From: a virus
Taxonomy: Duplodnaviria > Caudoviricetes
Virus record (IMG/VR): IMGVR_UViG_3300023179_000114
Coordinates: 1-60,358 of that record
Strand: one strand, 5' to 3'
Length of the DNA stretch: 60,358 nt
This document shows, in pieces, positions 1 to 60,358 of the stretch (positions are counted from its first letter, which is position 1; each line of letters starts with the position of its first letter). A program made the translations under genes and the position numbers. The notes under the pieces are model-generated. The model made no database searches and was not told where the DNA came from. It was given only the letters and a program-made list of their open reading frames with translations.

Positions 1-1317
<1,317 letters not shown>

Positions 1318-3402
1318 TTATGGAGTTCCTCCATCAACAAATGATATGGTGATATTAGAGGATCCATCAAAACTAGTTCCGTTAATAGTTCTTGCTGTCT
1401 GTAGTGCTGTTGCTGTACTAGCATTACCACTTAAAGATCCAATAAAATTAGTACTAGTAACACTACTTAATCCGCTTAATGCCGTAGATGTCCCACCAAG
1501 ATTAATATTTGTTGAACCAACTGTTACGCTGCTATTCTCTAGTTGAGAGTTGCTTACTCCGCTAGTCTTGATACTAACAGCCCCACTCGTTACATTAAAA
1601 TCTCCACTATCGAAACTAGCTATGCCTTTAATGCTTGTTGTAGCATCAGGAATTAATCCTGAAGCCACGCTAGTAACTCGTCCATAGCTATCTGTGCTAA
1701 CACCAATAACCACATTACCAGAGCCACTATCATTTCTAGTGACTGATGCAAGATCGATATTGTCGGCGTTGACAACAATTCGGCTACTACTAGCAGTACC
1801 AATATCTAATGTGTTGCCGCTTTTAGTTAAACCAGATCCAGCAGTAATCTGACCAGCACCGGAGAATTGAGCAAAGGACAGATTTGTTGATCCTAGCGTG
1901 ATAGTATCATTGGTTGTTAATACCCATCCACTATCAGCATTAGTAGTACCTTCTGCAACGAATGTGAACATACCAGCAGTAACTTCTGCACTACTATCGG
2001 CATCTGTAGATCTACTCCAACTTCCAGCAGCTACAACATAAATACCATTTTGGGTGGCTGTAGTTTGATCCTTGACTAGAACCCTATCTCCAGCTATGAG
2101 CGATACGCCATCGATTGTTTGTGTTCCTGATAGTGTTATATTAGCTGTGGTAGCAGCCCTTACGCTCTGCTTAACATCTAATCCGCTTCTAGCGGCATCA
2201 ACATAAGCCTTAGTAGCTGCATCTTGGTCATTTGTGGGATCTGCTAGGTTTGTAATCTTTTGACTATTTAAAGACACACTAGCTGTTGGAGCGCTCATCT
2301 GATCCAAACGAGATGTTCTAACTTGACTATCGAAATTATTAATATTAGATGCTACTAAACCGCTACCACTAACAGTAAGATTACCATTGATAGTAACGCC
2401 ACTAAGTGTTGGATTATTAGCAAAAACTAAAGATCCACTACCAGTTTCATCAGTAACTAAAGTACTTAGATTATTACTAGATGGAGTTAACAGGAATGTT
2501 CTAGCATTACTAGACAAATCAGTAACATCAGCTAGTTGAACAGTGGGGTCGCTCAAACTAACTACATAATTACCACTATTATGAGATAATGATATGCCAC
2601 TACCAGCAGTTAAAGAACTACTAATAGTTAATGTATTATTTCCACTATTATATACAATCCCTACGCCACTACCTCCCACAATAGTGGTGCTAACAGCATT
2701 TTCTATAAGACTATTAACGCCGCTAGCAAAATTTGTAATTAATGATGTTGGAATACCGGTAACTGAAACGGATAAACTATTTCCACTATCATTATAACTT
2801 AATCCAATACCACTTCCTTGAGCTAATAAAGAACTTACCCTATCATCTACTCCTTCAGCAAAATCTGTAATATCTGAAGTTTGTATGGTAGGATCACTTA
2901 AACTGATAGTAGTATATCCAGTAGTATCATTATAGTTAACGCTAATTCCGCTAACTCCACTAATATATGTGCCAATAGCATCTTGAACTTCTTCATTTCC
3001 TAGTGTGCTATTAATAGTTAAAGTATTAGCATTATCATTATAGCTTAAACTTATATTAGTTCCAGCCTGTAGTAATGTTGCTACTCTATCATCTACGCCC
3101 TCAGCAAAACCAGTAATTCCAGACACATCCACAGTAGGATTAGATAATGCTATAGTTAATGAACTACTATTAGCACCAGATGTCAATGATATTCCACTAC
3201 CGCCAATAAATCCAGAAGCTGGAATAGCAGAGTATGGTAAACTAGCCCATGCTGTACTACCATCACCAATCTTAAAGCGCCCAGTATCTGTCTCATACCC
3301 TATCTCTCCCTGATATAGTATACCATTACCTAATGAGTTTTCGGCGCTATTCCATTGACTTAATGTTCCTCTTCTTACTTGAATTCTTGTTTGAACAGCC
3401 AT
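1318..3402 (-). CDS. Tail fibre / virion structural protein
   Basis: N-terminal IQVRRGT...GEIGYETDTGRFKIGDG..W..LPY (Mtd/hyaluronidase-type N-domain), repeated FAEGVDDRV units, DAATKAYVD...GDRVLVKDQ...NGIY fibre motif, Ser/Gly/Thr-rich. Confidence 0.8.
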   Translation of the reverse strand: MAVQTRIQVRRGTLSQWNSAENSLGNGILYQGEIGYETDTGRFKIGDGSTAWASLPYSAIPASGFIGGSGISLTSGANSSSLTIALSNPTVDVSGITGFAEGVDDRVATLLQAGTNISLSYNDNANTLTINSTLGNEEVQDAIGTYISGVSGISVNYNDTTGYTTISLSDPTIQTSDITDFAEGVDDRVSSLLAQGSGIGLSYNDSGNSLSVSVTGIPTSLITNFASGVNSLIENAVSTTIVGGSGVGIVYNSGNNTLTISSSLTAGSGISLSHNSGNYVVSLSDPTVQLADVTDLSSNARTFLLTPSSNNLSTLVTDETGSGSLVFANNPTLSGVTINGNLTVSGSGLVASNINNFDSQVRTSRLDQMSAPTASVSLNSQKITNLADPTNDQDAATKAYVDAARSGLDVKQSVRAATTANITLSGTQTIDGVSLIAGDRVLVKDQTTATQNGIYVVAAGSWSRSTDADSSAEVTAGMFTFVAEGTTNADSGWVLTTNDTITLGSTNLSFAQFSGAGQITAGSGLTKSGNTLDIGTASSSRIVVNADNIDLASVTRNDSGSGNVVIGVSTDSYGRVTSVASGLIPDATTSIKGIASFDSGDFNVTSGAVSIKTSGVSNSQLENSSVTVGSTNINLGGTSTALSGLSSVTSTNFIGSLSGNASTATALQTARTINGTSFDGSSNITISFVDGGTP

Positions 3403-3431
3403 GATGGACCTTTCTTATTATTTAATATATA

Positions 3432-3704
3432 TTAGGGAGAACCACAATCAAAAGCATAATTATCTAAATAATCATCTAATCCGTCTATACGAGCCACACT
3501 CAAATTACCAACTATTTTACTCATAGGAATATCATCTGGTAAATCACTAGCTAATATTTTTTCCGTATTAACAATTTCTATATTAAATTGATCAAATTTT
3601 TCAATTTCAATATTATTAACAATTGACCCAAAAGAAGTTTCTATTTCTATTATATTTACACTAGGCTCTAATATTTCTAGAGTAAAATTGCTCATGATGG
3701 ACAA
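3432..3704 (-). CDS. Small virion-associated protein
   Basis: In operon; C-terminal FDCGSP resembles the fibre C-terminus VDGGTP. Confidence 0.65.
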   Translation of the reverse strand: MSIMSNFTLEILEPSVNIIEIETSFGSIVNNIEIEKFDQFNIEIVNTEKILASDLPDDIPMSKIVGNLSVARIDGLDDYLDNYAFDCGSP

Positions 3705-4096
3705 CTCAGTGTTTGAGAACTTTGACTAAATCGTTTAACAACATTAATTGTGCCAAATAATAGTCTTGTTGTATATTTGCCTCCACCAGAATATAGATCA
3801 TCTGGGCTTTGTAATTCTAAATCATATTTGGCCGTATTAAAATTAAAAGTATTGGTAGTATTAGCCGGTATCATTAGGGTTAATTTACCAGCAACAGGAT
3901 CTATAGTAAATTTATAAACACTAATATCTTGATTAATAGAACTAAAGGTTTGAGTAATATTAGTATTAGTTTTCCATACTAGTCTAGCACACCAGTTTGT
4001 TAAATCTACAGGATTACTGTTTTGATCTTTATAGATCAAAGATATTTTAAAGGAGGTTCCTTGTTCAATACTAAAATCATACTTGCTAGCTGCCAT
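3692..4096 (-). CDS. BppU-like/Ig-fold fibre attachment protein
   Basis: YDFSIEQG.SF...PVDLT...AKYDLE...RLLFG motif; paralogous to the N-terminus of 8243..9253. Confidence 0.6.
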   Translation of the reverse strand: MAASKYDFSIEQGTSFKISLIYKDQNSNPVDLTNWCARLVWKTNTNITQTFSSINQDISVYKFTIDPVAGKLTLMIPANTTNTFNFNTAKYDLELQSPDDLYSGGGKYTTRLLFGTINVVKRFSQSSQTLSCPS

Positions 4097-4108
4097 ATAG
4101 TATTAATT

Positions 4109-4297
4109 TCAAATAGTTTTTACAAAAATACCATTATAGAATCTATTATCATATTTAGCTTCTATATCTGTAATAGTTGGAGTATTTTTTACATATGTAT
4201 TTAGTTTAGAATTTTGACCTGTGAATGTGGTAGTAACAACAGTTGTACCGTTTTTTATACTATTGCCGCTAATAGCTTTATTAATATCATTTGCCAT
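4109..4297 (-). CDS. Hypothetical protein
   Basis: ORF in late operon. Confidence 0.6.
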   Translation of the reverse strand: MANDINKAISGNSIKNGTTVVTTTFTGQNSKLNTYVKNTPTITDIEAKYDNRFYNGIFVKTI

Positions 4298-4303
4298 AAA
4301 ATA

Positions 4304-4621
4304 TTACCTTTCTATTCTTTCTTCAAGTGCTTCTAGTGTTTTGGTTAGTGTCGCCATCTGAATTTTTAATTCATTCATTACTTCGGTATTTCTTTGTAAT
4401 GCATTAGCAAAAGCCGCCTGGGTTTCTTTATTAATATTTAATCTTTCCATAATAAATTGACGATCATGTAGATATGGACTTTGCGTTTCTATCATATGGG
4501 CCACTTCGCTTTTTGTGGCCATATTTTTGCCTATAGCAACCCAAAAACCCATCATTGTGACTATAATGCCTATGCTTGCTGTGGCTAAGCTTTGCCAAAA
4601 ATGAATAATATTTTCGCTCAT
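4304..4621 (-). CDS. Membrane-anchored coiled-coil protein (possible lysis-related protein)
   Basis: N-terminal hydrophobic helix LATASIGIIVTMMGFWVAIG plus C-terminal heptad pattern. Confidence 0.6.
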   Translation of the reverse strand: MSENIIHFWQSLATASIGIIVTMMGFWVAIGKNMATKSEVAHMIETQSPYLHDRQFIMERLNINKETQAAFANALQRNTEVMNELKIQMATLTKTLEALEERIER

Positions 4622-4691
4622 ATTAATTAATTATATTATGGTTAATAAAGAATTTTTAATAATCTATCTATTACTATACACCATTATATAA

Positions 4692-5096
4692 TTATGAACA
4701 TATGCTTGGGCTTCTCCATATATATACATTATTACTAATAATGAGATATGGTGAGTTTAGAATTTCCTCTGAAGGAGTCTTAGCGTCTCTACCATTACAA
4801 AATTCGCTAATAGGAGGAGGATTTTGTTCTGCAACACAATTAACTATGGCTGGCGCTACACAGCCTATCCATGTGGGCCCTGCCATAAAATTACAATTAG
4901 GATACCAAGCCCAATCGCAATGAGACACACAATATTCTGGACAAGGGCCATTTAATCCACAATTATTTGAATAGGAATTTCTCATAATGCTTGAAGATCC
5001 CTGACAACAACTATTATTATCACAATCATTAAATGAACCATATGCTGTTTGTCCAGCTGGTGGACTCTCACCATAAACTAATTTTCTACAAGGCAT
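4692..5096 (-). CDS. Cys-rich protein, paralog of 42671..43042
   Basis: Shared MPCRKLVYGE...SCC.GSS...GLNGPCP.YC...WRSPSI. Confidence 0.8.
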   Translation of the reverse strand: MPCRKLVYGESPPAGQTAYGSFNDCDNNSCCQGSSSIMRNSYSNNCGLNGPCPEYCVSHCDWAWYPNCNFMAGPTWIGCVAPAIVNCVAEQNPPPISEFCNGRDAKTPSEEILNSPYLIISNNVYIWRSPSICS

Positions 5097-5100
5097 AGAT

Positions 5101-5349
5101 TTACTCTTTTTTTGTTTGAGTATTTATAAAATTATTTTGAAAATTATCTACATTTTGCATACCACCAACTAATATTACCATTTCATTATCTGAAGATGCT
5201 GAGGCTATAACAGCAGGAAATGATGAATGAGACTCATCACATGTCCATAAATTATTGTTCATAGAAACTATGGAGGGGGCCGCTTGTTCTAATGAAACTC
5301 CTTTTTTTACACACATTTTTAAAAATTCTAATCTATCTAAAACTATCAT
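5101..5349 (-). CDS. Hypothetical protein
   Basis: AAGGA RBS and upstream TGGTGTATA motif. Confidence 0.65.
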   Translation of the reverse strand: MIVLDRLEFLKMCVKKGVSLEQAAPSIVSMNNNLWTCDESHSSFPAVIASASSDNEMVILVGGMQNVDNFQNNFINTQTKKE

Positions 5350-5401
5350 AATTATTTGTCCTTTATTCTAAAACAGTAGTTTATACACCATAATCGTCTT
5401 A

Positions 5402-6310
5402 TTAACTAGGCATACAATAGTATGGTTCGGTACATCCACAATCTCCTTTATTAAAAGTTAAACCCCATAATGGAGGCGCGGTGTCTGTGCCTGGAATCAG
5501 AATTGTCCCCGTTAACGTGATGGAGCCATTTGGACAAGTAGTTGTTGGAGTACCAGGGCTCCATCTACCAGCACCTGAACCAGATGGTAAGGTAAAATCA
5601 CAAAAGATAGTAAAAGTTACACTACCACTAGCAGTTCCGCCAGTTAAAAATTTTGTAGCGCTATATGAACATGAAAGAGGATTAAAAATATATTTAGCTG
5701 CTGGATCATTGTTTGGGCAATTAGTACTAATATCTAAAACCCCTTCTCCGTTCCAGGTTGCACAGACAGAGTTTGCGCATAGCTTTGTGGGAGTAGGACT
5801 TGGTGTTTTTGTGGTAGTGGGAGTAGTAGTAGAAGTTGGCGTTTTTGTGGGAGTAGGAGTAACGCTATTTGTTGGAGTAACTGTTGGAGTAACGCTATTT
5901 GTTGGAGTAACTGTTGGAGTAACTGTTGGAGTAACGCTATTTGTTGGAGTAACTGTTGGAGTAACGCTAATGGTTGGTGTCACAGAAATCGTGGGGGTAA
6001 TGCTAGGAGTTGGAGTGGAGGTGGGGATTTGAGTTTTTGTGGGAGTAGGAGTGGAGTTTTGAGTTTTGGTGGGGGTAGTAGTGGGAGTTAGAGAAGGCAG
6101 AGGAGTTACAAATTCACAATTTATATTGAGATTATTTATTAATTTAACTAATTCTCCATTAGTTTGTAACGGATTGCTAATATAAATAGGAATACTTTCT
6201 CCTTTTTTATATATTTTAACTATACTATAATTATTATTGTTTTTGTAGTTTCTAAAACTTAATGATAAATTACAGAAACAATTGTTTTGACTATTAAAAT
6301 TAGTATTCAT
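5402..6310 (-). CDS. Pro/Thr-repeat, Cys-rich virion-associated protein
   Basis: Central (VTPT/NSVTPT/TPTK)n linker and Cys-rich C-domain. Confidence 0.75.
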   Translation of the reverse strand: MNTNFNSQNNCFCNLSLSFRNYKNNNNYSIVKIYKKGESIPIYISNPLQTNGELVKLINNLNINCEFVTPLPSLTPTTTPTKTQNSTPTPTKTQIPTSTPTPSITPTISVTPTISVTPTVTPTNSVTPTVTPTVTPTNSVTPTVTPTNSVTPTPTKTPTSTTTPTTTKTPSPTPTKLCANSVCATWNGEGVLDISTNCPNNDPAAKYIFNPLSCSYSATKFLTGGTASGSVTFTIFCDFTLPSGSGAGRWSPGTPTTTCPNGSITLTGTILIPGTDTAPPLWGLTFNKGDCGCTEPYYCMPS

Positions 6311-6323
6311 ATTAAATTAATAA

Positions 6324-8042
6324 TTAAGACGATATAATATTTCGGTATGCATTTCTACAATTGATGTATATAGTACCATCCAAAAAATTGTTTACAGGAT
6401 TAACAGCTCCCGGAAAGGATGAGCCCCAATATATGCCGATTCCCAAAGCATGTCCAAGCTCATGAGTAATAATATTAATCCAGTCGTCACTAGAAAAGAT
6501 ATAAAGATAATGATTATTAATGTTAAGTGAAAAAGTTAAACTATTAAATTTTATACCACTAGCATTAGATTGTAAATTTACATAATAGTATGGACCACAA
6601 CTAGCTATAGTATTAGACCCAGAATCTGTATACAGAGAATAAGTTTCTAAACTTAATCCATTCCAAGATGAATAGTTAACAAGACTTTTGATAGCAGACA
6701 CTACGCTTGGATTATAGCTCATGTATAAGCCCCAGCGATCAGCAGCTTGGTCCAGATATGTTTTGTACGGCTCAGACACTATAGAAGCCCAAGAATTTTT
6801 ATTAAATAAAACTGGAGAAGATAATGTTGAAATAGAATTATTAGTATATTCAGATAAATTAATAGTTGCTGCTTTAGTTATACCTTTGTGATATTCACAA
6901 TTTAAATGAATATAATTTTGTGCTGCTATTAGCGATCTAACTGTACTAGGATTTCCTTCGCTATTACCGGGATTGTTCTCTATATAACCAAAATCGATTA
7001 AAGACCCTATTGATAGTTTAGATAATATTCTTGGTTGTCCTGGAGATATTGTTCCTACCATAAGCTCATTAGATACCCCTGGATACGATAAACCATCTCC
7101 TCCAACATACGAACTATCTCTATAGTTATTCTCCCAGTGAGACAATGCTGTTCCAGCACCACCAGTATCTTCTAATGGAATTTTAGACACATTTGCTACC
7201 ACAGCAGAACTACTTGGTGTTGGAGTAACACTGTTAGTTGGAGTAGCCGTAGGAGTTGTTGTAGGCGTTATGGTAAAACTAGAGGTTGGAGTAGGAGTAA
7301 CTGATAGTGTTGGTGTTTTTGTAGGAGTAGGGGTTGTTATTGAAACACTAGGCTCTACACATACACAATCTATAGCTGCTCCTTGCGCTCCACAAGTTGG
7401 ACATGTACTTTCAAATTTAATAATTGTAGAAGAGCTATCTGCTGTAAATGTATAACTATGATCAACCCATCCCATACTTTCATAAGTTTCATATGTTGTA
7501 GAGGATGGATCAAAAGTATAATCTTGAGTTATTGTGGAAATTCCTATTATAGAAAGCCTAGCTGTTTTAATAATATTCCTATAAGTATAATTATTGGCTG
7601 CTAATTTAAAACTAACTTTATAAGATTGTCCAATTATAGTATTTATGCTTTGTTGAATATATCCAGGAGAAGTACTATTCAAATCTACCCATCTATTCAA
7701 TGGTTGTGATAATACAGGATCGTATGAGAGAGAATGAACATCTATAGAATTTTGTGTCCAATAAGTTGCTGTTCCTCCTCCACCGAATGATCCCGGATTT
7801 CCTTGTTCAAAATCTCCATTCAGTATTAAATTATTATTACAGTCATTACAATTGTAGCTGGTATTAGTTGATGTTTTTGTTGGGGTTGGTGTTTTTGTTG
7901 GGGTTGGTGTTTTTGTTGGAGTGGGTGTTTTTGTTGGAGTGGGTGTCTTTGTAGGAGTACCTGTGGAAGTAGGCGAAGGATCTATAGCTGTACAGCATTT
8001 GATATAAATAGCTCCGGAAACTCTTCTTGGGATAGAACTCAT
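6324..8042 (-). CDS. Multidomain protein: PT linkers, DUF642/galactose-binding-like domain and zinc metallopeptidase (M8 leishmanolysin-like, permuted)
   Basis: NLILNGDFE...WVDLN...GAAID.V (DUF642-like); PLEDTGGAGTALSHWE, NELMVG, LSKLSIGSLIDFGY; HELGHALG. Confidence 0.75.
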   Translation of the reverse strand: MSSIPRRVSGAIYIKCCTAIDPSPTSTGTPTKTPTPTKTPTPTKTPTPTKTPTPTKTSTNTSYNCNDCNNNLILNGDFEQGNPGSFGGGGTATYWTQNSIDVHSLSYDPVLSQPLNRWVDLNSTSPGYIQQSINTIIGQSYKVSFKLAANNYTYRNIIKTARLSIIGISTITQDYTFDPSSTTYETYESMGWVDHSYTFTADSSSTIIKFESTCPTCGAQGAAIDCVCVEPSVSITTPTPTKTPTLSVTPTPTSSFTITPTTTPTATPTNSVTPTPSSSAVVANVSKIPLEDTGGAGTALSHWENNYRDSSYVGGDGLSYPGVSNELMVGTISPGQPRILSKLSIGSLIDFGYIENNPGNSEGNPSTVRSLIAAQNYIHLNCEYHKGITKAATINLSEYTNNSISTLSSPVLFNKNSWASIVSEPYKTYLDQAADRWGLYMSYNPSVVSAIKSLVNYSSWNGLSLETYSLYTDSGSNTIASCGPYYYVNLQSNASGIKFNSLTFSLNINNHYLYIFSSDDWINIITHELGHALGIGIYWGSSFPGAVNPVNNFLDGTIYINCRNAYRNIISS

Positions 8043-8242
8043 ATACTATACTCTAGGCTATTTATGTTGTTGAGATGGAATAAAATTATCAAAATTATTT
8101 ACGTATAAAGTTTGTAGATGTTATATAGAAGCGCCCTTGTCTTTGCTAGTATCCAATATTTGAAAATTACTTTCAGACCTAACTATAGTTCTGTCCTTAT
8201 TAATATTAGTAATACGTTTTACTATAGTCATGTTATATTGAT

Positions 8243-9253
8243 CTATTCATTAATAGAGTTATCATATGTTATTATAAGCTTCCAAGAATCTATCGATCCA
8301 CTCCCAAGAGGATCAGTATCTTTAACAATAAAATTCCATACTCCCGTTAATGAAGCTTCAAATAAATGATCGAAAGAACTCAATAAATTTTCATTATTAT
8401 ATTTAACTAAAGCTGTTTTGTCATAGATATTACAGACTTCGCCATTATTAATATTATGTAAATATTTATTATTATCTGCTTTGTTACTAAACATAAAACT
8501 AAAATTATTATTAAAATTAGGTATTTTATGGTTTGCAGATAAAAGGATCTTGTCTCCGCTTGGTGGTGCTAATAGTAGTATTAGATCTGTGGGACTGGAA
8601 TGAGCTAGTTTATTTACTGCCAATTCTACATTTTTAATAATACCTGTATCAGAGACAAGTAATCCACCGCTCACGGTTGATAAATTATTTAATACTAATC
8701 CGCTGCCACTATAAACTGTTGAAAATAAATCTAGTGGACCGCAATCATAAGGTAAACAAAAATCTGTTACGGAAGCAGGATTGGTTATAGAAGGATTGGT
8801 GTTCGTGGGGGTTGGATTAGTACTGGTGGGCTGAGGTGGATTAGATAAAGAATCTAAGCTAGATGGACAACCAGAATCATTTAGAGGTATATTTCTAGTA
8901 ATTATATTAATCAGACCTTCTGCTATTCTAATATTATTTAATTTAATCGTTCCGATTTCTTTGATATCTAAATCATAAACAGCATTAGTAAAATTGAATA
9001 AGCTCGTTTCTGCTGCACTGGTATTCCATGATATAGTTCCTAAATTATTAGCAGTTAAACTCCAGCCATTAGTATCATAGTCTGATAAGGCTCTGCTAGA
9101 ATATCTTCTAATAGATCCATCACTACCAGATAAACTTAAAATTACACATTTATCACTGAGATCCACAGGGGTCCCATCACTATTATTATAAATAAAATTA
9201 ATAGAAAAGTCTGATCCTTTTTCTATATCAAAATTAAAATTGATAGCTGCCAT
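8243..9253 (-). CDS. BppU-like N-domain fused to proprotein-convertase P-domain
   Basis: N-terminus like 3692..4096; C-terminal LAHSSPTDLILLLAPPSG...GVWNFIVKD...GSIDSWKL is a P-domain signature. Confidence 0.7.
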   Translation of the reverse strand: MAAINFNFDIEKGSDFSINFIYNNSDGTPVDLSDKCVILSLSGSDGSIRRYSSRALSDYDTNGWSLTANNLGTISWNTSAAETSLFNFTNAVYDLDIKEIGTIKLNNIRIAEGLINIITRNIPLNDSGCPSSLDSLSNPPQPTSTNPTPTNTNPSITNPASVTDFCLPYDCGPLDLFSTVYSGSGLVLNNLSTVSGGLLVSDTGIIKNVELAVNKLAHSSPTDLILLLAPPSGDKILLSANHKIPNFNNNFSFMFSNKADNNKYLHNINNGEVCNIYDKTALVKYNNENLLSSFDHLFEASLTGVWNFIVKDTDPLGSGSIDSWKLIITYDNSINE

Positions 9254-9264
9254 AAAATCTCTTT

Positions 9265-9780
9265 TTAGTTATAAAAATTTCTTCTAATATCACCAGGATA
9301 TCTTATATAGCTTGGATCAAAATTATTTCCAACGAAAGGACTTAATACCGCAGCAATAGCTCTGGCGTCTTTTACATCCCAGTGAGAAGTCAATTCTTCA
9401 TATGTGGCACATGGGCCTTTTTCAAGAATAGTTTTCCAACCAGATAAATTACCAGCAACCGATAAACTAGCGGGTCCTAGCGAGGCCCTAATACCCTCTG
9501 TCACGGCCTTACTTCTAAAAGTACTTTGATCTATAATACAAGCAGCTTTTAATGAAACTAAACTAATAAAAATTTCATCTCTATCGTCTGTTGGATCAGG
9601 AGAAATAGATGGGGCCGTTACATCTATTTGATATTGATGATCCAAAACGACATCGAATTGAACATATTTAGCAGATACCGCTACCACTTGCAGAATTCGT
9701 TCATCGCTATAAACAGGTTGATCTCCAAGATCATTTACTAATGTACGCACTATAATTGGTATTTCTGCTTGCCAGCTCAT
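9265..9780 (-). CDS. Putative head completion/neck protein
   Basis: Position downstream of the capsid gene and IVRTLVNDLG...YSDE pattern; function inferred from synteny. Confidence 0.45.
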   Translation of the reverse strand: MSWQAEIPIIVRTLVNDLGDQPVYSDERILQVVAVSAKYVQFDVVLDHQYQIDVTAPSISPDPTDDRDEIFISLVSLKAACIIDQSTFRSKAVTEGIRASLGPASLSVAGNLSGWKTILEKGPCATYEELTSHWDVKDARAIAAVLSPFVGNNFDPSYIRYPGDIRRNFYN

Positions 9781-9832
9781 ATCTGTTTCCTTAGAGTAGT
9801 TGTGTTTATTAAGAAATACACCGTAAAAGACC

Positions 9833-11224
9833 CTATTTTAGATTTAATAAATATTTAGCTTGACCACAATCATAAATCTTAAATAAATCTTTTGCATATC
9901 CACTATTTCCTGGAAATTTCAGTCTATGAAAAGTTTCAAAACCATCCGTCCATCTAAAGCTAGGATAAATATGAATATAATCAAAACCCAAATTTTTCAG
10001 ATAATGGCCTTTACCATATCTTTTATCTATAAAGGTCATAATACTGTCGGGCTTTTTGTCATTAATTGCAAATTTTAATAATCTACTAAAGGCTCCGGTA
10101 ACAGTATAAAATTTACTATTACAAAAACGACTAATTTCATAGTCTTTATTTCTGTTTCTTTTTAATCTTAGGGCAGCAACAATTTCTTCTTTAAACTTTA
10201 AAACATATGTGGTGCCTCTACCCTTGCCCATTAAATGATTGGTCTCATAATAAATATCAGCAGTTTTATCCTCTATTTTATGAATACTGCATTTTCTAGC
10301 AAATAGTTTATTAGATTTGCCAAGCCTATTTAGAACCATACTCTTAACTATTTCAAATTTATCTCTAATTTCGTCCTCTCTAAAAAATAAGCTATCATAA
10401 TTAGCATTTTCATAGGCTGTTTTTTTGTTAAAATGATAATTCATATCAACTTTGGCAACATCACTGTGCCAATATAGACCATCTACTTCTATTAGAAGAT
10501 TATCAACTTTAAAATCTGCAATTTTTTTATCTATACGAAATTGAGTAACATAATTAATATTATAATATTGTAAAAAATCTTCGAAGGTTTTTTCTAGTTT
10601 AGTTTTGAATGGTTCCATTTTTATAGCTTCTTCCATTCCATATTTATTAACTAATTTTCCAAAATGAGATCTAGAAAATCCGATTTCTTTGGCTAGATCT
10701 GGCCTAGATTTACCTTCATAAGTTTCAATAATACCCTTATCAATTTTTGTTTGTTTCATTTTTTGTGCTGCTTTTTTAGCCGTATCAGAATATTTCATAA
10801 TATTATCTACGCCATATCTATTTAATAAAGTTTCTTTTTGTTTCTCAATTATTGATTGAACTAACATAGGATTTTCATTACCATATTTTTTTAAATTTGT
10901 TTTTTTAATTTGTTCTTTAAATTCTTGTGATTGTAATCTGTCTATATTGGTATTTCTAATTTTGGACCTAACTTCTTGTCTCTGGGCTGAATTTTTAACA
11001 CCATGTTTACGCAAACTCATATCTTCACGTTTTTTATATTTACATTGTAATTTACCACAAGCATCTTTAGCTACAATTTTTCTTTGTTTTAAATACGCTT
11101 TATATGTTTTAATAATATGATCAGAACAATAATCACATTTTACATAAACATCTCTAGAAGAGCCAGCAGATAAATCTTCTGGTCTATATCCATATTTTTC
11201 TTTTGTTAATTCTAAATCTATCAT
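9833..11224 (-). CDS. Hef-like free-standing homing endonuclease
   Basis: N-terminal CxxC and KYG repeats, ADFKVDNLLIEVDGLYWH (Vsr/DUF559-like), then ARKC...EISRFC...GAFSRLLK...DKRYG. Confidence 0.7.
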   Translation of the reverse strand: MIDLELTKEKYGYRPEDLSAGSSRDVYVKCDYCSDHIIKTYKAYLKQRKIVAKDACGKLQCKYKKREDMSLRKHGVKNSAQRQEVRSKIRNTNIDRLQSQEFKEQIKKTNLKKYGNENPMLVQSIIEKQKETLLNRYGVDNIMKYSDTAKKAAQKMKQTKIDKGIIETYEGKSRPDLAKEIGFSRSHFGKLVNKYGMEEAIKMEPFKTKLEKTFEDFLQYYNINYVTQFRIDKKIADFKVDNLLIEVDGLYWHSDVAKVDMNYHFNKKTAYENANYDSLFFREDEIRDKFEIVKSMVLNRLGKSNKLFARKCSIHKIEDKTADIYYETNHLMGKGRGTTYVLKFKEEIVAALRLKRNRNKDYEISRFCNSKFYTVTGAFSRLLKFAINDKKPDSIMTFIDKRYGKGHYLKNLGFDYIHIYPSFRWTDGFETFHRLKFPGNSGYAKDLFKIYDCGQAKYLLNLK

Positions 11225-11281
11225 TGTCTTTCCTTATTATAAGAGAGATCAGACCAAGCATAGTCCCCACTTATAATAATA

Positions 11282-11310
11282 TAAAAAGAGCTACCATCAA
11301 GATAGCTCTT
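11282..11310 (-). terminator. Rho-independent terminator after major capsid gene
   Basis: AAGAGCTA/TAGCTCTT stem followed by a T-run on the minus strand. Confidence 0.7.
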
Positions 11311-11345
11311 CTTATTAAGAATTTAGGTATTAAATATATAGTATA

Positions 11346-12356
11346 TTATAATGAACCTAATAAAACACGACGATTATCTAGAACCGCAAATCCTAATTCT
11401 GCCCAGCCGTAGAACCCGGCTCGTTTCTGACGGTGAAGAGTTTCGTCTTCAAAAATCTGAACTTCTTGACGAATTGGCATAACGAAACTGTCGTTCTTGC
11501 GAAGATCAAGACCAACGACAATTTCAGTATCACTAGCTGGTAGTGCAGCACCAAGTGTGCTGCTATAAAATAGCTGATACTCTTGACCAACACCTAGTTC
11601 GTCTAGATCATGAAGATTAACACTAAATACTCTGTTAAGAGTACCATCAGCGGCAGTATAGATCTCTCTGCGAGTGATTTCGTCAACCTGATCGATTCCC
11701 CAGTTACGGATATCTTCCATAGCTTCTGGAGAAACATAAAGATCTGTTAACATGCCTCTGTTGTTGCTAGTAGAATTACCGCCACCATTTCGTCTCATTA
11801 CTGTTTTCATAAGACTAACTAGTCTCTTGGTAAACTGACTAGCATTAGCATCACTATCATAGACAACAATGTTACGATCAACACCAGCTGCTAATAGTGT
11901 GTGCCAACCATCATCATTCATTTTCTTAACAAAACTAGCTTCTAGAACCTCCATAGCACGACCGACTACATCCCAACGAGCATCACGAGCATACTTTAGG
12001 AGATAGTCAATGCTGGCGCCAACATCATAGGTTGGAACCATAACATAATCGCCCTCGACATGACGTTCTGGAATATAACCGTGGTTAGGAATTGTGTAGG
12101 CCACAAAATCCTTTTCTGTACCAGGAGCTAGAAAATCAAGGGGAAACTCTGGGGTGGCACTTTGATCGAGCTTAACTGGCTCAAAGATACCATTTAGAAT
12201 ATCTCCGTTTAAAATACCCTGACGAAGAGGTAGTTCAAGAGCTTTGGCAAATTCGGCATTAGCTGCTAAAGCAACCTCTCTTTGGGCGCTACCTGAGCGT
12301 TTTAGTAGATCACTAAGCTCGGGTGTTGGTTGAAATCTTTCAGTTTTAGCTGACAT
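11346..12356 (-). CDS. Major capsid protein
   Basis: 336 aa, follows protease/scaffold and decoration genes, C-terminal GFYGWAELGFAVLD pattern, strong GGAG RBS. Confidence 0.8.
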   Translation of the reverse strand: MSAKTERFQPTPELSDLLKRSGSAQREVALAANAEFAKALELPLRQGILNGDILNGIFEPVKLDQSATPEFPLDFLAPGTEKDFVAYTIPNHGYIPERHVEGDYVMVPTYDVGASIDYLLKYARDARWDVVGRAMEVLEASFVKKMNDDGWHTLLAAGVDRNIVVYDSDANASQFTKRLVSLMKTVMRRNGGGNSTSNNRGMLTDLYVSPEAMEDIRNWGIDQVDEITRREIYTAADGTLNRVFSVNLHDLDELGVGQEYQLFYSSTLGAALPASDTEIVVGLDLRKNDSFVMPIRQEVQIFEDETLHRQKRAGFYGWAELGFAVLDNRRVLLGSL

Positions 12357-12376
12357 ATTATTTTTCTCCGTTTAAA

Positions 12377-12835
12377 TTAAAGGTTAACTGATACTTTAGC
12401 ATAACCGTCAGTGTCTTTACCGCTCAAGAACTGACCGATTTTAACACTATTGGTACTACTTGTACCAATTAAACCACTAACACCAACATAAGCATCCACA
12501 CCAGCGGATGGAGTAATGCCAGCAACAAGCATGTTTGTGGTGACTTGGCCTTGACGTAGCAAAGTGACCTTACCACCAACTTGAGTCTCATCTTTGTGCC
12601 AGTTAATATGCTGACGAGTAAGATCAAGATTCACAACATCATTTAGAAGAACGCCGAGAGGACGAGCGCCAGATACAGTAGCAGCATAAGATACAACAGC
12701 GTTAGCATCATCCACAGATACGCCAACTCCTGTTGTTGCTGTAACAGCACTAACAACGCCACCACGCTCGGCAACAGTATTCATGAAAAAAGAAATATCT
12801 GTTTTGTGTTCGATACGATCAGATTTTAGAGCCAT
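12377..12835 (-). CDS. Head decoration/cement protein
   Basis: Gly/Val-rich 152 aa between scaffold and capsid genes. Confidence 0.6.
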   Translation of the reverse strand: MALKSDRIEHKTDISFFMNTVAERGGVVSAVTATTGVGVSVDDANAVVSYAATVSGARPLGVLLNDVVNLDLTRQHINWHKDETQVGGKVTLLRQGQVTTNMLVAGITPSAGVDAYVGVSGLIGTSSTNSVKIGQFLSGKDTDGYAKVSVNL

Positions 12836-12854
12836 TTTATTTCTCCGTTAAAGA

Positions 12855-14480
12855 TTACTTAGTTTTTTTACCTAATTTACTATAAACAAATTGAACAAGA
12901 GCCGCACGAGTGGAGTCCTCTTCGTCAGAAGAGTCCGAGCCAACTGTGATATCAACAACGTTTTCTGTCTCTACAGAATCTAAATCAGAAGAAGTTACCT
13001 TGATTTTGTCTTTTTTTGTTGCTTCTTCTGTTTCATCTGTATTTTTAGCAGCTTCTGTTGTTGTCTCTTCTGATGCTTTCATTTTGGTTTTAACAGAATC
13101 TTCTGTTTTTGTTTTAACAGCAGCAAAAAGAGTGGCCATAGCATCAAAAGCTTCATCTTCAAGAGATGAGAATTTTTCAACAAAAGCAACAGCGGCATCC
13201 TCTTCTACTCCATTGTCAACTAGAGCAGCTTTTCTTTTGTTCATTTTTTCTTTTTTAGCCATTTCTTCTTCTTTAGTCTTGTATGCAGCCACAGTTTCTG
13301 TAGCAGCATCAAGTTCGGCTTTCATTTTCTTCATCTCTTCATCTTTTTGCTTAATCTCTTCTTCTTTGACAGCAATAGCTTCTGAAAGTTCTGAGATACG
13401 AGCTTCTAAAGATGTTTGGAGAGCAACAAGCTCTTCTGATGCGGCGACTTTGTTATCTTCGATTTCTTTATTCATAGCAATTTCTCTTTCTTTAAATTCG
13501 TTCGTTTGAGTTTGTAATTGAGCTTGTAGAGAGCTATTCTCTTCTTTTAATGAATTAACAGACGCATTAGCTTCGGCTACAGCCTCCTGACAGGAGGTTT
13601 CCATAGCCACCAATTTATTCTTGATTTCTGTTACCTCTTGCTGTACACTCATATCATAATTCTCCATGTTATCATTAGATCGAATAGTAATTACACCTAA
13701 ATTTAAAAAATCTTCATTTTTTTCTAGAGTTTTATTGGATGTTTTTTCTTCAAATAAACTTTTTGTAAAAATTATACTATCTTCATTAGCTGGTTTGTCA
13801 ACAAAACCTTTGCCTGTAAAAGTAATATTTCTTAAAACTCTACCAATTTTATATTCGTTATTTTCTCCTCTTCCTCCGTATGCTTTTAAATATTTTGTTA
13901 AATATGCAGTATCGCTATTTCTACTCAATATTTTATATTCATTAGTTCGTTTATTAATAATACCATAATCAAAACCCTTAAATAAGCATTCCATACTTAC
14001 AAATTTAGTACCATTTTGTATTTCTGATATTAATTTATCGGCCCGTTCTTTTAGTTCGGGATCGGTAAAAGCTTTATAGATAACAGAACCAGTTAAGATA
14101 TGAAATTTATCTGGTAAATTTTCTACAGGAGTCTCTGGATCTATTAGAACTCCTTCTTTAGTAATTGGCCAATTCGAAATAATATGGCCAACAATCAAAC
14201 TTTCATTGTGCTCTAGATTGGTTGGCTTATGAGTTGGTGTATTTTTGGCTTCCCAAACTTCATACTTATCAAATATATCATCGTTTTTATTCCAATTAGA
14301 ACTAACTAAAATAGATTGTACATAATATAGATCGTTATCATCATATGACGCCAGACTTTTAAAGTATTTGCTAGAAGTATTAAATTGACAAGGTTCAGCA
14401 ACAGAAGCATAAGATACTGAAGAAGAAGCCAATATTTTTTTAGCTACTCCATCTTCTTGTTCTTGATCATATATAATCAT
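12855..14480 (-). CDS. Prohead protease-scaffold fusion
   Basis: N-domain NKNDD.F...NLEH...VSMEC...TFTGKGFVDKPAN; C-terminal Glu/Lys/Ala coiled coil. Confidence 0.7.
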   Translation of the reverse strand: MIIYDQEQEDGVAKKILASSSVSYASVAEPCQFNTSSKYFKSLASYDDNDLYYVQSILVSSNWNKNDDIFDKYEVWEAKNTPTHKPTNLEHNESLIVGHIISNWPITKEGVLIDPETPVENLPDKFHILTGSVIYKAFTDPELKERADKLISEIQNGTKFVSMECLFKGFDYGIINKRTNEYKILSRNSDTAYLTKYLKAYGGRGENNEYKIGRVLRNITFTGKGFVDKPANEDSIIFTKSLFEEKTSNKTLEKNEDFLNLGVITIRSNDNMENYDMSVQQEVTEIKNKLVAMETSCQEAVAEANASVNSLKEENSSLQAQLQTQTNEFKEREIAMNKEIEDNKVAASEELVALQTSLEARISELSEAIAVKEEEIKQKDEEMKKMKAELDAATETVAAYKTKEEEMAKKEKMNKRKAALVDNGVEEDAAVAFVEKFSSLEDEAFDAMATLFAAVKTKTEDSVKTKMKASEETTTEAAKNTDETEEATKKDKIKVTSSDLDSVETENVVDITVGSDSSDEEDSTRAALVQFVYSKLGKKTK

Positions 14481-14509
14481 ATTTTAGGCCTTTTTAGAAA
14501 TAAAGGTGA

Positions 14510-16708
14510 TTAACTATAGTCATACACCATAGAATAAAAAGAGGCTTTTGCTTGTTTAGTTTCTTCTACCGTTAAATCTCTAGATATTTCATGTTTCAGA
14601 TCAGATAGCCATTTATAGAAACTCTTTGTTATTTCATTAGAAGAAAGATCTATAGATTCTATTATATAGTCCGAATTAATTTTAGAAAAAGGATTAGTAT
14701 TAAATAATATATTAGTTTTAATTTGTTCTAACATATCATGTTCAATATTAGATAAAGAACGTAAATTTTTCTTATTAAAATATTCAAGAATTAATGGATT
14801 TATGATATCGCTTATTTGGTCTTGTGCAGATGAGCACCATAGTTGGAGTTTTGCTCCTGTTTGTGGCGAAAAAGTTTTAGTTTTGCGTTTTTCTTTATCT
14901 TTAGATAATTTGGGGCGTCCTTCTCCTGGTTCTCCTGGCAACGAATCCGCAGACGGATCGTTAGCCATCTTGGTATTTAATTGAGGCTTAGTTTGGTCTT
15001 TTTTCATATCTAAGACTGTTTGTTCTCCTGGTTTTTTCTTTGGAAGATCTAGTCCTACTTGGCTTGGGGTTACTAGTCCTAATTGCAAAGACATCTTTTT
15101 TAATGAATTTTCAAACTGAGGATCATGCCAAGGACCAGCTTTCTTTATCATTCTATCAGATTCCCTTTCTCTTTTTTCTCTATTGAGTCTAGATTTTTCC
15201 ATATCTGGATCAAAACCAAAACGAGTTTGTAATAATTCATCACTAATAAGATTTCTGTCTGCTAATTGTACCAATAGTGCTTTTTCACTATCTTCATTAC
15301 TTAAATCCATTCTATCAAATTCTATTTTAGCTGGATATCTAAAGCCCATAGCCTTTTGTACTGATTCTATCTCTTGTTCCCAAAATTTAATGAGAGTATC
15401 TCTACCATACTGTAATCTTTGAGTAAGTGTTTTTAAGCTAATAAAATTATTTGTAGTACCGGCGGCTCCGAATGTTCCTGTTAAGGTAGGAGGAATACCT
15501 AGTCCTGCATATATACTATTTAAATGTGGAGTATACTTACCTTCTCCAAGAAAGTTATGAACATTTGTATTGCTTTCTAATAGCTCTATGTCTGGACCCC
15601 AAACCAAATCCATTGTGCCTCCTCCAACATTATTACCTAAAATCTGAGCAAGTTTCGCTGTTGCCGCTTTGGTTGGGGCTATTTTATGTTCTAGGCTACC
15701 TAGTTTAAAAATTCTAATATTACTAATGGCGCCGTCAAGGGCTGCCATATCTGCTAATTTTAATTTTTCTATAACTGTTATATCGTCCATAATAGCATAA
15801 ATCATAGGATAGGCCCAGCTTTGCCAATCGTCTTTTTTATAATGAAAAACAATAGTCTTATTCGGGTCTAACGGAAAAGCTTTTCTACTTTTTGCTGCTT
15901 GTACTATTGCCTCTGGAAGTAAATCAACCACTTCTTTTTCTGCGGAGGTTTTGGGACTATTAATAATTTTTCTTAAAGATGCTGGAAGAATTAATTCGTA
16001 TCTTTTATCGCTCACAAATGAAGACAACGAACCAGCCGCACATTCAACGTACACAGGATCTATAAAAGTATATCTCCAAGGAATTTCTTTTTTTTCTACA
16101 ATAATATTATCTATATCTTTAATTTGTAAATCTGGAGAGCCCAAGCTTTTATAAAGATTTTCTGTAACCTTTATGCTAATTTTACCTGTTTGCTTATGAA
16201 TAATAATATTACCTGTTTTGTATAAATTGTTCAAAAATCTTTCACTACGATCTTTGCCATTAATTTTTTTGAACCATGTCCGATAGAATCTTTCTATTCT
16301 TTTATTTTTATGTACTAATTTAATTCCTTGTACTGCAAAATCACCCATGAGATCAATAACATTCTTTACCAAACCTACTCTTTGATAAATCTCATCTGCT
16401 CTGCGTATAATCAGTTTGATTTTCTTAGGAACCGCTTCGTCTGGTCGAAAAGCATAATAATCACTAGTAGTAAAACCGGGTCTGCTACCTGTATTTCCAT
16501 CCAAACGAGAAAAATCCATACTATATCTACGACCACCAACGTACGAAGCTGATGAGTTTTGTATACCAGTATATTCATCTAAAGATTCTGATGATTTTTT
16601 AAGAGCCTCTTGTTTGCTAGAAAGATCGTCTCCCCAAGCAACATAGGCATCTTCAGGAATTGATGATTTATTTGATAATATTTCGTCTTTGGTTGGTTTT
16701 CTGGGCAT
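14510..16708 (-). CDS. Portal protein
   Basis: 732 aa between terminase and protease; AGLGIPP, IEFDRMDL patterns; assigned by synteny. Confidence 0.75.
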   Translation of the reverse strand: MPRKPTKDEILSNKSSIPEDAYVAWGDDLSSKQEALKKSSESLDEYTGIQNSSASYVGGRRYSMDFSRLDGNTGSRPGFTTSDYYAFRPDEAVPKKIKLIIRRADEIYQRVGLVKNVIDLMGDFAVQGIKLVHKNKRIERFYRTWFKKINGKDRSERFLNNLYKTGNIIIHKQTGKISIKVTENLYKSLGSPDLQIKDIDNIIVEKKEIPWRYTFIDPVYVECAAGSLSSFVSDKRYELILPASLRKIINSPKTSAEKEVVDLLPEAIVQAAKSRKAFPLDPNKTIVFHYKKDDWQSWAYPMIYAIMDDITVIEKLKLADMAALDGAISNIRIFKLGSLEHKIAPTKAATAKLAQILGNNVGGGTMDLVWGPDIELLESNTNVHNFLGEGKYTPHLNSIYAGLGIPPTLTGTFGAAGTTNNFISLKTLTQRLQYGRDTLIKFWEQEIESVQKAMGFRYPAKIEFDRMDLSNEDSEKALLVQLADRNLISDELLQTRFGFDPDMEKSRLNREKRERESDRMIKKAGPWHDPQFENSLKKMSLQLGLVTPSQVGLDLPKKKPGEQTVLDMKKDQTKPQLNTKMANDPSADSLPGEPGEGRPKLSKDKEKRKTKTFSPQTGAKLQLWCSSAQDQISDIINPLILEYFNKKNLRSLSNIEHDMLEQIKTNILFNTNPFSKINSDYIIESIDLSSNEITKSFYKWLSDLKHEISRDLTVEETKQAKASFYSMVYDYS

Positions 16709-16774
16709 AAGGTATTCTTACTATAATTGAAACGGTAATTGAATTAGATTGTAATATGTAGAATAATACACATT

Positions 16775-19700
16775 TTATCGATAAATACCTGTATAAATAT
16801 CGTCATCTCCATTAACAACAGACGTGAACCATTCGGGCCCTTTGTATAGTTGAGAATCTGAAGATCCTATTAAGTCTTTAGAGTTGCCTCCTACTACATC
16901 GTAATCCAATGGTTGCAATGTTCTATGTAGTTGTCTAGCTATCATATTAGCTATTAATAAAGAGCTATATCTATCTTTTCTTAATCTGCCCTTTTTACCA
17001 TTAGGTAATTTAACTTCTGGAGTATCCCATCTATCTCTAGCATTTGGTCCTGTGCTAGTTTGAGTCATAACAATAGTTGTTAATTCATTTTTTAGTTCTT
17101 CTATCTCTAAAATACATTCACTTAAGCTATCATAAAGTGGATTCAAATCAGATTCTATTATATTTTTGCCTTCTTGTTCCATAGCTAATCCTAATGTTAA
17201 ATTATCAAAATGTGGAAATAATAGCGTCTTATCTTCAAAATCTTTTCTTAAGCCATGATTAGCTTGGCTGGTCCAATCGGCCTTAGCAAATTGTACTAAT
17301 TCTAAAATATGCAGACCTTGTTGAGAATCAGTGTCTTTGTTTTTGTCATAATTAATAATAGGCCATATTAATTGCTCATTCTCTTTTAGTTTAGCCGGAT
17401 CGTGTAATGATTCTTCTATAGCTACTCCTCCTCCTTGGGCATCCATCCCTATACGAATAGGAGGAAAAGTTTTCATTAAATCTCGTATTTTTCTAGCACA
17501 AAAACTATAAAAATCATGTTCTGTTGCTAATCCAATTTTTTGTCTTTCTTTAAAATTAGTACGATTAGTAGCCCAACAATAAACTATACGAGAATGAGAA
17601 GGATGAACTTCTAAAATTACAATACTAAAATTATCTTGCTCACTAGCGGGATCTACGCCATATACATAGTGACAAGCTGGATCTCCTTTGGTCATAGCAT
17701 TAAACATAACTGGTTTATTATTAATAATAATAGGATGAGTGTCTTGTACAACACAACTCTCTATTAAGCTTCTTCTAAAGAATCCTTGACTATCATTAAC
17801 AAAACAAGCAGCATATTCCATATTATATATACCAGCATGAATAGTAGCTTTGGCTCTACTTACTTGTTTGTCATCCATAAAGCCTTTAGGAATTAACTCA
17901 TAAGGAATACGAATAATGCTATAATCTTTCCAATTAAAATTACTTGGTACTTCTCCACCAAACACATCTTCTAATTTTTTGATATCTCCTTTGCTTTCTA
18001 TAATGCTTTTGTATCTTTTCCAATAATTAGCAAAATGCTTAAACCCATAATCAGCTGTGCCACTAATAACAGCTTGATTATTCATTTTTTTAGAAATTGT
18101 ATCTAAATCATCTTGCCAAACCCCAGCTTCTTTCATAGCTAATCTTTTAGCTTCATTCTTTACATTCTGAATAGGACTAGCGCTAACAGCAGCGAATCCC
18201 GATACAACTGTTTCATAAATATCTGGAGAGATACTACTAAACTCATCTGCTAAAATAATATGAGCACGCAAACCTCTAATTTTATCCCCATTTCCTAATG
18301 GGATAGCAATAGCCCAGCTATCTCCTAATCTTAAAGTACATCTATCAACATCTCGTCGTGGTCCATCTTCTCCTCCACTAAAAATACTACGTAAAATAGG
18401 ACTATTTTTCCATATATTCTCCATATACTCAAAAATAATTTTACTTTGTCTAAAGGCAGCACCAACAATAACCACCTTGGTCCCGGGATAAAAACTGCAT
18501 CTTAATACAGCATATAATGCTAGTAAAAATGAATTATGAGTTACTATATAATCTTTAGTTATATATGTTTTATCAGCATTATCGACACTAATACAATATC
18601 CTTCCCCTTTTCCTATATATTCTATATTAGTAATAAATACTTTATTATACTTGGAAGAACCCTGCTTAGAAATAGGATGTTCTAAATAATTGTTTAGTTT
18701 TCTAGATAGGCTAAAGATTGGAGTTTTTGTATAAATAGTTACAGTATTATAATCTGCATATCTTTTACCATTAAACCAAGATTCTCTAATAGAATGCTTA
18801 CAATGCAGACCCACTGATCTTGCTACGTTCAAAAAGTCTTTACATAATTGTGTAGATACTGTTGAATAAACTATATTCGATCTTTTAGCCGTACCATCAG
18901 TATCCATTAATCCTCTAATAAGTTCGAGTTTTTGATTATATGATGAGTATTGGTATGCTTGTGGTATGAATTTGGTATGAGAATTACTTGGAAACAAACC
19001 AAGTTGTTCTAATAGTTTGTGGAAAGATAGTAGTTTTTTATCTTTTTTATTAATTCTATATTTTAAATTACCATAACTTTTTAAGTAATACCCATCTGGC
19101 AATAAAGACTGTACTTTATCTATTATTTCTTGATCTTTACTAGTAATTATTATTCCTGAGGTTGTCATACCTCCATCTCCTAGCAATACTCCTAAAACGT
19201 AAGGATGGATAATTAGATCTTGTTCTTGTTCTTCTAATAAAGGTTTATTAACTGGTAATGCGTATCTATACTCTTTGCCATTACTTTTAGCTCCTATTCT
19301 ATTCCAAACATAACTATCAATCATTTGTTTAGTAGTTAACTCTGACCAAATTTCTGTATTTTTTTTACGATTATTATTTTTGTCCCAAACTTTCCACATA
19401 TGGTCTTCACAACATTCTATAGATCTACCGTCTCTCAAAGTTATTCTATACATATTGACATTAAACTGTTTTTCTGTTTTAGATATTACATTAGTTAATT
19501 TACCATCAGAACCATATACCTTATCTCCTATTTGTATATCTTCCATAGTTTTCCAACCGTCTTTAACTCTTATTAATTCATTAGATCTTAATAATTTACT
19601 GAATCCTCGACTTCCAATTAACATAGGAAAAGGCCTATTCCATATCTCTTGTAAGACTAACATCTGCATAGGATGTAGTTCTATATTAAATAATAGCTTA

Positions 19701-19870
19701 CATGTTGATCCCAAGTATTTAGGATCTCTTAATAATCTTATGAGATGCAAATCAGGATTCTCTATGTCTGCTTTATTTCTATGAATCATAGGATTATTAG
19801 AAAGATCTAACTTTGATAGATCTCCTAATCCTAGCCAAGCGTCATCAAATTGGTGTGAACTATTAATCAT
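16775..19870 (-). CDS. terL: Terminase large subunit (intein-containing)
   Basis: Walker A GSRGFSK|S, GDKIRGLRAHIILADE (Walker B), GVDPA nuclease motif, KDRYS. Confidence 0.92.
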   Translation of the reverse strand: MINSSHQFDDAWLGLGDLSKLDLSNNPMIHRNKADIENPDLHLIRLLRDPKYLGSTCKLLFNIELHPMQMLVLQEIWNRPFPMLIGSRGFSKLLRSNELIRVKDGWKTMEDIQIGDKVYGSDGKLTNVISKTEKQFNVNMYRITLRDGRSIECCEDHMWKVWDKNNNRKKNTEIWSELTTKQMIDSYVWNRIGAKSNGKEYRYALPVNKPLLEEQEQDLIIHPYVLGVLLGDGGMTTSGIIITSKDQEIIDKVQSLLPDGYYLKSYGNLKYRINKKDKKLLSFHKLLEQLGLFPSNSHTKFIPQAYQYSSYNQKLELIRGLMDTDGTAKRSNIVYSTVSTQLCKDFLNVARSVGLHCKHSIRESWFNGKRYADYNTVTIYTKTPIFSLSRKLNNYLEHPISKQGSSKYNKVFITNIEYIGKGEGYCISVDNADKTYITKDYIVTHNSFLLALYAVLRCSFYPGTKVVIVGAAFRQSKIIFEYMENIWKNSPILRSIFSGGEDGPRRDVDRCTLRLGDSWAIAIPLGNGDKIRGLRAHIILADEFSSISPDIYETVVSGFAAVSASPIQNVKNEAKRLAMKEAGVWQDDLDTISKKMNNQAVISGTADYGFKHFANYWKRYKSIIESKGDIKKLEDVFGGEVPSNFNWKDYSIIRIPYELIPKGFMDDKQVSRAKATIHAGIYNMEYAACFVNDSQGFFRRSLIESCVVQDTHPIIINNKPVMFNAMTKGDPACHYVYGVDPASEQDNFSIVILEVHPSHSRIVYCWATNRTNFKERQKIGLATEHDFYSFCARKIRDLMKTFPPIRIGMDAQGGGVAIEESLHDPAKLKENEQLIWPIINYDKNKDTDSQQGLHILELVQFAKADWTSQANHGLRKDFEDKTLLFPHFDNLTLGLAMEQEGKNIIESDLNPLYDSLSECILEIEELKNELTTIVMTQTSTGPNARDRWDTPEVKLPNGKKGRLRKDRYSSLLIANMIARQLHRTLQPLDYDVVGGNSKDLIGSSDSQLYKGPEWFTSVVNGDDDIYTGIYR
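18533..19594 (-). mobile_element. Class-3 intein (354 aa) with LAGLIDADG endonuclease inserted in the TerL Walker A motif
   Basis: Starts LLRSNE..., block B CCEDHMW, LGVLLGDG and LIRGLMDTDG, block F YCISVD, ends VTHN followed by Ser+1. Confidence 0.9.
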
Positions 19871-20442
19871 TAGCTATTTTCTTTAATCTTTAATCGACGA
19901 GAAGTTTTAATAGCCCGAGATACTATTAAAGAAGCTACAGATTCTATATAAGGAAGATGTCTTTTTGCACTTTCTTCTTTTAGCCAACCTAGAATAGTAG
20001 GCATATTATTTTCGCACCAATCAGCACCTTTTTCGTTCATCTCTATAGCATGTCTCCTACAAGAACAGTTTGGGGTACTTTTAATACCCATAGTACTAAT
20101 CATATTAGTTAATATAGTTCCTGGGCCATTAGGATCTTCTTCTAAGGTTTTGGGAAATTTTTCTCTTAGTTTTTGAGCAGTATTTTCTTTAATTAGATCA
20201 TAAAATAAAGCTTGTATTACCGATCTAGTAAAGTCTCCTAATTTTTCATAATCTATACCAGAAGCTACAACGAAAGAACCAGGAATGTTTCTAACTGTAG
20301 CGGAAACTATTTTAGATGCTGGATTATCGTGATAAGTAACATCTAAAAAATCCATAGCTATTGCTGGAGGATTTACTATCTTATTAGTATTAGGATCAGT
20401 ATAGGCTGGTGGATAGATATAAATAGTTTGTTCGAGTTTCAT
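19870..20442 (-). CDS. Hypothetical protein with C-terminal GPGT...CSC...WC domain
   Basis: ORF abutting the terL start. Confidence 0.7.
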   Translation of the reverse strand: MKLEQTIYIYPPAYTDPNTNKIVNPPAIAMDFLDVTYHDNPASKIVSATVRNIPGSFVVASGIDYEKLGDFTRSVIQALFYDLIKENTAQKLREKFPKTLEEDPNGPGTILTNMISTMGIKSTPNCSCRRHAIEMNEKGADWCENNMPTILGWLKEESAKRHLPYIESVASLIVSRAIKTSRRLKIKENS

Positions 20443-20443
20443 T

Positions 20444-20920
20444 TTATGGTTCCTTTGTTTGAGAAGTTAATAAATGGATCTTTTTAATAATATATTCCGC
20501 TATCTTTTCTGCATTAGAGCTATTATTACAAAATAATACTTTAATATTGTGTTTAAGTTGCCAATCTAAAATATTCTTCATAAGAAATGCTGGGGTAATT
20601 TTTATTTTATCCCACAGTCTTTTAGGAAGATTGGATCCCACAGGATAGTTTAATACTTCTGTCATTCCAAACTCTAATAACAAAAATGAATATTTGCATT
20701 GGGCCAAGCGTGCTATAGCATCTTTAAATCGTGGTTCCACAATATTATTTGCCACCTCGTTAATACTCTTTTTTCTTTCTATCGCAAAAATATTTTGTAG
20801 TCCTTCGATACTATAGTCTCCAGCATCAAGTTTTTTATGAGCCGTAGTATATTCTTGAAAATTCCAGGGCTGTTGTTCTCTTGTATCTATTATTATAGTA
20901 AAATCTTCATCTGTTGTCAT
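20444..20920 (-). CDS. ERCC4-domain nuclease
   Basis: IIIDTREQ.PW...LDAGDYS...IERKKS. Confidence 0.85.
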   Translation of the reverse strand: MTTDEDFTIIIDTREQQPWNFQEYTTAHKKLDAGDYSIEGLQNIFAIERKKSINEVANNIVEPRFKDAIARLAQCKYSFLLLEFGMTEVLNYPVGSNLPKRLWDKIKITPAFLMKNILDWQLKHNIKVLFCNNSSNAEKIAEYIIKKIHLLTSQTKEP

Positions 20921-21188
20921 CTGTATTTTTCTTATCTTTTATTATTTTAAAAAAAACCGCTTCATAGTAGCTTTCATTACCGTGTATTAAAGAATGATGA
21001 GTTTTGCATAATAATAAGCCATTATCAATATGGTATCTTAATCCTGCGCTATCACTCCATCTTTTAATATGATGAACTTGTAATTTTTTTGATGCTTTAC
21101 ACCCTGGCCACTGACAAACTCCCTTATCTCTTTTTCTAACTTCTTTTCTCCATTGTTTATATTGTGGGTCATTATAATCTCTAAACAT
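20907..21188 (-). CDS. HNH endonuclease (possibly packaging-associated)
   Basis: RDKGVCQWPGC...VHHI...NGLLLCKTHH; start placed at MFRDY. Confidence 0.85.
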   Translation of the reverse strand: MFRDYNDPQYKQWRKEVRKRDKGVCQWPGCKASKKLQVHHIKRWSDSAGLRYHIDNGLLLCKTHHSLIHGNESYYEAVFFKIIKDKKNTDDNR

Positions 21189-22176
21189 AAATACTATAGT
21201 TTTTAATATCGTATCGCACCATTTCATTTACCAATTCGTGAAAAGTGGTTTCCGGAGTCCACCCTAAAACTTTTTGTGCTTTAGAATTTCGCCCACATAA
21301 ATAATCAACTTCTGCTGGTCTATATAAAGTTGAATCTATTTCTACATACTTTGTATAATCCAAGTCTACAATTTCAAATGCTTTTTTTACAAAATCTAGT
21401 ACTTTGTGCGTTTCTCCAGTACATACAACATAATCATCAGGATGATCCTGTTGTAACATAAGATACATAGCTTTTACATAGTCTTTGGAGTGTCCCCAAT
21501 CTCTATATGCTTGTAAATTCCCTAGTTTTAAAGTTTCATTTGTTTTATTATTAATTAATTGCCCAATATATTTTGTTACTTTACGAGTTAAAAAGTTTTC
21601 TCCCCTACGAGGACCTTCATGATTAAATAATATGCCTGAACAAGCAAAAACATTATAAGCTTCACGATATATTCTTACCAAATTATGAGCTGCTACTTTG
21701 CTTACAGCATACGGACTTTGAGGGGCCAAACTTGTATTTTCGTCCTGGTATTTATTATTAAATTGATCAATATCATAATTTTTACCAAACATTTCACTAG
21801 TACTAGCCTGATAAAATTTTGTTGCAGAAGATGTGGTTTTTATGCTGTCTAAAATATATAAAACACCATTAGTATTAACATTAAATGTGCTAACTGGCTG
21901 ATCAAAACTAGTGGCCACATGACTCATAGCGGCCAAATTGTAAAATTCGTCAGGCTGATATTTTTTAATAATGCTATATATACTATGGGGGTCTGTGAGA
22001 TCAAATTCTAAAAGAGTTAAATTTTTATTATTAATTAAATGGTATATTCTTTCAAAGTGTAGTGAGCTGCTACGACGATATAAGCCTAAAACTTTATAGT
22101 CTTTACTTAATAGTAATTCGCTTAGATAGCTTCCGTCCTGACCTGTTATTCCTGTTATTATAGCAGTTTTACTCAT
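21181..22176 (-). CDS. gmd: GDP-mannose 4,6-dehydratase
   Basis: ITGITGQDGSYL, YNLAAMSHV, FYQASTSEMFG, PYAVSK, GILFNHE, RDWGH. Confidence 0.95.
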   Translation of the reverse strand: MSKTAIITGITGQDGSYLSELLLSKDYKVLGLYRRSSSLHFERIYHLINNKNLTLLEFDLTDPHSIYSIIKKYQPDEFYNLAAMSHVATSFDQPVSTFNVNTNGVLYILDSIKTTSSATKFYQASTSEMFGKNYDIDQFNNKYQDENTSLAPQSPYAVSKVAAHNLVRIYREAYNVFACSGILFNHEGPRRGENFLTRKVTKYIGQLINNKTNETLKLGNLQAYRDWGHSKDYVKAMYLMLQQDHPDDYVVCTGETHKVLDFVKKAFEIVDLDYTKYVEIDSTLYRPAEVDYLCGRNSKAQKVLGWTPETTFHELVNEMVRYDIKNYSIYV

Positions 22177-22999
22177 GTCTAGTTTCCATAAATTCCGGAG
22201 TTAATAAAGGAAGATCTACGGTATTATCCGCATAATTATGATAAACTTGTAGTTTCTCTTTGGCTTTTTGTGAGGCCATATTTAAAATTTCCATTTCTCT
22301 ACCAGTTTGTTCTCTTATATTTTCATCTTCTAGCATACGAATTAGTCCAACCCAACTACTTTTACCGTCTTCTATTCTTTTGATTCTTTGTTCTCTGGTT
22401 GCTTTTAAATCTTTACTAATTTTTTGTTGTTCGTTTAATAATTTAGTATATTCGTTAGTATAATTGGCTATGCTGTTGCGTGCGAAACTTAATTGAGTTT
22501 CTAGATTAGCCAGTTTAGGAATATCTCTTTGATCTTCTGGTTTAGAATATTCGTTATCAACAGCTTTTTGTAATTTTTCGGTTTCACTAATATGTCTTTT
22601 TCTTTCTTTCATGCTGCGATTAATCAGAATATCTATTGTGATAAATTGTTTAATTTGAAGTTCTTCAGCAGGCAATACATCTTCTCTAAATTGTTTAATC
22701 AATCCTATCCATGTATTTTCAAAATATTCTAATTCTCCACTTTCAGCATCAAACTGTCGTGTGATTTCATTCCAAAAATTTTTACTATGAAGCTTGTCTC
22801 TAAGAGTATTAAGAGCTAATTTTTCTTCAGGATCTTCTAATAGATTATTTTCACGTACATATCTTTTGATGGGAGCTTCGTGTCTATTAAGATTTTGGGC
22901 GATTATATCAACTGATAGACTCTTAATATTTTCTCTAATATAAGCTTCTTCTGTTAAGCTTAATTGTCCTCGTTTTTTGGGAACTCCACCTGTTTCCAT
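22169..22999 (-). CDS. Helical/coiled-coil protein, possible terminase small subunit
   Basis: N-terminal HTH-like segment, coiled coil and LKATREQR; upstream of terL. Confidence 0.4.
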   Translation of the reverse strand: METGGVPKKRGQLSLTEEAYIRENIKSLSVDIIAQNLNRHEAPIKRYVRENNLLEDPEEKLALNTLRDKLHSKNFWNEITRQFDAESGELEYFENTWIGLIKQFREDVLPAEELQIKQFITIDILINRSMKERKRHISETEKLQKAVDNEYSKPEDQRDIPKLANLETQLSFARNSIANYTNEYTKLLNEQQKISKDLKATREQRIKRIEDGKSSWVGLIRMLEDENIREQTGREMEILNMASQKAKEKLQVYHNYADNTVDLPLLTPEFMETRHE

Positions 23000-23601
23000 C
23001 CTTTTTCCTCCATAATCTTTTGTATATGTTTTTGTAGCTTAATAGTATCTGCTTTATTGATTTTTTGATTATGTTTAAGTTTTAAATAAAGGTCTCTATA
23101 TTCAGTTTTAACATTTTCGTCTAAAAATTTAATAATTTCATTATTATCATTATTATTATCGTTTTGAGGCAATGAGGATAGATCATCTACACAAGAAGGT
23201 TTAGCTATGTTCTTTTTAGCATCATTTCTTTTGCTCCAGCTTTCATAAAGATCGCAGTCATTTTTATTAACAAATTTAGAGCATTGATTATCAGACACTT
23301 TGTATTTTGGATCATATAGGGGACATGTTAAACAAGGTTTATCTGGCCTTTGATAGTTATTTCTTTTATAGTTAAAAAGCCTGTTTCTTACATGTGTCCA
23401 CAAAAAGTTTTCCAGGGGTCTTTTATGGTCGTAGTTTTTTAATCCTTCTAGAGCGAAGATAGCAGCTTGCTGCTTCATATCTTCAGCACTATGATAGCCG
23501 AATCTGAATTTGTGAGCTAATCTTTTGGTTATTTTATCTAAAATTTTTACAAACTCTTCGTCAGAAACTGTATTTTGAGAATCTTTTTTAATTTTTTTCA
23601 T
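22960..23601 (-). CDS. RNA polymerase sigma factor-like protein
   Basis: Region-2-like EDMKQQAAIFALEGLKNYD...FLWTHVRNRL with a Cys-rich insert. Confidence 0.7.
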   Translation of the reverse strand: MKKIKKDSQNTVSDEEFVKILDKITKRLAHKFRFGYHSAEDMKQQAAIFALEGLKNYDHKRPLENFLWTHVRNRLFNYKRNNYQRPDKPCLTCPLYDPKYKVSDNQCSKFVNKNDCDLYESWSKRNDAKKNIAKPSCVDDLSSLPQNDNNNDNNEIIKFLDENVKTEYRDLYLKLKHNQKINKADTIKLQKHIQKIMEEKGWKQVEFPKNEDN

Positions 23602-23822
23602 CTAATAATTCTGCTATAGTTTTTCCTTCTGGTAATTCTAGATCCTTCTCAGCATCAAGATCTATTGATCCTGAAGCTTTAATAGTTAATAGGGATGATA
23701 CAATATCTTGATCATTAAAAATAAAATTAGTCATTTTTGCCTCTTGCTAAAAATTGCTATCTCTTTAATATAGTAGAGCGTTCGGGTATATTGTCAATAT
23801 TAGTTATACAAAAGGAGAGTTT

Positions 23823-24035
23823 ATGAGTTATAAAAAGTGGGGCGACGGAGAAAGAGACTTTATCCAAAATAATTATACACTTTTAAGTGATGATGAGCTA
23901 GCTTTAAGATTAAGTGCTATGAGTAATTTTCCTGTAAGCGTTGCTATGGTTCGAAGACAAAGACGCAAACTACAGTTAAATAAGCCTCGTGGTAGACCAG
24001 CTAAAAATAAAAGTAATAATAGTATTCTAAATTAA
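23823..24035 (+). CDS. Small DNA-binding protein (Myb/HTH-like plus AT-hook)
   Basis: W..GE..FI..NY..LSD.ELA..L; KPRGRP AT-hook; AAGGAG RBS. Confidence 0.65.
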   Translation: MSYKKWGDGERDFIQNNYTLLSDDELALRLSAMSNFPVSVAMVRRQRRKLQLNKPRGRPAKNKSNNSILN

Positions 24036-24064
24036 TATAGTTAATATTGTATATAGTTTAATAG

Positions 24065-24095
24065 TAAGGGCCTCTTTATGGGGCCTTTATTTTTT
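24065..24095 (+). terminator. Rho-independent terminator
   Basis: AAGGGCCTC/GGGGCCTT stem plus T-tract. Confidence 0.75.
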
Positions 24096-24338
24096 ATAGT
24101 TTCTTGATTTTATATATGATAAGAGACTAGGATCAATCTTAAATATAAAAGAATAAATAGGGCGATCCTTGTGGTTTAGGTAATACATTATTTTTTTGAT
24201 GCTCTTACTATTTTTATACCACCCAGCGTTTTTTGACAAACTGCCGATCTGGCAGTTAAAAACAAAAAAACCCCCCCACTAGAGGGGAGCCCCTATAACC
24301 CCTAAAAACAGGCCATTTTTCACCAAAATTTTTTTTTC

Positions 24339-24406
24339 TTGACAACTAAAGTTCGTTTGGTAAAATGTCGATATAAGAAGTAAGAAAGAAAGAAAGAGAG
24401 AGAAAG
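24339..24406 (+). promoter_or_regulatory. Sigma70-type early promoter with purine-rich leader (related copies at 26524 and 26965)
   Basis: TTGACAACTAAAG...TGGTAAAAT-GTCGATATAAG followed by (AAAG/AG)n up to ATG. Confidence 0.75.
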
Positions 24407-24610
24407 ATGGAAAAGGTTACTCATATCAATGACTTCATTCGCAGTCTTCCGAAGATTCGCCGTAGGCGAATTTGGAATGTGTTGATAGATGGTCAGGTTG
24501 TCCAAGGTGTATCTGCTAGCGACAATAGGAAGTCTACAGCAGAAGCGTACATTCGGTCAAAGTATCCGAATACGCAGTTTACGCTAGTTTTCGCCTGTTG
24601 GAAAATCTAG
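24407..24610 (+). CDS. Early hypothetical protein
   Basis: Follows promoter and leader. Confidence 0.7.
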   Translation: MEKVTHINDFIRSLPKIRRRRIWNVLIDGQVVQGVSASDNRKSTAEAYIRSKYPNTQFTLVFACWKI

Positions 24611-24685
24611 TAGTCTCCCCCGATAAGGGGGTTGACGGCGGCGGAAAAGTTTGATATAACACTCGAAAGAGAAAGAAAGAAAAAA

Positions 24686-25066
24686 ATGAAGTTTCCGATT
24701 ATCGAAAATGCAAAGCGTCAAGCACGTATGGTTTTCAAGGGAATCGCAATCCCTATGGTGGTTCCTGTTCCCGACTCTCGGGTTGTGGAAGGTGTAGACT
24801 ATGTATCCGGTGTGCAGGATCATGGTCGCTATGTTGTGAGCGAAAAGGTTTTGAAGTTCAATCGCAAGGCTCTGAAGAATATGGGCAAGGTTCAGGTTCG
24901 CAAGGAAAACACTGACCCTCGATTTGTGGGTGGTGAGGATACTATGATTGTAAAGGTTGGCAAGCCGGGTTCTCGTGAGCGTGTCGAGGCTTTTGCTCGC
25001 CAGTATGGTGCAATTTTGGCTTGTGGTGAGGAAGTTAGCCCGTTTGCTTGGAAAGGTGAAGAATGA
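24686..25066 (+). CDS. Early hypothetical protein
   Basis: ATG after purine leader (MKFPII...). Confidence 0.7.
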   Translation: MKFPIIENAKRQARMVFKGIAIPMVVPVPDSRVVEGVDYVSGVQDHGRYVVSEKVLKFNRKALKNMGKVQVRKENTDPRFVGGEDTMIVKVGKPGSRERVEAFARQYGAILACGEEVSPFAWKGEE

Positions 25067-25224
25067 AAACGAGAGTACTTCAAGACGTTCTGCGAATTGA
25101 ACAGATACGCTTGTCCACTACTGAACATCCGTTACAGCAGGCTGCTATCATGAATCGTATCAAGCATCTTGCAAAGCAGTTGAAAAAACGATGGAAAAAA
25201 GAGATGCAAACCCTTGATGCGTAA
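25063..25224 (+). CDS. Small hypothetical protein (53 aa)
   Basis: ATGA overlap with upstream gene; stop lies inside repeat A1. Confidence 0.55.
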   Translation: MKTRVLQDVLRIEQIRLSTTEHPLQQAAIMNRIKHLAKQLKKRWKKEMQTLDA

Positions 25225-25361
25225 GCACTTAGGGAAAATTTGCGCCGCAAAATTTAACGTAACTCCTTATATACCAACGACTTAAGAACAAAATAAAAAT
25301 CTTCTAAAGATAGTGTTTGACTTTTGCCGATCTATACTGTAGAATCGAACGCAGGAGAAAG

Positions 25362-25511
25362 ATGATGAAAACTAAGAAGAAGTCAGTTAGCGTGTATCAG
25401 AAAACCCAAGCACGCATGAAACAGGAAACTGGTCGTGCTTTGGCTCAGGTTCGATTTCTGGAAAATCTGTATCGTGAGATGGTCGAATCCAAGAAAAAGG
25501 AAAGCAAGTGA
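25362..25511 (+). CDS. Small basic hypothetical protein
   Basis: AGGAG RBS after promoter. Confidence 0.6.
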   Translation: MMKTKKKSVSVYQKTQARMKQETGRALAQVRFLENLYREMVESKKKESK

Positions 25512-25819
25512 TGACACACTCTGAAGCATATATGATGGTTCGTGGTAAGCGTGGTGTGATGCGTCGTAAGGTTGGTAACAATACCTATGCAGAAATTCTG
25601 CCTGATGGTAGTATTGGAATTATGCTACATAGTACTTATGTGGTAAAAATTCATCAGGATAATACATATACACTGAATAGTGGTGGTTGGCAAACTCTGA
25701 CTACTAAAGATCGAATTAACCAGTATAGCCCTGTACGGGTGTATCAGCGAAAGTTTCAGTGGTATGTACAGTTGAACAGTAAGGAGTATGAGTATATGGA
25801 TGGGATGGTGGTATCATGA
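25508..25819 (+). CDS. Phage hypothetical protein
   Basis: KVGNNTY...LNSGGW.T.TTKDRIN motif, recalled from other phage early proteins. Confidence 0.75.
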   Translation: MMTHSEAYMMVRGKRGVMRRKVGNNTYAEILPDGSIGIMLHSTYVVKIHQDNTYTLNSGGWQTLTTKDRINQYSPVRVYQRKFQWYVQLNSKEYEYMDGMVVS

Positions 25820-26251
25820 AGTATTTTTACGAGTACCTGAATCATACAGGATTTGTAGAGTATGACACTTATCATCTTCGAACAATCCTAGAAATGGCAC
25901 AGCAGATTCTAGGAAACTTTCTTGAATGGCTTCCTTGACCTAAAGCCTTGGGCCTAAAGCACTTAGGACAAGGCCGCGCCGCCCGGATCGACGTAAGTGC
26001 TTATCTAGCATAGACTTACATCAAAAAAATTTTTTAGAGATTTTCTATAGAGGGGGCTTGACATGGCCGATAATTAGTGTAGGATTGAATCATGAATATG
26101 ATCTCTAAGATGTATCTCTGGATAGTTCATCAGATTGTCTCTGCTAATCCTGCGGATTTGGCTAGTGTGGCTATAGTCAGCGAAAATTATGGCTTATTGA
26201 CAAGTTGGTTTTGATATGGTAGAATCCATCACTCACAAGGGAGAACAGATT

Positions 26252-26413
26252 ATGCTGAACGATTTTGAGGATATCAACCGGATTCTGGACGAAATGACGG
26301 ACGAGGGAATTATTGAGCCGATTGACGATCCTAGTATCCAGACCGATTTCTACGATTGGGCGGATGTTGTGGGTGTTCTGGATGAAGTTGAACCAAATAT
26401 TGAGTGGGTTTGA
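26252..26413 (+). CDS. Small acidic protein
   Basis: GGGAG RBS; D/E-rich. Confidence 0.65.
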   Translation: MLNDFEDINRILDEMTDEGIIEPIDDPSIQTDFYDWADVVGVLDEVEPNIEWV

Positions 26414-26725
26414 TATAAAGCCTTGAGCCTAAAGAACTTACGACAAAGTATCGCCGCGAAATTTGCTGTAAGTACTTATCTGACAATACTTTACGCGAAA
26501 ACATTTTTTGAGATTTTTTTTACTTGACAACTAAAGATTGCTTGGTAGAATACCGATATAAGAGATAGAGAAAGAGAGAGTAAGCGATGAGTAAGGAAAT
26601 GAGCATTGAGGAACTGCGTGAGATTGAAGAATACAATAGGTTTATGGACGAATGGGAAAAACGTCCTAAGAATCGTGATTTATATGGCAACAACTGCTAT
26701 CGTCCAGATGAAGTAGCGTTGACCG

Positions 26726-26968
26726 ATGAAGAATATGAGTTATTTGGTTAGGAGAAAAAGAATGAAAAAGATAAGTAAGAATGAATTGGACGATCTGTAT
26801 TTTGATGCAGAGTTGATGAATTTCCGGGTGGTTTATATTCAAAAGCCTCTGGATCAGAATCATTTTGTGTTGTATCACAATAAGCCCCAACTTGAGCATG
26901 TGGGACATTATCGATACTTGAACGATGTGAAACTTGCAATGCAGAAACATTATAGGTCAGGTACTTGA
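26726..26968 (+). CDS. Hypothetical protein
   Basis: ORF in cassette; true start may be the downstream ATG after AGGAG. Confidence 0.55.
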   Translation: MKNMSYLVRRKRMKKISKNELDDLYFDAELMNFRVVYIQKPLDQNHFVLYHNKPQLEHVGHYRYLNDVKLAMQKHYRSGT

Positions 26969-27017
26969 CAAATAAAGTTTTTCTGGTAGACTACCAATAT
27001 AAGAAAGAGAGAAAGAA

Positions 27018-27266
27018 ATGAGTCACCCTGATCCCCTGTTCGATCCCGAAAACGCTTATGAGGATGATGATATGATGATCGAAGATGAAAACTATGACGA
27101 TTATTCCGATTTCCACCACGGTGAGATTGAGGCTGAGGATTTGGAGGATAGTTGGGATGATTCGTATGATGATAGTATGGATGGCGATACTGAGAGTGCG
27201 TTCGGTTCTTGCGGATGGGGTGTTGATGAATACTATGAACACTATGAGTCGGGTGACGATTACTGA
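27018..27266 (+). CDS. Highly acidic protein
   Basis: Very D/E/Y-rich with DGDTESAFGSCGWG; own promoter. Confidence 0.75.
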   Translation: MSHPDPLFDPENAYEDDDMMIEDENYDDYSDFHHGEIEAEDLEDSWDDSYDDSMDGDTESAFGSCGWGVDEYYEHYESGDDY

Positions 27267-27559
27267 TGCAAACTGAAGATATTAAAAATTGGATCGACTC
27301 TTACTTTACCACAAGGACTAATAAGATGATGAAGGTTACCGTTACTCAGACCGATACGTTTAATGGTGAGGCTAACTATTCTTGGGCCAACCGTTATGAG
27401 TTTGCTATCAATAGCGAGGCATCTCAGCGTAATATTGTGAGAAAGGCTAAGTTTCTCGCGGGCATGACCGGAGTAAAGAGTGACACCTACGATTACGGCG
27501 AGAGTCTTACTATCAAGCCGCGAGGATATCATCAGGTTATTTTCGTAGACTTTGAATAA
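27266..27559 (+). CDS. Phage hypothetical protein
   Basis: TDTFNGEANYSW motif. Confidence 0.7.
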   Translation: MQTEDIKNWIDSYFTTRTNKMMKVTVTQTDTFNGEANYSWANRYEFAINSEASQRNIVRKAKFLAGMTGVKSDTYDYGESLTIKPRGYHQVIFVDFE

Positions 27560-27729
27560 AACTCTCCGCAAACCCTTACTGCGTAAGCACTTAGGGCGAG
27601 CGGGCGCCCGCAAATTTGACGTAACTCCTTATGTATCAACTCTTTACGTCTAAAGAATTTTTTTAAGATTTTTTGCTTGACAAGTCGATAATAGTAGTGT
27701 AGGATAGCACATAAGAAAGAGAGGATTTT

Positions 27730-27939
27730 ATGAAGCAGCGTTTTTTTGATATCGTGGTTGAGAACTCGGATAACCAAGAAATCTCGCTGAATCAGGAGTT
27801 TGTTCTGGATATTCCAGAGCATGATACTAGCAGTCCTGTGGAACGTATGGAGTATAATGGTATTTTGTTGGATACTCTAGTCTCTGCTAGTGGTCTGAAT
27901 GTTTGTTCTTTCAGAAATGAGCCAGTAGTTCTGGAATAG
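27730..27939 (+). CDS. Hypothetical protein
   Basis: Single-gene cassette between repeats A4 and A5. Confidence 0.7.
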   Translation: MKQRFFDIVVENSDNQEISLNQEFVLDIPEHDTSSPVERMEYNGILLDTLVSASGLNVCSFRNEPVVLE

Positions 27940-28109
27940 AACATAAACCCTTGATTCTAAAAGACTTAGAACAAGGGGGCGCCCGCAAATTCTACGCAAG
28001 TACTTGTGGGATATAGACTTATGATAAAAAAATAATTTTGTCACTAAATCTATTGACAACAGCCGATAAGAGTTGTAGACTAAGCGTATTCCAATAAGGA
28101 GGAAAAGCG

Positions 28110-28652
28110 ATGTTTACGATGAAAGACTTCAATCGAATCAAAAAGAATATCAAGGGGATCGACACGGAAAGTCTATTCTCTCCTCAGCAAGATGAACTGG
28201 CACATAAAATTTCCTGCTTAGGTAGTTCTGGTCGTGGTCAAAGCGGCGAAGAATTGATGTCTCTATATTTGCGTCGTAGAAAATATAAAATCAAGCGATT
28301 TGGCACAATTCATCCGTTTGATATCCTGTTGGACAATAAAATCAAGTGTGAAGTGAAATCTGCTACTATGTATCTGGATAAGAAAACCTATAGGTATTCT
28401 TTCCAAGGTGTCAAGCCGGAACTTTTTGATATTTTATTTCTAGTATTCGTGACTCCAAAAGGAATTGTTACGAAATGGACTGAACAAAAGTATGTTATGC
28501 AATATACTGCAAATAAAAAACGTCAAAAAGATGGATACTATATTTATTTTGATGGAACATGCGATAATATCAATATGGCTTATAATGATGATATTACAGA
28601 TTTTGTAAAATTCTATCCGCCAGTCTCAAAGTCTTGCAAACAAAAGACTTAG
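28110..28652 (+). CDS. PD-(D/E)XK nuclease-like protein
   Basis: GEEL...PFDILLDNKIKCEVKSA; AT-rich single-gene cassette. Confidence 0.65.
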   Translation: MFTMKDFNRIKKNIKGIDTESLFSPQQDELAHKISCLGSSGRGQSGEELMSLYLRRRKYKIKRFGTIHPFDILLDNKIKCEVKSATMYLDKKTYRYSFQGVKPELFDILFLVFVTPKGIVTKWTEQKYVMQYTANKKRQKDGYYIYFDGTCDNINMAYNDDITDFVKFYPPVSKSCKQKT

Positions 28653-28785
28653 GATAAGAGAGGCGGGCCGGATTTGCCATAACTCCTTACTCCCCAACAC
28701 TTTACGTCAAAAAAATTTTTCTAAAGATTTTTCTTGACTCTTGTCGATAATATGGTATACTTAGAGTATCACGAAAGGGAAAATC

Positions 28786-29073
28786 ATGAGTTACAACGGT
28801 TACGCTAACTACGAAACATGGAATGTTTGCCTTTGGATCGCTAATGATGAAGGTCTGAATGGACTTGCGGCCTCTTGTGATGATTATGGCTCATTCACTG
28901 AAACTTTGAAGGAAGTGAATACTGTGGAAGAGTTTCATGCTGGTAGGATATCCAATGCCTACCGATCTATCGCATTCCAAACTCCGGACGGGGTAGCATG
29001 GAATGATAGTGCCGTGAACCTCACGGAATTGCAAGGTTTTTGGGAAGAAAATTTTTCTAAAGTCCGGTCTTGA
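28786..29073 (+). CDS. Phage hypothetical protein
   Basis: YNGYANYETWNV.LW...TPDGV motif. Confidence 0.75.
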   Translation: MSYNGYANYETWNVCLWIANDEGLNGLAASCDDYGSFTETLKEVNTVEEFHAGRISNAYRSIAFQTPDGVAWNDSAVNLTELQGFWEENFSKVRS

Positions 29074-29139
29074 CTTTGGCCGATAATACTGTAGAATGGT
29101 TAGAGTTGTGGTTTTGGTTTTCATAACGAAAGGGTAGAT

Positions 29140-29547
29140 ATGAGCGATTTGACTGTGTTTTTTGGTGTTTTTGCTGTTGTTGCTGCTGGTTTTGCTGCTT
29201 TTCTGACGTATGCTATCTATGGTGGATCTAGGGGTTCTTTGAGTAGGGCTAAGATTGGCGAAGTGTATAACTTCGTCTATGAACAGCCCGCAAAGGGTGA
29301 GCCTGAGCGGTATTTGGCCAAGGTGCTTGAAGTCCATACTCTGGACAATAATAGTATCCGTAGGCTGAATGCTCATAGTGCGTATCGTAGGAATGATCCG
29401 CAGTTTGTGCGTACCAACCATCTGGTAACGTGTGCTATGCCTAATGGCACTGTGCGTAATTTCTATGCAGAACGCACCAAGAACTGCCGCAGGCCATTGC
29501 TTGCTGGTACGCTCTTCAAGAGCGGCTTGGCTGCAATGATGTTCTGA
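29140..29547 (+). CDS. N-terminally membrane-anchored hypothetical protein
   Basis: Hydrophobic N-terminus; own promoter. Confidence 0.7.
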   Translation: MSDLTVFFGVFAVVAAGFAAFLTYAIYGGSRGSLSRAKIGEVYNFVYEQPAKGEPERYLAKVLEVHTLDNNSIRRLNAHSAYRRNDPQFVRTNHLVTCAMPNGTVRNFYAERTKNCRRPLLAGTLFKSGLAAMMF

Positions 29548-29697
29548 ACCAAAAACCGAGCCCTAAAGTGTTGTCGCAGCAGCACTTAGGGCAAGGTCGC
29601 GGGCGCATATTTGTCATAACTCCTTGTGTATCAACAACTTATAAACAATCTAAAGTTTGTGCTTGACAAGTGCCGATATCTAATGTAGAATAAGAGC

Positions 29698-29862
29698 ATG
29701 AATACAGCAAATAAATACTCTGCATATGAATGGAGAGTTTATAGGAATAATCGTTTTATTGGCTATGTTATAGCAGCAAGCGAAATTGACGCCTATAGAA
29801 AAGCCAAAGAAAAATATGGGGATTATGTTCTGGTAGAAAGAGTATATAGTAGTCTCACCTAA
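29698..29862 (+). CDS. Small hypothetical protein
   Basis: ATG a few nt after TAGAAT; stop is the TAA of repeat B2. Confidence 0.55.
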   Translation: MNTANKYSAYEWRVYRNNRFIGYVIAASEIDAYRKAKEKYGDYVLVERVYSSLT

Positions 29863-30120
29863 TCCTACGGATTTGCTGTGGTGGGCTATAGTCAGTCAAA
29901 ATAATAGGATCTTGACAAGTAGTTTGCATTATGATATGATTAGTGCAGAAAGAGAGGCTTGTATGGTCTATCGTGTGATTAGAACTGAAAATGAATCAAG
30001 TACGACCTTTGATTTTGACGATATAGAAGATGCTAGAGAGTGGGTTCGTCAAGAGAAAGATTTTGATGAGAATTGTATGAGTCCTAAGATTGGGATTTAT
30101 GAGATTTTTGAGGTGGAAAA

Positions 30121-30336
30121 ATGAAGTTGGCTAAGACTGATAGTGATAAGGTTTATGAGGATATTTATAATCTGGTAGCAAATACTATTGCTATTACTGA
30201 GGCTCCTGAACTGTATAATATCCCTGTCACAACCAAAGCAAAGGCTATAAAGGAGTTGACAGACGCTACTTTTTTGCGTATAATGCGTAAGATTCGTTCC
30301 CAACGTGATCGGGCTGTTGCTCTGAGTTCTAACTAA
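30121..30336 (+). CDS. Hypothetical protein
   Basis: GAGGTG RBS. Confidence 0.6.
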   Translation: MKLAKTDSDKVYEDIYNLVANTIAITEAPELYNIPVTTKAKAIKELTDATFLRIMRKIRSQRDRAVALSSN

Positions 30337-30843
30337 TTGAGGTGCTTTATTCCAAACTGGTGCATGAACAAGTTGACAGTTTCTCATCCTAATCCTGACA
30401 TGGTTGACCGATTTGAAAAAGCCTATAATGTTGGTAAGGCTTGTAGTGAGTTTTTGCCTGTTCCAGAAGGTTATTATGAAAATGATAAATGGTATGACTG
30501 GTGCGTAAATAACTGGTCAACAAAATGGGATATTGGGGCCGATGTGGGTACGGATAGGGAAGAATGGCACGGCTTGAAGGCTACTAGAGTAGGCAATCAA
30601 GTAAATTGTTCGTTTGATAGTGCGTGGAGTCCTCCTGTTGGTTTGTATGATAAACTGGTTGAGTTGGGATATGATGTAAAGGCTAGTTATTGGGAACCGG
30701 GTATGGCCTTTTGTGGTATTTGGGATAATGGTGCTGATAATTATGTAGACTATCCTAGTAAGGATATGATTCCTGTTGCATTGTGGAATGAGTTTGGTAT
30801 GGAAGAATTCTTCAAGGACGATCCAGAAGAAGCGACTACCTAA
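30337..30843 (+). CDS. DUF1281/YubB ferredoxin-like family protein
   Basis: PNWC.N...WYDWCVNNWSTKWD...FDSAWSPP...Y.EPGMAFCG; start uncertain. Confidence 0.75.
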   Translation: MRCFIPNWCMNKLTVSHPNPDMVDRFEKAYNVGKACSEFLPVPEGYYENDKWYDWCVNNWSTKWDIGADVGTDREEWHGLKATRVGNQVNCSFDSAWSPPVGLYDKLVELGYDVKASYWEPGMAFCGIWDNGADNYVDYPSKDMIPVALWNEFGMEEFFKDDPEEATT

Positions 30844-31017
30844 ACGCGGTTCGCTCTAAGTTCTTAGCCCAAGAGGACTTAGGGCAAGCCTGCGCCGCCG
30901 GGTTCGTCGTAAATCCTTATGCTGCTTATACTTGCGAAGCAAAAATATTTTTTCAAGAAAGCCCCTTGACAAGCCGATAATAGATAGTAGAATGATTGAG
31001 TAAGACAAAACAAACTT

Positions 31018-31363
31018 TCGTGGGTCCATGCGGCGGGACTAGATTAGGATAAGCCATTACGAAAAAACAATAAGGCTATGCCGATTGTTGACAGCGGGCT
31101 TATACGCTGTATAGTAGTGCTAATCTATGGGGGATGGCATCCTCACTCACGACCAATACGAGAACCATCTGTGTACATACAGGAAAAAATGTGAATAGGG
31201 TTTGTTTAAGAATGTGAATACGTTCCGCCCTATTGTGGTTCTCGACAATACAACTAGTAACCGTTACCTCTGATAAACTGCCTGATAATAGGTACCCGAA
31301 AGCAGTGAAGCAGCGTGGGCGGTTTCCATCCGATCCTGACAAGGGGCAATCGTATGGGTTATA
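31018..31363 (+). ncRNA. Putative multi-domain structured ncRNA
   Basis: Plus-strand ORF-free unit after a strong promoter, with nested helices TCGTGGGT/ACTCACGA, TAGATTAG/CTAATCTA, ACAGCG/CGCTGT, CGAGAACCA/TGGTTCTCG, AATAGGG/CCCTATT. Confidence 0.65.
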
Positions 31364-31425
31364 GGAATCGGGGCGTAAAAGATTTCGCTGGTTGACAATC
31401 TAAAAATAGATGGTAAAATACAGAC

Positions 31426-31632
31426 ATGAATATCATACCTATAAACGACAACAATAGCCGGTTTGATCTTGTAGAGATCAAGTCTACCCACCCTATGGTG
31501 GCACCTACTCCACATTGTCGGATTCATGGGGCTATGAACTGTGTGGCTATTCACTCTAATGGGAAACTGTGGCGTTGTATTCAAAGTAATCAAATGAAAG
31601 ACTGTAGAGCAGGGTGCGAGGAGAAAATATGA
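31426..31632 (+). CDS. Small Cys/His-rich protein
   Basis: PHCRIHGAMNC...WRC...CRAGC; own promoter. Confidence 0.6.
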   Translation: MNIIPINDNNSRFDLVEIKSTHPMVAPTPHCRIHGAMNCVAIHSNGKLWRCIQSNQMKDCRAGCEEKI

Positions 31633-31886
31633 ACGGCTATGAACTGATCGCAGAGTTTGAGAAACTGATTAAGGATATGATTGTGGTTCCTAATCACTGG
31701 CTTCCGGAAGATTTTAGAGATAATCGTACCGATAGCGTTTCGCTGGCTGATCTGGAACGAAAGTGCGATGCTAGAGAGATTGGCGAGACTGATCACCAGA
31801 TTGAGAAGCGAGAGAAGGATAGGCGAATTGCGGCATACGCCGTGATGATCGAACATGGGCAAGAAATAGAATACATAATGAAGTGA
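31629..31886 (+). CDS. Hypothetical protein
   Basis: GAGGAG RBS and ATGA overlap. Confidence 0.65.
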   Translation: MNGYELIAEFEKLIKDMIVVPNHWLPEDFRDNRTDSVSLADLERKCDAREIGETDHQIEKREKDRRIAAYAVMIEHGQEIEYIMK

Positions 31887-32142
31887 TCATAAAGCCTTAC
31901 TCCTAAAGCACTTAGGACTAGGCGGGCCGCCCCGGTTTGATGTAAGTGCTGTCCTATCAACCACTTATGCTTAGAAAATTTTTCTTCAAGAAACCCTCTT
32001 GACAATGCCGATAACTAATGGTATAATGGTGACATATGAGAATCTTTCGTAAAATAGTTCTATTCTTCCCATCTTTGACCATGTTCTTTCTGGCATATTT
32101 TACGTTCATTTGTGATAATGAGGCTACTAAGTTTAGTTTTAG

Positions 32143-32355
32143 GTGGAAATAATGAACTGGCATTATGGTAATCCTATTGTGAATGGAGAATATCTTTGCT
32201 GTATAAAGGGTTATCCTTCTCCTATTTCTTTTGATTGGTATGATGGTAAGTGGGGAAGTTGGGATTGGATTGACGACAAATTGAATCCTATTGATCAATC
32301 TCTAGTGGTATGCTATATTGGTTTTGATGAGATTCCTATGCCGGAGAATTGGTAA
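32143..32355 (+). CDS. Small Trp-rich hypothetical protein
   Basis: W..G.P...GEYL...P.P.W pattern (DUF551-like). Confidence 0.55.
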   Translation: MEIMNWHYGNPIVNGEYLCCIKGYPSPISFDWYDGKWGSWDWIDDKLNPIDQSLVVCYIGFDEIPMPENW

Positions 32356-32520
32356 TGAAAACCGAAAGTATTGAACTAAAAGAACTAAAAAGACTTGTGA
32401 GTGAATTTTTGGATGCTACATATTATGTTCCTTTTAGGGCTGTAGACTGTAATCAACAATTGGTAGAAGACTTGTGGGAAAAGTTAGCCGATGCTGTTGA
32501 TTCTGAAAGAAAGAGATAAA

Positions 32521-32802
32521 ATGGAATGGAATAACTCTCATAAAAATCCGCCAGAGGCTGGCCAGAAGATATATTACTTCGGTCCCAATATTGGGATTGG
32601 GATTGGCACGTATAGGTATGAGGAACACTCTATTAAACATTTGGGTAAGGTGATTGAACTTTGTCCACATGTGTTCTATAATGTATGTTTTGGTGTGGTT
32701 GATGCTTGTGACGCCCCTTTCTGGCTTCCTTATGATGAGGAGCGAGCAAAGAGTTGGTGTCCTATTATTCCAGAAGAATATACAAAAGGATTATACGATT
32801 GA
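32521..32802 (+). CDS. Hypothetical protein
   Basis: MEW...NPP..GQ after purine RBS. Confidence 0.6.
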   Translation: MEWNNSHKNPPEAGQKIYYFGPNIGIGIGTYRYEEHSIKHLGKVIELCPHVFYNVCFGVVDACDAPFWLPYDEERAKSWCPIIPEEYTKGLYD

Positions 32803-33055
32803 AAACTCTTAGTGATATTTGTCCATGCGGGCAGTGCAAAGAACTAGTGTGGAAGTATGACCACAATGGTATCATCTGGATTTTTTGTGAAAACTGCCAT
32901 TGGTGGTATATCGGTAACTACTGACCAGATAAGGACTTAGAGCAAATCCGGCGGCGAAATTTTGTCGTAACTCCTTATCTATCAACGCTTTACGTCTAAA
33001 AATATTTTTTCAAGTTTCCCCTTGACAGTTTCCGATAATAGATGTATACTTAACC

Positions 33056-33150
33056 CAAGACGATAGATGCGGGCCGCTGGCAAAATGACGTCAAAGAAGC
33101 CACGGTTAAATGCAAGGCCGAGTATGGCATAACCCAATCTATTTGTCTTG
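33056..33150 (+). ncRNA. Putative ~95-nt structured small RNA
   Basis: Starts 6 nt after TATACT; closing helix CAAGACGATAGAT..GGG/CCC.ATCTATT.GTCTTG with two inner stems; no ORF. Confidence 0.55.
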
Positions 33151-33252
33151 CCTAATCCTACGGATTTGGGATGGATGGGTATAGTCAGCCAGAAATAGTG
33201 ACTCTTGACAACGATTGGTCGATAAGGTATAGTAGTAGCACAGAGGTGATTT

Positions 33253-33465
33253 ATGTTTAAAGTAGTCGTTTGTGGTGGGCCGTATGACGGGGAGGTTATT
33301 GGTGATGATGGATGGATTTCCTTCTCTGCCACCCCGACATATCGTTTCGATAGTTATGCCGATGCTCAAGAGTTTATTGATAGTCGAAGTGCTAGAACAG
33401 CAGATGGTGATTATGGTATTGGCGCAACACTAAATATTGATGAAATAGATGGGGATATCTATTAA
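33253..33465 (+). CDS. Hypothetical protein
   Basis: GAGGTG RBS after promoter. Confidence 0.65.
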   Translation: MFKVVVCGGPYDGEVIGDDGWISFSATPTYRFDSYADAQEFIDSRSARTADGDYGIGATLNIDEIDGDIY

Positions 33466-33878
33466 TGAAACCTAAACCACTACACGCCGAAGTTCGATTT
33501 CATCTGCTAAATGGTAAAAATTACCGTAAGTGGCAGGTAAATATTATGCGGGGAAGAAAAAGGGTTGACCAATATTATGTCGATCCTGCCGAGTACCAGT
33601 TGGAGATGAGGGGTTGTAAACTTGTCAATAAATTAGCTAGGGCCAAGTGGGTTCATAAGAAACAGAAAAAGAATGTTAGCGGGTGGGTACAGTGTGAAGA
33701 AGTGATTCTAAATCGTGAGATTGGTATTGACAACTTAGAAAAGCTATACTATAATCCTATTCGTGATCCAAGGTGGAGACGCGAAAGTGATTGTGGCGAA
33801 TTTGCTTGGGATGGTAGTGAGTATGCTACTTTAATTACGCAAGATCGACAAGTTTATATTTTGGAGGAAAGAGTATGA
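33465..33878 (+). CDS. Hypothetical protein
   Basis: VRFHL..G.NY.KWQ...V.GWV.CE motif. Confidence 0.7.
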   Translation: MKPKPLHAEVRFHLLNGKNYRKWQVNIMRGRKRVDQYYVDPAEYQLEMRGCKLVNKLARAKWVHKKQKKNVSGWVQCEEVILNREIGIDNLEKLYYNPIRDPRWRRESDCGEFAWDGSEYATLITQDRQVYILEERV

Positions 33879-34249
33879 TCAAGGTTGAAATGAGCGTTCG
33901 TGAAGCTCTGAACATGGTGTCGAATGGTTGTAATCTCGATATGTACGAGAAGATCGTATGTGCGTTGGAGGTGGCGTTGGGTGTGAACCAGCGTCGAGTG
34001 GTGACCATCACTGGAGGATTGACTCTGGATAATCGTATCCATTCCATCAAGGCTATCCGACAGCACACCGGATGGGGTTTGAAGGAAGCCAAGGATTGGA
34101 GTGACTATCTGGTTGGTGGTTGGCATAACGACAGGTTCATTCCTGCTAAGTCCGGAGCCAAGCAGAGCATCACTCTGAAAACGCCGGAAGCGGCAGAGGG
34201 TTTGCTGCGTGATCTGGTTGGACTGGGTTGTGAGGGTTATCTCTCATAA
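33875..34249 (+). CDS. Ribosomal protein bL12 (L7/L12) C-terminal-domain-like protein
   Basis: RIHSIKAIRQHTGWGLKEAKD matches the K..VIK.VR..TGLGLKEAK signature. Confidence 0.7.
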   Translation: MIKVEMSVREALNMVSNGCNLDMYEKIVCALEVALGVNQRRVVTITGGLTLDNRIHSIKAIRQHTGWGLKEAKDWSDYLVGGWHNDRFIPAKSGAKQSITLKTPEAAEGLLRDLVGLGCEGYLS

Positions 34250-34531
34250 CCTAAACCCCTATGCTGTAAAGACTTACGGCAAACGGGCCGGGCCGACCTT
34301 GACGTAAGTGCTTACCACCAAACAACTTACGACAAAAGAAAAAATTTTTGGGGGAGACTCAAGTTCGCTCTTGACAATACCGATACTATACTGTAGAATG
34401 ATAGAGTACGACGCAAGACGCTGCCACGAAGCCAACAATAGAAACCCTCATGGCACTCTTGACAAGTAGGTATCTGTAGCGTATACTGATACTATGACGA
34501 TTGGAACTATAACACTTTTGGAGAATGTACC

Positions 34532-34780
34532 ATGAAGAAGTTTTCTTTTATTGTTGATGTTGTGGCTGACGAACTGGATCGTGATGAAGTTGCTGGTACT
34601 ATCAGAGATTGCCTGACCAGTAATCTTCCGGGTGATGTTTACTCTAATGTCAAGACAGGAGAGGTCAAGGCGTTCAGTGAACAGGGTTGGAAGGTTTTTC
34701 GTGCTAGGGTTATGGGTATCACGGCAAAGCAGGCTGGTGATGCTCATAATGGTAAGGTAGAGGTTGTCTCTGTTGCCTAA
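34532..34780 (+). CDS. Hypothetical protein
   Basis: GGAG RBS; own promoter. Confidence 0.7.
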   Translation: MKKFSFIVDVVADELDRDEVAGTIRDCLTSNLPGDVYSNVKTGEVKAFSEQGWKVFRARVMGITAKQAGDAHNGKVEVVSVA

Positions 34781-34841
34781 ATAAAATAACAGGTTATAAT
34801 ATCTGGTAGCCAGTGGTAAATCCGCTGGCTGCCAGTATTAT

Positions 34842-34914
34842 GCCCCTGTAGCTCAGTAGATAGAGCGGCGAGCTTCTACCTCGCGGGTCGGGAGTGCAAC
34901 TCTCTCCAGGGGTA
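34842..34914 (+). tRNA. tRNA-Arg(UCU)
   Basis: GCCCCTG/CAGGGGT acceptor, GCGAG-CT TCT AC-CTCGC, T-loop TGCAACT; no encoded CCA. Confidence 0.9.
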
Positions 34915-35499
34915 CTATTTTTCTTGATAATGTATTTCTCTGTGACAATTACTACATAAGATAATACATTTATCTATTTCAGTTTTAATATCTTCTAGAG
35001 AAGCTTTTTTATTTCTGAGCATAGCACCTATTCCATCTGCCTTATTATCTTCTATATGATGGAAATCTAAACATTCTGGTGATGATAATCCGCATTTGCA
35101 ACATGAAGATTTTTGTTTTAACTCTAATACATATCTAGCTTTTTTAGTAAGGTATTTGTATGTATTGGTATGTTCTTTCCTATGACAGTTTGAGCATATA
35201 ATGTCGCATTTATTTATTTCTGCTAATACTATTTCTGTGGAATATCCATGACGAATAAGATTACATACTGTATCTTTTTTTGTCTCTGGATTTCTATGAT
35301 GAAAATCTAGACAATAGAATCTAGTCTCTCCACAGATTTTACATGGGGTAGTCTCTTTAAGATTTTGAACTAGAGTTCTGTTATGATCTTTAGTTTTGTT
35401 CTTATATCTCTGTTTATATACCTTAACTCTGTCAATATTTTTATTAGCCCATTTGGTATTATTGGCTATTTTAGCTTTGCTTGTTTTATTCTTTTTCAT
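34915..35499 (-). CDS. HNH endonuclease with two tandem HNH domains
   Basis: Two copies of CxxCG...CLDFHH...KC...CSNCHR..H. Confidence 0.85.
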   Translation of the reverse strand: MKKNKTSKAKIANNTKWANKNIDRVKVYKQRYKNKTKDHNRTLVQNLKETTPCKICGETRFYCLDFHHRNPETKKDTVCNLIRHGYSTEIVLAEINKCDIICSNCHRKEHTNTYKYLTKKARYVLELKQKSSCCKCGLSSPECLDFHHIEDNKADGIGAMLRNKKASLEDIKTEIDKCIILCSNCHREIHYQEK

Positions 35500-35716
35500 G
35501 GGTAACTCCTGTATAGATTAATACACCAAATCTTAGCAGTACGAGGAGATTTGCCATAAACCTATGGCAGTAAAGGACTTAGGAAAAATGAGGCGGGCCG
35601 GATTTGGCGTAAGTTGTTTGCCTATAAGGACTTAGAACAAAATATTTTTCTTGAAGAATCCCTCTTGACTTGTCGATATTAGTAGAGTAGAATCGAAGCA
35701 ACAAAGGGAGAAAACT

Positions 35717-36421
35717 ATGAAAGTTGCAGAGGGTAATGATAAGTTAGGTAAGGGGTGCGTTGTTGTGTCTCGTCCTGTGGGTGATACCTGTCCTAGCGAT
35801 TGCGACTATTTGGGGAATGGTTGTTATGCGGAGCAGACCGAAAAGATTTATCCGGGTGTTCGTCCCGCCGGTATGCAGAATCTTGTGACCGAGAAAAATA
35901 AAATTCGTGCTATGATTTTGGATGCAAATCGTAGGAATAAAAGTATTAGAGTTCACGAAAGAGGAGACTTTTTCCTGAATGGAGAACTTGACCTAGAATA
36001 TGTATCAAACTGGACATGGGCATGTGAGAGTATTTTGGCAGATGGTGAGTCGCTTCCCGATATGTGGTTTTATACTCATATCTATGATAGTCGGCTTGTT
36101 AGTCTGGAAAAGTATATGGCCGTGTATGCTAGTGTGCATGATGATAATGATATGAATGAGGCTAAGAGTCAGGGTTTCAAACTGTTCGCATGGTGTGACA
36201 GCGATATGAAGGTGGCACCGAAACGTCCGAAGCATAAGGCTAAGGCTGACGTTTGGCGAGCATCTTTGCCAAAGTTGGTTGTGCTGAACGGTGAAAAGTT
36301 TATAACGTGTCCTGAGATTCGTCGTGGTCGTGCGATTATTACTTGCACTGGTACAAAAGATAGCATATCGTGCGATATGTGTGTGAAGGGATTAGCAAAC
36401 GTATTGTTTCCTGCTCATTAG
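35717..36421 (+). CDS. Cys-cluster phage protein (gp88-like)
   Basis: GNDKLG...TCP..C...CYA...RVHERGDF...WFYTH...TCP...C..C. Confidence 0.65.
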   Translation: MKVAEGNDKLGKGCVVVSRPVGDTCPSDCDYLGNGCYAEQTEKIYPGVRPAGMQNLVTEKNKIRAMILDANRRNKSIRVHERGDFFLNGELDLEYVSNWTWACESILADGESLPDMWFYTHIYDSRLVSLEKYMAVYASVHDDNDMNEAKSQGFKLFAWCDSDMKVAPKRPKHKAKADVWRASLPKLVVLNGEKFITCPEIRRGRAIITCTGTKDSISCDMCVKGLANVLFPAH

Positions 36422-36430
36422 GAGAATAGT

Positions 36431-37030
36431 ATGACTACTATGTATGTCGGTAAATATACAGCCAGTGGCAGCAAAAACTCTTTCTATAAAATGAAAGGTA
36501 GACGATACGGCTTCAAAAGTTTTCCTAACAAAAGTTTGGCCGAGTTTGCTCATACTGTTCAGAGCGACTTGTCGGTACCGTTTACTTTTGCTCCGCGTGT
36601 TTATAGTCCGGTGTGCAGGATACGAGTTCCTAACTATTTTGCAGTATCGGACGGTAAGGGTGGGTATAAGGCCGAGGAAAAACTTGTGTTGAGTGATTGG
36701 GGATATTTGACCGAAATTGCCTATCCTTGTAGTTGTAGAAGGTGTGATGGATACTGTTATGAAAATGATCTGTGCGATAAGTATGATGCTATAAATGATC
36801 TGGTGGGTGAAATCTATGATAGTTTTGGTATCAACTATACAGATGCTCATAATGCTAATCTTGGATATGTCAAGCGTGGTAAAAATAAAGTATTAGTGAT
36901 TGTTGACGTTGGGCGTGAGAGCATGGGTGAGATTGGAGAGTATGAGGAACCTTGTTGGGCTGAAGGTAGCGGCGGCGATGAATATGAGTATTGCTCATGC
37001 TACAAATGTGGTGGAGGATATAGTGGCTAA
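36431..37030 (+). CDS. Protein kinase-like protein
   Basis: SGS...Y.FK, APRVY, YTDAHNANLG (catalytic-loop-like), VIVDVG (DFG-like). Confidence 0.6.
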   Translation: MTTMYVGKYTASGSKNSFYKMKGRRYGFKSFPNKSLAEFAHTVQSDLSVPFTFAPRVYSPVCRIRVPNYFAVSDGKGGYKAEEKLVLSDWGYLTEIAYPCSCRRCDGYCYENDLCDKYDAINDLVGEIYDSFGINYTDAHNANLGYVKRGKNKVLVIVDVGRESMGEIGEYEEPCWAEGSGGDEYEYCSCYKCGGGYSG

Positions 37031-37259
37031 GTATTACATACAGTCTGGCACACTACAACTCATTTACTCTACTAATCAAAAACCTCTGGACGCTGCGGTA
37101 GCAGCATTATGGGAGACTAACAAATTTGATACGCTCGACGAACATTTTTATGTGGATGAAAGAGGATTCAAAGACTATGCTACAGCGTTACCGGATACTA
37201 AAGTATATAAAACTACTAAGGTGGTGAGGAAAGCAGGCTGGAGCCTCGAAGAAGAATAA
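37023..37259 (+). CDS. Hypothetical protein
   Basis: GGAGG RBS and GTG start (AKYYIQSG...VDERGF). Confidence 0.6.
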   Translation: MAKYYIQSGTLQLIYSTNQKPLDAAVAALWETNKFDTLDEHFYVDERGFKDYATALPDTKVYKTTKVVRKAGWSLEEE

Positions 37260-37416
37260 CTCTCTCCCCAAGTCCTTTGTGAGTAAGCACTTAGGACGAA
37301 CGGGGCGGCGACAATTTGACGTAAGTGCTTATGCTTCAACCACTTAGGAAAAACTAAAGTAAGGATTGACAACTACCGATAAACATGGTATGCTCAGTAG
37401 ACGTAAAGGAGAACGA

Positions 37417-37671
37417 ATGATTCAATGGATCGGGGTGCTAGTGGCACTGTTGGGTTTGGCTTATACTGGTGTAAAAGACTATCAGAAGGGAGATATCAAA
37501 CTTCCTAAACTTCCACAAAAACAGTTGACAAAACCTACATTTCCGGTACAATATTGTTTGATGGCGTATGATCCTAATTTAGACAAGGTTTTCTATTTAC
37601 ATGACAATGGCATCTGGTATGACTATGCACCACCTCAACGACGATACTCGACCCCAACGCAACCACAATAA
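37417..37671 (+). CDS. Small membrane-anchored protein
   Basis: AGGAG RBS; hydrophobic N-terminus. Confidence 0.6.
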   Translation: MIQWIGVLVALLGLAYTGVKDYQKGDIKLPKLPQKQLTKPTFPVQYCLMAYDPNLDKVFYLHDNGIWYDYAPPQRRYSTPTQPQ

Positions 37672-37818
37672 GATCAAAATCAAGGTCAAGCAACCTTGGG
37701 AGTTGAGTACTGGACATCGAGAAGAACGTAATACGTTGTTTGATAACCGCCCCAAGCGTCAGCGAACACGACGAGATATTGACAAGGGGTGGAGAGAAGA
37801 GTATGATATGTAGGCTTA

Positions 37819-37891
37819 GCCGGTATAACTCAGTTAGCAGAGTGTCAAATTTGTAATTTGAATGTCGTGGGTGCAAATCCTACTACCGGCT
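37819..37891 (+). tRNA. tRNA-Thr(UGU)
   Basis: GCCGGTA/TACCGGC, TCAAA-TT TGT AA-TTTGA, T-loop TGCAAAT. Confidence 0.9.
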
Positions 37892-37892
37892 C

Positions 37893-38159
37893 TCGGGAAT
37901 GGTGTAACGGTAGCACAAGTGACTTTAACCAACTGGAGTGCATTTAGAGAAATCTTAATGTAGAATCTCTCAAATTCGGGGAACGCTTTAAAATGCTAAT
38001 CCCGAGCCAAGCCGGAAACGGAAGGTGTAACGACTTGACGGGAGACGCCTAAAACACAAGTCAAGGCGAAGGTAAAGTCTAGACCACAAACCGATAGGGT
38101 AACGAAAGTTATAGTGGTAAGTGGATCACTTTGTCTAGGTTCAAATCCTAGTTCCCGAA
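37893..38159 (+). tRNA. tRNA-Gln(UUG) interrupted by a group I intron (exons 37893-37925 and 38122-38159)
   Basis: TCGGGAA/TTCCCGA acceptor, AGTGA-CTT|TGGA-TCACT anticodon arm, CTAGG TTCAAAT CCTAG T-arm. Confidence 0.85.
37926..38121 (+). mobile_element. Group I self-splicing intron (196 nt, IC3-like, no ORF)
   Basis: P element AAATTCGGGGAA, Q AATCCCGAGC, R GTGTAACGACT, S AAGGTAAAGTC; P1 ACUU/GAGU with U.G; terminal G. Confidence 0.85.
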
Positions 38160-38854
38160 TTTAATTTTTGCCAGTAGCCTCTCCGATTTGGAATTTGTAT
38201 ATCATAAGACTTAGCCCATTTTCGAATAGCGTTATCTGATACTCCGTATCTTTTTGCTATGGTTGTCATGGGGTAAGAATTAACAAGATTTTCCAGTTCT
38301 TCCTTCGACGGTCTGTCTGTTTTTCTCAACCAAGGTTTTGGTCCTCCTCTACCTTTTTTGATTTTAGGAGATTTTTTAAAACGTTTACCAGCATAGGTAT
38401 CTGTTTGACTATGACAATTAGGACATAAGAAACATAAATTATCTAATCTATTATCATTTGGAATTCCATTTTTATGTTCCAGTTGTAGGGATATTTTTTT
38501 ATTATTCCATGTGTCTTTTAGGCCACACTCTGCACATTGGTATGTGATAAGATTATTGCGAATAATTCTGCTTTTGATAGAGCTGCGATTGGATGTGCTG
38601 TTTACACAAAAATATTCTTTATTAGTTTTTTTTGGAGTGAATCGTTTACCTTTATTAGCACTTTTACCCAAAGTAATATGTGATAAATCTATATTTTCAT
38701 CTTTAGCTCTACGCTTAACCGTATGATGGTTTCCTCCTTTATTGTTCATTCCAAAATATCGTAATATATCAGCGATAGTATTAGATCTAGAAACTAATGC
38801 TTTGAACTCCTGTGAGGGAATTGACCATATTATACTTCGTTTTTTTCTATTCAT
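38141..38854 (-). CDS. HNH homing endonuclease with C-terminal HTH
   Basis: CAECG...LQLEHKNG...DNRLDNLCFLCPNCHSQT; IAKRYGVSDNAIRKW. Confidence 0.9.
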   Translation of the reverse strand: MNRKKRSIIWSIPSQEFKALVSRSNTIADILRYFGMNNKGGNHHTVKRRAKDENIDLSHITLGKSANKGKRFTPKKTNKEYFCVNSTSNRSSIKSRIIRNNLITYQCAECGLKDTWNNKKISLQLEHKNGIPNDNRLDNLCFLCPNCHSQTDTYAGKRFKKSPKIKKGRGGPKPWLRKTDRPSKEELENLVNSYPMTTIAKRYGVSDNAIRKWAKSYDIQIPNRRGYWQKLNSGTRI

Positions 38855-38942
38855 TGTTTACTCCTTATTGGTACCATATATAATACACCAATTTGTTGTC
38901 TTGACAAGTTGGATTATTATGCTATAATAGCCTAGAAAATGA

Positions 38943-39014
38943 TGCCCTGTAGCACAATGGTTGTGCGTTCCGCTGTTAACGGAGTGGTTGTAGGTTCGAG
39001 TCCTACCGGGGCAG
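38943..39014 (+). tRNA. tRNA-Asn(GUU)
   Basis: TGCCCTG/CGGGGCA, TTCCG-CT GTT AA-CGGAG, TTCGAGT. Confidence 0.92.
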
Positions 39015-39017
39015 TTT

Positions 39018-39104
39018 GGGAACTTGGCAGAGCGGACGAATGCGTCTGATTACTAATCAGAAGAGGGTTAAAATCCTCCGGGGGTTCGAATCCCTCAGTT
39101 CCCG
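39018..39104 (+). tRNA. tRNA-Ser(ACU), class II
   Basis: GGGAACT/AGTTCCC, TCTGA-TT ACT AA-TCAGA, long variable arm, G73. Confidence 0.85.
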
Positions 39105-39243
39105 TTGTAAGCTATTGAAAATAAAAGACTTAGAACAAATCGGGCGGCGAATTTTTGACGTAAGTACTTGAGCCATAACGACTTAGGATTTTCTCAAGAT
39201 TGTGGTTGACAACTGACGATAAGTGTATTAGAATACACATCAT

Positions 39244-39323
39244 GCTCCCGTGCCAGTGGTTCCTGGCAATCACTCTTATAAGGTGGTCCGAAAGGGGACT
39301 TGGTTCGATTCCAAGCGGGAGTA
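39244..39323 (+). tRNA. tRNA-Ile(UAU) with extended variable arm
   Basis: GCTCCCG/CGGGAGT, TCACT-CT TAT AA-GGTGG, variable TCC GAAA GGGGA, CTTGG TTCGATT CCAAG, A73. Confidence 0.75.
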
Positions 39324-39360
39324 TTTATAAGGAACGGAGGCTGGCGTTGAGTTGCGGTAT

Positions 39361-39432
39361 GGCCCGTTAGTATAGAAGTTAGTATATTGGGCTTTCATCC
39401 CGAAGACACCGGAGCGTTACCGGTACGGGCTA
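39361..39432 (+). tRNA. tRNA-Glu(UUC)
   Basis: GGCCCGT/ACGGGCT, TTGGG-CT TTC AT-CCCGA, atypical T-loop AGCGTTA. Confidence 0.8.
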
Positions 39433-39439
39433 TTATAAA

Positions 39440-39511
39440 GGGAGATAAAGTTAGATAGCGAACTAGGGGTCTTTTAAACCCCAGAGCAGAGTGCAAGTCT
39501 CTGATCTCCCA
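39440..39511 (+). tRNA. tRNA-Lys(UUU)
   Basis: GGGAGAT/ATCTCCC, GGGGT-CT TTT AA-ACCCC, T-loop TGCAAGT. Confidence 0.8.
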
Positions 39512-39559
39512 CTTGACAAACTGGCTGATTGGTGTATAGTAGGATTCAAAGGAGAGGTT

Positions 39560-39766
39560 ATGATTTACGACGAAGAAAACGATGATTACCAGTATGACTA
39601 CCACGATATTGTGGATGATGTAGATTTTATTGACGATGAAACCTATTATGATGATGGCACCGATGAGCCTTGGATGGGCACAGACGAAGATGAAAATGAA
39701 GTAATGGACAATACCGGTTGGGATAACTATTATCACAATATTACAGATGAACTAATTGACGATTGA
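39560..39766 (+). CDS. Highly acidic protein (68 aa)
   Basis: AGGAGAGG RBS; D/E/Y-rich; promoter at 39513. Confidence 0.7.
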   Translation: MIYDEENDDYQYDYHDIVDDVDFIDDETYYDDGTDEPWMGTDEDENEVMDNTGWDNYYHNITDELIDD

Positions 39767-39777
39767 ATCTCTTCTTA

Positions 39778-39855
39778 ACGGACGCAACTTGGTGGGACAA
39801 GTATTCTATTCTTTCTTTCCTTTCTTTCTAGTACGTTCGAATCGTACCGTCCGTT
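39778..39855 (+). ncRNA. tRNA-like RNA with the anticodon arm replaced by a 28-nt polypyrimidine tract
   Basis: ACGGACG/CGTCCGT acceptor, ACTTG-GTGGGA-CAAGT D-arm, GTACG-TTCGAAT-CGTAC T-arm, central ATTCTATTCTTTCTTTCCTTTCTTTCTA. Confidence 0.75.
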
Positions 39856-39858
39856 TTT

Positions 39859-40365
39859 ATGAATGTGATGAATACTATGGTTGATGAATTTCGCCGCACC
39901 GAAGATGGTAAAATTATCCAAGGTGCTAGCCACACTTGTCGAGTGTTAAATCATAAGGTTCGTAACAAAGTTATTATCAAGGCTGTTTGCGATCTGCGTA
40001 AGATTGCAGATGAGTTTGATAGTATCGCTTGCTGCGGAGTAAGCGGCTTGACTGTTGTTCCACAAATAGCAGAAATTCTCAATAAGCATATAGTAGTTAT
40101 TCGTAAGCCAGATGAGAAACGCTATAGTGATTTTTATATTGAAGGTGTTTCTCCATTTCGATATGTTATTGTTGATGATCTAATCTGCTCTGGAGATACT
40201 CTAAAGTGGATCAAGCAAGCAATCTATGAGGATAATCCGAAGGCTCGGTGTGTTGGGTTGTATTGCTATATTCCAGAAGAGTGTGCGTATACTCAGGCAA
40301 CAACCAAAGAATTTGAAGCACGATACCGAATCCCTCTCCTAAATCCTGCTCCAGTAAAGAGTTAG
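39859..40365 (+). CDS. Phosphoribosyltransferase-fold protein
   Basis: PRPP-binding motif YVIVDDLICSGDT. Confidence 0.8.
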   Translation: MNVMNTMVDEFRRTEDGKIIQGASHTCRVLNHKVRNKVIIKAVCDLRKIADEFDSIACCGVSGLTVVPQIAEILNKHIVVIRKPDEKRYSDFYIEGVSPFRYVIVDDLICSGDTLKWIKQAIYEDNPKARCVGLYCYIPEECAYTQATTKEFEARYRIPLLNPAPVKS

Positions 40366-40519
40366 AGCAAATCTGTGCCGCCCGCCGCGTCGTAAGTGCT
40401 TACGCTGCAACACCTTACGGACCGAAATTTTTTCACAAGTTTTCCGCTTGACAAGCCGATAAGTATAGTGTAGAATCAGTCTAGTTGAACGAAGAACAAG
40501 TAACACGAAAGGGTTGATT

Positions 40520-41467
40520 ATGCCTGCTATGGTTGAAAAGATGATGTTTGTTGGTGCTACCCCTTGGCATGGTGAGGGTACTCAGTTGGATGAAAATCCC
40601 TCGATCAGTGAAGCAATTACCGCTGCTGGTCTGGATTGGGAAGTCGGTACTAAGCCGCTGTTCACGGCGGAAGGTACTGAAGTCAATGCGAAGGCTACCT
40701 ATCGCAAGACCGACAATCGGGTGCTTGGGGTTGTCGGCCCTCGATATACTCCGCTCCAGAATCAGGATGCTTTTGATTGGTTCCAGCCGTTTCTGGACGC
40801 TGGTGAGTGCCAACTGCATACCGCCGGTTCGCTCAGTGAGGGCGAAAAGGTTTGGGTGTTGGCTCAACTCAACCGTGCGAACAGCGAGATTGTTCCTGGT
40901 GATGAAGTGAGTAAGTTCATCCTGCTGTCGAATAGCCATGACGGAACTACGTCGATTCGTGTCGGATACACTCCGATTCGCGTCGTATGTGTGAATACTC
41001 TCGCGGCTGCTCACAATAGTAAGGATAGCCAGTTGATTCGTATTCGTCACACTCGCTCCAGCAAGACCAATCTGGAAAACGTGCGTGACATTATGGACAA
41101 TATCAATGCTCAGTTTGAGGCTACTGCGGAACAGTATCGGTTCCTCGCCAGTAAGGACTTCAATCAAGCAGATATCAAGCGTTATGTGAAGGTCGTGCTG
41201 GGTATTGATAAGACTCCCGACGAGGATATCAAGACTCGCACGAAGAATATCATGGATGAGATTCTCGCCCTTGTCGAAGGCCCGAAGCAAACGGCTGCCA
41301 ATGTGCGTGGTACATGGTGGGCTGCTTATAACGGGTACAATGAGTATCTGAATTACAACAAGGGTCGCAACGTGAGCAATCGCCTCGATTCGCTCTGGTT
41401 CGGCCAGAATGGGGTGGATAACCTCAAGGCACTCAATACCGCAGTGGAGTTTGCGAACGCCGTCTGA
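40520..41467 (+). CDS. DUF932 family phage/plasmid protein
   Basis: PWHG.G...AGLDWEV...Y..LQN..AF...TAGSL..G..VW...NSHDG...PIRVVC.NTL...GT.W.AYN. Confidence 0.85.
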   Translation: MPAMVEKMMFVGATPWHGEGTQLDENPSISEAITAAGLDWEVGTKPLFTAEGTEVNAKATYRKTDNRVLGVVGPRYTPLQNQDAFDWFQPFLDAGECQLHTAGSLSEGEKVWVLAQLNRANSEIVPGDEVSKFILLSNSHDGTTSIRVGYTPIRVVCVNTLAAAHNSKDSQLIRIRHTRSSKTNLENVRDIMDNINAQFEATAEQYRFLASKDFNQADIKRYVKVVLGIDKTPDEDIKTRTKNIMDEILALVEGPKQTAANVRGTWWAAYNGYNEYLNYNKGRNVSNRLDSLWFGQNGVDNLKALNTAVEFANAV

Positions 41468-41468
41468 T

Positions 41469-41533
41469 CTTTTCGTGTCACGATGAAAAGGGGGAGAGCC
41501 GTGGCTGGGAAACCGGCTGCGGCTTTCTCTTTT
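41469..41533 (+). terminator. Double hairpin ending in a strong terminator
   Basis: CTTTTCGT/ATGAAAAG, then GAGAGCCGTGGCTGG-GAAA-CCGGCTGCGGCTTTC plus T-run. Confidence 0.8.
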
Positions 41534-42471
41534 GAATCGGTAGCATTTGACGTAAGTGCTTGGTATTAAAGAACTTAGGGCGAACCGGGCCCCGAAATTT
41601 CGTCCTAAGTTTAGTAGTGATAAGGGGTTACGAAGTTTTTGTAATGGACAAGAGGAGAGAGTGCCGATATAATGGAAGGGTTCCGGTTGTAAGTGTTTAT
41701 GGGACAAAGAGTTAGGTTAAAATCTTAACTATAAATGTAAAGAGTAGAATCTTTTAATTTGTCTCGCCTAATCCAGCGGATTTGCTGGTCATGCTGATAG
41801 TCAGCCAAAATACTGGTATAGTAACAAGAGAGACTGATTCTAAATTCTTATGTGCCAACCACTTGCGATCAGTCTTAGGGTGTGGTATACTATACAATGT
41901 AACAACCTTGTAAAAGGTATAGTAAATAATTAGTTGAGATTAGTTCTCAATATAAGATATTTTTATAGTCTCACCTAATCTTTCAGATTTGGCGGTCTTA
42001 GTGATAGTCAGCGAGTTTTAGGGGTATAAATAATATATGTTCTAAGGAGCATGTATTATGAAAATATTAGAACCCCCTCCTAATTTTCTGTACTATCTGA
42101 TAGTTTATTTATGGGTGCAATTTCTAATGTGGTACGGGCCTTGATTATGCAGAAAGAGAAAGATGAAAATTGTCGTAATATTTGATTTTCCTGAGATTAA
42201 AGATGTTGAGAGTGAAGAGGCTACCTTTGCTATTGATAGTCTTAGTAATGATCTAGAAATTATGTCTAATACTACTTTATACCAGTGGTATATTGACGAG
42301 GCTTTTGGAGATATTCCTGATGAAAATAATTAAGATCAATATGGAACTCGTTGTAGACGACGATCTTGACTATGATAAGGATAGGATTGCTAATTATCTG
42401 AATAATAAATTGTATACTGATCCTGAGTTTTTTGGGGATTTTGGTCCTGAAAATATTGTGGAGATTAAAGA

Positions 42472-42669
42472 ATGGGAATGATTACTGTTAATGATAAAAA
42501 TCGTGATGATATTATCCGAGTCTATGCTTCTAGTATCTTAGATGGTATGGATTTTGATACTCTTTATAGTTTTGCTTATGAAAAGTTGGTGGAAAGTAAA
42601 GATCTTATGGATAATGAACCACTGGAAAATGAGATACTAGAATTTTATCCTGAAATATTAGATCAATAA
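42472..42669 (+). CDS. Paralog family P member 1
   Basis: NR..I...Y...I...MD...EI...YPE.L. Confidence 0.7.
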   Translation: MGMITVNDKNRDDIIRVYASSILDGMDFDTLYSFAYEKLVESKDLMDNEPLENEILEFYPEILDQ

Positions 42670-42670
42670 A

Positions 42671-43042
42671 TTAGCATGGTATTGATGGGCTTCTCCAAAC
42701 ATAAGTATTTCCAACTCGCGGCGGTATAATATATGGATTAGATAGATCAGGACTACTACAAAACAGACTAGGATCTGGGGGCCCCTGTTCTGCAGGACAG
42801 GGAGAAGAATTAGCCCAGTATATCCATCTGCCGCCGGCGCACTCCATGCTCCATGCATGATCACACGGGGATATACAATAATCTGGACATGGTCCATTTA
42901 AACCAGCGTTTGCGAGAGTCCTATCTCTTATTATGTTTGAGGAACCATCACAACAACTATTACTATTGCAATCATTAAGAGATGAATAACCTCTTTGTCC
43001 ACTTGGCAGGGTTTCCCCATATACTAATTTTCTACATGGCAT
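42671..43042 (-). CDS. Cys-rich protein, paralog of 4692..5096
   Basis: Shared termini; AAGGAG RBS; TGGTGTATA motif upstream. Confidence 0.85.
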   Translation of the reverse strand: MPCRKLVYGETLPSGQRGYSSLNDCNSNSCCDGSSNIIRDRTLANAGLNGPCPDYCISPCDHAWSMECAGGRWIYWANSSPCPAEQGPPDPSLFCSSPDLSNPYIIPPRVGNTYVWRSPSIPC

Positions 43043-43119
43043 AGTTTTCTCCTTAATATATTATACACCATAATAGGATAAAAATACTGACTCATAAAAT
43101 ATAAAAGGGAGATTTTAAA

Positions 43120-43314
43120 ATGAAAAATATAATAGATTCTGAAACAAGAAGAGATCTATTGGAAAATTATGTTGAAAGATTTGTTCTTGATTTATCCTCT
43201 GAGGAGATTAGAAACTTATTGATTGATTATATTTATGATGAAAAGAGTAGAATGACTAATGTTGCTCTTATTGCTGAAATTAATGATACTTATCCAGATT
43301 TGTTGGTTGATTGA
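43120..43314 (+). CDS. Paralog family P member 2
   Basis: Same spacing pattern, ending EINDTYPDLL. Confidence 0.7.
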   Translation: MKNIIDSETRRDLLENYVERFVLDLSSEEIRNLLIDYIYDEKSRMTNVALIAEINDTYPDLLVD

Positions 43315-43985
43315 AATACTACGCTAATTAACCGTTTTGATCCAACTTCTTTAATCTCAAGGGGTTGTGGAGAGTCGTGCGTGTGGTATACTAGATCTGA
43401 GGAAAGGAGGAATTGTGGTAATTTTTACAATAATCTTAACTATTCTAGCCTATTTATGTTTTATTAGCAGCATCTGTTTGGTTTATAAGATATCCTGTCA
43501 ACCAGGTAGAAATATTGATGGTAACAAAATTAATAAATTCTAAAATCAATAATGATGCAAGAGTAAGTTGCTCAACCTGATAATAACTTCTTCCCCAATC
43601 TTGTCAACACCAGGAGGTTTTGTGATATTGTTGATTCTTCTTTGTTTCTTTGCTCTAGAATCTTAAGTATCTAGATTCTATTCTTATGTACTACTAACTC
43701 TAATCCTATGTAAACTCAAATAGAATTAAATGCCCAACTGCATAACATATAATGCCAAAATTGACCATAATCAAGGTGTAAATTTCTAATACTCTATCAT
43801 CTAATAAAACTATATTATTAAGCACTAAAGCACAAGAAAAGCTTTTAAAAATTTTATTGGCCAACAAGATCTTTTATGGTATAATACGTTGGTCAACGAG
43901 GTTGATGATTAGTTGCTGAGTAAGAGCGAAGAATCATCGGACTCATGGACAATTGTATCTTTTACTTTTGTTTATGAGGTGATTT

Positions 43986-44231
43986 ATGGCTAGTGCTTTT
44001 AGTGTCACAGATTCTAATCGTGACGAGATTCAGGTTAAATATGTAGATTCTATAATTGCTCATTTAGACTTTATAGAAATACGAAGTTTGCTTAGAGATT
44101 ATCTTCATAGTGAAAAAGATAAGTATTCTAATGCTGATTTAGCTGACGAAATTAAGAGCCGCGACCCAACAGTTTGTAAAGAAGTTTTTGGGCGTTTTTA
44201 CAGACCTTTAAGAGAAGGAGTAGAAGTATGA
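43986..44231 (+). CDS. Paralog family P member 3
   Basis: NRDEI..KYVD.II..LD...EK...L.DEI...DP. Confidence 0.7.
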   Translation: MASAFSVTDSNRDEIQVKYVDSIIAHLDFIEIRSLLRDYLHSEKDKYSNADLADEIKSRDPTVCKEVFGRFYRPLREGVEV

Positions 44232-44467
44232 CTACTCCAATAGATATTCGACATATTAATGTTGATAATAAACAATATTATGCTCGAAAATTTGCTGAAA
44301 AGTTAGTTAGTAGTATGGATTATAAAGAGTTAGTTGATACAGCACAAGAATACTTTTATAGAGACAAAATGAAGGAGCCGATTAGCATCCTTGAAGAAGA
44401 AATCTATAAGAGTTTCCCTGAACTGTTACAATCATACTCTTTAGAAAGGGAGGCCCATCATGCCTAA
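44228..44467 (+). CDS. Paralog family P member 4
   Basis: NK......F...MD...EYFYRDK...LEEEI...FPELL. Confidence 0.7.
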   Translation: MTTPIDIRHINVDNKQYYARKFAEKLVSSMDYKELVDTAQEYFYRDKMKEPISILEEEIYKSFPELLQSYSLEREAHHA

Positions 44468-44702
44468 AGTCTTCCATAGGACTATATCATTCGATGTGGA
44501 GGGGGAGATTTATGACACTGATACCTCACCAGAGGATATTTTAAAAAACTATGACTTTCACTTTAAAGACTATGATGATTGTGGAGAAAAATCATTCTTA
44601 TCTTTAGAACACAAAGATCATAGAGGTAAGATTACTAGTGTAAGTAATCGACCTAAAATTAGTAAAAGTAAAAAAAGAGATACTGAATACTTTATAATAT
44701 GA
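44460..44702 (+). CDS. Hypothetical protein
   Basis: GGAGG RBS; overlaps upstream gene. Confidence 0.6.
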   Translation: MPKVFHRTISFDVEGEIYDTDTSPEDILKNYDFHFKDYDDCGEKSFLSLEHKDHRGKITSVSNRPKISKSKKRDTEYFII

Positions 44703-45025
44703 GGTGACTTATGATAGATTTTCCTATAGTAACTTGGTATTGGATTGGTGGTGTAACATTTACACTTTTAACACTAATAGGTTTGAGCGTTTGGTTTAAC
44801 TATTTTTACCAACCTCATACTCATAGTAAAAGCTAGTAATTAATCTAATATAATCAGGTCCGGCGATTAGTCCCAGCTAATCTGCCGGATTTGGTTTTTT
44901 TGGTTGTAGTCAGCCAAATTGTAAAACCATAAGAAATGACCATCTTGTGCTTTAGACCACAAACAACTATTATATCACAAATAACGTCGCAGGGATGCGA
45001 CACATCTTTTAACTGGAGAAAAATA

Positions 45026-45244
45026 ATGAAGAATGTACTATTACTAATCGCTCTTATGTTTGTTGGATCAGTTAGTTATGCTGGTGAATGTGTTAGTGGA
45101 AACTGCAAGGTTCTTCGTAGTCGTGCTGTTACTGTTACTCAAGAAATTGTTCAGGTTCCTGTAGCGGTAACTCGTCGTACTGTTGAAGCATCTCGTAATG
45201 TTGGTTCACGAACAGTTAACAGAGTTCGTAGTCTAGTACGTTAA
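45026..45244 (+). CDS. Small secreted protein
   Basis: Signal peptide MKNVLLLIALMFVGSVSYA followed by C.SG.C. Confidence 0.65.
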   Translation: MKNVLLLIALMFVGSVSYAGECVSGNCKVLRSRAVTVTQEIVQVPVAVTRRTVEASRNVGSRTVNRVRSLVR

Positions 45245-45330
45245 TCTTATTTTATCATACAAACAAACCCCGGATGCCTCTTAACAATGCACACTTTCCG
45301 GGGTCTTGTTTATCTATTCAAGGAGGAATT

Positions 45331-45678
45331 ATGAAAATTTTTATGGTCTCTTTACTATTATTTTTTGTCACTACTTTAACCGTTCAGGCTGCAAAACCAA
45401 AGTATTATACTTATAGTCAGCCAAATATGAAGGTTCAAAGTTATACATCATCAATTGGAAATAGTGATCAAGAAAGATGTCAAGCAGAAGCTAATTATAT
45501 GGCAGCTAATAATATCTCTGGTCATGTATGGGGAACTATAGGAAATTTTGAAGGAGTAGGATATGGTTCTAGTCCCAATTGTAACACTTGTGTTCCTAGT
45601 GGTCGAATGAATCTAACAGGAGATGCAAGCGCTCAAGGTCGTAATGGAATGTGGTATAGAGTAAGAAGTTGGAGATAA
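45331..45678 (+). CDS. Secreted protein with minimal CAP/SCP-like domain
   Basis: Signal peptide; EANYMA...GH...FEGVG...C...GDASAQG.NG.WY..R. Confidence 0.6.
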   Translation: MKIFMVSLLLFFVTTLTVQAAKPKYYTYSQPNMKVQSYTSSIGNSDQERCQAEANYMAANNISGHVWGTIGNFEGVGYGSSPNCNTCVPSGRMNLTGDASAQGRNGMWYRVRSWR

Positions 45679-45754
45679 TTAACTGTCAGACCTAACATAT
45701 TTTAAACAGACTATCTGGCATTATGGTGTATAACTCTATATTTAAGGAGTTATT

Positions 45755-46462
45755 ATGTCCAGAAAAACTAGTCAAATTTGGAAAATAGATAATAGTAGTC
45801 TACAACATATACTTGATACATCCTCAAGTATTGTAGACGTTTTGAGACAACTTAATCTCAATCCTCATAGTGGAAATCATAGAACTTTATATAAAAGACT
45901 TGAGGAAGAAAAGTTTTCTTTAGATAGGTTAAAAGTTAATAGAGCAGAGAGACTTAAATTTATTAAAAAAAGCATAAAAGTTTTTTCTGATATTTTTATT
46001 GAAAATTCAACCTGCAATAGGACAAATATTAGATCAAAAATTATTAAACATAATCTTATACCTTATGAGTGCAGTAAATGTAAAAATAAAGGTAATTGGC
46101 TCAACGAAAAACTATCACTACAGTTGGAACATATCAATGGTATCGGTAATGATCATCGTTTGTCTAACTTAACTTTTCTTTGTCCGAATTGTCATAGTCA
46201 AACAAAAACATTTGCTGGAAAGAAAAATAGAAAAGAGCCAAAAAAATGTATAGATTGCCATGCTCAAACGATATTAAGGTCAAGTACAAGATGTAATAAA
46301 TGTAGTTCCATATTAAAAGGTAAAAAACAGCGCAAATTTAATATTGATAAAACAGAACTAGAAAAATTATTGAAAACAAACAATATAAATCAAATTAGTA
46401 AAAAATATAATGTCTCATTTACAACAGTTAAAAAATACTGCATAAAATATGGTCTCATCTAA
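45755..46462 (+). CDS. HNH homing endonuclease (paralog of 38141..38854)
   Basis: LQLEHING...DHRLSNL.FLCPNCHSQT; C-terminal HTH. Confidence 0.9.
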   Translation: MSRKTSQIWKIDNSSLQHILDTSSSIVDVLRQLNLNPHSGNHRTLYKRLEEEKFSLDRLKVNRAERLKFIKKSIKVFSDIFIENSTCNRTNIRSKIIKHNLIPYECSKCKNKGNWLNEKLSLQLEHINGIGNDHRLSNLTFLCPNCHSQTKTFAGKKNRKEPKKCIDCHAQTILRSSTRCNKCSSILKGKKQRKFNIDKTELEKLLKTNNINQISKKYNVSFTTVKKYCIKYGLI

Positions 46463-46464
46463 TA

Positions 46465-46494
46465 ATGTCGAGGGTTCGATTCCCTTCTCTTGCT
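46465..46494 (+). pseudogene. Orphan tRNA 3' half
   Basis: ATGTC-GAGGG TTCGATT CCCTT-CTCTTGC-T immediately after the HNH stop; no matching 5' half nearby. Confidence 0.6.
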
Positions 46495-46610
46495 TTGTCT
46501 CAGCTAATATAATGGATTTGGTTTTAATGGTTTCAGCTAGCCAAAAATAAGAATTTGATTTGACATTATGTTATAGTCTGGTACAATAGGTGTTATAATG
46601 GGAGGTTATT

Positions 46611-46877
46611 ATGAAAACTTTAAGAGTAACACCAGATAATAAATCTTATGTGATACAGAAATATTGTGATTATGTTATCTCAAGAATGGACTCTGAAGAA
46701 ATATATAATTCATTTAAAGATTATTTTTATAGAGAAAAATCAGGTTATCCTATAGAAACTTTAACACAAGAGATAAAAAGATACTGTCCAGAAGTATTAG
46801 AAGATCATTTAGCAGAGAGTGTGGTTGGTAAAGATAAAGAGTATGTTTTTGAAAATCCTGTGGATCTTACCGATTAG
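46611..46877 (+). CDS. Paralog family P member 5
   Basis: NK..VI.KY...I..MD...DYFYREK...L..EI..YCPEVL. Confidence 0.7.
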   Translation: MKTLRVTPDNKSYVIQKYCDYVISRMDSEEIYNSFKDYFYREKSGYPIETLTQEIKRYCPEVLEDHLAESVVGKDKEYVFENPVDLTD

Positions 46878-49598
46878 TTTCACCTAATATATCAGGATTG
46901 ATTTTTATGATAGAGTCAGCTAAATATGAGAATTAGTATTAGTCTGGAGAATAATTTATCTTGTGAGCTTATTTGTAATAGAGTTCAGAAAGCTATAAAT
47001 GATTATATGAAAGAGTTTAATGATGCAAAAGATGCGCTGATAGTGATAGATATAGTTAAAACTACAGAAGATACTAGTTTTATTCCTAAGATAGAACATA
47101 AACAAATAGTACCTTGATACTATAGTCCGACCCATCTACTATATTTATAGAATATGGATATCTCCTGTTCTACCTAAACTATCAAGTTTGGTTATTATGG
47201 TAACAGTCAGTGAGTTTTATGTTAAAACACACAATAATCAATATAGATAATAAATGCTTGGATCTATTATTAACAGAAGATGAAATAGCCACAGCATTTA
47301 AGCGGGCGTTAGACTATAAAAATAGTTCGTATATTAATCAAGATATTTGTTGCAAGTGTTGGGATATATATACTGCCATTGAGTGCTGCCCGTTCTGGAA
47401 AAAGATTTTAGGACTATGTGAACATTGTGAAGAAATTAACCGTGGAGAAAATTGTGATGGCTAAAAAAAACAAAAAAGTTTCAGAACCAAAAAAGACCGA
47501 GAAAAAAACTAAGTCCCCAAAAAATATTAAAAACCAAAAAGTTAAAGATATTAATGTGGTAGTTCCAATCCCGGCCCCTATTCCTATTAATGTTCCAGTA
47601 ACTATCCCCACAAACATTGGTATTTTTGACAGAATTAAAAAGATTAAAGATAAGGTATTTTCTACATTTGGCCTAAATTCATCAAATGATTAATTTGCTA
47701 GCCCAAACAGTTACTATAGTTAAAAAGCCACTTTGTCCCACATTGGTTCATGATCCAGTAAATAGGATTATAATTTGTATTATAGGACTTTTAATAACAT
47801 CACTAGTACTATACCACATAGGAAAATATTATGGACGATGATTTGGGACTATTGAAAGATTATGGACACTGGATTATGAGTGGAATATTAATATGTTATG
47901 CAATATTGTACTCTTATCTCTGCAACACTTATGGGTCTACAGATGAGTAATCAAGAATTATCGGCATGGATAACTTTGGGAATTTTATTCATAAGTTTAA
48001 TTTTTCCCACAATATATATCATACGGAGAGAAAAATGAAAAATGAAGAATTTCATATACCTTTTGTGAAAAATCTAGTATTTATATGTCTGGTAACTATA
48101 GTTTCTATGGTTTCTGCTCGACTTTTTATTAAAAACTATTTTTATACCCTATCAAATTCCCCACAATATACATCTCAGCAATCCTACAATGAAGCCAAAG
48201 CAGCACAATAAAAGCTAATAACTTCTAATTGATAATAAAATTGATCACTTTTTACTTATTGTGAATGGCCGTGCTGAAAATTGATTAAAGAGAGCAATAG
48301 GAAATGGCCGATAAACCCTCTTGACAACCATGTATCTCTATGGTATACTAGTTACTACTGGTAATAGTGAAAATGTTAATTTTATAGGGGATTATATGTA
48401 TAAAAGTATTATGTTGACCGATAAGGAACTAGAACTTTTAGCCTCTATGATTCGATATTATTTGGGTGAAAAAGACCAAAAAGACAATTTTCAAGTTAAT
48501 AATGCTCATGTTCTTTTACGTCATATTAGTGGTATAAATGCCCGTTTTGGATCTAATCAATTAGTAATTAGTGGGAAATCAACCCAGCAATAAAAAGAAA
48601 TCAAAACTAATGAATATTAATCTTGATAAGCATGAAATTAATCTGATTCTTGACTCATTAGAAAGTTATCAACTGCATATTGAGAATGGGCCATTTCTTG
48701 GATATAAGTATACTTGGAGTCTTGATAATGTGGAAAATTTGGCTAAATATCTGAATGGTATATTGGAGAATAATAATAATGACTAACGAACTCAAAGATA
48801 GAATCCGTAATTTTATTGTTAGTTGGGATAATACTATAGAGGATGCTAATTGGGCAACTTGTGATTTGTTTTTGGAAACGACTATTGATCTCCTAGAAGA
48901 AACTATTGCTGAAAAAAATGACTAAACCAACATTGGCCGAAGATATTGCTTATGCTATTAGTTGTGTTCAAGACTATAAGGATACTATAGATACTGATAC
49001 AGAAAATGGTCAAAAAATCTATGATGATGCCAATGTTCGTATAGAAAGATTAATAACTTTTTATTATCAACTAACAGGATTTGATCCTTACGAGGAAAAG
49101 TAATGATAACTATTCCACGTTGGGAATATTATCTGCTATATTTTATTGCTTTTATGCAGTGCTGGACATTTATAGATAGAATATTGGGAAAATAGAATGT
49201 GGTCTTATTATTTAGTTCAAGAACTTATAATGAACTCTAAGTGGATAGAGGAAAATGGAGATAATTGGGCGGCTGGAAGGGTAGAATGTCATAGTCAAGA
49301 TTCTATGGGTTATTCTGAAAGAGAATATTGGCTAATGATTGATAGAAAAGACTGGAATAAGTTTGATGATTATCTTAGAAGTTTAAACTCAACCTCTTTA
49401 CAAAGCTTAGACGAACTGATACAATCTAGTAAGTTGCCAATAATTCAATTTAAGGCCAAGGAAAAAGTATGACAGTTTATATTGTGATTGGAGAAAAAGA
49501 AAAAGATTAAAAAATATTGTTGACTCCATCAATAATGGTATGGTATAATACAATTTGTGAGAGAAATTTTACCATCCTTTACAGTATTGGAGTTTATT

Positions 49599-49772
49599 AT
49601 GTCTCCTTTTAAAATTAGTATTCTTGTTGCGGCATTTCTAAGTTTCGCTTTGAGTACAGGATTATGGTTTAGTGGAGTAAATAACGCAAAGGATTACGGA
49701 CTATTCGTAGGATTATGGGTTCCTAGTTTCTTATCTCTTGGTAATCTGTTATTGAATAGTAAAGGAGATTAA
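49599..49772 (+). CDS. Small 2-TM membrane protein (paralog at 56870)
   Basis: AAF.SF..S..LWF.G...FVGLWVPS.LSLGNL. Confidence 0.7.
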   Translation: MSPFKISILVAAFLSFALSTGLWFSGVNNAKDYGLFVGLWVPSFLSLGNLLLNSKGD

Positions 49773-49773
49773 C

Positions 49774-49989
49774 ATGGAAATGCTCATATTTTTTGCTGGA
49801 GTAATTATGATGTTAGTGGTTAGTTCTGGTCTGGCTCTTAGTATTCTATTTATGGGGGACTTAAATCCAGACTCAAGACATAATCAAAGAGTAAATTATA
49901 CCTTATCAGAACTTAAAGACAATGACACTTTGAAGAAACTAGTAAATGAAGTTAAACAGTATAAGGTTAAAATTGATGAACAATCATGA
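49774..49989 (+). CDS. Small TM protein (partner; paralog at 57025)
   Basis: IFFAGV...L...G...S..F.G. Confidence 0.65.
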   Translation: MEMLIFFAGVIMMLVVSSGLALSILFMGDLNPDSRHNQRVNYTLSELKDNDTLKKLVNEVKQYKVKIDEQS

Positions 49990-51382
49990 TTAATTAAGAA
50001 GCGAAGGCATAAAAGCCATCGTTTCTTTTTTTAAAGTCTGTCTTGACAACCGCCGATAGGTTTTGTATATTTAGTGCAACCTTGGAGAAAAACGATGACT
50101 CTCATTAAATGTTTTAGCACTGTTATTGGACATAAAGAGGCTCAAGAACTTGTAACTGATCTTAATCAGATGAAGTCGGCCCAATCTGAGGATTTTTATA
50201 TTGAATATGATAGGTCTAAGGATTATTATAAGGATGATACATATATAGTAGTAGGTAATGTTACTGAAGAAGATTGGGAAGAACTTAATCTTGATATGGA
50301 TTTTATGGAAGTAGGCGACATATAATGACTGGCCTAGTTTTATTTAGTGTTTTAGGATATATAAGTTATATTCGTATTTATGATTGGTGGTATGGATATG
50401 GTGAATTGTTCTAAAAATTTCGATTATATTTTATGGAGCATATGATGATCTCTTTAAAGGACTATTTAAATAAAATTGCTGACTATATTGATAGCGAATA
50501 TGGTAATATTGATGGTGGTCATCTTACAGATGATGAAAAACACACCATTAAAAATATAGTTATGGCTCATTATGAAATGAATGATAATGTATCTAATGTT
50601 GCCAATGCTATTGCTCTATATATAAGAGAGAGTAGATCTTGGACAAAAGATAATACCAAATAATTATTACTATTCTTGTGGCGGCAAGAAATCACGAGGG
50701 TTTTTTGCTTATGGACTATGAATATAGAAATATAGATACGGATGTTGAATTGTTAAAAGCGGCTAGAATGTATTGGGAAGATCATATTTCTAAAACAGAA
50801 ATATATGATATACTAGCCAATAAATGTTATAGTAAATGGGAAGCAGACAGGGCTTTTACAGATTATTACTATATTTATGTATATTCTCCTAATTTAATAG
50901 AAAAAATCTTGTATTTTTGGTCGTTTGTAAGTATTATTATGATGTGTTGTTATATTCTAAATATTTATGTTTTTCGCTAAAATCTTAAAGAGGGTCTTGA
51001 CAAACGCCGATTACAGTGGTATGCTTAGACGTATACCTTGGAGGCCGATATGAACTACTATATTGAAAAACACGATATGGAAATAATTTTGGATGCTTTG
51101 GAAAATCTGGTACTTTCCATGAAAAATACTAAAGCATTTGGATTGCCTAATCGCTATCCCTATTCTATAGAAGATGTTGATGGTCTGTTTCAAAGTTTTG
51201 ACAATAGTTTTGCGGAGCAATCAGAATGACATACCACTATGTTACTGTGCAAATTGTTATGAGAAATTGTGAGTCTGAGACAGACGCTAGAAGGAATTGT
51301 GTTAAACTTTTACCTTGTGATCCAGACGAAACCACTAAACATATGGAATCTTGGGAAATCACCAATATAAGGAGTTCCGATA

Positions 51383-51865
51383 ATGGGAATGGGTAGTTTT
51401 GCAGTTGGAAGTTTTGTTATCGAATATAAAGACTTGAAGAAGATTTGTCCTGATGAAATCAAGACCATTGAACAGGCTAAATATTTTAAAGATATTGGCT
51501 GGGGGAGTATTGCTCAATGGTTGAGTTGGGATGATCCAGACAATCTTAAAGATGAACTATATTCTTGTGTTGAAGAAGATCCTTCCAAACCTACTATAAG
51601 ACTAGAACTATCTGAGGATCAGATTGTAGAAGATATTTTTAATGATTATGATAAACTTATTACTAATCTAAAAAACTCATTCAATAAAAAAACAGGTTTG
51701 AATTTGTATTTTGACAACTATGATAGTGAATATGGCGACCGTTATGATAATCCCGGCGATAAAGATGGTTGTATTTTTTGTGTGGACGGTATGGTACAAC
51801 TAACTCCTGCCGGAGAAAAGTTTAAAGATATTATCACAGAACGCAAATGGACTCAATTCGGTTAA
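51383..51865 (+). CDS. Hypothetical protein
   Basis: AAGGAG RBS, 160 aa. Confidence 0.7.
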   Translation: MGMGSFAVGSFVIEYKDLKKICPDEIKTIEQAKYFKDIGWGSIAQWLSWDDPDNLKDELYSCVEEDPSKPTIRLELSEDQIVEDIFNDYDKLITNLKNSFNKKTGLNLYFDNYDSEYGDRYDNPGDKDGCIFCVDGMVQLTPAGEKFKDIITERKWTQFG

Positions 51866-52271
51866 TTTTATCTCTTAATTAAAGAAAGTTACAAATGAGT
51901 GTTAAACTTGGTGTGATTAGTAGAGGCAATAAGTTTGTGGTTACTAAGAATGGAGAGCCTATTATTCTTCCTAAGAGTGATGGACAAACTATAGTGACAG
52001 AATTTGATTCTAAGGAAGATGCTGAAAAGTATATCAGTATTCTTAATCGTTTGAATCAACAGAAGAAATATGCGTAGTAAGAAAAAACTTTTACTAATTT
52101 TAGCCAGAGCAATAGATCATAGGGTTGGTCAAACTGATGAAGATGCTCCAGATGTTCCTATTTTAACCCAAGTAGAAGCATGGACAGCATTTTGGATAAA
52201 ATTATGTATAATCTTGATAAATTTTATAACGTGTGGCTTTATCATAGCCAATACTATACATCACTGGTAAC

Positions 52272-52652
52272 ATGACTGGTTTAAATGTAACATCTCCCTG
52301 GTCTATGCTTTTAATCAATGGCGACAAAAGCGTTGAGACACGATCCTATCCCCTGCCTAAAAGACTGGAAGGTGTTGAGTTAGCACTAATAGAAACTCCG
52401 GGGAAATACGGCCGATTCAAAAGCAGGATCATTGGGACTATTACTTTTAGTCATAGTTTTCAGTATCCAGACGAACAATCTTGGAAAGATGACTATAACA
52501 GACATAAAGTGGAAGAAAATGATAAATTTTATAGTTGGAATGAGAATAAAAAGAAATATGGATGGGTAGTTAGTAATATTACTAAATTTGAAAATCCTAT
52601 TGAGCCTCCTAAAAAACGAGGCATCATTTATGTGAAGGATTGCCAAGTATGA
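52272..52652 (+). CDS. ASCH domain protein
   Basis: PWS.LLINGDKSVETRS...IIGTI...YGW...GI. Confidence 0.8.
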   Translation: MTGLNVTSPWSMLLINGDKSVETRSYPLPKRLEGVELALIETPGKYGRFKSRIIGTITFSHSFQYPDEQSWKDDYNRHKVEENDKFYSWNENKKKYGWVVSNITKFENPIEPPKKRGIIYVKDCQV

Positions 52653-52827
52653 AATACTTAGATACTTTTGATACATGGGATAGAATAATTAAGTTGACCA
52701 GAGGCGATCATTATTTTACTCTGTGGATACATGACAAGAATAAAGACCATACGGAAACTCTTCAACTAAGTGAAAAAGAATTAAAAGGATTCGTTGGTTT
52801 TATTAACAGATTTCTAGAAAGTAAATA

Positions 52828-53502
52828 ATGTATGATTGTATAATTATTAGTGATTTACATTTAGGCAGCAATATTTGTAGATATAAACAGATACAAAAAT
52901 TTTTATCATCACTACCACCTACTAAGGAATTAATTATTAATGGAGATTTATTTGATAGTTTAGACTTCAAAAGACTCAAACAAAATCATTGGGACATACT
53001 AGCAACTTTTCGCAAAATTTCTAAACACACAAACATAGTATGGATTAAAGGCAATCATGATGGCTCAGAAGATATTTCCCACCTAATAGGAGCATCATTT
53101 GTTAATGAATATACAGTAACAAGTGCTCATAAATCATTTTTAATATTACACGGAGATATTTTTGATAAATTTATTACTAATCATCCCATATTAACTAAAT
53201 GTGCTGACTATTTTTATAGAATGATCCAGTATGTAGACGCATATTTTTCTACAGATTTTTATTATTCAAGTTTAGCCAAAAATAATAGTAAAACTTTTTT
53301 AAGATGCTCAGAAGTAATTTGTGAAAAAGCCAAAATATATGGGGCTTTACATCATGTAAATGGTGTTATTTGCGGACACACTCACCTACCTTTAGTTAAT
53401 ACTAATGGTCAAATAGAATATTATAATACTGGGTCATGGACAGATAAAAATTGTTCATATATTACCATTAAAAATGGTCAAGTTGATCTAATACTATCTT
53501 GA
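52828..53502 (+). CDS. Calcineurin-like metallophosphoesterase (LpxH-like)
   Basis: ISDLHLG, GDLFD, GNHD, LHGD.FD, CGHTH, YYNTGSW. Confidence 0.85.
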   Translation: MYDCIIISDLHLGSNICRYKQIQKFLSSLPPTKELIINGDLFDSLDFKRLKQNHWDILATFRKISKHTNIVWIKGNHDGSEDISHLIGASFVNEYTVTSAHKSFLILHGDIFDKFITNHPILTKCADYFYRMIQYVDAYFSTDFYYSSLAKNNSKTFLRCSEVICEKAKIYGALHHVNGVICGHTHLPLVNTNGQIEYYNTGSWTDKNCSYITIKNGQVDLILS

Positions 53503-53617
53503 CAAATGATTTTAAGCACATATTATCTCTTCAGATTCGTGTGAATCCGTTAGTGCCATAATAATGGGCTAATTTTACAATGTTAAACTAGGTTTTAGTT
53601 TGTAACGGAGGTTTATT

Positions 53618-54118
53618 ATGAATATGCTATATCGTCCTGCTAATTCTAACGGCTATCTTGCTCCTCGTCGCGTTGATCTTTTTTCTGAGATTAGTAAAGA
53701 ACTAGATCATGCTATGAATAATATCTTTGGGCATGATTTTTTTGCAGGATTAAGCAAGAAAGGACGGGGTTATCCTTTGATGGATGCTATAAGAACAGAG
53801 AAAGATTTAACTCTAAGATATACTGTACCTGGAGTTAAGAGCGAAGATTTAACTGTTGAAATTACAGAAGATGATTTGGGGCGATTGTTGACCGTTGGAG
53901 GATTGTTGCATGAAGATTATATCGGAAAAAATGAAGATTATCAAATTAGAGAATTAAGTGGTCAGGAATTTAGACGAGTTGTTAGACTGCCTTCTGACTT
54001 AAATGAGAAAGATCCAACTACTACCTTGAAAGATGGTATTTTAACACTAACATTTGGTTTGGCTAAAACTGAACAACCACAAACTAAAGTAAAGCGTTTG
54101 AAAGTTAATGAAGGATAA
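53618..54118 (+). CDS. Hsp20/alpha-crystallin small heat shock protein
   Basis: VPGVKSEDL.VE...RE....FRR...LP...LKDGIL.L. Confidence 0.88.
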   Translation: MNMLYRPANSNGYLAPRRVDLFSEISKELDHAMNNIFGHDFFAGLSKKGRGYPLMDAIRTEKDLTLRYTVPGVKSEDLTVEITEDDLGRLLTVGGLLHEDYIGKNEDYQIRELSGQEFRRVVRLPSDLNEKDPTTTLKDGILTLTFGLAKTEQPQTKVKRLKVNEG

Positions 54119-54132
54119 TAAAAAGAATAAGA

Positions 54133-54165
54133 GTGGTGGGGGATAACCTGTCCCCCACTATTTTT
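54133..54165 (+). terminator. Rho-independent terminator
   Basis: GGTGGGGGATA/TGTCCCCCACT plus T-tract. Confidence 0.8.
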
Positions 54166-54426
54166 AAACTTGCTCTTGACAGTTGCCGATAACTATGGTA
54201 TACTGGTTCTAAACCTTTGGAGAACAGATTATGAACTTTAGAACTGCTGCTGAGGAGTGTGCCAGATATATTTTTGATAGTGATAGTGAGCAAATTAGTT
54301 ATCAAGAATATATTGAGGAAGGTAATGATCCCAGAGATCATATTTTGTATCATGCTGCTGTGGTTTTGGGCATTGATAAAGAAGAGTTTGATAATGATAT
54401 AAAACAATATATTAAAGAAAATACAT

Positions 54427-55188
54427 ATGCTTAGAACTAGAATACATTATTGGAACTGTGGGAAATTCGCTGATTATATTCGCGGATCAAAAAAGCCTTA
54501 TGCTCTTGGATGGACAGAATGGGATGAGTGGCATATTAACGCCGCCAAAAAACATCCTATAAGATATTGGATTGTTGAAACCGGCTTCAAAAAACTTCAA
54601 GATATTGTTTATTATCCTAGCGATCTTTATTATTCTATTAAGACCTATATTAAAAATCGTTGGATAGATAAATGTCATCTTGTTAATACAGGACTAAAGC
54701 CGGGACAGTATTATGATTTTGATACCAAGGTTTTACATGGTTTATTTTATGAACTGGTTGATTATGTAGAAGTAGAACTTGCCGCCTCTGCTAAATGGAG
54801 TAGCAAAAACAAGAATAAATATAAATTTGTTAAAGGTCGTTGTGCAAAAGCAGGATTGGATCATTTAAATTGGGCGTCAAGATTAACCTACGGAAAAGAT
54901 TGGTGCAAAGATAAAACTGATCCAGATTATAATCTGCCAACTCAGCAAGCAATAGATGCTAAAAAAATCAAGGAACTTTATATTTGGTGGACAGTTACTA
55001 GACCAAAAAGAAAAGATCCTCAAGATTTGAGTGGATATACTAAAATAGATGCTGATCCTAAGAGTCTTAATGACAAAAAATTAAGAAATGCTCTGAGTAG
55101 GCTTGAAAAAATCGAACAAAAATATGATAATGAGGATACTGAAAAACTGATAGAACTTATCAAACTTAGACATAGTATTTGGACATAA
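54427..55188 (+). CDS. Phage hypothetical protein
   Basis: HP.RYW...GL.HL.WA...EL Y.WW...RP...D...L..LIK.R..WT pattern. Confidence 0.75.
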   Translation: MLRTRIHYWNCGKFADYIRGSKKPYALGWTEWDEWHINAAKKHPIRYWIVETGFKKLQDIVYYPSDLYYSIKTYIKNRWIDKCHLVNTGLKPGQYYDFDTKVLHGLFYELVDYVEVELAASAKWSSKNKNKYKFVKGRCAKAGLDHLNWASRLTYGKDWCKDKTDPDYNLPTQQAIDAKKIKELYIWWTVTRPKRKDPQDLSGYTKIDADPKSLNDKKLRNALSRLEKIEQKYDNEDTEKLIELIKLRHSIWT

Positions 55189-56869
55189 ACATTATTATGC
55201 AAGCCACCTTAACTTTTAATCTCCCCGACGATCAACATGAATATGAGATTGCTACTCAAGCACCTAAAGTACAATCTTTTCTTTGGGATTTTAGTCAACA
55301 ATTAAGAAGTTGGTATAAGTATCATCATGATTTTAAAGATGCTGATGATGCTTTGAATAAGATACGAGATGAGTTTTATAGATTACTAAATGAACATAAT
55401 ATAGATATTGATCTATGAACAAACCAGACTTAGAACAAGATTTGTTATCTAGCGATTATATAAAACAAAAATGCAAGAATAGCGAAGTGTATAGTCAAAA
55501 TTTATATTCCGCTATATGCAATAATTTGTTCTATAAAAATAACCAAGAATGGAGTTGCAGTTGGCGTTGTGCTGGTGGTATAGTTGCTGATATAAGAAAT
55601 ATAGGTGAAGACTATCTGAGTTTCTATTGTTCTGGTATTGGAAGTGGTCATGTCGATGGTTATGTTTCTGAAAGTGTTGTTACTGATGAAATCAGAAATG
55701 ATTTACTTCAATTAGGATGGACAGTTAAGCCTTACGATAAAAACTATTTACAAAATTTTGATAAAATTATATGAAAGAAAAATCTGCCAAAGGAGTAAAA
55801 GGTTTTTTGCTTTATAGTCCTTTTGATAAATGTTATTTTTTCAGAGTGTATAACAAGAAAAATCCTAAAAAATTTAAAGATTATAGGATCACAGCAGAAG
55901 ATATAGAAATTAAACTGTTATCAGACTTTAATTCTTTGATAGAATTTAAAAATGGAGAAAAAGTTTTAGATTATAGCCAAAAAGTTCTTGGTAGAAAATA
56001 TAATGAACGACTTTAAGAAACAAACAATTGTATATGATGATCTTTTAATAGATATACAATATAATTCCATTGTAAAGAATAAACCATACTTGGTTAGATT
56101 TTATTCTTATGATTGTTGTTCAGAACATAGATTGGATCAACAAGATTTATTAAAACTAAACGGTGTTTTAGCCAACTTTGCTGTTGACAACCATGGCAGT
56201 ATAGAGTATAATCCTGAACATACATCTAATGGAGAACACAATGATTAAACATTTTCCAATTACTAATACAGAATTTGTGGCAAACCATTATTCTGAGAAA
56301 GATGGTGTTCCTATTAAGTACGTTTGTACTACAGATTTTAGTGCTAGTGATCGTCCTGTGGATATTTTTTATAGAGAAACGTCACACCCCCAATTTGGCA
56401 ATAAATATTTCGGTATTGCACCAGATTATGAGTCTGATAACTTTGTTATTTTTAATGCCGATAAGGTAGAAGATTTTACTTTTGGTATGGTAGAAGATGA
56501 CGATGGAAATATGCAGTATAGTAGATCTCACCATGATTATAAGAGTTTTAAGAATGGTAATATGATTGATGGTGGTAGACAATATATTCGTTCTAGTCTG
56601 AATAGTAAAGTATATGTTGTTCGTGATGGAAATATGATTCCTGGGGCAGACCCAAATGAATAGCATAGAAGAAGAAAAGATATTAGAAATCATGCGTCTA
56701 TGTAATCAAAAGATAGAAGAACAAAAAACTCATGAATCTAATATTGGTTATGGTATTGATGATTATTCAGAAGGCAGGATTGTTGGTGGTGCCTCGTTGG
56801 CACGAAGAATACTAGCAATATTACAAAGTATTCAAATTTAGTTTTATATTTATTTTATGAAAGGTTATT

Positions 56870-57028
56870 ATGAACAGTAGTACTTATTTTTATGTGGCCG
56901 CATTTGCAAGTTTTGTTTTTAGTGTATCTTTGTGGTTTCTAGGTGATGCAGACGTTAATAGGGATCAGGCTATTTTTGTGGGCCTTTGGGTTCCGAGTAT
57001 TCTTAGTCTTGGAAATCTTACTAAATGA
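56870..57028 (+). CDS. Small 2-TM membrane protein (52 aa, not in ORF track)
   Basis: MNSSTYFYVAAFASFVFSVSLWFLG...IFVGLWVPSILSLGNLTK. Confidence 0.7.
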   Translation: MNSSTYFYVAAFASFVFSVSLWFLGDADVNRDQAIFVGLWVPSILSLGNLTK

Positions 57029-57156
57029 GCAACTTTACTATATTTGTAGTTGGAGTAGCAATAACCCTCATAACAGGTATGGGGGTTCTTACTAGTCAGG
57101 TATTTATTGGTTATAAGCATAATATTATTAAGTCTAAGCCAGTATCAAATATGTGA
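57025..57156 (+). CDS. Small TM protein (43 aa, not in ORF track)
   Basis: MSNFTIFVVGVAITLITGMGVLTSQVFIG; ATGA overlap. Confidence 0.65.
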   Translation: MSNFTIFVVGVAITLITGMGVLTSQVFIGYKHNIIKSKPVSNM

Positions 57157-60100
57157 ATACTATAATGGATTGTCCTAATTGTATTACTCCGTGGAAATGT
57201 AATGGGCCTCATTTACTGCCTATGAGTGATAGTATTTATGAGAGTACTTATGGATATTTTATACTTAAAAATAATAGATGGATGTTTACTCCACTAGAAA
57301 AAGAATTTGACTCTGACGATCTAATGATTATAGCAGATACTCTTAGGAATTTAAACGAACATGACATACAATGAGTTTATTAAAACAGTAGATCAAGTTA
57401 GTGCCAATTTTAGTTGGAGATATGGTCAGGCACTTATGAATGTGCTTCATGGTGTTTGGCCCGAAAAATATGAAGAAATTACTAATCTAGAACTAGATTG
57501 CTATTACAGAGAAGATTTAGTTCCTGCAACTCTGACATTTCTTAAAGGAGATTGGAATCCTACCAAATGACTAATCAAGAATCTGAATCAGATAATCTAC
57601 CAGATAGTAAAATTCCTTGGTGGGATAATCACTATGAAGATACTTATAGCGAAGAAGTAGAAGATGGTTATCCTTATGATATGGGAACAAAAGTACAAGA
57701 ATAAATTTGTCTAACCTAAACAAGCAAGATTGAACTATGCCAAAAACCAAAACAAAGAAATTTGATTGTGATGTTAATGGTGGTATTATGGTCATAGCAG
57801 CATTAAGATATGCTTTAGGTAGGCATACTTATGTGCCGGGAGCAGTTCAAGATTGGATTAGTCTAAACTGGGATAGTCTTGATAGTAATACTAAAATTGT
57901 TGTTTTGAGAGATGTTTTTGAACACCTATATGATGATAGCAGACCTTCAGCATATAGAACCAGTATGACTGATTATGATTTATCAACATGGAAAAAGTTT
58001 GGTATTGAACATTATTGGAAATTAGATTATAATGAACGAAAAAGCGTTGATATGAATTTTAGTGGGGATAAGTCTGTTTGGCTAGTTGAAAAATTATATG
58101 GAACACAACCAGTATGACAACGCAAAATATTCCAAATTGGAAAAAGGGCGACATAATCTGCTTAATGGGTCATAGGGGTGGAGTTATACATATTTTTGAA
58201 GCAGAACGTGATCCTTGGTATGGAAAAACTTTTTTTAGTTCAACAGAAGATTGGTATTATGGTTTAAGACATTGTAAAGAAATTAGATTAGCGACTATAG
58301 AAGATATAGACTATAAAATACAATATCAAAAAGAAAATGTAGAAAGAGAAAAAGCAGCCTTAGATCAGTTACTTAATTTTCGGGAGCGTTTGTCAAAATG
58401 AAAATACAAAATAAAACAGAGATTGATTTATCAGAAGATGATGTCAAAAATATTCTTTATGAGTATCTTCGTAAAGGGTACGGGGATGGGGAATACTTTT
58501 TTAGATTTAGGGTAATAAATAAGCCAATCAAAAGTGGAATGTTTGATAGTATGGATAACCATGTCTTTGATAGCATACAGGTAACAATTACCGATGTCTG
58601 AACAAATTTTTGAAAATTATGACGAAGCCCACAGATATAGTTTAACTATACCATGGAAACTTGAACTGTGTAATGTTGGAGAAAGTTGTTGGTGTAGAGT
58701 TATCGCCCCCTCTGAACCAATAAGATTTAAAGAAAAAATAAGCAACTGGATCAAAGAAGATATTACTAGAGATTTTGACTATATTATTCCAGATGGTAGT
58801 ATAGATAAAGAAACGGCGGAATATGTTGTTGATTTACATAATAGATCAGTAAATCTTTATAAGAGTCAGAAGAAAAGATTAGAAGCATTACAAAAATTGA
58901 ACGATTTAGATCAAGAACTAGGGTTCTCTTGACAAACCAAAAATTTTTGTTAAACTACACCTACCATGAGTACCGATAAACAAATATGAAACCAACAACT
59001 AAACAACTTAAAGTTATAGAATTTCTTGAACAACAACTCAAGTTCTGGAAGAACACTAATGATATTAGTTCACCTACTCATGTTGGTGATATTAGTGAGT
59101 TTTCTAGAGCAAATCTATATGATAGTTTTTCAGAAGATGAGATTAAAGATATTGATATACTAACTACAGAGTTATACTTGAGTATTACGGAAATAGAATA
59201 ATGAGTTGGTCATACAGGGTCGTGAAGCAAGTTACCAAAATTCCTCTTGGGGATACTGATATATCTTATGGTATTCATGAAGTATATTATGATGATAACG
59301 GTGATATTGTTAATATATCCGAAAGTTTGGCCCATCCATTGTCAGATGATTTAGACGGATTACAGTGGAACCTAGAAAAAATGTTGGAGGCTTGTAAAAA
59401 GCCGGTTATCGACTATAATACTGGAGAAGAACAAGATCGGAATTAACCGACGCCGCTGGGTTGATCGCCAGAAGGCAACGTCCTTGACCTCTGTTTCCCG
59501 TATTTAGGGTTTCAACGTCAGATAATTGGGGTGTTTTCAATACAACAAACATGGTAAGACAAGGAAAAGGAGAATGGGATTTGACTAATATGAGAAAATA
59601 AAGCCTAGATCTGGAATATTGGTCTTTGATATCGGTGTTATTTTCAGAGTATTGGTAATGATACCTCACCTGCCATGTTAAAATACTTTTTATTCTATTG
59701 TTTCTTCGGTTTTTTAATATTACAAACAGTATTTTTATCTGTTGTTTTAGTTTATGAAATATATGAATTATTTTACTATTTTATCAATCCAAACTTTAAA
59801 ACTAATGATGTAGGACCAAAATGAAATTTGAAGGAATAAAAAACTATGGACAATTTTGATTGGGACTCATTTCTAGAAGAATCTAGAACTTACGAACCAT
59901 CTGCGACTTTATGGATTGATAAAGATTCGGATAGGGTAGAGTTAATTTTGGATACCGCTGCTTGTGTTTATAATGAATGGATAAAAGGCGAAGGAGCAGA
60001 TATTAGTTTGGTTAGATGCAGCAAAACTAACAAGGTTATTGGTATTAATTTACCACTATATCAAACTAAGTTTAGCATATTCTATACTGATGGAATAAGA

Positions 60101-60358
60101 GTCAAAATAAATGAAGGTTTCTTAAAAGATAAATAATTATGATAGTTAATATACCAAAAGAATTAGCAAACTTAGACAGAAATGATTTTACAAAAGTTTG
60201 TGAATTAGTAGACAAAATAGTTGCTGATATTGAAGAAATTCTTACTGAGATTGGAAGCGAAGAAGCATTGGCTTTAACTAAAGACTATATGATAGATTTG
60301 ATTAATCCAGATTTACTAGACTTTGACAAGTGGGATAACAATGACAGCAAATGAAGCG

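Follow-up and report, generated by a model that had tools for sequence, protein, structure and literature searches.

A compact group I intron splits a tRNA-Gln(UUG) gene of a freshwater phage beside a free-standing HNH endonuclease gene

Introduction

Can a phage tRNA gene that escapes the common tRNA finders be a working gene, interrupted within its anticodon by a small self-splicing intron, and what might have brought such an intron there? The question is raised by a locus in an IMG/VR virus record of 60,358 bases, which was analysed over its whole length and is referred to here as the window. An initial annotation of this DNA had proposed that a very compact group I intron interrupts the anticodon of a tRNA-Gln(UUG) gene.

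The classical settings of group I introns within the tRNA genes of bacteria are Leu.3Ug, Arg.5Ug, fMet.2Ug and Ile2.5Ug, assigned to subgroup IC3 in the database cited in the available text of Williams 2020. According to the same text, that preprint surveyed bacterial and archaeal genome assemblies and raised the number of bacterial tRNA settings from 4 to 21. A 2014 review (PMC3984707) states, in its accessible part, that all phage introns then known resided in protein-coding genes, despite the many tRNA genes carried by phages.

The source of the window is an AT-rich freshwater phage (G+C 35.3%), and the record has a completeness estimate of 43%. Its gene content includes tail-fibre-like, terminase-like and several homing-endonuclease-like genes, and the tRNA array called by ARAGORN comprises Arg UCU, Thr UGU, Asn GUU, Ser, Ile UAU and Glu UUC.

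Results

A split tRNA-Gln(UUG) gene

The segment 37893-38159 on the plus strand is a tRNA-Gln(UUG) gene in which a group I intron of 196 nt, lacking an open reading frame, separates U34 from U35. The gene and its immediate upstream surroundings consist of the following features.

37779..37807, plus strand: promoter-like site (TTGACA, 17 nt, TATGAT), identified by 11/12 consensus matches only, just upstream of the tRNA-Thr/tRNA-Gln pair
37819..37892, plus strand: tRNA-Thr(UGU), called by ARAGORN and scoring 63.1 bits with the Rfam tRNA model
37893..37925, plus strand: tRNA-Gln 5' exon with the acceptor 5' strand, the D arm, the 5' strand of the anticodon stem and C32, U33 and U34
37926..38121, plus strand: ORF-less group I intron of 196 nt (Rfam RF00028) with its terminal (omega) G at 38121
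38122..38159, plus strand: tRNA-Gln 3' exon with U35, G36, G37 and A38, the 3' strand of the anticodon stem, the T arm and the acceptor 3' strand

The splice junction was examined by joining each U-ending upstream position to the base that follows G38121 and submitting the product to ARAGORN. Only the 196-nt excision gave a canonical product in silico, a tRNA-Gln(ttg) of 71 nt, while excisions of 197 or 195 nt resulted in anticodons of two or four letters. The joined exons form the loop CUU/UGGA with the anticodon UUG, the junction lying between loop positions 3 and 4. Splicing after U34 and after G38121, with the loop CUUUGGA, had been predicted in the initial annotation and is the arrangement recovered here.

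In the spliced form all bases are paired in both the acceptor stem (TCGGGAA/TTCCCGA, with U1-A72) and the anticodon stem (AGTGA/TCACT). The 3' exon has a four-nucleotide variable loop and ends in the discriminator A38159, and CCA is not encoded. The pair U1-A72 together with U35 and G36 is what we take to be a set of Gln identity elements under E. coli rules. The discriminator base is an A, and a G occupies position 37; bacterial tRNA-Gln usually carries A37, and the G37 found here is odd. In the 23 long ORFs of the window CAA accounts for 172 of 227 Gln codons, and most tRNAs of the array likewise read the A-ending codons that the phage prefers.

A search with the 5' exon returned three viral contigs (L028, L062 and L063) that carry the same tRNA-Gln gene, with introns of 199, 195 and 202 nt, respectively. 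Twenty-five nucleotides of the 5' exon (37901-37925) are identical in these three sister contigs. By eye, the exons are identical in three of the four Gln copies, and L063 has two compensated changes in the acceptor stem, upstream of 37901.

The tRNA-Thr(UGU) gene abuts the split tRNA-Gln gene with zero spacer, an order that recurs in all three sister contigs, and the two genes are probably co-transcribed. Promoter-like sites number 10 in the region, compared to 5.0 expected from shuffles.

That standard tRNA finders may miss the gene had been anticipated, and they did: neither ARAGORN nor the Rfam tRNA model made a call, and ARAGORN in its intron mode miscalled the gene as a tRNA-Ser(tga) with a 177-nt intron. 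The accessible part of the tRNAscan-SE 2.0 paper states that this tool is not designed for the detection of group I introns.

Architecture of the intron

A search with the group I intron model had been proposed as a check, and RF00028 matched 37916-38102 (model positions 1-253, E 7.3e-11) at 53.7 bits, the gathering score of the model being 50. The match is unique within the window and lies 3.7 bits over the cut-off. A helix model drawn from the window's own sequence contains the following elements, all on the plus strand.

37922-37926 with 37935-37939: P1, with the wobble U37925.G37936 at the 5' splice site
37943-37958: P2, with a GAAA loop
37966-37971 with 38040-38045: P3
37976-37981 with 38000-38005: P4
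37984-37997: P5
38006-38026: P6/P6a
38032-38036 with 38075-38079: P7, forming a pseudoknot with P3
38047-38067: P8, with a CCUAAA...AAGG receptor-like motif
38083-38118: P9/P9a/P9b, a three-way junction with a GAAA loop

The stretch 37926-38121 is exactly 196 nt long and ends in G38121, as had been stated for the insertion. Its P, Q, R and S elements, also named at the outset, correspond to the 5' strand of P4 (37976-37981), the 3' strand of P4 (38000-38005), the 5' strand of P7 with the 3' strand of P3 (38032-38045) and the 3' strand of P7 (38075-38079), and all of these are supported by covariation.

The covariation analysis comprised 29 distinct rows, of which 25 were obtained with a motif inside P9/P9b, two (L062 and L063) by the 5'-exon search and one (L002) by blastn against phages, the last row being the window. 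Paired bases were found in 92.4% of 1477 cells, compared to 25-42% when the 3' partners were slid by 1-3 columns. Changes on both sides occurred in 32 of 51 pairs, distributed over 11 helices, and none of 500 shuffles reached the observed values. All six pairs of P3 have changed on both sides and P7 is 100% paired; the invariance of P9/P9b carries no weight since rows were collected with a motif located there. The minimum free energy fold recovers P2, P4, P5, P6a, P8, P9a, P9b and part of P7 (z = -2.1).

When compared with 25 non-Gln relatives, the window differs at 11 of 119 well-conserved columns. Two of the deviant columns (38014 and 38019) pair together in P6a and two belong to the 3' exon; columns 38030 and 38031 in J6/7 and column 38080 deviate in all four Gln copies. 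Among the four Gln introns compensated changes are found in P2, P3, P6a, P8 and P9b. Judged by comparison of sequences, both the conserved core helices of the intron and the tRNA-Gln exons are under selection. By homology to the Leu introns the intron may be assigned to subgroup IC3.

The guide sequence

Pairing with both exons is provided by a single short element near the 5' end of the intron.

37933..37939, plus strand: internal guide CUG-GAGU, in which GAGU pairs with ACUU of the 5' exon (P1) and CUG can pair with UGG of the 3' exon (P10)

In the window, L028, L062 and L063 alike, P1 has four and P10 three pairs, and since two of the three P10 pairs of the window are wobbles, this helix is weak. 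The intron of an unrelated tRNA-Gln, found in L054, carries the guide CCA-GAAU, which matches its own exon sequences AUUU and UGG. A P1 of 3-5 contiguous pairs was present in 32 of 32 distinct family members, with a guide that varies with the host tRNA; in this count the U.G pair at the splice site was imposed by the guide-picking method, and the pick was limited to the first 30 intron bases.

The P1 part of the guide is GAGU for the exon sequence ACUU (Leu, Gln and Lys), GCAG for CUGU (Asn), GGUC for GACU (CAU) and GAAU for AUUU (L054). As their P10 triplet, 14 Leu rows have UUU for AAA, the four Gln copies have CUG for UGG, L054 has CCA for UGG and Lys has UAG for UUA; a further triplet is AUG for CAU. 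A P10 of at least three pairs was found in 22 of the 32 rows, and no contiguous P10 in eight. One row, L029, was mis-picked automatically in this count; its homologous guide is UUAU-GAGU, with three pairs in P1 and four in P10. The eight rows without a contiguous P10 are Leu introns with the guide UUG-GAGU, which would be a better match to a Gln exon. This gives a hint that Leu introns of this kind may have been the source of the Gln lineage.

Intron-less joints in environmental DNA

Contigs from four lake or freshwater DNA runs, each from a separate study, were aligned to the region. All four runs contained DNA in which 37925 is joined to 38122 with exactly 196 bases omitted (one contig in X2, one in X6, two in X7 and three in X8). 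The shorter side of these joints matches over 24-27 nt only, and the flanks are unlike those of the window. These contigs are probably uninterrupted tRNA-Gln(UUG) genes of other organisms and were not counted as alleles of the window phage. Their natural joint at the exact junction shows that the predicted spliced sequence exists as a real tRNA, and is not proof of an empty phage allele. No empty allele was found among the three viral contigs that share the 5' exon, as all three contain the intron. One X2 contig joins 38161 to 38943 and has no HNH gene at this place.

The intron family and its hosts

A 24-base motif from the 3' end of the intron was found in 56 IMG/VR contigs, and the junction test yielded a canonical tRNA for 52 of these. 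Leu(UAA) was the host in 38, CAU in 4, Arg(UCU) in 3, Gln(UUG) in 2, Lys(UUU) in 2 and Ile(UAU), Asn(GUU) and UCA in one each. The test gave no canonical tRNA for L017, L021, L023 and L026, of which L023 and L026, at least, are truncated close to the match.

Besides the window, Gln is the host in four other viral contigs: the three sister contigs and L054, in which a different tRNA-Gln(UUG) is interrupted by an intron of 225 nt. The four Gln introns of the window lineage are 75-90% alike and cluster in a single clade (SH-aLRT 97); the branching order among the Gln, Leu, Lys and Ile groups is not resolved by the tree. The Gln host had been called unusual, a view that stands in so far as tRNA-Gln(UUG) is not one of the four classical hosts (Leu UAA, Arg CCU, fMet and Ile CAU), and that is weakened by the 21 settings counted since the 2020 preprint and by these four other contigs.

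The nearest relative in the phage collection is a tRNA-Leu(UAA) intron in the 735-kb phage record LR756501, which is 79% identical. It splits the loop as CUU/AAAA, at the U34/35 site, and aligns with the window intron at both boundaries. At E <= 0.01, RF00028 gave no match for L002 and L003, although the L002 intron is 79% identical to that of the window; we read this as a limit of sensitivity and not as absence of the intron.

A 21-nt core motif was found in 43 bacterial genome contigs from many phyla, 42 of which were placed in a split tRNA by the intron mode of ARAGORN. The hosts, which are unrefined calls, were Leu(taa) in 29, Met(cat) in 8, Arg(cct) in 2, and Ile(tat), Thr(tgt) and 'tta' in one each, with one contig having none. 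No Gln host was found among these 43 contigs by this mode, which is the one that miscalled the window gene. By blastn, weaker core relatives (74-82% identity over 72-121 nt) also interrupt the capsid genes of the Pelagibacter phage HTVC120P and Chosvirus KM23C739.

The size of 196 nt had also been considered unusually small, and this does not hold. ORF-less members of the family range from 195 to 257 nt, one sister copy has 195 nt, the Rfam matches of the capsid-gene introns span 181 nt, and the 2513 group I introns of the Jug phages average about 206 nt according to the accessible part of a 2026 paper (PMC12880540).

The adjoining HNH gene

The tRNA-Gln gene is followed by an HNH gene inserted between it and the next gene of the array, and further endonuclease-like genes lie elsewhere in the window.

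38141..38854, minus strand: HNH endonuclease gene P0001 (237 aa), free-standing, convergent with tRNA-Gln and overlapping its last 19 nt
38943..39014, plus strand: tRNA-Asn(GUU), called by ARAGORN and scoring 64.4 bits with Rfam, the next array gene past the HNH insertion
34915-35499: second HNH gene, abutting an intron-less tRNA-Arg(UCU)
9833-11224: endonuclease-like gene
45755-46462: paralogue of P0001

Comparison of P0001 with PHROGs gave phrog_10822, an HNH endonuclease family, at E 8.8e-45, and 6 further HNH-annotated PHROGs among 9 hits. The translation contains a Cys-pair, a His-Asn and a CPNCH motif, followed by a C-terminal helix-turn-helix. With Pfam, HNH_3 scored 16.5 bits, under the cut-off of 24.8, and helix-turn-helix hits were likewise below their cut-offs. 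The NCBIfam search yielded HNH-domain hits far below threshold only, and nothing usable was found among PDB sequences (E 0.99).

P0001 is syntenic in all three sister contigs, in equal orientation and with 75-80% identity, and the order Gln-HNH-Asn-Ser is kept in each. In all 14 other loci that have a relative of P0001, this relative lies within 710 nt of the intron 3' splice site. It is located just downstream on the opposite strand in seven of these (L028, L062, L063, L061, L033, L029 and L060) and downstream on the same strand in two (L054 and L048). In three loci (L007, L022 and L047) it lies inside a long intron, on the intron's strand and ahead of the guide, and in two Arg(UCU) genes (L052 and L059) just outside the 5' end of the intron, on the strand of the tRNA.

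Discussion

The best explanation of the locus, and one in which we place considerable confidence, is that the intron is a compact group I ribozyme of the bacterial tRNA-intron type and that tRNA-Gln(UUG) is a working gene that, once spliced, would read CAA, the preferred Gln codon of the phage. A tRNA-Thr/tRNA-Gln precursor would be transcribed from the promoter-like site at 37779 and its intron would fold into P1-P9, with GAGU pairing to the terminal ACUU of the exon so that the U37925.G37936 wobble comes to lie at the 5' splice site. Free guanosine would attack at this wobble, G38121 would enter the G-site while the guide CUG would hold UGG of the 3' exon (P10), and ligation of the exons would yield the 71-nt tRNA-Gln(UUG).

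The position of P0001 beside an intron without an open reading frame suggests that the two form a homing pair, with a putative nuclease target, and the layout is that expected for collaborative homing as described in the accessible part of the 2014 review (PMC3984707). P0001, in all likelihood the mobility partner of the intron, would cut intron-less tRNA-Gln alleles of co-infecting relatives in collaborative, or trans, homing. Repair would copy the intron-plus-HNH cassette, and the intron would shield the gene of its carrier.

It is quite possible, though we incline against it, that the HNH gene is an independent, SegB-like homing endonuclease of the tRNA array, which would cut the tRNA cluster of competitors and be functionally unlinked to the intron, both being selfish settlers of conserved tRNA DNA. 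SegB itself, according to the accessible text of its description (PMC2330249), is a precedent for a free-standing endonuclease in a phage tRNA cluster. The second HNH gene beside the intron-less tRNA-Arg(UCU), together with the P0001 paralogue at 45755-46462, makes a role of the HNH protein that is independent of the intron a live rival, to which the endonuclease-like gene at 9833-11224 may be added. With at least three other homing-endonuclease-like genes in the window, the adjacency of intron and HNH gene may be due in part to an overall abundance of genes of this kind, and the X2 contig without the HNH gene indicates that the latter moves as a unit of its own. Against this stands the distance between intron and P0001 relative, which stays within 710 nt in each of the 14 other loci, whether the host is Leu, Gln, Arg, Ile or CAU, along with the three relatives located inside the intron and on its strand. 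This linkage and the intron-internal copies imply that the HNH pattern follows the intron rather than tRNA arrays in general.

Taking the homing pair one step further, intron and HNH gene may be read jointly as a two-part cassette homing to tRNA genes. The window would then represent a branch of a phage-borne lineage that is retargeted among at least eight tRNA species by changes confined to a few guide bases, those matching the flanks in the anticodon loop, and in which the nuclease alternates between an intron-encoded and a free-standing state. We offer this joint reading tentatively and with more doubt than conviction. The eight tRNA species in question are Leu UAA, Gln UUG, Lys UUU, Ile UAU, Arg UCU, Asn GUU, CAU and UCA.

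The intron might alternatively be a decayed remnant that no longer splices, leaving tRNA-Gln a pseudogene. The Rfam score barely over the cut-off and the clade-specific changes in J6/7 would fit such decay. Every core helix is nevertheless kept by compensated changes in four diverged copies, the exons are conserved and their acceptor-stem changes compensated, the guide still matches both exons, and the gene would serve the preferred Gln codon; decay is therefore very unlikely.

Equally improbable in our judgement is that the intron is more than a selfish passenger and has been retained to regulate the supply of mature tRNA-Gln during infection, for example through a dependence on GTP or Mg2+. 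Its presence in all four members of the lineage examined, in which no empty allele was seen, would agree with retention of this sort. The same backbone, however, has at least eight different tRNA species as hosts and is accompanied by homing endonuclease genes, which is the signature of a mobile element, and nothing about it is specific to Gln.

Another junction, giving another anticodon or tRNA identity such as the tRNA-Ser(tga) with a 177-nt intron called by ARAGORN -i, has next to nothing to recommend it even though U37926 could also wobble with G37935, since the neighbouring excisions of 197 and 195 nt yield anticodons of two or four letters, the homologous Leu intron aligns at both boundaries, intron-less DNA with the exact 37925/38122 joint occurs in four of four runs, and the Ser call forces 19 intron bases into the variable arm and puts the 3' boundary 19 nt before G38121.

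Returning to the reading of the locus as a working tRNA-Gln(UUG) gene split by a group I ribozyme, the catalytic mechanism is ordinary and that of textbooks; what appears to be undescribed in print is the kind of gene and of genome that hosts the intron. Our search of the available literature turned up no description of a phage tRNA gene, or of a tRNA-Gln, that carries a group I intron, with the table of Williams 2020 as a possible exception: the available text of that preprint mentions neither phage nor Gln, and its table of settings may list Gln. The family shows a single ribozyme backbone directed in nature to many different tRNAs, and the candidate pair of intron and nuclease on a tRNA gene is a testable system. 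Should P0001 recognise tRNA-Gln DNA that lacks the intron, the tRNA-Gln genes of competing phages might be among its targets, and possibly those of the host, and the intron would constitute the carrier's immunity. Split genes of this kind escape ARAGORN and the Rfam tRNA model and, as its authors state, tRNAscan-SE, and are therefore undercounted in phage tRNA repertoires and in codon-matching analyses.

Comparison with known systems

The closest parallel is with the bacterial tRNA-Leu(UAA) introns, of which the classical Nostoc example has the site CUU/a...g/AAAA according to the available text of Williams 2020. The intron described here shares with them the 34/35 insertion site (CUU followed by the next anticodon base), the U.G wobble, the terminal G and a compact ORF-less architecture. 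It differs in residing in a phage tRNA-Gln(UUG) gene, in belonging to a clade formed by the Gln copies alone, and in having CUG ahead of GAGU where the Leu introns have UUU or UUG. We further take it to resemble the Azoarcus intron, likewise a small ribozyme in a tRNA anticodon loop, in which P2 and P9 carry GAAA tetraloops while P8 and P5 have receptor-like motifs. This likeness is one of architecture; the Azoarcus intron splices after the third anticodon base (Ile2.5Ug), the window intron after the first.

In its capsid-gene relatives in HTVC120P and KM23C739 and in the Jug-phage introns the same small, ORF-less format recurs, at similar size or smaller, and the capsid-gene cores are related to that of the window. 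Those introns interrupt mRNAs, whereas the present one interrupts a tRNA.

T4 SegB is a GIY-YIG homing endonuclease encoded in the T4 tRNA cluster that drives the preferential inheritance of its region (PMC2330249, accessible text). P0001 resembles it as a free-standing endonuclease gene within a phage tRNA array; SegB, however, is of the GIY-YIG type and has no intron partner, while P0001 is an HNH protein linked to an intron.

Collaborative homing, in which an ORF-less intron is accompanied by a free-standing endonuclease that targets the insertion site, has been described for cyanophage psbA (Zeng, Bonocora and Shub 2009) and for one other phage, as summarised in the accessible part of Hausner et al. 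2014 (PMC3984707). As in the psbA pair, a free-standing homing endonuclease gene here adjoins an ORF-less intron; the target, which is putative, would be a tRNA gene rather than a protein-coding gene. The model of collaborative homing also predicts an endonuclease inside the intron, and this arrangement is found among the relatives of the P0001 family.

Intron-split tRNAs and capsid genes in other phages

Introns interrupting tRNAs with the anticodon UAA were found in 13 viral contigs (L011, L013, L014, L016, L032, L033, L038, L039, L041, L046, L053, L057 and L061). With the intron removed, these tRNAs measure only 74-75 nt and thus do not have the long variable arm of a normal tRNA-Leu; the name Leu was given by ARAGORN from the anticodon alone. 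In L015, a further viral contig, a 72-nt tRNA with the anticodon UCA is interrupted by a 620-nt intron belonging to the family of the window's intron (motif at 11262-11285, minus strand). Because this anticodon reads UGA, the tRNA is predicted to be of the suppressor or code-4 Trp type.

Small group I introns related to that of the window also split the capsid genes of two phages:

MH598807 (L003, Pelagibacter phage HTVC120P), 19433-20607, split capsid gene
KT997847 (L004, Chosvirus KM23C739), 21756-22832, split capsid gene

The record annotation of each gives two separate 'capsid protein' CDS, and the intron occupies the gap between them. Two Rfam matches were obtained in L004 (78.0 and 76.9 bits), of which the 76.9-bit one shares part of its length with the second capsid CDS, at the 3' end of that CDS.

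Other features of the window

A long-arm tRNA called tRNA-Ser, with the anticodon ACU (A at position 34), is kept in all four related contigs, the window and its three sisters:

Window, 39017-39105
L028, 8448-8534
L062, 6498-6587
L063, 2747-2835

A serine anticodon with an unmodified A34 is unusual. Immediately after tRNA-Glu, an extra weak tRNA match is present at 39441-39509 (Rfam, 32.2 bits; cut-off 29), for which ARAGORN made no call. The matches of the 1031-aa ORF at 16775-19870 to the terminase large subunit span only residues ~84-566.

HNH and homing-endonuclease-like genes

One DNA contig (depth 5.3) from X2, a lake or freshwater run, passes from where tRNA-Gln ends to where tRNA-Asn starts (38161 to 38943) with two different letters in between; it represents a naturally occurring form that lacks the HNH gene. 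At least three further HNH or homing-endonuclease-like genes are present in the window:

9833-11224, homing-endonuclease-like ORF among structural genes (phrog_3339, E 9.7e-58)
34915-35499, minus strand, second HNH endonuclease gene (phrog_2255, E 1.3e-39)
45755-46462, paralogue of the tRNA-Gln-linked HNH gene (phrog_10822, E 8.9e-39)

The paralogue is distant from all tRNAs, and 450 nt upstream of it lies an abiF RNA match below threshold (45268-45304; 34.2 bits versus 37). The second HNH gene adjoins the 3' end of an uninterrupted tRNA-Arg(UCU) at 34842-34915. This pair resembles the tRNA-Gln locus in its convergent arrangement, but differs from it in that the intron is absent at tRNA-Arg.
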